Assembly: GCA_003693705.1 (NCBI GenBank)
Contig: RBZT01000312.1
Span: 124,001-188,000, forward strand
Direction: 5' to 3'
DNA length: 64,000 nucleotides
Source: Polymyxa betae A26-41
Lineage: Eukaryota > Protista > Endomyxa: Phytomyxea
Made by a program: the position numbers and the translations under genes. Under the pieces are notes generated by a model, which searched no databases, was not told where the DNA came from, and saw only the letters and a list, made by a program, of their open reading frames with translations. Below are positions 1-64,000 of the stretch, piece after piece; position 1 is the first letter of the stretch; every line of letters begins with the position of its first letter.

Positions 1-3000
1 TTGCTGGTTGGCTGGCCTTGTAGTGACTTGGAAAAGCAGACATTTCGTTCCTGCCTTCGTCTCAATCATTTTCCTGGTGTTTAGCCCGGAATACTGGCCG
101 GTTCGTCCTTCCAAAGCGAATCACTGCTCAACAAGTGTCATCCAATATGTCTTAAGAAATAATGCTTCTCTCGTATTTCGATCAGCTTTAATCTCGAAGG
201 TAGTTTATCATCCAGCAACTATCGCGACCATGATCTTAATTCTTTTCATGTAGTTTCCTCTAGATTTTCCTCTGCTCAATGCATCTGCTGAACAGGTTAA
301 CTTAAGTTTCCTGTTGGTCAAGGCTTGCCTGAAGCTCTGCCATGCTTCGACGATATACTATTTTGTTCGGGATATCCTAACGATCCCCTCACTGCTGAAT
401 CGGTCGGTTTCAAACTGTAGTAACTGTTTCCGCTGATCAGTTTTTAGCCATGGAATTCAAGGAATGCAGCCTTTATATTCACAAGAGAACCTGAAGCTGA
501 TATACAATATTGTTTGCTCGGATAATGGGCAGATACTTGCTGATATTACTTCAAGATATGGCGATGTCGGAGATCCTGCATATCCTTCAGCTGGTACGGC
601 CTGTGTACTTGAATGTTTGGTTACTAACTGTGCCAAAGGCTGGTTGATGGGCAATATATTTCATTTATCGATGCCTTCTGTTGAAAATGAAACCGAGGAT
701 AATCGCCTGTTCTCGGCTTTGTCCACTATACTCTTCCGGGGCCCTAAAGTAGGTTGCTTCGTTCAGCAGGAAATGTTATAATGTGGAATCAGTCCATATT
801 TCCATCTTTGTCTCAAGTTCAATTTGAAGACGAAATGAGAGATGATGACGAAGAGCTGTCCAGTGAATTCCTCTTTGATCATTTGCCTCTACGACTCAAA
901 CAGCAACTTTCTTTTTTTACCGATCGTCGATTTTTGAATGCTGTAGTCCGGATTGTAAAACACCAGGCAATAGCTACTGAAATTGAGACATCTCGTCTGT
1001 CATTGATTTTTTTGCAGGAAGGCCTCTCTGAAAAATTTGTATCGATAACTTCAATACTCTCTGAGATTCTACGCGTTTGGCAAAGCGCCCGTTTTGAAAT
1101 TCTCAGCGCCGTATCATTCGGTACCAATATCGTTCAGTTGCTTTGGGCCGCTCTTAGTGAAGCAAACTTCGAGAAATTTACAATAACTGTACTACATTCA
1201 CATCAGCATCCATTTCCTATGTTGCTTATCTTTTGAGTAGGATTATGAGAAAATCAGTCCCTCATTGTCCCTCTTCTGTCTTACATATGGACATTGTCTG
1301 AAAGTCATCGATGACGAAGAATTTTATACTCAGCAAGTTCCGTTCACTATTCCTCAAACAATTAATATTATTCTGGCGTTAAGAAGTATGACATTTGGTA
1401 TATTTGCACATATTAACTCATTTGACATTCGTATCACAGCTGTTTTGATACGCTTGTTCTGGTCGGATGGCGTTCTGATGTTAACATCACCTTGGGCATG
1501 TTACCTTCGTGAATTGGCAGCATCAACATTCCAACAGCTCCGTGATCGCCAGTCTCGTAAACCGTTTGCCGACAAGGCAATCTTTGTAATGACCGAGCAG
1601 GCTAATCAAGAATTTCAGCAAGAGTGCTTCGCGATCGTTAACGAAGTAAAGAATTACTTTGAATAGTTTGTCGTTGCATTTTAGTTCAAATTTAGGCCGC
1701 AGCGGTCGGCGGCGACGCCACGCTGGACAATATTTCTGGAGCTGGTGTGGGAAATCGCACTTTAACAATATTGAGAAGAGTCCCTGTGATTATCCAGTTT
1801 CACCAGCGTGTTGAATTATTCTATCGCGTTATTGAAGAAGTTCGTTTGCTCAATGGATATCTTTGTTCTCATATTGAAACTGCTTGATTAGGATAGGCAT
1901 AGAGACCTTCATTTTCATCAATCTCAGGTCAATGTCCGACGAAATTTCCTTTTAGAGGATGCATTTGACCAGTTCGTGAATATGGGAAATCATGTGCGGG
2001 GTCGCATAAGGGTAACGCGTTTTTGTGCCATTTTTTCGGGCAGTTCACCAACTTATTTCAAGGTTAATTTTGTTGATGATTTCGGCCTAACGGAAGCAGG
2101 AATCGATGGAGGAGGGCTATTTAAAGAATTCATTAATATTGTATGCAAGCAGGTCTCTCTTCCAATTTTTTTTTAATCTAATGTTCATTTGTTTACCCTA
2201 AAGGCATTGGATCCTCAAACAGGAATGTTTAAAGAAACAAATGAAAGTGAGCATTATCCATCACCAGCGTCCGGGCTCTGCCGAGAAGACCACTTGACGT
2301 AGGTTTTGTTCTCATCAATGGCTCATTCATTCATAAAATGCAGGTTTTTCAAAGTTTTCGGCATCATTGTTGGGAAACTTCTCAGTAATCGCATTCAGAT
2401 CGAGCCTCGATTTGCGAATTTTTTTCTTCGGAAACTGGCTTCTGTGCCTACTTGTATCGATGATTTACGATCTTTCGATCCTGAGATATCAAGAAACCTT
2501 TTGTTCTTGAAGAAATATGATGGCAACTTTGAGGACTTAAGTCTATTTTTTTGTGTCATCAATGATGAACTCGGCCAAAAACAGGTAGTGAACCCGAGAC
2601 TATTGTTAATTTGTTATTAAACGACATTAGGTCGTAGAACTGTGCCCTGGAGGATCGTCAATTCCTGTTACCAAAGCCAACCGTTTAGCATTTATGCACC
2701 AGCTTGCAGATTACAAACTTAATCGGCAAATAAGGCTTCAAACCAATGCATTTATATTTGGACTTGAAATGGTTAAGAACCTGTATCACCTTGATATTTG
2801 TGACTAACGTGCACTTCAGATCATTCCAAGGAGATGGTTTCAGATGTTCTCACCAGATGAGATCCAGATGCTGATATCCGGATCCAAAAACGCTATTAAC
2901 GTTCACGATATGAAGGCCAACATGAAATATACTGGTTAATTTTTGCTCCTTGTTCTTGTATTAAACACTGAAATCGTTATTTCGGTAGGGTTTGCTGAAA

Positions 3001-3341
3001 ACGATATTCTTATTGATTGGTTTTGGGAGATACTCCACTCAATGAGCCCTGAGGAACTGTCTTCATTGCTTCGGTTCTTTACGAGCTGTTCTCGAGCCCC
3101 ACTTCTAGGTATTTTGATTTATTTGATTCATTGTCCTTTGTTGATTTTTGGTTCGACAGGATTTTCTACACTGCATCCAGGGTTATGCCTACAAAAGTCA
3201 CCAAACGCGGACCCAAATGCTCTTCCGTCGTCCTCAACGTGTGTTAATATGATGAGGATACCACCATACACATCAAAGGCACAAATGCAAGAAAAGTTAA
3301 CCTACGCGATTCGATCCAATGCTGGTTTTGATCTGTCGTAA
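1..3341 (+). CDS. UBE3C: HECT E3 ubiquitin ligase, UBE3C/HUL5/UPL6-like (multi-exon; 5' end outside window)
   Basis: Spliced exons give HECT motifs: VRRNFLLEDAFDQF, V.FVDDFGLTEAGIDGGGLFKEF, FANFFLRKL, LLRFFTSCSRAPLLGF, LPSSSTCVNMMRIPPY (catalytic Cys) and C-terminal YAIRSNAGFDLS*. Exons are separated by ~50-nt GT-AG introns. Confidence 0.92.
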
Positions 3342-4048
3342 ATTTATCAGAACAATTTATTATCGTTTTCGCGTCTGCCTGTTGTGCGCCATCAGCTTAT
3401 CACGCATGCACTGATTCATTTAGCATTATTTAACAGAGTTGCAATTGCATGGCTCGTCATTACTGTCATCTTTATATTGACGATAGAAACTCGTCAGTCT
3501 GTAGTCGGACCGTTAACTGTATAGATTCTGATATGTCTTGAAGTTTACAGTTTTATAATCAAGAATTTGGTCCGACCTTCAAAGATGTTCTACGAAAACT
3601 GTCATTGGAGTTAGAAACTCCACGCTTTCAGATGATTGCGACTTGTGAAATTACGACCTTGTTTGGATGGTGTCAACCTCTGCTCTTCTGTTATCACCAA
3701 GCGGTACTTCACTGGAAATCCAGATATACCTCATTTGCTGCTAAACTATATCCAGTTGCAGCAATTGTTTCGCCAAGTGTGCTGCGAACTTCGTTAGGTC
3801 GCTGCGAATTTTTTTGCAGACATTTTTGATTGAATTTCTTATTTTTCAGAGTAGCTTATGATGCCGGTATTAAAAGTAGCAGATCCCTGGATGGCAATAA
3901 CTGTGCATACAGAGTATCATCGCAAACTTCGCTGTCATAACGAATGATGGCACAAATATACAACAGTTATCAAATGTATCATCAAATTCATTCAGAACAG
4001 TATATTACTGGCTGTATTAACTGTTTAGTTCTTATATAGTTTATGGAT

Positions 4049-7000
4049 TCACTGGTTTGTGAGCATTTTTTGAAGAAATTGTTTATACTGAACACCTCCA
4101 TTATGATCATCTTTATACTGATCGTATAGTATCCGTGATTCCTAGATTAATTGTCAGTTTCATGGATTATGATAACATGTTACGCTTATCCAACTTTTGC
4201 ACTCAGGGGTTGATCCGACTTTCGAAGTCGGTCTACGAATTCAGGAAAAGACACTGTCCGTGAATCCTCCAATGTTTTTAACTGATCGCGAAGCTTCTCT
4301 TTGTTAAGCATAATCTCCACATCTTTTGGATCTTGCACGTTTCTTTTCATCTTCCTATTGCAAATTCAAACTTCATTGAAGATTATGTCATTGGTGCCAT
4401 ACTCTTTCAGTTGCAGTAATTGCTTCCGCTTTTTCGCTGCACACTCAGTTCGCAGGCATTTCAATTCAAGCCCCTGTGGATACTTTCTTGAAAAATTGTA
4501 CTTGCACTTACAATGTACTCACCGTAGAAATTTGGGAATGAAGAATTTTGTCAACGAAATCATGATAATTTATCTGGTCAGCACCGGTAGGTACGTACGA
4601 ATCAAACACCTTTCTCATATCCTGTGAATCGTGTTAAAAAAACCTAATATGCCTCCTAATCTCTACAAACGCGAGCGTTGAGGAACACTCCAAGAATTTC
4701 CATGCCTCGGGCGAATTCTTTGAAGTCAATGGAGCGCGAGTCATCCAAGTCAAATCTCTTAAATGCACGACGCAAACGTTGCCTGCCGTGAGACCTTGCA
4801 ACCAATTTCTCCTGGATGAGACGATCGACGTTGATATGGGTCGAACAAATGTCAAACACTGGCTGCTTGGCTTTTTTCAGCTGCCTTTCTGCAAATTGCC
4901 CAGCAAGTCCTTCCTGTTTGAAACTTCAATGGAAAAACTGTTGGAGGCGTCATATCCGTACATTCGGGTTGTATCCTTGACGCATCAAGATATCAATGAA
5001 TCGATCGTAATCGATAACATCGGAGTCAGGATGGTGTTTGTACTTGTCGAACAACCGGGTAATGCTCTATAGAGAAAGTCGATCAGCAAACCTGTTTGAG
5101 TGAGGCGCGTACTGAACCTTTTCCGAAGTCCCAATCTCCAGCGTACTGCAGAACTCTTTAAATTCTTGTAAGGAGATGTTACTCTTACTAGAGCATTGTT
5201 TGACTGATTTCTTTATCTGGTTCACCCTAACAGCAAGCAGCTTATCAAGAAACCGTAAATTTTGCCTGCCATTATTTACCCGAGACATTTTTGGCGGATC
5301 TTATCAATAAGAAGCTGCTCAGTTTCGATTTCGCTTCTAGAGAACGGGCGAGGCAATCGTGGCGTTCTGGATCGGGTGTCCGATTGGTGGTCAACTTCCA
5401 GCGAAAGTACCTCGTCCTTGCTAAGAAGTTGCTGGAATTCGTGATGGCTCAAACATCCTGTTCCAGAGCTCAGCCGTTCCTTCGACATCCACGCAAGTCA
5501 ATCTCCAACCATTCTTGTCAAGATCCGCATCCTCAAAAACCTAATTACACAAAGTTATCAAATCAACCTAACAGCATAAAATGTCAAATGCTACTTGAAT
5601 GATCTCGCTGTCATTAAGAACATCTTCTGTTACACCAAGAAATTGGCGCAACCTCTTCAGGAAGGCTGCTTTAGTAATCTCACCATTCGAGTTCTTATCA
5701 AACTTCTGAAACGAACGGATGTGATTATAGAGACCTGTCGGTCGGCAGACTAGCCAGAATAAGGCATTGACAGCGATGTTCTATGTAACTAACCAATCGC
5801 ATTCACTACGATGGATGTGGCAGTCGGGCCGTCGGCTCTGAGAGGATCTCTGAAGATAGGAGCGCTTTTCGGACGGCGAGGTGCCGGCTGCAAATGAATG
5901 TGAGACCGCTGAGACGAACAACAAACTGGTCAACCTTTGGAAAACGATCCAACTGCTGGACAATTGAATGCTCAGGTTTGAATCCGTTCTGCAAAATATC
6001 GTGCAGAAAGTCGTTGTAAGCGATGCCCCGTTTTCCTTTCGCAAATTGGCTAAAAAGTCGCTCGACATCCTAAAAACGAAGACGCGTTCGAAATCCCCTT
6101 CGTACGAGCACTCACGAAATAACTTACATGATCGCTAAGATTGAGTCCAATATTGCCCAACGCCATTGCAAATTCGTGCAGTTCGATTCTGCCGGAATCA
6201 TCTATTAGACGCCGTTAAGGAAACGAGGCGATCAAAATTCGCGGTATGATACCTAAGTCGAACATTCGGAATGCCTTCCGCAAAGTAAACAAATTCGAGG
6301 CGCGTTGAAAGATTTTGTCTCGAAAGAAATCGGCAATTTTGTTTGCTCCAGCGCCTGCTAGATCGCCAATAACAACCTTCCCGAATCTCGCTTGTCTTGG
6401 CACATATTCTTCAAGCTGTGCTGCGAATCCGTCCTTGCATCAAAAAGACCATCACAAATTCTGGATTTCGGAAAAACGATTGTACAATACCTGCTCTCGG
6501 TACTGCTGTTCAAAGACACTCTTTACAAATCGATTGAATGTGAATCCTGCCCAGTTCTCTTCTCTGAACCGCTCGAATAACTCTTCGGCGCTGGATTCAG
6601 CCGTATGTATTCCCAGAAGACGTAATCCGTCTTTGAATCGATCTAGAGTAACGATCCCATGGCGATTCGGCGAGAACAGCTTGAAGGCATCGATCAGGTC
6701 GTGACTACTGGCACGTTTCTCTCGGATCTTTTGCTTGAGAACGTCGTGTAGTTTCTCACTGGACACCAACGTCTCAACCTTTCAAGGTTGATATCAGAAA
6801 GAACATCGCATTTGGTCATTACTTTACATGTGGAAACCTGGGCATATCAGATCCGTTCGGAAACTGCATCGAGTCGAATTCTGAAACGCAAGCTTGGAAA
6901 TCGGTGAGTGTGATAAACCCTTTCCCATTGCGATCGTAATGCTTAAATAGGCCGAGAATCTAATACAGCATGTGTCATTAAGCTGCTAAATTATCCATTC

Positions 7001-7445
7001 CGAATCTGTAAAGTACCTTGTCTTCTGTGAACTCATCTTCCAGCCCTAAAGTCAGAATCGCTTTTCTGAACGATTCATACTCGAGACGACCGCACCGGCT
7101 CAGATCAAATTTGGCGAATGCACGAGCGACCGGCGTCTGTTCTCCATGAACCATGCTCAAGATTCGGTCACGAAGAAGCAGATCCAAACGGCTCGTTTCT
7201 ACTTCTGTCTCGTCTTCGAGTTGCAGTCTTGTTTGCCTCAAGAAGTTGGCATGCATTGGGGTTATTTTCTGGCGCGATTCTACCGTCGATTCGCTGAGGC
7301 TTTCACTGTTTGAAGCGCGTGATGAAGTTCGCGATTTTGAGCGCGATGAGCATCGCGACGGCGTTCGACGTGCATTACTTCGAGCAGATGCTGGGCGGAT
7401 CAACCCTCGCAACGATCGAGGTGTGGCGTGGGCTTGGTTAGCCAT
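4049..7445 (-). CDS. Multi-EF-hand calcium-binding protein (EFCAB6-like architecture), multi-exon
   Basis: Repeated EF-hand loops in successive minus-strand exons: AFAKFDLSRCGRLEYESF, HYDRNGKGFITLTDF, FRMFDLDDSGRIELHEF, FQKFDKNSNGEITKAAF, AFKRFDLDDSRSIDFKEF, YKDDHNGGVQYKQFL. Start MANQ at 7445, stop TGA at 4049-4051. Confidence 0.8.
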
Positions 7446-7824
7446 TGTTGACACAGCCCTACTGGAATGCAACACGAGTGCTTGGGATCGTGCCGTACAG
7501 TTTGTTTCATTAGATGTGAATCATTCGTTGAATGTTTTACCACGAAATCTGTTTTTGCATGCGTCAAATGAGGCATTAGGCCACGAATTCTCCTTCGCAA
7601 TAAACATGAAATATTATGCCACAGATCACGGCAGTCTAGTTTAACTTTAATTTGCAACATGCTTGAGAGGAATATGATAAGATATTCAAAACCGATTTAT
7701 TTTACCTTTTTCTTGCAACAAAATTTTCATTTTTGTTCTTACGCACAAAGTGCGTTGCTGACTTGCAGTTGAAGGAACTTTTCACGAGGGCTCCTCCTGC
7801 CTCATTTTGTACAGTAAATAAGCA

Positions 7825-8638
7825 ATGGCATCACAGCCCAGAATGCCATCTGAAAAGGAAATCGCTCTACGAATGACTGACGATGTCGCTTCGTTTCAAG
7901 AAAAACTGGACTCGTTCGTTGCGACCATGCAGACATCAATGGAGAAGGCGGCCAGCGATCATCATAGTGAGGAGAAGACCAATGAATATATTCTACAGAA
8001 CCTGACTGATAAGGAGAATGTCCTTCGTGACCAATCTACTCAACTGAATAAGTCTTACAGCTTCTATTTTTCAAATACGCTTGCTGATATGAATCTTGCC
8101 AGGGCATATGAGATCACCCGGGTTCAAGTCGCTTCGGCCACGGCAGGCAAAACTCGGCTTGAAGGAGAACTGAAAACTTTACCAAAGACTTTCGAATCAT
8201 TACAAACGTCTGTTCAGGAGGCTGAAGCTAAACTAGCACAGGTTCCACTGCTATTGTCTCTCCTTGTTGACGTTTGACTATTACGCTCAGCAACAAATCG
8301 AGATTGATGAGAAGCGAAAAGCGATGAAGAGGAACCAAGAAGTGTTGAGTCAGGCGTTGGAGTTTTTCAATTCTCGCCTCGGTCTGTTTTTCGAACGCGA
8401 ATCGCATGATGGCACCGGGTTCCGATTGAAAGCGACCTTCACTTGCCTAGGAGAAGACTACAGCGAACGGGCCAGCTTCTGCATCGACATCGATGGGGGC
8501 AAGTACGTGGTCAATGACTGCCTTCCTGAGATCGATTCCGAAGAGATAGTTCAGCGTTTGCAGAAAACCGACGACCTTTCCCATTTCTTCCAAGCTATGA
8601 GACGAGCCTTTCAGGCGCATTACACAACCCGATCATAA
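7825..8638 (+). CDS. SPC25: Kinetochore Ndc80 complex subunit Spc25
   Basis: N-terminal coiled coil, then the RWD-like tail FFNSRLGLFFE..LKATFTCL..ASFCIDI..KYVVNDCLPEI..LQKTDDLSHFFQAMRRAF. Introns near 8051-8103 and 8242-8290. Confidence 0.85.
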
Positions 8639-8652
8639 GTTTAATAAATGTT

Positions 8653-9249
8653 CTATTTCGATTCTAGAGCTTGCGATAGAATGCTCTTGTATGTCTCGGT
8701 GACTTCAGCCTTCCAGAGACTCTCATGATCGGAATCTAGTCGACCGATCATCTGGGCTGGATTCCCGCTATATATTGCCAGAGGCGGAATGATGGAATCA
8801 GGGGCGATCACGCTATCAGGCATGATTCGAGCTCCAGGCCCAATGACCGTCCTTTCACCAATCATCGCTCGCTGCATCACATGCCTAAACAAGCTTACTT
8901 CGACAATAGCACTCAAAAGCTAAGCGACTGACGAGCCATGGTGTATCACAGATGCTTTGACGATAGCGTCCTCTTCAATAACAACATAATCGAGAATAGA
9001 TTGCTTCTGAAAAGATGCTTCATCCCGATCTGTAGATACCAGCGGCGGTCGTAAGACAGCGCCTGGTTCAATACGACAGTATCGTCCGATTTGAACGGGA
9101 GCGAGATCGGCTCTAATCATGACATTGTCAGCGATTACGATGCACCCGTCGACAGCGATGGATTCTGTCTTGTAGAGTTTCGCTCCTCGCCCTATCACAT
9201 TCCGAGACGATGTCACAATGAAGCCATTATTGGCAGTTTTCAGTGTCAT
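8653..9249 (-). CDS. DCTN5: Dynactin subunit 5 (p25), left-handed beta-helix
   Basis: TSSRNVIGRGAKL..SIAVDGCIVIADNVMIRADLAPVQIGRYCRIEPGAVLRPP, then after one intron IGERTVIGPGARIMPDSVIAPDSIIPPLAIYSGNPA. Confidence 0.88.
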
Positions 9250-9366
9250 TACGCACAACAGTGTAGATTGTTGTTGTAAGCAACATAGTGTCTCTGATAA
9301 GGATTTCCTGCATCGAATGCATCAAGATATCAATTTACTGAGAGTTTATTTTATGTGCAGAAATCC

Positions 9367-9757
9367 TTAATTTTCTCGTTCTCCTGGACTTCCAAGTAGA
9401 ATCATATCTTCCTGCAATTGCACTTCTTCAACATTTTCATCTTTTGATCCCTAATTCGAAACATCATATTCCTGAAAAAGTTACCAGTATGTGATGAATA
9501 CCTTCCATATACATCCCATGGAGAGCAGGAAAGTCGCCATATACATGAAACCAGTGATGAGAATATTATTACTAGCATGAGACCTCTCGGATTCGTCTTC
9601 GATCTCAATACTACCAGCGCGCATGAAGCACGACAGCGCTATCAAGAACACCGATGCAAATGCGCTACAAATCAGCCATCAACAATACGCCCTCCAGATT
9701 GACCAGTCATACCAACCTATACATACCACATGAGCGCCCAAATGATGCCAATCCCAT
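9367..9757 (-). CDS. RNASEK: Small two-TM protein, RNASEK / V-ATPase subunit f-like (3 exons, ~95 aa)
   Basis: Manual splicing of two ~51-52 nt GT-AG introns gives MGLASFGRSCGMYSAFASVFLIALSCFMRAGSIEIEDESERSHASNNILITGFMYMATFLLSMGCIWKGSKDENVEEVQLQEDMILLGSPGEREN*. The SAF-TM1 / acidic loop / N..I...Y-TM2 pattern matches the family. The protein is absent from the ORF track. Confidence 0.6.
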
Positions 9758-10017
9758 TGCAGAAATGTAATGAGATGATACGATATTGGATGTTAAGGCG
9801 AGTAAAGCCAGATGGCTGCGCCCACTATAAATTTCTCTTCGTTTTGGATTTTTTGTTTCGTGCGCGTACAGTCAACGATCAGGATTTTGAAGTCAAGTCG
9901 TTGCAAAAATTTTCGTGTTTGAATACATTCATCAGAGCCGTGTGTTTGCAGAATACATACTCAACTGTTAGAAGCGATTTATATAACTGCATCGCAACAC
10001 AGGAAATAACGAGTTTA

Positions 10018-10420
10018 TTATGTGGATGGTACAAGAGGTGTAGGAACTGGCACCAGATAATTCAATACAATCGTCAATACAGAGAACTGCAAATAGTGAT
10101 CAATCATCTTCTACGATCGGGTTAGAGAGGCCTACCGCTAATGTGCTGAAAATCTGTTTGAAATCGAAATTGGCTTGTTTCATATTGGCGATGGAGACCA
10201 GGCTGCAAAATAATCCCATCCATGCCATCAGCTTGATTCGCATCGTCATGCCGCAGATGCAGCAGATCAGGCCCAGAAGCGAGGCCCAGTCGGCGGCTTC
10301 CGCCTCGCTGACCGCCGCGATATTGTAGGCCTTAATGCGTGCTGCATTACGAGGATCAGAAGGCAGCCGCTGCTGGTTCTGGCTGTCGATGTTTATATCC
10401 CCTGACCCACGCTGCGCCAT
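10018..10420 (-). CDS. WDR83OS: Asterix / PAT10 (PAT complex subunit, UPF0139)
   Basis: DPRNAARIKAY..DWASLLGLICCICGMTMRIKLMAWMGLFCSLVSIANMK..DFKQIFSTLA, one intron, then FSVLTIVLNYLVP..*. Confidence 0.88.
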
Positions 10421-10669
10421 TCCTGCCAATATCGATCTGACAAAACATGAGGCCAGGCATCACGCACTGCTGTCCCCAAGAAACGAAACTTTTTCGAAAA
10501 TCTTCCAAATGGTGAATGGGGGCTATATCAAATTGTTAATTATCATTTAACTGGATCTATTTAAAATTTGAAAAAACACGTTTTTGATGTAGAGTATTCT
10601 GTTGACGAGTTGCGATGTTGTAATGGCAGCAGAATCTGTATAATGTATGAAAACAGTTGAGAGGGCCCA

Positions 10670-10713
10670 GATGGGCCCCATGACCCCATGACCCCATAAC
10701 CCCAACAACCCAT
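10670..10713. repeat. Degenerate 8-mer tandem repeat (CCCCATGA-like) in the divergent Asterix/DHODH promoter
   Basis: ccccatga ccccatga ccccataa ccccaaca acccatt. Confidence 0.7.
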
Positions 10714-10755
10714 TGCTAACATGACATAGTATCTAAAAATACCGCCAATCACATC

Positions 10756-12410
10756 ATGAGAACCTGGTTGAAGTCAGCAGCTGCTCTGACGGCGTTGCCA
10801 ACAGCTGGGTCAGGTGTCGTCCTGGGTGTTGACGTCCTTGGGCGTTTATTCTCGACTTTAGGTATGCGTATTGCTTATACCGAAATCAGAATGGCGACCC
10901 GGTTGATACTCGTGGGCTCATGTCCTTGGCTATGAAATGCATCGATGCTGAGGATGCGCATCGGCTGGCGATCTGGGCATTGAAACAGCCACGAATGGTT
11001 CGATCAGCTTTGTTTTTAGGTCGGTGTTATCACCAACGTTCCAATTTGTTGATTTCATTAAATAGTTGATTATTCTGCCCCAAAACCAAATTTACAGACC
11101 CAGGTTTGGGGAATAAAATTCGATAACCCGATCGGATTCGCAGCCGGCTTTGATAAAAACGCTGAAGCTATCCCAGGCGTCCTTGTATGATCGCATATAG
11201 CGGTGACTATCAGATCTGATGAATTTACAGGAGATGGGGATGGGATTCGTGGAAATCGGTTCTGTTACTGGCGATCCCCAACCCGGGAATCCACGACCTC
11301 GGGTGTTCCGCTATCCCGATGTATTCATGATCCATGCAGATCCCTGCACAACCTGATTTTCTTTAGGCAGAAGCCGTAGTTAATCGATATGGATTCAATA
11401 GCGATGGACATCAGGTCGACTTGTCTTGCTAGACAGTGTATGATAGCTGAGAACTATTTGTTAGGCGGTTCGTCGTCGTCTGAGCCAGCTGCCCGAACAT
11501 CTGCCCGGAATCGTAGGCGTCAATCTGGGCAAAAATAAGTTCGCCACAGAGTTCGATTACGTCAAAGGCACACGAGTGCTCGGTGCCTATAGCGACTATT
11601 TGACGATCAATGTGTCGTCGCCAAACACACCCGGCCTTCGTGGTCTGCAGAACAAGAACGTGAGCGTTATTTAATGTCTCTATAGTCGATCTGTAACCGC
11701 CTTGTAGGAGCTGTCAGATCTAATCAGGAATGTAAAAGAGGTTCATCAGTCACTTCCACCTTCGAATCGAACCAAAGCTCGTATTCCGCTGATTCTTAAG
11801 ATCGCTCCAGATCTAACCGATGGTTGGCGATTCTAAATTTCATTTCAAAAAGTTGATACTGTTTGTTATAGCTGAATTGAAGGATATCGCCCAAGTAGCG
11901 TTATCATCGAAAATTGATGGAATCATCGTGTCGAATACCACCACTTCGCGTCCTGAAGGACTTGGTTGTGATGACCTTTTTTCCTGGAAATTTATTGATG
12001 AATTGCATCAGATTTGGAAACTGGTGGCCTATCTGGGAAACCATTGTTCGAACTCTCTACAGGATGTTTAAAGTATAAACGCCCAATATCCGCCGCGTTT
12101 TTCTAAGACTGAGTTGTTCAGGAAAATGTACAAATTCACGAACGGGAATATTCCTTTGATCGGAGCTGGTGGCATTAGCTCAGGATACGATGTCTATAAG
12201 AAGATTCGATCTGGAGCTTCTCTTGTACAGGTTTGCAATTCTGTTGTGTTTCCTGGATTCATGCATTGATCGGCTTGATAGTTATATACCTCGTTTGTAT
12301 TTAATGGCCCTGCTCTGATCCCTCGTATGAAACGCGAACTTAGCGAGTGTTTGGAACGTGATGGGTTCAAGAATGTTGCAGAAGCAGTGGGCGCCGACCT
12401 TGATCGATGA
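10756..12410 (+). CDS. DHODH: Dihydroorotate dehydrogenase (quinone), class 2, mitochondrial; 10 exons
   Basis: Spliced motifs [112 protein letters not shown]. Nine canonical introns traced. Confidence 0.96.
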
Positions 12411-12938
12411 CCTACTACCGCCAATTGCTGCATTAATACTCGTCCATTGTGCTATTTAAACCAGTCCCTCGATGATTTTGTGTCTTAACAAAATAGCTTT
12501 GTTGCGGAAATCATCTATTGCTCAACTGTTGTTGCTAGAGTTCGAATCAATTCAAGATTTAACTTTCAATTGGCCTGCACAATTCTGCAGTTGCTGCCCT
12601 CTAAGTTTCCAAATTGGTTTTGAAGGGTGTGCAACTGGGCACATAAATATCTCTGAAACTGTCCCGCTCACTTGTTAATCGTTTTGTATTCATTATAGCG
12701 CAGGCTGGCTACTGTCATGTGAATTCGATATCCACACTATAGGATTGCTTATCCTGCAGAATCTCCACAAAGGTCCATTCTAAAGCAGCAAACGGAATGA
12801 CGTCATACATGGAGTCAAGTCTGCACAAAGATTGACTCAAAATCGTACGTCACGCTCATGAAATAGGACGATGGCGTCCATTTTCTTAATTATTTAACCG
12901 ATCACATTCCCGATCCGTCTATCTGCAAATCATCGTAA

Positions 12939-13808
12939 ATGGCGAGATCATCGTCTCGCTCCTCGTCGTCGCCATGCAAGCGCTTTGTGGTTCCAATGAT
13001 CGTGATTGGTATAGTCGCCGGTATTCTGTTCCTCATCCTGTATTTCACTGTCTTCCGCCCGAATTCAAATGGCACCACCAATGTTGGCAAATGGGATCCC
13101 AACCGAACTTTCCATTCGTTCAACTCGTGCGGCGCTTCCAAGACCATCGCCCTGACCTTCGATGATGGCCCCGATATCAACGGCACACCAAACGTCCTCG
13201 CCGCTCTCGCCAAATGGAACGTCAAGGCGACATTCTTAATGTCGCCTGCAGTGAATGGCCCGCCTACACCCCAGCAATGTCAGCTGCTGAAGGAGGTGAT
13301 AGCAGCCGGGCACAGCGCCCAATCACACTCCTGGGATCACACCGATTTTGTTGGGAAAACAGGCCAGCAGGTTTATGATAACCTGAATACCATTCAGCAA
13401 TGGATGAATCAATGTCTGGGCAGTACATATACAGGATTGCACCTGTTTAGACCGCCTTATGGAGATCTCAACCCGGATTATGGAACCTTCATCTCCAAGC
13501 TTGGTTATACTTTGGCATCATGGAATGTCGAGTCGTTGGATTATGCTGGGGGCAATGCCCAGCAGGTGTTCCAGAACATCCAGGCGAACTTTGCGAATCT
13601 GGCCCAAGGTGATAGTGTGATCATATTGATGCACGATCTGCACTATGTCAATGGTAATGCATTGGGAGCTCTGGATCAGATTATCCCGTACTTTCAGAAT
13701 CTCGGATACACATTCGTAACCATGACTGATTGTTATGCCAAATGTCAGAAGGACATCTGCAAAGCCATCAACCCGGTCTGGCCAGGCACGTTCGACCTCG
13801 TGTTCTAA
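12939..13808 (+). CDS. Polysaccharide/chitin deacetylase (CE4, NodB domain) with N-terminal membrane anchor; intronless
   Basis: All CE4 motifs present: TFDDGP, HSWDH, FRPPYG, SLDY, ILMHD. Hydrophobic segment FVVPMIVIGIVAGILFLILYFTVF follows a short basic/Ser-rich N-terminus. Confidence 0.93.
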   Translation: MARSSSRSSSSPCKRFVVPMIVIGIVAGILFLILYFTVFRPNSNGTTNVGKWDPNRTFHSFNSCGASKTIALTFDDGPDINGTPNVLAALAKWNVKATFLMSPAVNGPPTPQQCQLLKEVIAAGHSAQSHSWDHTDFVGKTGQQVYDNLNTIQQWMNQCLGSTYTGLHLFRPPYGDLNPDYGTFISKLGYTLASWNVESLDYAGGNAQQVFQNIQANFANLAQGDSVIILMHDLHYVNGNALGALDQIIPYFQNLGYTFVTMTDCYAKCQKDICKAINPVWPGTFDLVF

Positions 13809-14068
13809 GTCGGTTCTGCTGTTTCTAAATAATAAATCCTATTCATTGTTTACTAGTAATCCACATATAGTTGGGGCTTTTTTTTATTTGTAAACTGAGC
13901 GCTGGAATTGGATCTCTGCATTAATCTTGGGCATTAATCGATTATGCAATGGGCGATGGGAAATGACCAGAACTCAATTATTACCGATCCAACTAGATTA
14001 ATTCGATAATTGGTCTGATTCCAGGGCTGGAACAATCCTCATATTTACCATATTATATTTGGAGCGGA

Positions 14069-14482
14069 ATGTCATCTAAATCAGCTGTTGTCATCCACCA
14101 TATTCTAACCTGGCTACATTGGTTACCTTTGTTCTGGATTGCATGGCAGACTGGTAATATATATCAAAGGCTGGAAGACGCATGGCAATGTATCTATATT
14201 ATCTCAATTCTCATATTGATATTCGTATCCTGGATCTGCTTCGTCCTCGCAATGAAGAAGGCGATCATGAACGTGGCGATGATCGGCCTCGCGATTGTCA
14301 TCGTTGAGGTCGCCTTGGCGGTCACCATGCTTACGTGGTACTGGTTCGAGAGAACCCATCTGCTACTCATTGAGATTGCCTTGGTCGGGTTTAATCTGTT
14401 ATGTTTGGCGCGATGGTTCTTTGTAATCCGAGAAATCCGCTATGATGGACATGAAATCCCACTGAAAACGCTCTATTTCTAA
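14069..14482 (+). CDS. Hypothetical small multi-pass (about 4 TM) membrane protein, intronless
   Basis: 137-aa ATG-initiated ORF with four hydrophobic segments and AATAAA ~30 nt downstream. No family recognised. Confidence 0.65.
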   Translation: MSSKSAVVIHHILTWLHWLPLFWIAWQTGNIYQRLEDAWQCIYIISILILIFVSWICFVLAMKKAIMNVAMIGLAIVIVEVALAVTMLTWYWFERTHLLLIEIALVGFNLLCLARWFFVIREIRYDGHEIPLKTLYF

Positions 14483-14905
14483 ACCAACACGAAAAGTTCC
14501 ATTTCTCTACTCAATAAACTACGTAAAGAATTTCGGCTGCAATTCTTCCCTATCGCTGACATACGGGTGACATGATGGTCCGCTCAGAACACAGGAAGAC
14601 TCCTGACGTATAAAGACAATATGTCAGGCTACGACAGGCCTTGCGTTCTGGGATTGGACTGCTGACCAACTTCACCAAACTAGTCGAATCGAATCCAATC
14701 CTGAAGCTGACAGATTGGTCTATATTAGAGACACTCATTTGAGATTGTAACGCCAACGAGAAACTCATTACTCATTGCACACAGAAATTGCGCAGTGGCG
14801 CAGTAATATATTCTGCGCAGTCACGCACCCAAAACTCCTTTGATTTTGCAGTGGATCCATTTCGGGTATTGTTTGGCATCATCAATAATCGTGCTGGGTG
14901 GGTTC

Positions 14906-16612
14906 ATGGTCCGAGATGGATGCCAGACACCCCAACATGTCCTTGACCAGATACAGCTACAAAAAGAGAAGGCGATGGCCGCCCTCGATCTGGCTGCCCG
15001 TAATGCAATCGACAGTGCTCGCGAGCTGCGATACGCCAAAGACACGATCGCCTTACTGGAATCTGGCATCAAGCTGCCCGCTGGTCTGGTCTCCTCTCAC
15101 CTATCCGACCATGCTAATCACGCCGACTCTCAAACCATTCTCCGTCTTCAAGGCGAGATTGCGTCATTAAAGGCTGAGATAGATGCTATGAAGACATCTC
15201 ATGCAGCTGTACTCTCTAATTATCGCTCTCAGCTGCATGCTGCAAACTATGGTCGAATCGCTGCTGAATCTCAACTGAAACGTCTTCAGGTTGGCTTCTT
15301 ACAGACCCAGGAGTCGATCCAGTCGTCGCTGGCCAAGTTCAATCGCGTCTTACACGCCCCGGAGCGTCAGGCGCCGATCGCGACCCCGCCGCCGATGATC
15401 GCTGCCGGCGGCGAGCAATTACACCTGCTGGCGCCCAGCAATGGGATGTCGCCCTCCGACGACCTTCCGCCCGATTCGCTGACCGCCATCAACGACGACG
15501 AACGTCAGGCGGCGAAACGCGCCCGAATAACGCCGCGCTTCGATAAAATCGCGCTTCAGGAGGCGTTCGCCCCGGGGTCCAGTACGGTCTCGGGAGCGCT
15601 GCACGCCGTCAGCCTCGGCCTGGATGAGAAATCGCTGTCGGACGACGAACTGCTCCAGGTCGCTGCGGATTCGATCGGGAGGGCGTCGTCATCTTGTCAG
15701 GAGCAACATAGTCGATTCTTATCTGAACTATTCTGTCATGAGAGGATGCGATCATTACGAGACAAGTTTGTAAGCAGATTATGGAGGCTGGTTGTTATGG
15801 CACCAGGTGCGCGCTCAGCATCGATCGAGACGTCGACGCGCGCCCTCGCCCAGATCTGTCTTCGCTCCAATCGAACAGATCTGCTGCGCATCTTCATCTT
15901 CGATCTGCTGCGATTGCGGTCGTGTCTCGAGATCGAACTGCTCGCGATCGTGTTTCGTATCGTGCCGAACGTTCTGGGCGGCGCCGGTCAGAGCGCCCTG
16001 CGTGATAGCATCGTGGCCGTCATTTGTGACGCCCTCCATTGTCTCCCCGAACATCACACAATCAAGCGCGATATCGTCCTGAATCCGTTCTGGGCCAGTA
16101 CGTACCGACAGCACAACCCGGCAGATTTCGCCTCCGGGGCCCAATCCGCCATCGACCAGATCGTCTCGGGCGACGCCGATCGTGTCGTTGATGGGACCCG
16201 AGCTCTGGAGCTGATTGCGTTGTCGCGAGGATGGCCCTGGACCTGTTCGTTCATTGTCAGGCCGTTATGGCAGCAGATCCGATCCGCGTCCAATTGGCAG
16301 GTCGTCGTGCATTCGATATCGGCCATGGCGATCGTCGGGCGAACTTCATGTTCGGACTCGGCGAATACGAATGCGGCCGCGTTCATGCATCAGATCGTGT
16401 CGGGATTGTACTCATTCCTGGAGGCGGCGTTTCCCATCGAGATTCAGGTCGCGGCTGCTGATGCGTTGGTCGTGCTAGCCAATGGCCGTCTATCCAATCT
16501 GCGAGATTTGTATAAATGGTTCGTGACAGCGCCGGATACGGTTCGGTCGCTGGTGCCGTCCTCCCTGAGAGACGATATCACGTTCATCGGTAAACAGCTG
16601 TCTGTAAGGTGA
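14906..16612 (+). CDS. Coiled-coil plus helical C-terminal domain protein, ICE1 (little elongation complex)/MEE22-like; intronless
   Basis: Long GC-rich ORF with an N-terminal coiled coil and a basic KRAR motif. The C-terminus ALELIALSRGWPWTCSFIVRPLW..VGR..FPIEIQVAAADALVVL..LYKW..VPSSL resembles the ICE1/MEE22 C-terminal domain as I recall it. Start codon uncertain. Confidence 0.6.
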   Translation: MVRDGCQTPQHVLDQIQLQKEKAMAALDLAARNAIDSARELRYAKDTIALLESGIKLPAGLVSSHLSDHANHADSQTILRLQGEIASLKAEIDAMKTSHAAVLSNYRSQLHAANYGRIAAESQLKRLQVGFLQTQESIQSSLAKFNRVLHAPERQAPIATPPPMIAAGGEQLHLLAPSNGMSPSDDLPPDSLTAINDDERQAAKRARITPRFDKIALQEAFAPGSSTVSGALHAVSLGLDEKSLSDDELLQVAADSIGRASSSCQEQHSRFLSELFCHERMRSLRDKFVSRLWRLVVMAPGARSASIETSTRALAQICLRSNRTDLLRIFIFDLLRLRSCLEIELLAIVFRIVPNVLGGAGQSALRDSIVAVICDALHCLPEHHTIKRDIVLNPFWASTYRQHNPADFASGAQSAIDQIVSGDADRVVDGTRALELIALSRGWPWTCSFIVRPLWQQIRSASNWQVVVHSISAMAIVGRTSCSDSANTNAAAFMHQIVSGLYSFLEAAFPIEIQVAAADALVVLANGRLSNLRDLYKWFVTAPDTVRSLVPSSLRDDITFIGKQLSVR

Positions 16613-16778
16613 CCAATGGGCGCCTTTCGAGCTGTATTTATTTATTCATAATTGTACCATAATATATGTAATATAGACGATATTCGCTGTTTATCTGATA
16701 CAATATTTCCTACATAGATGTTGCTCTTCTCTCTCATTGAGTTGGTTTGTTTGGATGAGATATCAGAAGAAATCATTT

Positions 16779-17304
16779 TCAGAGAGTTGCTTCCCTTTGT
16801 GACGTCGTCGTCCCTGGAGATACCTATTTAATCGATATTTAGCATAATTTCAGATGAAAGATCCTATGCGATGTCAATACGTTGAACGGTTTCGCGTCGT
16901 ATAAGCGATAATCGGGTTCCGTTCGGTCCCTGCCTTCATCAATACATGATATGCTGGCGCTATCGAAATCATCTAAATCTGCATCATGATACGCCTCCAG
17001 ATCGTCCAATTCCAGGTGCAGATCCGCATGGCTTCTTGGTGATGCCACCTGACACAATATGACGATGATCGCTTCGAATCGGATTTGCGGTTACTTGCGA
17101 GTATGCATAGCTCTGGTGGGTTCTTCGCCAGCCGAAAGCCGAAGCCAGCATACTGACACATTCGAAGAAGGAATTCCACATAAGACCGAACAGCGATGTA
17201 TCAGTCGAAGGCTGATCATCATCAACGAGTAATTTCACACGAGGACGTGGTGATGATTTGGGGATCAGACCCTGATTCTCCCCCAAACAGCCTTCATCGT
17301 TCAT
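16779..17304 (-). CDS. Hypothetical acidic protein (3 exons)
   Basis: ORFs 16984-17304 and 16839-17057 join via a GT-AG intron after YAYSQ. A second intron after KPFN leads to VSPGTTTSQREATL*. Confidence 0.6.
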
Positions 17305-17798
17305 ATCTGCAAACGATTAGCCCTGACAATATGGAGTCGCCAAACCTATCGCCTTGACTGAAAAGTCGATGAGATCAGAGAATCAACCCAACCTACCCTG
17401 TGTAAAGGCCTTGTTAGAAGCAGCTGAGACACAACAGGTCACACACAGGAGAGAGAGAGTCTGAGAGAGCGGTATCGCACTGCTCATGTCGCCTGTCTAC
17501 AAGAGAGAGAGCTGTCTTGTCCAAAATCGTTCGACATCCCAGAAACCCATTGGTCATGGCGGATGTCTCTGAACCCATTCCAAAGATCGTTACGATGCGA
17601 GTTTGTTCAAAACTGAAGTTAAGGTGTGTGTTGCTGGAGTAGCAGAATGATTTCTAATGGAGCGTCTCACTTGATTCGAGGCGTTGTTGAATGACGCCAC
17701 TGAATCAGAAATTCATCTCAAAATCCATGACAGTCTCAAAAACAGTATTGAGCGAAATTCAAATACGACAGGATAAATTGTTATATTACAATAAGGTT

Positions 17799-18877
17799 TC
17801 ACAGGAAATCGAACAATGCTTCAAAGGCATCTTGCCGATATCGGGTCTCAGCAACACCTTTCCGGAATCCACCTGCAGTCTGTGCAGCCACCTTCTTCAA
17901 AAACACTGCATATCTGTTGTCCAACTTTCAGAAAGGCGCCCCCAACCGAACTGATTTTCATACTTGTGCTTTTTTAATTCAGCAGCCGACATGGTCGAAG
18001 TATCAACATTCGCCAACTGGTCAGCTGGCGTTAAGATCAGCTTTGGCAAAGTATTGAACAGAACAGGGACGGGAAACGGCCTGAATATTAAACGAGTTAA
18101 TATAACGCCATTCAACGAGTATTTACGAAACGAACCTTCTGTGGTCTTCAGCGAAATTCGGTTGTGAATCCGAAGCGGTTTGTTCATCGGAAGGCGCGGC
18201 CGCACGATCGTTGGCAATGGCCTGCTGGGCGATCTTCTCCGACATCTGGGCCGTTAATCGATCGCTATGGGCTGCTTTAAATTTTTCGATAATCCTGAAT
18301 CGCATCGGTTATTTGAAAAACATTTTTCGCAATGAGCATTTCACACCTTTGGGCCTCTTCAACCTCTTTGGGGTCACCGTATGATATATCGTAGAGGACG
18401 TTTTCAACCATTTCTAAATGGTCGCTGTACGCTGCATCCGAAGGGAAATCGTCACGAGTTACGACGTGGAATCTGAAAAGAGATGAGAAAATCGTCAGAA
18501 TCTGAGACTGATTTACATCGAATCAGTTTGCTTTCGGTGCTTTGATACGCTCTCGTATTTCTGTTGGGAGTAGGGGCGCTCATCGAATGATGATTTCGAT
18601 AGCATTGACGAGCATGATGGGCATGCAACCGAACGCCGCGTTCGAAATTGGGCGTTCATACATTCGCTACAACTGCATAACGATTAGATCCCAGAAGGGA
18701 CAGAAAAACAGTCACGAAAGGGAAAATTTTTCAAAAAAAAATGAACATAAAAACCAGTAAAGACGATTACAAGGGCGCTCCACAGCAGGTCGTGTAAAGA
18801 ATCTGAACATCGCGAGTCTTTTCAGTACTGGAGCCACATTTAGAACAGATGGCGTCATCCTCCAGGACTGGCGACAT
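17799..18877 (-). CDS. MNAT1: CDK-activating kinase assembly factor MAT1/Tfb3 (RING finger), multi-exon
   Basis: Spliced sequence MSPVLEDDAICSKC..TCCGAPFCSEC..ACPSCSSMLSKSSF..HRKQTDSIFHVVTRDDFPSDAAYSDHLEMVENVLYDI, with C-terminal TAGGFRKGVAETRYRQDAFEALFDFL*. Both match the MAT1 pattern. Confidence 0.87.
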
Positions 18878-18902
18878 CAATGCCCTAGGCTGGGAACGTC
18901 GA

Positions 18903-19701
18903 ATGGAGGACGGGTCGAAGCCGCCGAGCGTCGTTCACGTCAGAACAGGTTGCAATGATGATTGCGAGCTAAGAGAAAGACATTGATGAAATTATGCCGT
19001 CAGAATAGATACAAAATTTCTATAAAAACAGTTCTATTGGTTTGTATTAATGAGTAGTTGAAACAGACGCTATTGGACAGCTGTATCAGTTGATTCGCCT
19101 TGATGCCGCTGTAAAATGTGTGAAGGTCGAAATTGTCTTGTCGCTATGAAAGGCAGCTTGACCGTGGGGACGGCAGCATCAGATCATTGATTCAATTGTT
19201 GATATTGGATTGGCGAAAACAAATGGCTTTGATGGAGATTCATCTGGCAACTCAGATGATATGCTTGGAGCAGAACGTTATGTAATGAAGCATGCTGATC
19301 CTGGACTGCCGAACCGCGCGGTGCACATGCTCTCAGGATGCATTTAATGAGTGGCCTCCAGACGGCAAACTGCTAGATCGGAAGGTAAAATTTCGTTCGA
19401 ACATTGACGACGCTCACATTAACAAAGAGGTTTTTAAAGGTTGCAATGAAATACGCATTGATTTCGTAAAATGCAAATTCCAGAAAACGCTGCCCAGGCT
19501 ACCTTGCCAAACCTATTACGAAGGCATTAATTGGCTTTACAACGTAAGATTTCTGACAATTTGGTTGCACTGCATTCGGATGATATAGGTTAGGCCAGGC
19601 CGTCATCAGCTGTGAGAAAGGCTCATTTGAAACTACTTTACTAGGGTCATACATTGGGACATGCCAGAACGAATCATGTATTCACCAGATTACAGAATAG
19701 C
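18903..19701 (+). CDS. Possible multi-exon hypothetical Cys-containing protein; model unresolved
   Basis: Short exon-like segments separated by ~50-nt GT-AG stretches (DAFNEWPPDGKLLDRK; CNEIRIDFVKCKFQKTLPRLPCQTYYEGINWLYN; LGQAVISCEKGSFETTLLGSYIGTCQNESCIHQITE*). Start not resolved. Confidence 0.4.
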
Positions 19702-20088
19702 AAACAGATTTTGATTAGGGATTGAGTCGCAGGAGCCAAAAAGTTGCTATTATTGCACAAATGATTCACTTCCTGTGTAAGCGGATAACAGAACAGAGCC
19801 GAGATATGACATCCAGCAAACATCAAGAAGAGAGACATCGCAAGAAGGGTTAACGCTAGAAAATCTCAATACAATCTCAACATCGTTTTCTAACATTATA
19901 CAAAGAAACCAACCATCACATTGTGCATTTCTATCAACGCCCGTTTTTCTATGAATAGCAATAAACATAACACTCCATTTTAACCGTAAGAGAACAGAAC
20001 ATAAAGTCGTTAGCCCGTTAGCCGATGGACAAAGCCACGCATACTATCCCGGCACATGCCTACACGAATCTACCCAGAAGACAGAGGA

Positions 20089-20216
20089 GAAGTTTCCAGG
20101 TCAGACGGAACCCGTTGGTTGTCATGCATTGTGACTGTCCCTTCTCTTACCAAGATCATACCGGTCTGCAAGAGAGATCGAATCTCGGAACGAGCGCGGA
20201 CTGGTACGGAATATTC
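20089..20216 (+). promoter_or_regulatory. Heat-shock-element cores (GAAnnTTC) upstream of DnaJ
   Basis: GAAGTTTC at 20089-20096 and GAATATTC at 20209-20216, within 250 nt of the ATG. Confidence 0.45.
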
Positions 20217-20335
20217 TTGTGATGGGAGCGCGGACATTCCAGCGATGGCCGCGCCCCATTCACATCTGTCTTGCGCGTGACCTCCTACCCTTCACTCCCT
20301 ACATTCCAAGTCGAGTCAGCAGAACACATTAGTCC

Positions 20336-21607
20336 ATGTTCAACTTCGGTGGCGGATTCGGCGGCGGGTTCGGGGGTGGTCGCCCAGCCAATGTCGACAA
20401 CAGCAAACTGTACGAAACCTTGAACGTGTCGAAGGATGCGACCCCCGACGAGATCAAGAAGTCGTACAGGAAGCTGGCCATCAGACATCATCCGGATAAG
20501 GGCGGCGACCCAGAGAAGTTCAAAGAGCTGAGCAAGGCATATAATGTTCTATCCGATCCAGAGAAACGTGAGCTATACGACAATTATGGTGAAGATGGAC
20601 TGAACGGCAAGGCCGGTGGCGGCGCTGCCGATATCTTCGACCTGTTCAGCGGCGGTCTGGGCCGTCGTGGACCCCGCTCCAAACCTCGAGGCGAAGACTT
20701 AGTCTACCCTTTGAAAGTCACATTGGAAGAACTCTATTCCGGAGTCATCAAGAAGCTTCGCATCACGAAAAATGTGATTTGCTCCAAATGCAATGGTGAA
20801 GGCGGTGAAGCTGGGCACGTTGCAGCTTGCCATAGCTGTAATGGTCATGGTGTCAAAGTCGTGGTCAAACAAATTGGACCTGGTATGATTCAGCAGATGC
20901 AGCAGACCTGTGACGTCTGCAAGGGACAAGGCAAAGTCATTCCTGAGCGCTACCGCTGTTCGGATTGCAGAGGCAATCGCGTCATCCAGAAGAAAGAGAG
21001 CATCGAATGCGCTGTCCAACGCGGTATGCGACACGGCCAGAAAATCACCTATGCCGGTATGGCAGACGAGGCTCCCGGTGTTATTACCGGCGATGTTGTC
21101 GTTGTTTTGCAACAGAAAGAACACGATCTTTTTGTCCGAAAAGGTGACGACTTGTTCATGCGCCAAACGCTTTCGCTTGCCGATGCGCTATGCGGCTTCT
21201 CGTTTGACATTCACCATCTCGACGGACGTGTTATTCGGATTCGAAGCGAGCCTGGCCATGTATACACCCATGGTGATATCAAAGTCATCGCAAGCGAAGG
21301 CATGCCGATGAACAGGAATGCATTCGTCAAAGCCAATTTGTATGTGGAGTTCAAAGTCGAATTCCCGCCGTCCGGATCGCTCACCGAGCAGGACCGTACC
21401 GTCCTTCGACAGATTCTGCCTTCATCCAAATCCACCAACATGGATATCGACAACAAAGACGACGACGTTGAAGTGTGCCATCTTCGGGATGTAGATATGG
21501 ATGCTGAAAGAGCAAAGAGGGAAAGAGAGCAGACCTCTGAGAGTCGCGAAGCTTACGAAGAGGACGAAGACCACGGCCATGCCAATGTCGGCTGCCGAAG
21601 CCAGTAA
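20336..21607 (+). CDS. DNAJA: Type I DnaJ/Hsp40 co-chaperone (DNAJA/Ydj1 family), intronless
   Basis: J domain with HPDKGGD, G/F region, four CxxCxGxG-type zinc motifs, C-terminal domain and CaaX prenylation end CRSQ. Confidence 0.97.
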   Translation: MFNFGGGFGGGFGGGRPANVDNSKLYETLNVSKDATPDEIKKSYRKLAIRHHPDKGGDPEKFKELSKAYNVLSDPEKRELYDNYGEDGLNGKAGGGAADIFDLFSGGLGRRGPRSKPRGEDLVYPLKVTLEELYSGVIKKLRITKNVICSKCNGEGGEAGHVAACHSCNGHGVKVVVKQIGPGMIQQMQQTCDVCKGQGKVIPERYRCSDCRGNRVIQKKESIECAVQRGMRHGQKITYAGMADEAPGVITGDVVVVLQQKEHDLFVRKGDDLFMRQTLSLADALCGFSFDIHHLDGRVIRIRSEPGHVYTHGDIKVIASEGMPMNRNAFVKANLYVEFKVEFPPSGSLTEQDRTVLRQILPSSKSTNMDIDNKDDDVEVCHLRDVDMDAERAKREREQTSESREAYEEDEDHGHANVGCRSQ

Positions 21608-21758
21608 TGTAATCGTAATTCCACAGCTAGATAAACCTTTCACATTATTAGTCCCAAACTTCGTATATCCAAATTGCATTCTCTGGTTTATCTCAAGAAT
21701 TGTAATGTTTTGTTTCCTCCGCTTACAACAGAGATGCCGTCACAGCAAAGTTGCTTCC

Positions 21759-23409
21759 ATGGAGAAATCGAAGACGATTCCTTGCCTTCCTGGCTATGCC
21801 TGCAATGTCCAAATTCGTCACGATTTCCGAAAGCGACAACATTTTGACAATAAGCGCATAATCGAAGCGGTGCCATTTGCTGCTATAGATTTCAATCAGC
21901 CCTCTGAGCCCTTTCGACAAGCGCAGCTCCAAAGCACAGAAAATGCTGACAAGTTTGTTCCTAAATGGATGAAGAACATGAAATTAGTCGCCAGGTTTTT
22001 CATGTACGAGGTGGATAAAAGGTTCTCAAGAAAATTTGTCTTGTATTTCTATCTGGAAGACGATTCAATCTCTATTGGAGAGATGCCCGATTACAGCCGC
22101 CTATCAAGTGGACCTCCTCCTCATCAAGGTGAGATCACCATCTGTTCTCAGAATCCCAATTGAACGTCACCTCAGCTCTCTTTCTAAGAAGGCATCGAGT
22201 TGCCAATCCTGATGTTGGCAGGGAGTATATCCTCACTGATTTTTCCATTGGGAAGATCGTTGAGATATATGGAAGAACTTTCCATATTTACAGCTGTGAT
22301 CAACACACAAGGGATTGGTTTGTCGAAAACTATGGAATCGAATTGCCTGCAAGCGAGCCTGAGCCTGAAAATAACCTGTTTCCAGTTAGTCACCCAGAGC
22401 CTTTGATTCCGAGAGATCAACGGCTCTTCAATCCCGCCAATGCTGGACATCCAACAGGTTAAACTTACTCCTTCATTGTTTTGGGAAACTGGCACTGATT
22501 AACAAGCAGTCGAACAACTGAACGCATCACGAAAATTTCTGCAAGACGATGGCGTCGTTCTGCGATTCTGGGTGCGTGTCAGCCCATCGGATCAGTCTTT
22601 AATTTGGGACGAACAAGACGGTCGTGTGAAAGCGATCATGATGAAATCCGAAGACCCGATCTACGTTATGAGGCACTTTGTAGTAGATGAGACAACCGAG
22701 CTAGTTCTGGATAAGACGTATCGGCAAAATGGTCGAGGATATCCCACGACCTTGATCAGAAGGTGTGTTTGGCCATTGGTAAGGATGATAAGCGATCACT
22801 TCGATTCGACTTCTGACTTTTCGAAGGAGCTTGATGGACTTTCCATTTCAAATATTGGAGTGTCCAATTCAAAGAACATAACATTGGACGATTTGCAACT
22901 TGGCAAGATTATAACTGCATTTGGACGCAGAATCTTGCTTATGAGAGCTGACACTTTTACCAGCACAAAACTACGTTTACAGCATCCCGTGGAAGAAATA
23001 ATCGAAGGGTATGTAGCTCCAAAGAGAACGATCGTTGAGAAACCGCAAAGTATGTAGTTCAATGGCTGAAAGAGGATCGACTTATGGACTAACGATTGAT
23101 ATAGAGAAGCTAACCGATAATCCAGCAGCCATTCTTCGAGCATTAGCAATTATTCAAACACAAGGCAAATTGGATCACGATAGGAGATTTGTCATAGAAT
23201 ATTATACAGGTGATGAATCGGTCGCCGTCTTTGAGCAAAGCTCAAGACACTCGAGAAAATTCCTGGAAAGAACATCGAAGTATAAAGGCGATGAGTTCCG
23301 TGTCGAAGATCTTCAAGCAGACCGTATTTGCACGATTAACAAATTTCAATTCGTGATCATCGAAACCGATGACAGTACCAAGAGATGGCTGCAAAAGCTA
23401 TCCGTTTAG
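21759..23409 (+). CDS. EFHC1: DM10-domain axonemal protein, EFHC1/EFHC2/RIB72-like, multi-exon
   Basis: N-terminal IPCLPG and three DM10-like repeats: RKFVLYFYLEDDSISIGE..FLRRHRV..DFSIGKIVEIYGRTFHIYSCDQHTRDWF; KFLQDDGVVLRFW..DDLQLGKIITAFGRRILLMRADTFT; RRFVIEYYTGDESVAVFE..KFLER..FVIIETDDST. Confidence 0.8.
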
Positions 23410-23473
23410 CTCTGCAACCATAAGCGATACTTATAAATTCTATTGTATATGCTACATTCCAGTTGAATTCGTC

Positions 23474-24727
23474 TCAAAACGACTCATCTTGGTTCCAGGA
23501 TAGAAGAATCCAATATACTACAGGAATTACACAAGCTTCTGCTAATCGGAATCCATACCATCTATTCGAATGATAACCTGACATAGTACAAAGCCTAAGA
23601 AATCAATGTTAACGGCTTGGCATTAGAAGCGTGAAAATAACCAACAAATTCGTGCCAAGTAGCACAAGACATGCTTTGATAAACGGCTCGATCTCCAGCA
23701 AGTATTCAGAGCTCTCAGAATCAGATAACGAACTCTCGCTATCTAGGAATACAACAATCGCCACAAGAATGGCGACGAATCCAACCAGGACCGAAAGAAA
23801 TGGTCTCCAGTCAAGGACTCCATTTCCAAACAGCATCGACGTCAAAGCACTGCAACGACGTTACAACGATGACCAGGAATTTAGCAGCATCCTCGTACCT
23901 AAAATTCAGAGCGACGACACTTTCGGAAGCCCATGCAGAATACGTGGCTAGAACAGATCCGACAACGCCATCAACGATGGAACCGCGCTCATCAATTATC
24001 TTTTCAAAATTAGCATGCAGAACACTTCAGAGTAATCAGCTTACAGAGATCATTGTAATGATAGGGATATTAATCAAAGCGATATAATACACCAATCCTT
24101 GTGAGAGCGGTGGAAACCCAGACCAGAGTAATGACATCCAAAACCAAGCACAGAATGAATAAGCAGCAGCAGCTATGCCAAGAATGGAATATTTCGCCCA
24201 ATTAGATTCTTCAGATATCTCGTACGCCCAAACTACGACAACGTTCAACGCCCATCCAGATTCATTTCAACGCAGGTAACGATGTCAAATTACCGAAGAT
24301 GAATGAATTTACCCGATTGGTTTATTTTCGCTGAGAGCTGCAAACTTAAATACATAATCGCAATGGCTTCGAAGATGCAAAATAGAAACGCCGAATTCTG
24401 TACCAGAATGCGATACATCTCGATAACGGCTGGGATACGTTCAAGCCCAATATAGAGAAGCGGTGCGACGCCTACAAACAACACGCGATATATAAAGAAA
24501 CTCCCAGCAGAAAAACGTTGAAAGCATGCTGGTATCTGATCTTTAATTTGAGCATATAAAAATAATTAAGAGCGGGAATTCACCTGTACGAAATAATAAA
24601 TGAACGCAGCGAAGCTGGCCTGCATCAAGCGCTTCTCAGCGCCAAGCATGGTGAATGCAGCAGCTGTAGCGCCGCCAAGAGCTGAAGACAGCAACGGCGA
24701 CGTGGCCAATCTCAGTTTAGAAAACAT
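23474..24727 (-). CDS. Polytopic membrane protein, Ice2/SERINC superfamily-like, multi-exon
   Basis: Many TM segments: FCIFEAIAIMYL, SNWAKYSILGIAAAAY, IALINIPII, RGSIVDGVVGSVLATYSAWAS and terminal WYGFRLAEACVIPVVYWILL. The spacing recalls SERINC/Ice2. Confidence 0.55.
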
Positions 24728-24940
24728 CCAGCCAATACAAAGAATAAAATTTCATAAAGAGCCCGCAATTTTATTGAACCTTTTTGAATCAAGAGCGTCC
24801 GACGCGGGTCTATTGCGCGGTCTATTCCATTGTTTGAGTGTCCCAACGCTATCTTTGTTTACAAGCAATTTATCGGAGAACAGCTGGCAAGATGGGATAT
24901 GATTCAAAAAGATATAGCTGCGTTGTATTGATTTTCAAGT

Positions 24941-25630
24941 TTATTCCAGGTTATAGGCTGCAGCTATTACCAGCATTGATAGAATCACCATTACAAAAGT
25001 GTTCGGAGCTGGAGAAGCCGTATTGGTAGCAGATTTCGACGTTGGATTAGGTGCAGGTGCTGTGGCGGCGGTCACTGATACGACAGCGGTGGTGGTCGAA
25101 TCAGTGGTGATGGTCGGAGTGTTGCCGGTTCTTGGCTTATCGTTGAAGTTAGTGAAGTATGTGCATGGGTCCTGGCCACCTTTGAAAGCACAGTAATGTC
25201 CATGGAAGTGCGACTCATCACAGCAAAGACTTCCAGCTGTGAGACCGGCCAGAGCTCCATCACATTGTCCATTATTCGTCATGCACGTACCTTGAGGTCC
25301 CTCCGCCCTGTGACATTACACCTGAATAACGACAAGATTTTTTCATAACATTGACAATACCAGTGGAATGGCCCTGTCCAATTCGAAAATGCTGGGTCTG
25401 ATACTGGTCCACACGTACCGAAATCTGAACACCAATATCCGTCTTGGCAGCCTGAACAGTGTGAGAGATTTGTCTAGCGGGAGTATAGATGGAAGCAGAC
25501 CTGTATTCTCGAAGAATGGACCGCATCGCCCGTCCAGTCTTGGCGTGTTCGAAGTGAATTCATCATAAAGAAAGGCAGCATGTGAAAATGCTGCCAACCA
25601 GACAATCGTAGCTGCCACCAAGCGACACAT
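24941..25630 (-). CDS. Secreted, probably GPI-anchored chitin-binding (CBM18/hevein-like) protein; 3 exons
   Basis: Signal peptide MCRLVAATIVWLAAFSHA. Splicing gives DGRCGPFFENTGCQDGYWCSDFGTCG (CBM18-like), a second Cys cluster CMTNNGQC..LCCDESHFHGHYC..DPC, a Thr/Ala/Pro stalk and a hydrophobic C-terminus FVMVILSMLVIAAAYNLE. Confidence 0.75.
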
Positions 25631-25922
25631 TAGCAAATTCTGACGTTTGAATGATTGCTGAGCTATGGCAGAGGGCACCGAGCTATTTATTTTGGACCGG
25701 GTGGCACGAGCCAGCTGAAGGCCCCTCTATCAGGGAAGGGCTTCGTAATTGGGAGTGAGCCTGCCTGTCGGCCCTCATCTCAGAATTTAGACATTAGGCG
25801 TCAAGCATCGGTAGTAAATGTTTCGCCACTGCAATAATGGACATTTGGACAGCGGTGCCAATTCAGCTAGATATATCTGCTATTCAACACAGGAATGTTT
25901 TATTATTTTGACTGTTTAGAAG

Positions 25923-25952
25923 CTCTTATACCCAACATGATCGGTATAAGAG
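25923..25952. promoter_or_regulatory. Perfect 10-bp inverted repeat with 10-nt spacer in a divergent promoter
   Basis: CTCTTATACC-caacatgatc-GGTATAAGAG. The dyad is certain; its function is unknown. Confidence 0.5.
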
Positions 25953-26129
25953 AACGAAGTATGCTAGCGCTCGAATGCGGTATTAGAATTTCGACATTCA
26001 CGATAAGAAATCAGGGCGCCCGCGACCAGTGGTACCGTTGAACGAGAGATATTTTCGAGGTAAATCAAGCTGCCTTGCGCATGGATCCAGTTATCTAAAC
26101 GGTCCCTATCGGTGTTGAACTGCAGCGCG

Positions 26130-29100
26130 ATGGCTTCTGTGCAAACCTATTGCATCTGGTTGCTATCAACGCTCGTATGGACATTGGCTTATGCAGATGA
26201 TATCTGCTCAAAGAAGGAATGCGCTATTACTGATGGCTATGGTGTTGACTATCTCAATATGAACGTAACATCATCGGGCAGTCATTTATATCGTTACCGC
26301 ATTGCCTATCAGCCTGATAACAATGCTTGTCTCCATTCGTTATCGTTCATTCTGCCATTATGTATGTGCTCTGCCAGCGTCGATCTACGTGGTGGTCCGC
26401 TGAGTAATATTGCTGGCGTTTTCCAGAAGCAAGAGCTGGACGACGCCTGCCGAATTTGGTGGTCGGATCTGGACTCGGACGAGGGCATTGTTTCGTTTCA
26501 AGCTAAGGGGCAATTTGGGATGGGTGCCATATCTGTTCGAGCTGTTAGTGCTGGTACTGATTCGAAGTACGTTCCTATTTGTGGCCCAATATGTCAGAAC
26601 TCAGACTGTGAGTAATTTCATGTATTTCGGTAATTGTTTGTCTGACGCAAGATAATAGGCGAAGGGTCTTCAGCACCTACAGCGATTCCTTCCGGCTCTA
26701 CGAGGACGGCAACCTCTCACAAGCCGCTGTCCACAAAACAGCCTAATTTGACGTCTTCACCAAAGGTGACGAAATCGTCTCGGTCTACGGCGACGCTTAC
26801 GTCTCCTGGTTCTACAAAGGCGTCCACCATTGCACCTACTTCCGCCAAAATATCTGCTGCTAAATCACCTTCCTCGTCGAAGGCACCAACAAGACCTGGT
26901 TCATCTGTCGCAACCATCTCTCCGTCTACATCCTCGCTTATTGCTAAATCGTCCCCCTATCCTATTACATCTCCAAACTCGTTTTCACCAGGTTCCTCTA
27001 AGTTGCCGAACACTCCAACGTCCGCCAAAACTTCAATCGCCGGGTTGTCTCCGTCTTCGAATAGGCCTACAGCAACGCCTTCTCATGGCTCTACCAAAGC
27101 GCCCAGTTTTTCATCTTTATCCACCAAGGCCAATACAAATTCGCCGCCCTCTACAAAAATGCCGACTACTGCGCGTTCACATGGATCAACGAAGACGCAG
27201 ACATCTCCGTCCTCATACGTCAAGGCCACTACTAACGTTAGGCCCTCTACGAAGACGGCGACTGCCAGGCCTTCACCAGGCTCTAGTAACGCAGCGATCT
27301 CCCAATCCTCGTCTAGCAAGGCTCTTCTATCCCCATCAACTGCAAAAGGGTCTTCTTCCATGACTGCAACTATCTCAAAAGCGGCTCAGTCTAGCAAGGC
27401 TCCTTTATCTCCATCAACTGCACAAGGGTCTTCTTCCACGCCAAGGCCTACTATCTCTGCTTCTTCCACAAGCACACCTTCTTCGATACTTTCTGGCTCT
27501 ACAAATGCGCCTATCTCTCAGTCGTCATTCACAAAAGCCTCTTCTGCCCAACCATCTTCAAGGACGCAGACAACAAACGCATTTCCATCCACCAAGGCTT
27601 CTTCAAAGCCTTCTGATACAACGACGCCGTCTATCACTCCGTCCACATCGATCAAGTTATCTTCTGCATCCCCGGTCTCACCTTCAACTTGGGTTGCTAC
27701 TTATTCATCTCAACCCACACATCCACCGTCGCTATCAATGCCATCCACTTCTGAGGTGCCCTGCAATGAATCAGTTCCTTCTACCACTGCTGTGACTCCT
27801 TCGACATCAGTAATGGCGTCACCGCAAATATCATCAGCACCTCGCTCGACTTCTTCTACTACGCCCACAACTGCTCCATTTTCCTCGGCAGGACCAGCGT
27901 CTCCCTCAAAGTCAACGACTCTCAAAACTGTTTCAAGCACGTCTATTCAGAGCACTGCACCATTCAGTTCGGCTCCGACATCTCATCCCACAACACCTCC
28001 CGTGTTCACACCGACAACTTCATCTCAAGGACCTACTACTAAACCGGTCAGTCCGAGTACGTCCACGACGGGATCTACAACTGCGCCTTTACATGGCTCC
28101 ACATCGGTACCCACGACCAAATTGTCGGCTTCCACAAGAGCGCCTACAACGGCTTCTTCAACAAAAGCTGCTACGTCAAATCCGTCGTCCATGAAGCCCT
28201 CATCAAAAACACCTTCAGCTTCAGTGAAGACGTCTACTGCCGGTCCTTCATCTTCGTCGACTTCAATTAAAGTTTCTTCTGCACAAACGAAATCTTCAGT
28301 GCAGGCACCAATGTCGTCGCAAACTAAAGCACCGTCGTCTGTACCATTTACTCCTGTCGGACCCCCGTCGCCAACTCCTCAGTCAACATCGTCGCCACAA
28401 TCTCATACCCCATCATCTAGCTCAGCAACTTCGTCCGCTCCTAGGTCGCCGTCGACTATGATGACAGTTTCATCTTTACAGACGCCACCGCCGTCATCTT
28501 CCAATGCTCATAGTACTGGAACATTTAGTTCCGCTGGACCAACATTGATGTCAACTTCGGTGGCGGTATCTTCATCGAAATCTCCGTCCTCACAGCAAAC
28601 ATCTTCGCCACCTTCATCCAGTGCGCGCTCGAGCGCGCCATTTACTTCTGCTGGGCCTGCATCGCCGTCCATCTCAGTGATTTCCTCATCCTCGCAGACT
28701 CCACAGAGAACGCTGCCGCCATCTTCGTCAAGAGCAGCCTCAAGTACGCCATTTACTTCTGCTGGACCATCATCACCTTCCACCTCAAAGGGTGCCTCCT
28801 CATCTGCAAAGCCAACGCTGTCATCCCGTTCATACAACGAGCGCTCGAGTGCGCCATTTACTTCTGCTGGACCAGCATCACCTTCAACCATAAAGGGTGC
28901 GTCTTCATCTGCAAAGCCAACGTCGTCGCCACCTTCATCCAACGAGCACTCGAGTGCGCCATTTACGTCTGCTGGATCAGCATCGCCTTCAATCTCAAAG
29001 GGTGCGTCTTCATCCGCCAAGCCGACGTCGTCGCCACCTTCATCCAACGTACTCTCGAGTGCGCCATTTACTTCTGCTGGACCGGCATCACCTTCAACTA

Positions 29101-32100
29101 TAAAGGTTGCGTCTTCATCTGCAAAGCCAACGTCGTCACCATTTTCATCCAGCGAGCACTCGAGTGCGCCATTTACGTCTGCTGGACCAGCATCGCCTTC
29201 TACGTCACAGGGTGCGTCTTCATCCGCAAAGCCATCGCTGTCGCCACCTTCATCCAACGTGCTCTCGAGTGCGCCATTTACTTCTGCTGGACCGGCCTCG
29301 CCGTCCACCTCAGTGGTTGTATCTTCACTGCAGACTTCGTCCTCGCAACCAACGCTGTCGCCATCTTCATCGAGGGCGCGCTCAAGTATTCCCTCTACTT
29401 CTGCTGGACCAGCATCGCCTTCTACGTCGCAGGGTGCGTCTTCATCTGCAAAGCCAACCGCGTCTCCACCTTCATCCAACGTGCTCTCGAGTGCGCCGTT
29501 TACTTCTGCTGGACCGGCCTCGCCGTCCACCTCAGTGGTTGCATCTTCACTGCAGACTTCGTCCTCGCAACCAACGCTGTCGCCATCTTCATCGAGCGCG
29601 CGCTCAAGTATTCCCTCTACTTCTGCTGGACCAGGATCGCCTTCTACGTCGCAAGGTGCGTCTTCATCCGCAAAGCCAACCGCGTCTCCACCTTCATCCA
29701 ACGTGCTCTCGAGTGCGCCGTTTACTTCTGCTGGACCGGCCTCGCCGTCCACCTCAGAAGTTGCATCTTCCTCACACACTTCGTCCCCACATTCAACTTC
29801 TTTGTTATCATCATCCAGCGCACCCACACATGCGCCGGTTACTTCGATTGCGCCAATATCGCCGTCAACTTCCTTCAACACCCTTACAACAGCTCCGTTC
29901 ACTTCCGCTGGGCCAGCGTCCCCTTCAACCTCATCACAAAGCCCGCCTTCCACTGCTAATCCGACCTCGATTCTTGTTACTTCCTCTGCCATTACTACTC
30001 TTAAAGCTACAACGTCAGGCCAAATCGTAAAGGATAAAACTAGAAAGCCGACAACGAAAGCAGTATGCAGTCTACAGATGGAATGTTTGCCGGGTCTCCA
30101 AACGACGGTTTCTAATGGCTATAACATCACGGTTGCTTCGTTCCAGTATAATGCAGAAAGAGACCTGACAACGTATACTTATCATGTGAAGTTTCTTCCT
30201 GATAATTTAAATAGCCTCAATGGAGTCACATTCTTATTTTCTTCCTGCATGTGTGCAAATGATATGCAAGCAACTGCATTTCCTCCAAACGAGCCCGTGG
30301 ACATTGGAGGAAAATTCACATCCGAATCTGGACAGTCATGCTCAGCCATTTGGTCGAGTTTGAATGCCGATGAAGGAATGGTTTCGTACCAGTTTCCGGG
30401 ACTTCACAATGTCGGTCCGGTTGCGGTCGCTATTGACGATGGAGCTCCTCCTGATGGTTCTGAGGCAGTGATTTGCGGCCCAACGTGTGGATCGCCTTCA
30501 TGTCAAACGCCTTCAGCCTCGATGTCTTCTTCAGCGAAAAGGTCAACTTCAAAACTTACATCTGGACCTTCGACATCGCTTTCCAGCTCTACTTTGCAGA
30601 GGCAAACCTCACAACGACCAACCTCGCCCTCTTCGACTACTTCCACTACCTCATCAGCGGCTGTATCTTCTATCCCGAAGTCTTCGTGCAGCTCAAACCA
30701 GATGAAATGCGATCCGTCGCTACTGTCCAACATATCAAACGGATATGATTTGTCTTTGCTCGATGTGGCTTACAACTCAACCGCTGATACCACAGTTGTT
30801 ACTTACTCAGTCACACCTGTCTCGGATTCTCCAGCGCCTTTTAATACTGTGTTTTTGATGTTGCCGCAATGCCTTTGTTCTGACGTGAACCAAGTCATGG
30901 TGCAACGAATTAGAGAGGACGATTTAGGAGGGCGGTTTGACTTCGACAACGAGGCATGTTCTTTGATCTGGACTGGTTTAGAGGACAATCAAGGGTCGAT
31001 TTCTTTTTCATTGCTTGAAGAACATAACGTTGGTCCTATTGGATTTGTAATCGGAATGGATGACTCTCCAATTGTCCCATCCCAAATTTGTGGTCCAACC
31101 TGTGGGCCTGTCGTATGCTCGAGAACTTCTCCTCCTCCTTCGGTGGCACTCTCGATGTCTTCTAAAGCATCCACTAATATGCCTTTCACCTCGATTGGAC
31201 CCTTGTCTCCATCGACTTCATTTGCAAAATCTCAATCTCAGACAACGTCTCCGCAATCGAAGAAGTCATTGTCTTCCACTCAGAGGTCCACCACTGTACC
31301 ATTTATTTCTGTTGGACCAGCATCGCCCTCCACAACAGTAACGCCGTCTACAGCGTTAACTACATCTCAACCGCCAAAGCCATCGATGACATCATCATCT
31401 AAGACATCTTCTACCGGCCCAGTTACGTCTGCGGGGTCAGCGTCGTCTTTGCCTTCATCATCTGCGCCGGCTGTGGCTGGTTCATCTTCATCAACACCAT
31501 CAGCTACGCCTAGGATAACGTCATCGTCCCGTCCTGCTTCAATGGCAAGTACAACTGGCCGAGAGGTAATCGATAAGTCAAGAAAACCGACCACCAAAGC
31601 GCAGTGTGGTTTGCAGCAGGAGATGGCATGCTCATCAGGGCTCCTGTCAACTATTTCTAATGGTTACAATATCTCTATTGCTTCAATCCAATATAGCCCT
31701 GAATCGAATCTGACAAAGTATACATACCATGTGAAATTCCTACCTGATAATCCGAATCATCTCCTTGGAGTGTCATTCTTATTTTCTTCCTGCATGTGTG
31801 AAAATAATATGCAAGCAATTGTATTTCCTCCAAATGAACCCATTGATATAGGAGGTGAATTTACTGCCGAATCTGGACAGTCATGCTCTGCAAATTGGTC
31901 AGATCTGAATGCTGATGAAGGATTGGTTTCGTATCAGTTTCCCTCACAACACAATGTTGGTCCTATCGTCGTCTCTGTGGACGATGGGGCTCAGCCTGAA
32001 GGCGTACGAGCAATGATTTGTGGACCTGCCTGTGGATCATTTTCGTGTCAAACCCCTTCAACCTTTACACATTCTTCTTCAGCTGCTACTAGCTCAGCGA

Positions 32101-35100
32101 TGAAACCTTCTTCTAGTCATTCGTTGCCGTCGACTCTTTCCACTTCTATACAGCCGAAATTCACTTCTTCACATTCAATATCTGCAACACCGACACCATC
32201 GATCCTCTCCTCTATTCCACGGTCATCTTGTAACTCGAACCAGAAGAAATGTGATTCCTTCTTGATTTCCAACACCTCAAATGGCTATGCACTGTTTGTG
32301 GCACAAATGACTTATAATGCTACAATCGACGCGACAATTGCAATTTATCTGGTCACGCCCATTTTTGACTTATCGGTCCCCTTCAACACTGTGTTCTTCG
32401 TTTTGCCACAATGTCTTTGTGCTAGTGGCAATCAAGTCATAGCGCAGCGAGACAGAGAGGATGACCTAGGAGGACGATTTGTTTTCGACAGCAACGCCTG
32501 TTCACTGATGTGGACTGGATTAGAAAACAATGAAGGGTCGATTTCGTTCCTCTTCTCTGGAGAACACAATGTTGGACTTGTTGGATTTATGATTGGAATG
32601 GATGACTCTCCATTTGAACCATCACAAATTTGTGGTCCGACCTGTGGCCCTGTTGTATGCTCGACAACTCCAGCTACGTCACTAACTGCAACTTCAAAAG
32701 CCGCAACCAGCCAATCGACATCATTTGCAATCTCTTCTACAATGGTAACTCTTCCGTCACCGAGGCGCACATCTCAAAGATCAACAACCGTTTCTTCTTC
32801 TGCTATCACACCTTCTGTTCGATCGTCTGTTCCCAAATCGTCTTGTGGCTCAAATCAAATGATGTGCAGCTCTTTGTTGTTGTCCAATTCTTCGAATGGA
32901 TATAATCTGTCTTCTGCTAGTATCGCTTACGATGCCACGACTAATTTAACTGCTGTAACGTATTTAGTGACTCCCATTTCAGATTCGTCGACACCATTTA
33001 ATACTCTATTCGTGTTGTTACCGCATTGCCTTTGCGCTGCTGGAAGTAAAGTGGTGGAGCAGCGGAACAGCGCAGATGAGTTGGGCGGGCAGTTTATATT
33101 TGATGAAGATTCGTGTTCTTTGATGTGGATCAGCTTAGAGGATAATGAAGGTTCGGTTTCATTCATGCTGCCTGGTGAATATAATGTTGGGCCTGTTGGC
33201 ATCATGGTTGGCTTCGATGACTCTCCGTTAATACCATCTCAAATATGTGGGCCGGTTTGTGGACCCGCTGTATGCTCGACGCCCTCTCGCGCTCCGTCGA
33301 CGTCTACGACTGCAACTTCCCCTCAATCGACGTTGTTGTCTTCAAAACCATCTTCTACCGTATTGTCTTCAAAGGCTGTTCCCAGCACAAACCCGCCATG
33401 TAGCGCCATGCCTCAACCACAGTGCGACGACATCTCACGATCCTCAGTTTCTAATGGTTTCGAGCTTTCAGTTAAAAACATCAGCTTCAATTCCATCACT
33501 GGCAACACCACTTATACATATGCTGTCAGAAATCATTCTAACGCCTCTCAGCCATTCAACACTGTCTTCTTAACATTGCCGCGATGTCTTTGCTTAATGG
33601 GAATTGAAGTAATGCGTCGGCAGCTGGGACAAGATCTCGGAGGGCAATTCATCTTCGACAGTGAGTTCTGTTTAGCGTCGTGGACTGGATTAGAGATTAA
33701 TGAAGGAACGATTTCTTTCATGATTTCCGGCCAGTATGACGTTGGAATTGTTGGTTTAATGGTCGGAATGGATAAGTCTGCTATAATTCCATCCAAAGTG
33801 TGTGGCCCTTCGTGTACGCCTCTTCAGTGTCTATCGACAACTTCGCCCTCTCTGTCATCAAGAACAACTGTAAGGGCTACGACTCCTCCTACCACAAAGC
33901 CTTCTACCTTCACTATTCCAAGCTCTCTGTCTAGTACTCCCTCACCATCGACAACTGCTTATATCACCACTTCACAAACTACGTTGCCACAATTATCCAC
34001 TTCTAATCCTGTTACCTCCGCCGCAGTACTGTCAACATCATCTCGTTCGATGCCGCCAACCTCTGTAAAGGCTACTGCTTCATCAACGAGAACTCCCACA
34101 ACTATATCGACAACACAGCCTTTCACTTCTGCTACACCAACTTCATCGTTGCCTGCTTTTTCGTCGTCGATTACTGCCAAACGTACAACTTCATCAACAT
34201 CTCAGGCAAAATTGTCAACCACCAGATCTTTTACATCCGCTGCCCCAGCTTCGCCGACAGCATCTTCTGGACCAGTAACAACGCCAAGGAGATCCTGCGG
34301 TTCAAATATTATGCGATGCGATTCGCTCTTGTTAAGCAACATTTCCAATGGTTATGACATGTCGGTTGACACCATTTCCTATGATTCGGCTACTAACATG
34401 ACATCCGTCTCTTATCATGTGAAATCGGTATCAGAGACCTCTTTACCATTCAACACGGTATCACTGAAGCTGCATCACTGCCTCTGCTCTTCTGGGGTTC
34501 GCGTGTTGGCACAGCGAAATAGAACGGATTATTTGGGAGGGCAGTTTATTTTTGACAACAATGCCTGCTCGTTGATGTGGACTGGCCTAGAAAGTAATCA
34601 AGGATCAGTATCATTTATGTTACCAGGTGAATATAACGTCGGACCTGTTGAGTTTATGATCGAAATGGACGACTCTCCAGTAAGGCCATTTACGATATGT
34701 GGTCCAGTTTGTGGACCTGTCGTATGCTCAACGACTTCACCACCTATTCGATCGACATCGAACATTTCACCCTCTAAAAGCTCGACATCATCAATAGGCT
34801 CATCTTCTGTTATACCGTCTTCATCAAACGTCCGAAGTTCAACGCCATCGTGTAGCCTTATGCCTCAGCCTCAATGCACCAATGCTTCTAGATCTACGGT
34901 TTCCAATGGCTATGGAATTTCTGTCCAGAATATCACTTTTCATGCTGCCAGCGGTAACACTACAGTTGTCTATGCCATTAGATCCATATCAAACTCTTCT
35001 GTGCCATTCAACACTGCTTTCTTAGCATTGCCTCGGTGTTTCTGCTTAGAAGGGGTGGAAGTAATGCGACTGCAATCGAAAAACGATTTCGGTGGCCAGT

Positions 35101-37238
35101 TTTCTTTTGACAAAGATGTCTGTATAGCAACTTGGAGTGGAATAGAAGGCACTGGAGGCACAGTTGCCATTATGCTTCGCGGGCAGTATGAAGTTGGAGA
35201 TGTTGGCTTCATGGTAGGAATGAATGATGTTGCTATAATCCCGTCTAAAATCTGTGGCCCGTCATGCACTCGTGTTCAATGCAATTCAACCAGGTCGCCG
35301 TCTTCTTCACTGCCATTGACATCAGCGCTACCCGGTGTCACGTCATCTTCGCTGTTACGTACATCGACATCCAAGCCTCGAGTCTCGTCGCCTGTTCCCT
35401 CATTTGCGGCGACTAGTTTAGCATGTCCATTAGACCAGACCATGCAGTGTCCGAATATGATGGGGCCTTCTAGCATCTCGCACAACACTACATCACGTTA
35501 TTCTGTTAATGTCGAACGAATCTACTACGTTCCTTCTTCAAACCAGACCGTTTTTAACTATTCTGTTCGTTACCAAAATTCACCTGAACGCCTTCTCCAA
35601 GCTGTCAAGTTTTGGTTCATGCCTTGTGTATGCCAGCACAACAATTCCGTTCAGACTTCGTTTGCTCGGAACAACCGAACTGTTTCAAATAGTCGACCAC
35701 CAACAGATAGAAATTGCTCTATCATGTTTACTAAGCTGGATTCTAATCTTGCATCGATTTCTTTCCAGTTGCAAGGAAGGTATAAAATCGGTACGGTACG
35801 TGTTTTGGTGGAAGCGCAGCAAGCAGAGGCAAGAACTTTACACGTTTGTGGTCCTGTTTGTGGTAAATTCCAATGTCCAATGCTGTCAAGCAAACCAAAC
35901 CCTCACAAGAGTACAACTTCATCTGTAAGTCAACTGCTTTAAGGATATGGCTAGTCTCATTTATGATGTTTTTAGAATGTCGCAAGTCCCACCATATCTA
36001 GACGTTTTTCATCTCCGTTAACTGGTCAACCACATACACCTGTAAGCGATCACACACCGAATACACCAGCTGTGCAAACGCCTGCACACGAACCAGCTCC
36101 AACTCCTGCAGGAGATTCACACGCCCATGTAACGATCACTGCAATTCAGATAGATGTTTGAATCCTTACTTCTCGGTGCTTAGGATAATACGCCAACCCG
36201 CACGCCAACTTACGGTGGAACTCGTGCTCATTATGGAACTCTCCCTAATGTATTTCTGCTTTCTATCTTTTTAAAATTCTTAAATTGATTCTCGCTTCAG
36301 GATGGGTCGGGCTGTGCAGCATTACCCACTGTTGCTAGCTGCAAACTGCTATTTTCTTACCCACTATATAATGGGCCCGGTCTTCTGAGAGCAGGTCTTG
36401 CGACGGATGCTAAGGCTCAGCAAGCTATTCCCATCATGAATTCGGCAACTATGTTTTCATATACGACTTGGATTTACCCGCAACAATTTGGTCCTGGAAA
36501 CATCACTGTATTCGGTCGCAGCAATGATATCAATAATCAATTGCAAGGACTCCCCAGTCTTGTTCTAACTCCTGACGGAATGGTAACCTGCTTCTGCTGT
36601 CCCATAATTGTTTACCTGAAAGTGATTTTCCAGGCTAGAGTCAACCTACAAACCCGCTCTTCAGACAATATCAGTTGGACTTTTGAAACGTGTCAATCTA
36701 CAACGCCTTTAACGATTAACCAATGGACACAAATTTCGATTACGGTCGACACAACTGCAAGGCTTATTAATCTGTGGTATAATGACGGAAGTAATGGCCG
36801 CTTATGGGCATGCGTCTTCAAACCTAGTGTCCGGTTTGTCTCTACACCGGCAGCATTCAGCCTGGCATCATCTGTGGCGACTTCGAAGATTTGTATCGGA
36901 CAAGTCAATTTCTATCCCAATGTCATAAGAACATCAGACTTGAAGCTTTGTCTCACGCCTCAGCCATTGTTATCTAACCAGACTGGAGACCATTTATCTC
37001 CCGCATCGGTAAGGTACCCACTGCTGAGCTCTGCTTGTACGCTCATAGTTTATAGGATAAGAGTGATCCCAAAGCGCCGACCTCGTCTAAACCCAGCGCT
37101 GTAACCGTGGCATCCGTCACGGTTGCCTGCGTTGTGGGTGCATGCTGTATGTCATTACTGGGATGCTTCTATGTTCGTCGTAAACGTGCTCGTGCTGCAG
37201 CCGCAATTGCAGCTAATGAGAACGCTTCATACCCTTAA
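26130..37238 (+). CDS. Giant (~3600 aa) type I membrane mucin-like surface protein with 10 Cys-rich repeat domains and a LamG/ConA-like domain
   Basis: Exons 26130-26607, 26659-35924, 35976-36128, 36184-36249, 36301-36582, 36634-37008 and 37056-37238 splice in frame through GT-AG introns. Product has a signal peptide, S/T/P-rich stalks, repeated SNGY...C.C...GG.F...C...W..L...G..SF...G.YNVG...ICGP.C domains, FSYTTWIYP..NQWTQISITVD (LamG-like), and TM VTVACVVGACCMSLLGCFYV followed by RRKR. Confidence 0.88.
28620..29935 (+). repeat. Coding minisatellite: 105-bp units, then 222-bp higher-order units (SSAPFTSAGPASPST...)
   Basis: Anchor GAGTGCGCC recurs at 28847, 28952, 29057, 29162 and 29267 (period 105), then at 29489 and 29711 (period 222). 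Confidence 0.92.
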
Positions 37239-37322
37239 ACGCTGTTCGTCTTTTCCGACTCTGTCTGCTATTTATGGACATCCCTCAACAAAAAACAAGT
37301 TGTCAGTCACTATTGTAAGCAT

Positions 37323-40300
37323 TTATCTATGAATAAATTGAAGTGACGTCCTATGTTCTCGATTTCGATATTTCTCCACATCAATGTGCATTTGTGCAAC
37401 AAGCAATTCAAAATCAACTTGGGATTCAAGAGCCTTATCAAAACAATCCAGGCTTCCGTAAACAACGGAAAATAAGCTAAAGTGAATGAACCTTCGGGTA
37501 GATACTTGGAAGTTATAGTGCGACATTAATTGCAACGTTGCCAGATACATTGCAGGAGACCTGAAATAGGGCCTATATGAGGAAGAGCTGTACATCTGCA
37601 TTAAAGCTTCCTGGGATGAACGTCTTGTTACATGATTCGTGAGTCTAGTGATATGATTAAGAATATCAACGTTCGGACCTGAGTTGATAACCGATGCTGT
37701 AAATTTCTTGAATGGATCAATTAAAGGCAACTGTAGATTTCCCTCAGGAAGAGACAGAAACGATTCAAGCTCAACCGGGACGGCAATTCCCATTGCGGGA
37801 TCTTGTGGGAAGTCCCATCCGAGAGAAGACAAGAGTTTCCTGCCATCACTGTGCATTGACCATATGCCGAGAATATAATAACAAGTGGCTCGAATTGATA
37901 AAACAGGATGCTTAGCTGCCTTTTCAGCCGTGTAAGATATAATGCAAACATGGTGATTCCGGATGCTGATATCTCTGAGAAGCTCAAAGCCAAGCGTAGA
38001 GCTACCGGAAAGAGCTAGATTCCAGAGGCTCACAGGCATTTTGTTCATTTCATCCTGGAGAACATTTTTAATGTGAGAGTGCAGATAGGGTTCAATGATC
38101 TTGCATCCCAGCTCGGTCCGAGTTAGCTGCCCGAACAGATGTGGGGCAGGACATATCGGAAAAGGACCACCGACCGCATAAATATCAAGAGAGAAGAAGA
38201 TCGCCTCTAACGCCAGCGTTTCGTGAGATGAGAACCGCCATGTTACTGTTCCATCAGCGATATCGAACGGGGCAGGACGCTCTTGAACGGAACGTAGTGC
38301 ATTCTGGTAATCGGCAATCAAACACTGAACGAGTCAAATGAAAGGATTACCTGTAGAACAGCAGACGAGCAGCTTCTGCTATACCAGAATTTGGGAATCA
38401 GTCCAGAAAGGGACTGCTTACCAAACGACAATACTGCCCGAATAGTAATGTTATAATTAGATATCAAATAATGGGATCGAAGCCCTTGATCATTGAGAAC
38501 GTAACAGGCGACACGGCCACGAAGTGACCCAGTACTGGGACATGAGATCAATTCAAAAAAGCAGTCAGACTCTATCTGAACAGCTTCATTATCGGCAGAA
38601 ATTGCGGATAGTTCCAAGTGAAAAGGAGTATCATGAAGGCGCTCCAAATACCACTAAAACAAAATGTCAATCGACATCGCTTAATTGTCCGTCTTTGCAG
38701 ATACCTCAAAATCTGAGGTTGACCGTTTGAACCGAGGGCTGACCTCTATTCTATCGAAATTGAGTGCCGCCATCAAGGCAGTTTCCAGCTCCGTCACGTA
38801 GCAATCTGAAAATAAATTAGAGCATTTGGAGAGGCAATGTGAAGACATACCAGATTCCGTTGATTCCCAAATTTCGATTTGTTTAACAATCCAATTGTTG
38901 TTCGCAGCAATCTTAAAGCCTTCTTCATGTCCAACTAAGCGAAGCATTAGGCGGTCAATATAAGGAAAGTCTCCTTCAGGAGCCTAGCCATTAGCTCAAG
39001 CTAAATCCACATCCCGAGAATGCAATGCATAATCACCTTCCAGTCTCTAAGTAGTTTGCAAATGGCAGAAAGATATCCGGGATCATCACAAGCCTGTTCT
39101 AAAATGTAGGATACTTCGACAGCCAGGTCGGTCCAGTTCAAGAGATGCTTGACCAGAAGAGGAAGCCCCCATTCTTCGAACATGTGAACTTCCAAGCGCA
39201 TCATCACGAGCAGCTGTTGAATTAAATATCGCCGAAGATTCAACGATCCTGTGGAAGGTTAGCAATAGTGCTACCTGCAATAGATTGTCAAACCATGATC
39301 AAGCCAGAAGTCCAAAATTGCACGTGAGGGAAGATGCTTACTGTAGTCCAAATGGCATGCAATTACTCCTGGCAACGATCAGTTTTTTTTAAAGAGACTA
39401 GATGAATTTACTGGTCATATAATCCAGAGCAGGGTTCAGAGCGATTCCTTCAAGCAAGTCTTGCAATCCAGTTTTTTCCAAAAGACGCATTCCTTGGGCT
39501 GATTCAGACAAGATCCCGATCATTATGAGATAGACACGACCGGCACCACATTGCACGCCAGCACGACTGAATAGTGACGCCTGAATGCTGAGCGTCGACG
39601 TCATTAAAGTAACGAAATGATTCAGAATATTCTTACGCTTTAGCGTTAGAAGTGAAGCATCTCAACCTGAGCATTTCAACCAGTTGTTCCACACAAGAAG
39701 TTAACAAAGCAGAAGATTCAGGACCGCAAACACAAAGAACTCGTGTAGCACAGCATGCTAGTCGCATATACTGAATGTGGTCGAGATCCCAGGGCATCAA
39801 AGCCAAGTTGCCTTTCGACGGATGCAGAAAACTCGCCAGCCGTGGAAGGAACTTTGTTCTAAGAGTAATTGAGCCAGAAAAGCAGCACACTCATAAAGCG
39901 ATAACTTATTCAGAACCGTCATGATGTTGCTGGGATGCTTCAGCAACGGGCCCTGCATAATGGCAAGACATGCGTCTAGTTCCCATTCCGAATGGTTACG
40001 CTGATCGGCGTCCATAACGCGAGTATCCTTGAGCATCATGAACAGGGCATCTTCATCAATGACGTCGTAAAGAGAAGCTTCACGAATAGAGCAGTGTAAA
40101 TCTGCCCTGTAATGAGCTCCGTTGCATTCGCTTCGGATTGCCAGCGTTTCGAAACTTGCCTAATAAAAAGGTGTTCAGTGTTCAGAACAGAGCAGTGAAC
40201 AAATTCTACTTTGTTGGCATTTCTAGAGCTGATTTTTGTGGCGATAAAGTTGTAAAATCGATCACTGTTTTGTGATGAACCAGTAGAGCTGTCGACGAAC

Positions 40301-41918
40301 ATTTGTAAATCCGTCAGCATGTCCCTGGCTCTGACATGAGAATCTGCAGCAAATAATCAGTAAAACGCACTACAATCAATTGTAAATATCTCCCATTACG
40401 AGATTGTTCCACTCTTTGTTGATCCGCGATAGCACTTGCAACGACAGAAGTCAATTCATTCAGCTTAGTATTATAAGATACAGGAAGCAGCGTTGCAGAG
40501 ATGTTCAGAATTGCAGAAAGAAGAGATGTCGCTTGCATTGAGTGTGTCTTGTTACTGTTGACGCCTAAGTACAGTAGCGCATCCAGAAGGCCACAGTTAA
40601 CAAGGCACATCACCACCATTCCAAGATCTAAACAAGGTTTTAACTGGTATGACAAGATATCAAGAGCGAACCATACAGTTGCACAGGAGGTTGCAGGACT
40701 GGAACTTGTTTCTGCGATGATTCCAATTGGATGTGATGCGAATTTCATTGAATACATCGAAAATCAAGTCAAATACTAATTCCTGTTGATGGCTGTTCAG
40801 AGTAACGCACTAAGACACATCACACAAGTACTCTAGCAAGGGTAGATTCAGCTACATAATCGGGCAAGGTCAGCATGTTTATGACTGAACGAAGTCCAAG
40901 AGGGTCGTCCGCTAAATAAAAGAGTCCAATCCAGCTTCGAAGCATGAGAACCAGAGCTCCACGAGCAACGACAGCATCTGCAGATATAAGTAAGCAGGAA
41001 AAACAATTAGTTAACGGCTTTACCGGATACTTGAGCATAACTACCAGCAAGACCGCATCTTGTGAAAGCAGCAAATAGTGGCTGTAAGTCGATAGAACGT
41101 CGAATCAGAGATCCTATACATGATGAGATAATGGTGGCAACTCGAGCTGATTTTATTACGAGTTTTTGGTGAATCAATCAATCGCAAAATAACAAGAACC
41201 AGGGATGTACAAATTGATGGCGTACACTTGGGTTCCAATATAGCCTGAGAATCAATCAGTTCGCATATGACCGTTAACCTCTATAAACCAGTGACTTCGA
41301 TAACCACTCTCATTGCGTTGCATTTGATTGCATCTGACGGCCGCATCAACAGCACCGAACGTAGCGTTTCCAAGCATAAATGTGTAAATTGCTCCGGGTC
41401 TTCCTTGGAGAAGACGCACATCGACACCAGAGACATCAATAACGATTTAGGAACGGCAACGCCAAGTGACAGAATATTAATAATCAATCGAAGAATTTGA
41501 CTTCTTTCGTTAGTGAACATGGAATCACGATCCAAGCATCTTTTAGCAGATTACAAGCAATGTCAACGACCATGTACCGACAAACCTGACTAGCAGTTTA
41601 TCGATACCAAGATTCACGATGTCTTCGACATCACTTGGAAATTTGGTAATCATACGTATCAACCGTATTGTTCGCGTTCTAATACCATGATCGTTGATAA
41701 AGAATAGTGGTCTCAAACTAAAGAGGTCAGCCATTCACTTTGCTGTCAAGAATCTAAGAGGCGCCAGACCATTTCAAATTACGAACATGGTTAGGATTCG
41801 AAACATTGCATTTGATGTCTTTGACGATATCCGCGGCCTCGTTTAAAATATCGAAACGGTTTGAATCCGGCAGCTGTAGGTTTTGACAGACGGCATCAAA
41901 TTGGGCATATGCATCCAT
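37323..41918 (-). CDS. RICTOR: TORC2 subunit RICTOR/Avo3/Pianissimo, multi-exon
   Basis: LDRDSMFTNERSQILRLI, MLRSWIGLFYL, MLKDTRVM..W, LRRYLIQQL..EWGLPLLVKHL, PHLFGQLTRTELGCKII, SLWNLALSGSSTLG, HPVLSIRATCYYILG..GRKLLSSLGW. Start approximate. Confidence 0.9.
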
Positions 41919-42140
41919 ACAGAGATCAGATATGACTTGGGCTTGTAGCTGGGCGTGTAAGACGACGATGGGCACCGGTCGTCACCACCATACCTGAGGC
42001 AAATGCAATAATATAAGAAATGAGGAGGAGGCGGTCATGGATGACAGCTACCTACAGTCCAGAGTAACGAAGATTGATAACAGGTGAGACCAGGTCACCG
42101 GGACAGACAAACCAAGAAGAGCCCACGTCGCGGAATAACT

Positions 42141-42231
42141 GGGGTGATGTGGTGATGGGCTAATGATGGGGTGATGTGATGATGGGGTGATGGGGTGATG
42201 TGGTGATGGGTTGATGGGGTCGTAGGGTGAT
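42141..42231. repeat. Degenerate G-rich 8-mer tandem repeat (GGGGTGAT/GTGGTGAT)
   Basis: About 11 imperfect units, e.g. ggggtgat gtggtgat ... ggggtgat ggggtgat gtggtgat gggttgat ggggtcgt agggtgat. Confidence 0.85.
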
Positions 42232-42818
42232 CGTGATCCTCCACTCAATTTGGAGTCTCTCTTCCTTCCTATCAGCTCAACTCATACATAATCCTGAATC
42301 GAGCCATCATGTAATCGAGCGAGGCATCACGAGAAAACCTTCGCGCCGGCTGATCTCTGCAGATTGTCATATGGTCGGTGCGCACGTTCCAGAATGCATG
42401 CAGAGCTGCCTGTAATCGAGTGCGAAGACACGCTTAGCTAGGCGCTGAAATAGACACTCTAGAATCATAGAAGCCTGAATGGAATCATTAAGGTTTTTAA
42501 CACTAGCTAACATTAGCTGGAGTGTCGCTTGCTAAACTTCAAGCCAGACTGATATTGTCTCAATCCTCCAGTCATCCTAGGAGTGCAGCTTTGATGATTT
42601 GGAGCGTCAGTCACTTGCCTTATTGCTAAAGTGACCGCATACCGCCCATTTGAATCAATCACTTCAGCCATTCCATTCTCAAAGATTTTTCATGCTTTCA
42701 AACAGATTTATAATGAAAAAATAATAGTTAAAAAATGATTTTTCAGTTCAATAACATCGTCCAATTCTAAAGCCTCGTACACGATCCGGAAGCGATCAAC
42801 AAACCAGAACGACGGCGC

Positions 42819-44921
42819 TCAATCAACTTCCTGGATTTTTGGTCCCTTGCTGGTGCTTGGACCGCCCGTCGTATCGCCCGACTTGTAATCGTACTCGGGA
42901 CGTTCGCCGCCGGCGCCACCTGCGCCGCCAGGTCCGCCGGTCGCCTTCGACAGAATCGGATTGCACTTCCCCTCGACTTCTTCCAGCTTATACTTGAGCT
43001 CGTCGGTGCTGGCCGAGTCGGAGTGCTGGTCGAGCCACGATGTCGTCTCTTCGATGATGCTCTCGAGCTGGGAGGCGTCGCTCGGGTCCATCTCGCTTTT
43101 CTTCTCCTGGACCATATTGCGAACTGAATAGACATAGTTCTCGACACGGTTCTTGGCTTCGACGCGTTCACGATAGGCGTCATCCTCAGCCTTGTAGCGT
43201 TCAGCTTCGCGAATCATGCGCTCGACCTACAAAACCTGTGAGAAAAACCCTAAAACCCTTAAAACCAGTAAAACCTCAGCGTTGGATAGACGAGTCTTGT
43301 CATTGGTGATCGTGATCTTCTGTGCCTTTCCTGTGGATTTCTCAACAGCATTGACGTTCAGAATGCCATTGGCGTCCAGGTCGAAGGTGACTTCGATCTG
43401 AGGGACACCTCGTGGCTTTAACGGGATACCGGAAAGCTGGAACTTGCCCAGTAGGTTGTTATCTTTGGTCATGGCACGCTCGCCTTCATAGACTTGAATA
43501 TCAACAGCCGGCTGATTATCCGAATACGTCGAGAAGATCTGCGTCTTCTTGCATGGTACCGTCGTGTTCCGTGGAATCAGCGGTGTCATGACACCGCCGG
43601 CCGTCTCCAATCCCAGCGATAGCGGTGCGACATCCAACAGCAGAATGCTGCTGGCTTGCTCGGACGCCGTCCCGGTCAGAATCGACGCCTGAACGGCCGC
43701 CCCGAATGCCACAGCTTCATCCGGATTGATCGATTGACAGAGCTGCTTGCCACCGAACAGTTGTGACAGCAGCTGCTGGACCTTCGGGATCCTTTTACAA
43801 TCGTCAGCTAAACAGAAGATTGCTGCGTTGAAACCCTTGACCGACCGTGTCGATCCGCCGACCAGTACGACTTCGTTGATCTGGGTCTTACTCAACCCAG
43901 AGTCCTTCAACACGTGCTCGACCGGGCCCATGCATTTCTCGAACAAGTCGTGGCACAGAGCTTCGAATCGCGCTCGCGTGATCGTGCTGCTGAAATCGAC
44001 TCCTTCGTGGAGCGAATCGACTTCGACGACCGCCTGGGTCGACGACGACAGCGCACGCTTGGCGCGTTCGCAAGCCGTGCGAAGACGACGCAGGGCGCGT
44101 TGCGATTTCGACAGATCAACGCCTCGGTGCTTGCGCTTGAACTCCTCCACGAAATGCTGCACGAGTCGCTGGTCGAAATCTTCGCCGCCCAGATGCGTGT
44201 CGCCGGCCGTTGCCTTCACTTCAAATACGCCGCCGTCGATCGTCAACAGCGAAACATCTTCGCGCTGCGATTCAGTTTCCTCAAGAACGACCAGGCGAAT
44301 TCCTTTACCGAATGTACCGCCACCGAGATCGAAAATCAGAACGTTGTGTTCCTGGCTCGCTTGAGCTTTATCGAGGCCGTATGCGATGGCGGCCGCCGTA
44401 GGCTCGTTGATGATACGGAGGACATTCAGGCCAGCGATACGCCCGGCATCTTTCGTCGCCTGGCGTTGCGAATCGTTGAAATACGCTGGGCATGTGATGA
44501 CAGCGTCGACGATAGTCTGGCCCAAATACGCCTCGGCCGTTTCCTTCATCTTCGTCAAGACCATTGCCGAGATCTCTTCGGGCTTAAATCGTTTTCGCTG
44601 TCCTTGCCACTCAACTTCAATCTCGGGACGGCCGCCCTCGCCTTCTACGACCTTGAACGGCCAGAGCTTCATATCGCTCTGGACGGTGGCGTCGCGATAT
44701 TTACGCCCGATCAGACGTTTGGCGTCGAAAACGGTGTTGACTGGATTTCGCGCTGCCTGGTTCTTGGCGGCCTCGCCGATCAAACGTTCGGATTCGGTAA
44801 AGGCGACCCAAGACGGCGTCGTACGGTTCCCTTGATCGTTGGCGATGATGTCGACATTGCCGCTTTTCCATACGCCGACACAGGAATAGGTTGTGCCTAA
44901 ATCGATACCAACTGCAACCAT
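42819..44921 (-). CDS. HSP70: Cytosolic Hsp70 chaperone; introns 44258-44308, 43792-43845, 43227-43274
   Basis: [33 protein letters not shown] (after splicing), [14 protein letters not shown] (after splicing), RARFEALC, C-terminus GPKIQEVD. Confidence 0.98.
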
Positions 44922-45037
44922 GATGATGAAATTGCAAATTATGAAAGACGCGGACGCTGCATATGGTGACTAAATCGGGCGCATCGAAATCGATGAATCT
45001 ATGGACCGGACGATTGGCGATCTGCGAACCCAGGAAC

Positions 45038-45045
45038 GAATGTTC
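45038..45045 (-). promoter_or_regulatory. Heat-shock-element core upstream of Hsp70
   Basis: GAATGTTC about 120 nt upstream of the ATG. Confidence 0.45.
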
Positions 45046-45403
45046 TTGGCGGCGCCAGGGCTCCGGTCCCAGATCGGATTCCAGGGTTCTTTGATGGCTA
45101 GCTCAGGATTGTTTCCGATGCTGGACCAGCATGACCTGTTCGCAACTTGGCACTCGCAGCCAAATGCAGTCGCTTCGGCAGACGTCCAAATTTAAAAATA
45201 TTTCCCAGCAACAATATTGCTAAATACTTCTCCGAGTACCGTAATAGCGACCATCAAAGCAGATGATTCAATAAGACACCACCAAAAGAATATGCTTCTA
45301 CAAAAATATATATTAAATAAAGAGGTCGTGTGGACCGATTAAAGAACATCTTAAGATGCCCACTTAACGAAATATTAGAAAAACGATCAGACTCCAATTT
45401 CAA

Positions 45404-46537
45404 TCAACGATCTTGTAAAATATCGTCAAAAGCGCGACGTTTCCAGATCCGATACTCGGCCGAGTCAGGATGACGTGCTGCTAAAATCGAGAATTCGCTA
45501 TAGGCGGAATCGACGTTGCCCATCTCATAGGATAGACGGCCTTTTAGCAATCGTGCCTCGTCAAAATTCAGATCGGCGGAGACAGCAGCGGTTGCAGCTG
45601 CTAACGCTGCAGACGAGACGATTTCAGGGGAACAGAGGGCACGCCCGTATTCGAACTGAGCCTCAGCGAGATATGGCGCCAGATGAGCAGCCGCAGCGAA
45701 CGCCTTCAAAGCGTCACCCGATCGGTCTAATCTGTCCAAGCACCGACCCATCCATAGATGTGAAGCCGCATGGGCCGGATTCAGCTTCGAGGACGATGTG
45801 AATCGGTCAAAAGCTTCGCACGTGTTGCCCAGCAAATATTCATACCGACCTATCCAATACAGAGCCAGATCTAGCGAATATCAGCAAAAGAGAGATATAA
45901 AATCAAACACGCAGCTGAGATATAAACGTCCGACAACAATTTCGATTACCGCAAGATTTGCAATAACAAGCATGATTAAAAAACGATTACGACCTTGAGG
46001 ACAAACGTGGAGGAGATCATAAATCGGCGACGGCGCTACGAAATCGTTGTTGACTGATTCCGCCTCGATTGCAGTCACCCATTGCTGCATCAAGTTCGGA
46101 CAGGTATCAGCAGCGGTTGGGTTCGCTCTGCGCACGGCCATCAACACAGAAAGAGAAGCAACCAAGCAGGGGATAACAGCGAACAACACGATCAAGGTCC
46201 CCATGCTGATTCGTAGCCGACCGGTCTTCCCATCTGAAGACGATCGTCGGTTTTTAACGATTTTAGCCGGAGAGGACAGAGCGATTTTGCTAGCTGCGCG
46301 GCAGACGAGATGATTGTGGTTTTGTTGTAGAGCTTCGTTGAGCTCGGCTTGGCTGCCAACCAATACCCGGTCGCCTTCGTCGTCTTCGTAGACGATTTCG
46401 ACAGCATCCTGATCCAGGCCCAAGGCGTCGGCAGCCCGAATCATGATCTGCTGAAACGTGGTCTCGGTGACGACCAGAACCGACTCGGTGTCGGCTGCCG
46501 TCGTGTAGCGGAGGACGATCTGAGGCGCTGACGACAT
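45404..46537 (-). CDS. PB1 domain - transmembrane - TPR-repeat protein, multi-exon
   Basis: PB1 acidic OPCA motif IVYEDDEGDRVLVGSQAELNEAL, TM LIVLFAVIPCLVASLSVLMAV, and TPRs LNPAHAASHLWMGRCL..ALKAFAAAAHLAPYLAEAQFEYGRAL..EARLLKGRLSYEMGNVDSAY. Joining the two ORFs into one gene is inferred. Confidence 0.7.
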
Positions 46538-48353
46538 GCCCTTTAGATAGCCTGATACATGTGCGATTAGTATGGATGTGAGAGATGAAAATGTGATTAC
46601 AGATCTGGCAGAGACGGCTCGGGCTGCTCTACTTAATGGCCGATATAGACAGAGTCAGACTCACCTATTGTAGAGCTACTAGTGACTATTTATTCAATGT
46701 ATGTAGGGGATGAAGAGTCGAGGATATCGGCCGATCTAAGGGCGAAGCGGGATTCGAGCCTAGGCCTCCTTGCCAAGAGATATTTTCGATTTCTCTTCCT
46801 TGCAATTGCCCAGATTCTCCTGTTTGCATTGCAGCAGGATCGCTGCTGTCGTCGTCAAACTGAATGGATACAGCTTGCTGTTTGAAGCATCACTTTATCC
46901 AGCGTTTTCATATTTCATTATTCTATCCTGTGTTTTCGTATTTCGATATTCTACCCACTTTGGGTAAGGCGAACTGAATCGTTCATGTGATTTTCAATTA
47001 CTGCCCTAGATTCCTGCTAGATGCTGCAATGTGTATAGTATTGCAAATACAGAGCACAGATAACAGATTCAGAACACAACGTTACCCACTAGAATTATTA
47101 CCAGCATCGATTATCCCCAGATCATGGACAGTCCTGACTTGACCTGTTCGCTTTGACAACATTGAACGTTTGTTGAATGCATCATTTCGAAATGATTGGC
47201 TACTTCGAAAGCTATGGCCAAGTTGTAGTTAACAATTAGACTGTGTGGCAAACCATGCTGAATGAATTCCCTCAAACAGCTGCAAATCGTATCAGACACG
47301 GCTGAGCTGCGGTGACAAGTAATCGATTTTTTGAGAAGATCCGAAGACGGGTATCGTCGACGAGTGAGCTGGAAGACGACCAATGGTTGCGCCTTCATTT
47401 GATGTCATTGATGACACTATAATCGCCCCCGCCCCGAGCTTAGCCTTCTCGCTGCCCTTGCCGCTTATCAATTCACCCTTCCAAGAGTCGCTAAACTTCT
47501 TGTTTTTAATTGGGATGCGATCGTTTCTGGCTCTTGAACTGACTGAGTGAACCAATTACAGAGATGATGCTACTGCAAACACCATTCTCATCCAGGCTAA
47601 ATCTTCTCTCCTTCGTATAAGATACATAAATCCTGTTCAGGGTAGCACTCATAGCTTGAAGGCATTGATAGGGATTCTCTTATAAACGCCTTCAGATGCC
47701 GGGATGACTTTCTAAGAAGCTGAGATTATTGGAACTTTATCGTCGCCGACCGTAATCATTACCTGCCGGCAACATTTGCCTTCAAAATTCAAGATTTATT
47801 ATCTCCGTAAGCCATGGACAGCAAAATTTCGAGCTTTTTCAAAAACGCCGCCCGTCCATATCATGAGATTCCCAATCATATAAGTTGATATCTCCTTCAA
47901 ATACCGTTATATTGCAACATGGACCTAACTTATATTGAGACGACAAGACGACCCAAACACGCTCATTGCGTTTACTTACATAAACGAATGAAGTCGATTT
48001 GTCTGGTCCAGTGGTTGATGAACATCCATAACGATTGACAGCGAATCAAGCATACAGTTTTCTATAAAATGGGCAGCTGTACTTTCTACAGTAAAAGAGT
48101 TTTGATACTTGTAAACTGTAAGGTGCCGATTCTGACGAAGTGTCGTTGCTGGAGCGGAGTTTTTGATGGAAGGAGGGAGTAGCGTAATGTCTAATGACGC
48201 TGACTCCTCCGCGAACCTTCGAACGATTTTCATTGGTTCAGTAATGAAGTGATACCGTATACGCTATCGGATTGTCTTTGTTGCAGTTCTGATAAGTTGC
48301 ATTATATGTGCGAGTTTGCACCATTATTGCAAACTGACGTTGACGAATTTGGT

Positions 48354-48417
48354 GATGTTAGTGAGTCGAAGATCAACAACAGAAATAGCGATGTTAGTGA
48401 GTTGAAGATCAGCAACA
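48354..48417. repeat. Tandem duplication, 36-bp period
   Basis: gatgttagtgagtcgaagatcaacaaca at 48354 and gatgttagtgagttgaagatcagcaaca at 48390. Confidence 0.8.
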
Positions 48418-49085
48418 AGACTCAGATTTGTCTTTGAGGTTGGTCTGAACAGGAACGAATGGGATTTATCACTGCGTTTAGCAGCATCGTTGAAGTATGC
48501 TTACACGATTCGCATTGCCATTTCTAACCATCAATTCATCAAGGAAACCGACGCTCAGATTATAACCAGTTTTGCCACTAAAAACGCCTTCGATTTTTTA
48601 GGCCGTATTTTCATCGTCCTCTGTTAGCAAGCGCCGGTCGATCTTGTTCTGCACCGGCAATTGTGTCAGCGTCATCATTGCTTATTGTACATTAGTATTA
48701 CAACCAGCCAGCACATAATTCCATCATACAAGCCGGAGAGGACTGGTTGCCTTTGTTTCGGGAGAGGACGGCGCGGCCGATCAGCAACTTCCAGTGCAAC
48801 CCGCACTGATCCTTTGGTTCAGGGCGCAGAGCCTTCTGACATGCGAATTGCGAATTTGTTGCAGCCTCTGCAAATCGACGCGTGGCACTTGGCAAGCGAC
48901 GGCAACTTGTCCCAGAGTCAGCCCGACGCGTTGCCACGCGGCTGGATGTCAGTCAACGTGGGGGCACCGTCCAACGTTACCAAAATTAGCTCGAGGGGGC
49001 TGCCCGACCATATTCCTGACACGGAGGGTCTCTATTGGCTGTCTTTAACATTTTCACTTTAGGCTAATAGGCGTGTCTCTTCAAC

Positions 49086-52386
<3,301 letters not shown>

Positions 52387-52700
52387 TGTTTAAATTGTTT
52401 AATTACTGTTAAATTAGATGTTTTGGTTAAAACATAACTTAAGCTCTTAATCCAACCAGATACCTTCGCTGTGTATGAAACTTTCCATGAAAGAGATCTG
52501 ACTTTGAGTGCTGTGCTGCCTGCTGGACTGCTGGTATCGAAAAGGTTGCGCTTGCCTTATATGAGTGATTATTCTGTTTTTTCATTTCATCATGCCCGGC
52601 CTGCGGTGATATGAAATAAAAACAACTGAAGTTCGGCCCAGTTCGGAATCCAGAGCCCCATAATATAGGGCGTACGCTGCCGGCCTGATCTGCGCCCGCC

Positions 52701-55700
52701 ATGCTTGAAGGCGTTCTGGAACGCCTGCTGTTGGATCGCCTTGGAGAGTATGTAGATTTGCCGAAAGACTCCATTCAGATTGGGGTTTGGTCTGGTGAAA
52801 TCATCCTCGATAATGTGGCATTACGGCCGTCTTGTCTTACTCGGCTGAAATTGCCTGTCGATGTCAGTCTAGGCAAACTTAGAAAAATGCACATTAAAGT
52901 ACCTTGGTCTTCGCTAGGGAGCTCTCCAGTCAAGGTATTATCTGAATGCCTAAATTCTGAGTACTTATGACGGACCTTCCATTAGATTACTTTGGAAGGA
53001 TTACTAATTCTTGCCCAACCTGCCCATGGCGCCGAGTTTGATCCTGAAGCTGCCATTAGGTTGATGAATGATCGTAAGATACAGCAGCTGAGATCGGCAG
53101 AGCAGCTCCGCGCTCAGAGGCATTGGGAGGAGAATAATGCCGAAGAAGCCAGACAGCAGCAGAGCTTCACCCAGAGCTTCCTGTCAAAAATAATTGCAAA
53201 TATTCAGGTCGTCCTTCGTGACGTTCACGTTCGATATGAAGACGATACAACATTCGCGGATCGCTGCTTTGCTGCTGGAGTGCTTATAAAAGAGTTTACA
53301 GCACTCACTACAAACGCTAATTTCGAGGAATGTTTCATCTCATCGGTTGAAACTGTCGTCAACACGTTCAAACGTTTGACGATGAGGAATGCTGCCATCT
53401 ATTGGGACTCGAATGCAGTTTTATTGAATAATCATTCTGAATCAGCGATCTTATCAGCAATGCAAGAATCCATTGATGCTATGGATATGTTATACGACGT
53501 TCAAAATGCAGAGCAGCGCCCTCTACCCCAGCACACCTTTGTTTTGTGCCCTGTTTCTGCAGCCATGAACCTCACCATGAACAGCCGGTACTTCGAAATG
53601 AATGCTCCACATTACAATTTCGAATTGCGAATCTGCAATTTTAACGTCACGCTGCATCATAACCAGTACGACGATATGGTCCATCTGATCGATAATTTCA
53701 CGGCATTGCAGAAGAGGTCGGAAGTGGAAGTGCGGTTCTCTGCTATCAGGCAGCACCATCCGGAAACTGGCCCATGTGCTCCAGGGCACAGTGCGGCCGC
53801 TTGGTGGCGCTACGCCTGCAAATGTATCATCCACCTAAATTCAACTGGGAAACGGAGGTGGTTTTCCCCGGCATCGGTTTCGCTCTATTGCAAGCAACGA
53901 CGAGAGTATGTGGAACTTTACAAGCGCAAGCGAAATGTGCCTTGGTATCCGCCGCTAAATGAATCCGAGTTGGCCCGACTCACAGAGCTGGAAGAGATGC
54001 TCGAAGTCGATGATATTCTGTTTTTCCGATCATTTGCGGAAACCGATTTGGCTGCTGAGGCCAGAAAAAGCAAACAGATGCTGGAAGATCTGCGAAAAGC
54101 AAACCAGAGCCAGCGAGGTGGCGATTGGTGGTCCTCTGTGTTCGGGTCCAGCACGGCCACTGACGAAGAAGTCGACCCGAGCTTGATTCGCCTGACCAAC
54201 GAGCAACGTCGCGAACTGTATAAGACCATCGATTTCAAGGAAGTCACACAAGAGTTCACTCTGCGACCGAATCACGTATTTTCAGTGTTTTCTGTGAAAG
54301 TCGTTGATGCGTCCATCAATCTAATTCGCAACAACCAATACCTGACGACGTTATCGTTCGAAGGAGATGCAAAAATCGAACTGTTTCAGGGGACCCGGTT
54401 CACATTGTCGATATCTTGTGCGACGCTGCACGATCAATATACAACCGGGTCGTGCTTTCCCAATATAGTAGTATTCAAAGGCGAAGGGCCGTTTGCCCAT
54501 TTCGTCTTGGAGATCGATCCAGTTGACAGCGACGCCAACATCAGCGTGAATCTGTCGGTGAAACCCGTCGAAATCGTCTACAATCAGCTCTGGATTCAGC
54601 AAATCATTCGCTTCTTCCGCCCCGTTCACGAGTTATCCCATCTTCGTGGCGCCGCTCTATCTTGGTCGGAACAGCGCCAGTCCGAAATGATCGTCGCTCT
54701 AACCAATCATCGCGTTATCGATGTCAACTTTTCAGTTCAGCATCCAATTCTGTTCATCCCAATAGACATCTGCAGCGAACAATGCGATTTACTCGTTGCG
54801 GATCTATTGTCTTTCAGCCTTATCAGTCTGCGAACTCTTGATCAGATGACAGATGAATATCTCTATGGACGCCCTCCTGAACCTCGCTCTTCATATGACG
54901 CTTTCTTACTGAACGTTCACGGCGCTTCCGTCTCGTTATGCTCGAGTTCGGCTTTATTAGAAGGAGCGGCTCCAATTCGCATTTTACAACGAACGAACTG
55001 TCTATTGGGCCTGTATACCTGTATCGATCACACATCGGTTAGTTTACCAAATCTTGTGCTGAATGGCTCCATATCAGAACTGAATGTTCGATTGTCGCAT
55101 GCTGAGGCTGGGACAATCTGCGATATTCTCAGCGCCCATGGTCGCTATCCGATATTCGACGATGTCGTACTGGATTCGAATACACACGACGCTATCGCCG
55201 TGGTTCCATTGGACGATTTGACGTCCAGACCTGACGATCACATCTCTTCGCTCAGCATACTCAATCGACAGTGGTTCATCTGTGCATTCGCTGTCGATAA
55301 GCTATCGGTGAAGTTTTCGGATTCAAAAGGCCCACTGGTCATTACCGAGATCTGCGGGTTCTCCATCGATTTCCGTTATTCTCTCGCTTGTTCTATAGTG
55401 CAGATGCACTTAAAGGATGTATCCGTCCAGGATTGTCTACAGAAAGGACAGTTTTCCATGCTGATGACCTCTAAATCGGTGGAATCAGATCCGGCCGAAA
55501 GCGAGCTCATCACGGTGTCGTACACGATCACATCTCGTTCATCTCCCGCTTATCAGGGTGTCGATCAACTCGTTGTTGTTGAATTCAACTCGTTGCTTAT
55601 CAATTGGAATCCTGATACGGTTCTCACCCTTATGAACCTGCTATATGGCTCAATCTCACCACCGTCTCCACCTGAACCGCCCTCTCCTGATGCTTGTATA

Positions 55701-58700
55701 TTGGTTCATAAACCAGAAATCGACCTATCTCATATCGTCATTCAAGCGCATATGAAGAAGTTGGTATTGTCGCTTAACAAAGAAATTAGAGACCGTCAGC
55801 TGGCTGTCGTTAGTGTTTGTGAGCTATATGTGGCGACCGCTATCAAATCAGATTGTGTCTCTGTTACTGGGAAGTTGGGGTTGTTTACCATCACGAAACC
55901 CTCCCCTCAATCGTCTCCCGATGATGTATTCAAGTACCTGGTGCTGCGCTCTTCAGAATCCTCCAACTTGTTGGAGTTCGCTTTTGACTCGCTCGGGCAT
56001 CAAATATCCCCCAACGAATTCGGCCCGAAATTCGCATTAAAACTGAACTCGATCCAGTTCGTGTATCTGCACCAGTTTACAATGGAGCTGGCCGACTACC
56101 TATTCCAGGGCGTGCTCGGGTCCGTACTGGCACAGACCGTGAGCACGGCCAGCGACGTGTTGCTTCCGGAATCGACCGAGCAGCAGGTGGAGCCCCCGTC
56201 GGTCTCCATCGAGGTGTCTATAGCGAGCCCGCGAATCCTGCTGCCCGTTCATCCTGATTGCTCCGATTTCATTGAAGCCGATCTCGGCAACATCTCTTTC
56301 ACCCATTATCGTGGAGATCCGCATCTTTGGGAGGGTTCAGTGAAAGGCGAGCAGATGAAACTGATCGCACATATTAGGGGTGACGAGCAAGATTGCGGCG
56401 TCCTCGATCTCGAGGTCGCAATCTCATTCCCATACCCGATACAAACTTCATCCTGCATCATTGTTGACGTGATCGGTCATCAAGCAGAGGCCACCATCTC
56501 ACACGATATTTTCAATCTGGTCCTGAAAATATTTTATTGCAACTTTCTCGCATTGCCTCCAGATTCGGCAGTCGTGCCAATCGCACCGGACGGGGCTGCC
56601 AAGTCGCAGATCTTGTATACGTTCGACGAAGCCTCTCCATCTCAGCCGATGAAGGTCGCCTTCAAATTAGATTCGGTGAATGTGCAATGTATGGGTAATG
56701 ATACCAGACATCATTCATCCCAGCCGGATGTTTGTTTGGCGTCGCTAACAATCAGCCGTTTCTTGCTGAATTACGAATTCGAACTTGATCAGACATCGCA
56801 TCTGGACTTCTCTATCAACTCGTTGGATGTGATCGACTCCAGACGGATGGCGTCACATTCTGCTTTCCAGAAGCTGATCTGCACCAATATTGAGAATAAC
56901 ATCTCCGAGGCCGGCATTCAGTTCTCACAAGATGCCATCACAACCTGCCTGACAATCTCCCATCCCACTATCTTCGTACTGCCCCATCTTGTCATGGATC
57001 TCATGTCACTGTTCGACACCAGCGATCTATCGCCGTCCACCGGTGACAACTCGACGTCAATGCCCGATGTATCGGCACCAGCAGAATCGTCTCGGTGGGT
57101 TGTTAACGTATCAGATGCTCGAATCGTGTTTATCGAGCACATTCATGATAGCGATTCGAGGGTGGTTGCCACCAAATCCAGTTTTAATTTTACTGTCGAC
57201 AATGAATTAACGGCCGCCACTGGGCGCGCGTTTTGTACTCAAAAGCTGCTGGTCTCTGGTCTTGAGTGTTTCGTCAGTCGAGGCACGTCACTGTACTCAG
57301 CCGGAAGCTCCGATCGGCTCCCTCTCCTGTTCCCGACCTCGTTGAACGCTTCATTAAAAGACGAATTCCTCGGAAATGTCAGAAAATCGCGCGAATTTCA
57401 AGTTCACCTGGGACCCATTACGCTCGCCTTGGCATACGAAGACTATCAGCTGGCACTGCATATTTACAATGCTATTTCAAAAGCAATGGTGCGGTCGTCG
57501 TCATCCGCTCGATGTTCGATCGATTCGGGAGTTTCCTCTAGTCTTTTGTCGCTAGCTGCTACGGAATTCGATATTCCTGTCGTGACTCCAATACATCAAG
57601 CAAGCACAGAGATCGTGGCATATTCATTCACACTCTACTTCGATCAGGTCAAGTTCACTGGAATCAATGATTATCTGGGACGGTTTATGCCTCTCGTCAT
57701 GTTCCATACGACGCCGTTTAAGCTGCTTGTTCAAGGCAGCAATCTGTATGTGAGAGTCTATGCATCATCTGTGCTTACCATTCAGGCGTTTAATCCCCGA
57801 ATAACAGCATGGGAACCTGTCTTGGAAACTTGGTAACTCTTTATTTATTATCCATTGCTCTCACTAAATGGGTTTCAGTGCGTTCGAGGTTTCCGTCGAG
57901 CATTTGTATGAAGAGGCGATATCTAAGGGACAGTTCCGTCGTACATCACAACCTCAGACCCGACCGGTCGCTACCGCTATCCAGATCGAGATTGCAGGAA
58001 CTCCGGCCTCTACCGCCACCTCACCGGATACTGTCAATGTCAACATCAGCTGGTCATTCCTGGAAACCATGTTGGGCACAATGCGATTCTGGCGCCGAAC
58101 CAACACCAGCAGCATGATCGGCAGCGACTCGGCATTCTCCCCCTATTATGTTCGTAATGAGACTGGTGATCAGGTTATATACTGGCTTGATACAGATGCC
58201 AATATTCGTGATACTGTCGTTAATGGTCATGAAGCACCTGTTAAGGTGGTTCCATATGAACTGTTACAAGCTTCATCAAGGGATACAACTTCTATATCTC
58301 TCAATCTACAAGTACATGGACCATGGCTCCCCATCTCCGGACTCAAATTCGACAAGGTCGGTGCCAAGCGATTCGTACTGGCTCCGACCAGGAACGCTCC
58401 TGCTACAGCCGCCAATATGTATCTGGTTGCCGATTGCAGCCTGCTGAACGGCATCAAAACGTTGACGTTAAGGTCGTCGTTGGTAATTGTCAACAACCTC
58501 AAGGTCGCCGTCGAGCTGTATTCGAGCGATCAACCGCCATCCGTGGATCTGGATCGCGCCGATCCGCAGCGATTCGGTCCCGTGGCGCCCGGTCAGTCAT
58601 TGCCGGTCCCGTTGCGTCTGCTCCATCTCGATCGCATCTATATTCGGCCTGATCAGGGATCAGTACGGTGGAGTGAGACCCCATTCAGTGTCACCGGTCT

Positions 58701-61700
58701 GAGTCGAATGAAGTCCGGTGAATCGATGCTGCTTCAGTGTTTAACTACAGACCGAACTGTAGCACCCAACTTCTTTAGCTATTTCAATGGGGCGTTCTCC
58801 AATCGGCAAGCACCATTACGTGGTAGTCGATTCATGTTGATGAACCCGTTTGTGCTACGTAATATGCTTCCGGTCCCCATCAGTTTTGCTATCAAATTCC
58901 GCGATGGCGCCATCAATGCCACCGGCTCGCTGGAGCCCGGCGAATGCTTCTTCGCCTCCGAATTCGAAGAAGCTCGTGACCCGTTTATCTCTATCACAGC
59001 ATATGGGTTCAAGCCGTTGCCATGGATACGCATGAACCCGTATTATGTGAATAATGATCAACCCGCCTATCTATCAGATAGTGCAGATCGCACTCAGACC
59101 GACTGTATCGAAGATTATCTGGTTCTTTCTGATCTTGAAGGGTTCCCGATGCGCGTTAAGATCGAGGTATTGGTCGGTCAGCCGGCTCTCAAACGATATT
59201 CGGAACGTGCTAAAACCGTCTATACGATCTCTGCCGCCTATATCTTCGCTGACCGTACTGGCCTTGGTCTGCAAATCGGTTGGACCAGCGATGATCTGCC
59301 AATACATCCTATACCGGCCCAGGGCCAACCTCCCATGGATCATCATGGCCGTCTTCCATCCTACGGATCCCTGTTATCATCGCAACGGATCTTGATGTTC
59401 GGTCTGATGCCAGATCGGGATTGTTCCATCGTGTTGAAGATTGCTGGAACAGTAGATTGGAGCCCATCGTTCAACATCTCGTCAGTAGCAGAGGATGGTG
59501 CCTTATCGTTTATTCATCGACCTGATCCGGAATCTCATCCGATCTATATGGAGGTTGGGGTTCAGTTCGATCTGTCACCTGGACGGTTTATCGGCACGAA
59601 ATTGATTCAGTTCGTGCCGCGATTCGTTCTTGTGAACAACACCGAATCAGATCTGTTCTTCATTCAGCCCGATCTTCCATCATCTCAGATCCGTCTCCAA
59701 CCTCACTCCAAATCTCCCTTCTACTTCGCCTGTTCCAATCGAAAGCGCCTGATTTCGGTGTCACTCGATGGCGAGACATGGTCGGGAGCCTTCTACGTCC
59801 ATGAGGTCTCCCAGGCCTGTGTTAAGATCGCCAGCTCTCAGATCAGGTCCAGTACGGCCACGGTGGATTCAGCCACGGTCCCGAACCCGATCCTGCTCGA
59901 CCTTCATATTCAATCAGCACGCTCAGCAATCCATTCGTTCTTCAGTGTTCGAATGTGTCTGGATTCCCCTTATCAGATCCAGAATCTGTCGGGCGTCACC
60001 GTTTATTTCCGTCAGAAGCTCGACAGTCCATTCCCGACCGGACCGCTGTTCTCGGTCGCACCCGGGCAATCAGCGCCCTTCTCATGGGACTGCCTGGCGG
60101 CACCAAAACCACTCCTGCTCGAATTCCGGAGCGAGACCTGGCACGGAACTGTCTCACTCGATGATTTGTCATTCGATCAGCGCGTCGGTGTCGCCGGCGC
60201 CATGCTGCGACTCAGAGTGATCAGTCGTGGCCCCGCCAAGGTTCTGGTCGTACAGCCCACATCATCACGTGCCCGAACTGTAGCTCAGGCTCTGGATATC
60301 GGCAAGAAGGTCATCGATCTTGAGCTGAAAGTTTCCATATTCCGTATCTGTGTATCATTGATTGATGATCGACCCAGCGAGCTCATGTTGCTGACTCTGA
60401 CCGGCATTGAGTTCTTACTGAGCAGCTCTGCGAATATCTGTGAGGCAGCTCTGTGTGTGCAATCAGCACAGATCGATAATATGGACTGGGATGTTGGACT
60501 TGGTGCTCTGTATAAATACCCGGTCGTGATGCTTCAGAATCCACAACCAACGTCAACACGACGATCTTCACAGAATGGCTCCTCCACCTCACATATCTTT
60601 ATTCATACCTGCATGCTTCTTAATCGGCCTGGCATTATCTTCTTCAAATACTTTGGTGTGTTAATCCAGGAGACTATCGTAGAGGTTGATGAGGCCTTTT
60701 ATGCGATGGCCTGCCGATTTCTATCGATCGCTAACGAATTGACCACTTGGGACACCGACATCGAAGAGCGATCGTCGACAGTCACGCGAACAATGTCTGG
60801 TAACGATCTGGCGGCGATATTTCGCAGCCAGGACGAAATCGATGCTGTGGCCGTCCTCAGCGATTTACAACAAAAAGCCGGATACCTGATGTTCTTCGAG
60901 AAGCTGGAATTGGCCCCGATCCACATCATCTTCAGTTTCGCTAAGCAGCCCAGCGGCCTCGAAGTGAACGCCGTTTCCCGTACGATCAGCGTCACGTTCA
61001 AGAATGTGGATTCAGCCCCGATCAGGCTGGAAGGCAAGCTGATGAGAAATGTGTTCGCCACGTTAGACGTCATGATCAGCAGTCTGGCGTCACACTATCA
61101 CGCCAGTGTTATGAGTCGTCTTTATACGATATTGGGGAGTGTTGCTGTTCTGGGCAATCCGCTCGGACTTCTCAGCAATCTCGGCTCGGGTCTGTCCGAT
61201 TTCTTCAACGATCCCGTTGATGGACTCGTTGAAGGAAATTTGCAGGGTTTCGGCCAAGGCCTGAAGAGAGGATCACAGTCACTTTTCAATCAGTCCATGT
61301 ATGGGTTTGGAAATTCGCTTGCTGGAATTTCGGGCAATCTTGGAACTGGAATCGCAGCGTTAGGCACAGGCCGGGAATATCGTGAGCGACGAGCCATCGC
61401 CAGAGCACGTGAATCTCCGGATGACGTTCTTGAAGGCCTCGCTTATGGAACAAAAAACATCGCCACTGGATTTGCGGATGGCATCGCTGGGGTTGTGATC
61501 GACCCGCTCAAAGGAGCTGCAAACGAAGGTGTGTCCGGATTTCTGAAAGGTGTCGCTTCTGGAGCGGTCGGGCTGTTCGCCAAACCTCTGACAGGCGTAC
61601 TGGACGCTGTTAGCTCGGTATCGCAAGGTGTGAAGAATACGGCGAATATCCCGAGCAGACGGAGGGCACAGATTCGCCGTTCTCGAATGCTGTATGGTCC

Positions 61701-62061
61701 CGACAAAACAGTACGAGAATATAACAGCAAACATGCAACTGTTCAACAGATCATACGAACTATTGAACAAGGTCGGTATGCAACAATAGCCTATATCGAT
61801 CATATCACGATCGGAACGGCGCTTTACGTATTCCTTGATTCATGCATTATTGTTGTTGATTTGCAAGGGCAACCAAGCTTAATCGAGGAGATTCCATGGA
61901 AGAACCTTCGCGTTGATATCGACGAAGGCAACATTTGGCTGAAACAGTATTCAAGGGTACACCGCCTACCAACTCTACAAGATCGTGAAACTGCCATGAA
62001 TGTATTCAGGGTGATAACGCAAGCTCAAGTTCAATCCATGCAAGATTTACAATATCAATAA
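52701..62061 (+). CDS. VPS13: VPS13-family bridge-like lipid transfer protein (~3080 aa, 3 exons)
   Basis: Chorein-N MLEGVLERLLLDRLGEYV..IGVWSGEIILDNVALRP..VPWSSLGSSPV, IIANIQVVLRDVHVRYED, WEPVLE, VAB repeats (PYYVRNETG, FVPRFVLVN, PYQIQNLS), QIDN..YPV, LGNPLGL and a Gly-rich ATG_C region. Confidence 0.96.
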
Positions 62062-62083
62062 TGTAAAATAATAATAATAATAT

Positions 62084-63104
62084 TTATGGTTTAATAGCAA
62101 TCGCTTTGATAAGCTCTTCGATTCCAGAGAGTAGCACTTCCGGATCGTGGTCGTTTTCGATATTAGCCATGGTCGCCTCCCGAGTCTGAATCAATGCCTC
62201 CTGGGCATCGTCATCAAACTTCTCGCCACGATCATGCAACTTCTGCAGCAGCAGCACGATTTGTTCGTGGCAATCGGTGTCATCGATTTCTCTGAGACAT
62301 TTAACAAGCAAAGAAGGCAGGTCTGAAAACGAAATCAGCTGAGTTGTTCGTAGAAGGTTATCTAGCAAACCTTGACCAAGAGCGCTCGGTTTTTCAGCTT
62401 CTATGAAAGACATCAGATTAATGGCCCTTCTTAATACTCGTAAATTCGAATGGCTCGAGAGCGTAGCTAATAACGAATCTAAATATTTGGGATTCGAGAT
62501 GAATGCATCAAAGGCGCCAGGAAGCGCTTTCACCAAACCAGAAATCGCCCAAAACGCTTTGGATTGGAGCTTCTCTGAGCTCTTCTGCTGGAATAGGTCG
62601 AACAGAAGAGCGAACCATTTCTCGTTGCTCATGAGGGCTTCACTAAATATTGGGTTGTTGGGAATGCAAATACCAATCAGGTTCAATGCTGATACTTGGA
62701 TCTCTTCGTTGTCCATAGCGATATACTGGAAAGTTTTTTCCAGGCCACCGATTTTAGTCAAATCTACGAAATGATTGACAACAGATCGTGAATAAGCAAA
62801 CAAAATGATTTACCATTGGCGTTATGTGTTAGTTCACACATATATTCCAGATCGCCCAAAATATCAAGACGTCGATCGTCATCGGCCTCATCTAACTCCT
62901 TCAAAAGCTTTATCATGCGATCCACTTCCTTCTCTTCGCCAAACAGAGCCTTGAACCATTTCTGATCCTGATTTCGAGTAACCATATAACCATATCACGG
63001 GAAAAGCACCATACAATTTGCCCCGGTTGCATCAATGGTCGTGCGGCGGGTGTTTCATCAGAAGTGGATACTTTCGTAGCCCAATTCAGCAGAGCAGTTT
63101 CCAT
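62084..63104 (-). CDS. HSPBP1: Hsp70 nucleotide-exchange factor HspBP1/Fes1 (ARM repeats), 3 exons
   Basis: LLNWA.., QKWFKALFG..EVDRM, LGDLEYMCELTHNANDLTKIGGL (after splicing), IGICIPNNP, KAFWAISGLVK. Confidence 0.87.
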
Positions 63105-63189
63105 GATCTCTCAAATTTCCAGCCGATGAAACAGATAATGGAGTTCTGCGCAATTTGTTGGCAGATTAATGTCACACGATCCTTCCTAG

Positions 63190-63202
63190 GAACATTCTCG
63201 GA
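63190..63202 (-). promoter_or_regulatory. Heat-shock-element-like site upstream of HspBP1
   Basis: GAA-CA-TTC-TC-GGA about 90 nt upstream of the ATG. Confidence 0.45.
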
Positions 63203-63365
63203 CGTTGCATTCAAAGAAAAATCTCATCTTTGACATGTTTCAACGCTAACGTATTAGATCATAGGAAACTTTATTGTCATCGGATAATGCATGATTCGCT
63301 TATTTGTGACGGCTACCTTCAGCCATGGTTTTATGAGTATGAAGTAACGTTGAAACCAGAAAATA

Positions 63366-63438
63366 CGCTTGGTGACGCAGTTGGCAGCGTGCTGGGCCCA
63401 TAACCCAGAAGTCCCAAGATCGAAGCTTGGCCGAGCGA
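63366..63438 (+). tRNA. tRNA-Met (CAT), initiator-like
   Basis: Cloverleaf CGCTTGG TG ACGC AGTTGGCA GCGT G CTGGG CCCATAA CCCAG AAGTC CCAAG ATCGAAG CTTGG CCGAGCG A; all four stems pair. Confidence 0.95.
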
Positions 63439-63448
63439 TTTCTTTTTT
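63439..63448 (+). terminator. Pol III oligo-dT terminator of the tRNA gene
   Basis: T-rich tract including a run of six T directly after the discriminator base. Confidence 0.8.
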
Positions 63449-63649
63449 CGCCTTAAAAAGGTGTAATACATTTTTGTTGTGATTCAATAATAGTGTTTAC
63501 GGTACATGGATTCAAAACGACATTAGCACGATTGTTCTTGCCTTCTTGCCTGTCTTGAAAATATAACAAAAACCGGCTGATTTTATATCTGTAACTGTAC
63601 GCTTTGATCGGCTCTAATCCAACAACTTGTTTTGCAAGCCCTGTATAGA

Positions 63650-64000
63650 ATGGGTAGAAATGAGTTCGCCATCCAGAAGGAGCGGGAACGAGATAACATG
63701 GTCGCTAAATACAAAAGGATCGAAGATGCGAATTTAAAATTGATGAATCGTATCCAATGGGAGCACTCGACTCAAGATGTCATTCAAAAGAGCAATATCA
63801 CCCGAATTGCTCAACGACTGGAGACACAGCGTGAAGAAAGGCTTGAGAAGCGCCGTATGCGGTTAACAGAGTTGCTGGCGGCCGACGATGCCCAACTGAA
63901 AAAGGAGCTCAACGCGTTAACCGAAACTCCACAGGAACGAAGAGCCCGACTTCAGGAGAAGGCAGCTCAGCTAAAGCATGACAAGGAACAAAAGAGGCTC
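63650..64000 (+). CDS. CFAP53: Cilia- and flagella-associated protein 53 (CCDC11)-like, 3' truncated by window
   Basis: Open frame to the window end: MGRNEFAIQKERERD..RIQWEHST..LEKRRMRLTELLAADDAQLKKELNALTETPQERRARLQEKAAQLKHDKEQKR. This matches the CFAP53 L..RR.KL..LL..E......ET..ER...M pattern. Confidence 0.8.
   Translation, partial: MGRNEFAIQKERERDNMVAKYKRIEDANLKLMNRIQWEHSTQDVIQKSNITRIAQRLETQREERLEKRRMRLTELLAADDAQLKKELNALTETPQERRARLQEKAAQLKHDKEQKRL

What the first reader, a model, noticed from the sequence alone, without database searches (positions are those of the whole stretch)
26130..37238. ~3600-aa type I membrane protein built from ten copies of an unrecognised ~145-aa Cys-rich domain
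Seen: copies at about 26200-26607, 30064-30503, 30687-31118, 31604-32049, 32229-32660, 32843-33274, 33398-33830, 34296-34727, 34851-35282 and 35423-35876. Consensus C-x5/6-C..SNGY.(L/I)....Y....T..TY.V......FNTV...LP.C.C..LGG.F.FD...C...W.GL....G.ISF...G.YNVG.V....G.D......ICGP.C...C. Mucin-like S/T/P spacers, many N-glycosylation sequons, a LamG-like domain, one TM and a ~21-aa tail ending NENASYP. Inference: a disulfide-bonded beta-sandwich adhesion or lectin domain that I cannot assign to a named family. The ORF track splits the gene and hides the signal peptide and TM.
Basis: partly seen in the sequence, partly recalled or inferred. Interest (0 to 1): 0.8.

Follow-up and report, generated by a model that had tools for sequence, protein, structure and literature searches.

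The report
Giant surface mucin of beet parasite
The root parasite that spreads rhizomania virus in sugar beet makes a 3,600-residue membrane-anchored surface protein with ten copies of an unnamed domain, otherwise found only in a related parasite and in scattered bacterial surface proteins; it is a good candidate for how these parasites stick to roots or to each other.

Summary
Observation confirmed. The genome is Polymyxa betae. A single-copy gene of 7 exons encodes exactly 3,600 aa: signal peptide, ten 8-Cys domains in S/T/P-rich mucin spacers, a LamG-like domain, one TM helix and a 20-aa tail. One cDNA contig splices all five 3' introns as predicted and joins domains 6-10 to the TM; intron 1 was not tested.

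Best reading: a multivalent surface adhesin or tether; ligand and life stage are unknown. It is a new variant of a known kind (membrane mucin adhesin) built from an unnamed domain family. Earlier scan notes cover this same stretch; none seen reported the domain on other DNA.

The parts
26130..26607 (+). exon 1: ATG, predicted signal peptide (about 22 aa, 26130-26195, ending A-Y-A) and domain 1
   Evidence: signal peptide by inspection only
26205..26607 (+). domain D1 (most divergent copy; its last Cys codon is split by intron 1)
26608..26658 (+). intron 1 (51 nt, GTGAGT..TAATAG, phase 1); predicted, not tested by RNA
   Evidence: same length as four confirmed introns
26659..35924 (+). exon 2 (9,266 nt): 1,132-aa mucin stalk, then D2-D10 with S/T/P spacers
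   Evidence: 3' part on cDNA
28605..29786 (+). coding minisatellite in the stalk (105- and 117-bp units, 222-bp higher-order unit up to 92% identical)
30066..30503 (+). domain D2 (type A)
30687..31118 (+). domain D3 (type B; modelled)
31605..32048 (+). domain D4 (type A, 70% identical to D2)
32229..32660 (+). domain D5 (type B, 66% identical to D3)
32844..33275 (+). domain D6 (type B)
33399..33830 (+). domain D7 (type C)
34296..34727 (+). domain D8 (type B)
34851..35282 (+). domain D9 (type C, 60% identical to D7)
35424..35876 (+). domain D10 (divergent, basic, 6 sequons)
35976..36128 (+). exon 3 (P/T/H-rich linker)
   Evidence: cDNA joints
36184..36249 (+). exon 4 (linker)
   Evidence: cDNA joints
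36301..36582 (+). exon 5: N-terminal part of the LamG/ConA-like domain
   Evidence: (37% identical to orthologue)
36634..37008 (+). exon 6: C-terminal part of the LamG/ConA-like domain
   Evidence: 36% identical to orthologue
37056..37238 (+). exon 7: TM helix (about 37107-37175, Cys-rich), basic stop-transfer motif, 20-aa tail, stop
   Evidence: (56% identical to orthologue)

Best explanation
A single-pass plasma-membrane mucin of Polymyxa betae that works as a multivalent, host-facing adhesin or tether. The signal peptide sends it through the secretory pathway (inferred). The S/T/P spacers are O-glycosylated into stiff rods and the domains are N-glycosylated and disulfide-stapled (inferred from composition). 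The TM helix and basic motif anchor it, with a 20-aa tail whose end is not conserved (topology from sequence and cDNA). The result is a very long filament that shows ten beta-sandwich modules and one LamG-like module outside the cell. Weak binding by many modules to glycans or glycoproteins of the root surface or host-cell interface adds up to firm attachment (inferred, not shown). The module probably shares an origin with a bacterial surface module (homology shown, direction of any transfer not), gained three more Cys pairs, and was amplified by duplication of domain pairs (A-B, A-B, B-C, B-C; shown).
For: Architecture and splicing. Conserved single-copy orthologue with domain + LamG + TM. 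In a second strain 12 of 16 changed codons are synonymous. Bacterial homologues occur in signal-peptide or lipoprotein-bearing proteins beside PKD, DUF11, DUF7507, SdrD_B and MopE repeats, typical surface and stalk modules. Fold neighbours include chitin/cellulose-binding modules and MSCRAMM or pilin adhesins. Zoospore attachment of Spongospora drops after trypsin or PNGase F treatment of roots, and its mechanism is unknown (PMC9944879).
Against: No binding or localisation data, and life stage unknown. The fold is generic: mu-adaptin, alpha-2-macroglobulin and p53 score about as well. One Trp per repeat, so no CBM2-type platform. No hit recognisable as Plasmodiophora brassicae, although it also attaches zoospores to roots. 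The genome holds several other giant mucin or adhesin candidates (unchecked notes).
Confidence: 0.4

Rival explanations
1. Self-directed tether or glue. It links the plasma membrane to the parasite's own chitin-containing cyst or resting-spore wall, or cross-links neighbouring spores into the sporosorus, working like the rod-plus-globule pherophorins of the volvocine matrix.
Against: No DUF3707 HMM match at any E-value tried. No aromatic platform. The Spongospora identity of P0002 is inferred, not shown. Absence in P. brassicae may be annotation failure, divergence or phylogeny. The neighbour's CBM18 label was not confirmed on its pieces.
Confidence: 0.28
2. Passive glycocalyx. The domains are protease-resistant spacers in a protective, space-filling coat at the host-parasite interface; any binding is done only by D1 at the tip or by the LamG-like domain.
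For: In bacteria the module sits among recognised stalk or spacer repeats (DUF11, SdrD_B, PKD). Copies diverge to 19-30% while Cys and core residues stay, which fits structural constraint only. 29 sequons lie on the domains. D1 is held 1,132 residues from the next copy, like a tip adhesin on a stalk.
Against: Three subtypes are kept in order, and the orthologue's copies group with type A, which suggests subtype-specific roles. Acidic domains alternate with basic spacers.
Confidence: 0.22
3. Signalling mucin or wall-stress sensor of the Msb2/Wsc1 kind, passing mechanical or host cues inward.
For: Type I mucin topology with Cys-rich extracellular modules; TM and juxtamembrane motif 56% identical to the orthologue.
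Against: The tail is only 20 aa, and its distal half, including the Tyr, is not conserved in the orthologue.
Confidence: 0.06
4. Exon 1 is a separate gene, or a retained-intron isoform, giving a 161-aa secreted single-domain Cys-rich protein. This does not exclude the other readings.
For: Without splicing, exon 1 ends in a stop just after the last Cys, leaving a complete domain. Intron 1 was not covered by the read test.
Against: Exon 2 has no signal peptide of its own. Intron 1 has a consensus donor, the modal 51-nt length and the right phase, and rebuilds the same Cys-Glu.
Confidence: 0.08

Closest known systems
Unnamed bacterial extracellular beta-sandwich module (Desulfobacterota, Anaerolineae/Chloroflexota, Leptolyngbyaceae; e.g. 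Desulfonema magnum)
   Same: Full-length profile homology (hhalign 97.6%, E 4.5e-12, 127 columns); invariant Tyr, Cys and G-P-x-C, near-invariant Trp; often in tandem in secreted proteins
   Different: About 125 aa with usually two Cys, against about 145 aa with eight; no mucin/LamG/TM architecture seen; the eukaryotic copies form their own branch
CBM2 and chitinase C-terminal binding-type domains (PDB 8ovr, 6ezr, 5dhe, 3ndy, 2rtt, 1exg)
   Different: 5-12% identity, no Pfam match, one Trp instead of the exposed triad; non-lectin proteins score alike
Pherophorins (DUF3707, PF12499) of volvocine algae
   Same: Cys-rich globules of about 150 aa separated by glycosylated rods; nearest named clusters by language-model features
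   Different: No HMM match; spacers are Ser/Thr-rich rather than hydroxyproline rods; membrane-anchored with ten globules rather than a secreted dumbbell
Membrane mucin adhesins of eukaryotic microbes: Cryptosporidium GP900, fungal Als/Flo11 (own knowledge, not tested here)
   Same: Signal peptide, Cys-rich or Ig-like globules, O-glycosylated S/T stalk, membrane anchor (TM with short tail in GP900)
   Different: No sequence homology found; ten interspersed copies plus a LamG-like domain is a different build
PbALE of Plasmodiophora brassicae (PMC13738674)
   Same: Plasmodiophorid protein described as mucin/adhesin-like
   Different: Secreted effector with heptapeptide repeats; the paper describes no such Cys domain or TM

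Membership tests
Type I membrane mucin | N-terminal signal peptide | tested here: inconclusive
   Hydrophobic stretch ending A-Y-A at residues 7-22 by inspection; no signal-peptide predictor available
Type I membrane mucin | S/T/P-rich extracellular tracts | tested here: met
   59-68% S/T/P in all nine spacers
Type I membrane mucin | One TM helix and short cytoplasmic tail | tested here: met
   Only segment above 2.0 on a 19-residue KD window is in exon 7, followed by a basic motif and a 20-aa tail
Type I membrane mucin | Ectodomain and TM on one transcript | tested here: met
   D6-D10, LamG and TM on one spliced contig; D2-D5 share the same open exon; the exon 1 join was not tested
Type I membrane mucin | Actual O-glycosylation and surface display | not testable with these tools
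   Needs proteomics or microscopy
Unnamed bacterial beta-sandwich module | Reciprocal full-length profile match above controls | tested here: met
   Bacteria-only HMM scores all 14 plasmodiophorid copies 11-35 bits; best of 2,800 shuffles 6.6, reversed 4.0; over the whole genome it rings only on D3, D2, D1
CBM2 | Pfam CBM_2 sequence match | tested here: not met
   No hit
CBM2 | Three exposed Trp forming a binding platform | tested here: not met
   One Trp per copy, two in D1; the triad requirement is from own knowledge
CBM2 | Beta-sandwich topology | tested here: met
Pherophorin (DUF3707) | PF12499 HMM match | tested here: not met
   the genome searches had no positive control above cut-off
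Pherophorin (DUF3707) | Remote similarity of the globular domain | tested here: inconclusive
   Atlas feature scores 0.92 (190 of 256 shared) and 0.88; not among the rows of the Atlas shape search; no pherophorin sequence or model on hand for a direct comparison
LamG / ConA-like (PF13385) | Score above the gathering cut-off | tested here: inconclusive
YcnI / DUF1775 | Sequence match | tested here: not met

The most novel reading that the evidence does not exclude
The module is the founding member of an unrecognised extracellular superfamily linking bacterial surface proteins, algal pherophorins and a giant-virus protein, and this mucin is the plasmodiophorid's main attachment or sporosorus-cementing molecule, present in the sporosorus-forming virus vectors and missing from Plasmodiophora.
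Probability: 0.15. Interest if true: 0.8.

Novelty: new variant of a known kind. Interest (0 to 1): 0.55.

Why it matters
The parasite-side molecules for zoospore attachment and spore-ball formation in plasmodiophorids are not known (attachment mechanism stated as unknown in PMC9944879). A recent structure-guided secretome survey that included P. betae removed TM proteins and proteins over 1,000 aa (PMC12503489), so this protein would have been filtered out. It is a single-copy, expressed, conserved candidate made of 150-aa domains that can be expressed one at a time. That makes attachment testable in an obligate biotroph and offers a possible target for blocking a virus vector. It also defines a domain family that Pfam lacks.

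Tried and rejected
No sequence hit in Pfam, NCBIfam or the PDB for the window's domains or for either alignment. The weak InlJ_IG hit (E 0.002, below cut-off) and the 2xbt scaffoldin hit (E 1.4) were set aside. The word searches found only the window's own fragment, then nothing with the mixed alignment, then no relative of 1,700-5,400 aa among the 8,000 candidates scored; these are limited by length and shared words. P0004 (6,700 aa, E 2e-13) is an artefact of summed weak scores on a haemagglutinin-like repeat protein with 3 Cys. The metagenome scan found no confirmed relative; plasmids none. DUF3707 HMM searches were blank. Two 2026 RNA runs held no reads of this stretch and so gave no test. 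The organism of P0002/P0003/P0005 could not be looked up. Decroes et al. 2022 (Genomics) is not held. As the operators asked, the spliced model was searched exon by exon by reference; the joined protein was not built or searched, so the LamG-like domain was never scanned or folded whole from the window. Disulfide pairs could not be read because model coordinates are not returned.

Full report
Source. The window's genome has 27,085,814 bases in 1,001 contigs. The published draft of Polymyxa betae has 1,001 contigs, 27,085,946 bp and 45.1% GC (PMC6328671). Each has eight Cys in the aligned span, and eleven columns are invariant. A profile of the ten finds these ten places and nothing else in the genome, so the gene is single-copy as far as that search sees. 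Six GT..AG introns of 47-55 nt give seven exons and exactly 3,600 codons. Public run X2 has a 4,476-nt contig spanning 32579-37309 that lacks exactly the five 3' introns, so D6-D10, the LamG-like region and the TM are on one transcript. Run X1, a strain about 96% identical, also splices the last intron, and 12 of its 16 changed codons are synonymous. Intron 1 was outside the 5,951 letters laid and is untested. It has a good donor, the modal length and the right phase, and exon 2 has no signal peptide of its own. All searches were made exon by exon; the joined protein was not built or searched.

Anatomy. A signal peptide of about 22 aa (by inspection) leads into D1. A 1,132-aa mucin stalk follows, holding a young 105/117/222-bp minisatellite. 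Then come D2-D10 with 37-158-aa spacers of 59-68% S/T/P, a LamG-like domain, the TM helix and a 20-aa tail. Of 37 sequons, 29 lie on the domains. D1-D8 are net acidic, while the spacers carry K/R and almost no D/E. Identities and spacer lengths record duplication of domain pairs, D2-D3 to D4-D5 and D6-D7 to D8-D9 (71% and 65% at DNA level against 58% for a control pair).

Relatives. Pfam, NCBIfam and the PDB give no sequence match. The word search found only the window's own fragment, so the exhaustive search was used. It gave P0002, an 884-aa fragment with two such domains, a LamG-like domain and a TM that match exons 5, 6 and 7 at 37, 36 and 56%, and two smaller fragments. These are UniParc records without an organism. 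That they come from the 2015 Spongospora subterranea transcriptome (PMC4471660) is my inference from their Met-less fragment form and accession range. No hit was recognisable as Plasmodiophora brassicae; this is suggestive only. The same search gave six bacterial proteins at E 3e-10 to 1e-3.

The bacterial link is solid. Profile against profile gives 97.6%, E 4.5e-12 over 127 columns, with invariant Tyr, Cys and G-P-x-C. A 40-row bacteria-only HMM scores all 14 plasmodiophorid copies at 11-35 bits, against at most 6.6 for 2,800 shuffles and 4.0 for reversed copies. Run over the whole P. betae genome it rings only on D3, D2 and D1. The bacterial module occurs in Desulfobacterota, Chloroflexota and Cyanobacteriota but is rare: beyond the seed genomes, 0 of 150, 2 of 300 and 1 of 300 sampled genomes. 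Most of its carriers have signal peptides or lipoprotein starts, and it sits beside PKD, DUF11, DUF7507, SdrD_B, MopE-type repeats or a C11 peptidase. No Pfam or NCBIfam model covers it. Most bacterial copies have two Cys, matching eukaryotic C65 and C142, which is probably the ancestral disulfide (inferred); the eukaryotic copies add six. The eukaryotic copies form one long branch, so no donor can be named.

How it most likely works. Shown: an expressed, conserved, membrane-anchored mucin carrying repeated beta-sandwich modules whose bacterial kin are surface modules. Inferred: it extends far from the membrane and binds by avidity. I put host-facing adhesion first (0.40), since attachment in Spongospora depends on root-surface protein and N-glycans and has no known parasite partner (PMC9944879). 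Close behind is tethering to the parasite's own chitinous wall or gluing of spores into sporosori (0.28). Polymyxa and Spongospora form sporosori and Plasmodiophora does not (PMC7756720, PMC5772912), which would fit the hit pattern if the missing P. brassicae hit is real. A passive glycocalyx with binding only at the tip (0.22) and a signalling mucin (0.06) follow.

Verdict. The feature is real and well supported. It works like a membrane mucin adhesin and meets the sequence tests for a type I membrane mucin. It is not a CBM2 or pherophorin member by the tests run. What is new is the unnamed domain family, its patchy spread across bacteria and plasmodiophorids, and its use ten times in one parasite surface protein. 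Novelty: new variant of a known kind. Interest 0.55.

Noticed in passing
window 24941-25630 (-): Small spliced gene head-to-head with the mucin, 500 bp between the starts: signal peptide, Cys/His-rich part, T/A/P stalk and a hydrophobic C-terminus like a GPI signal.
   Followed up: partly
window 37323-39300 (-): RICTOR gene (RICTOR_V, E 9e-14) ends about 85 bp from the mucin's stop; the mucin cDNA runs to 37309.
   Followed up: partly
L045 (GCA_000510975.1, AYZY01092733.1): A 582-bp contig of another public assembly is identical to window 29934-30515. From memory that assembly is a sugar beet genome, so this would be P. betae contamination; not checked.
   Followed up: partly
window 26130-26615 (+): If intron 1 is retained, exon 1 ends as a complete 161-aa secreted Cys-rich protein; the last Cys-Glu is the same with or without splicing.
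   Followed up: no
BFVD A0A5K0UAN9: An uncharacterised 542-aa Yasminevirus protein matches the bacterial model (E 1.3e-4, TM 0.67, 17% identity).
   Followed up: no
L014 (G000:C685:10916-11425): A second, weaker LamG-like stretch in the genome resembles the orthologue's LamG region (E 3.6e-4).
   Followed up: no
window 20336-21607 (+): Intronless DnaJ (Hsp40 type A)-like ORF of 423 aa, by inspection.
   Followed up: no
L018, L023, L024: Chloroflexota carriers of the bacterial module end in, or near, an L-P-L/I-V-x-R type C-terminal motif that looks like a surface-sorting signal; L018 joins the module to a clostripain-family peptidase.
   Followed up: no
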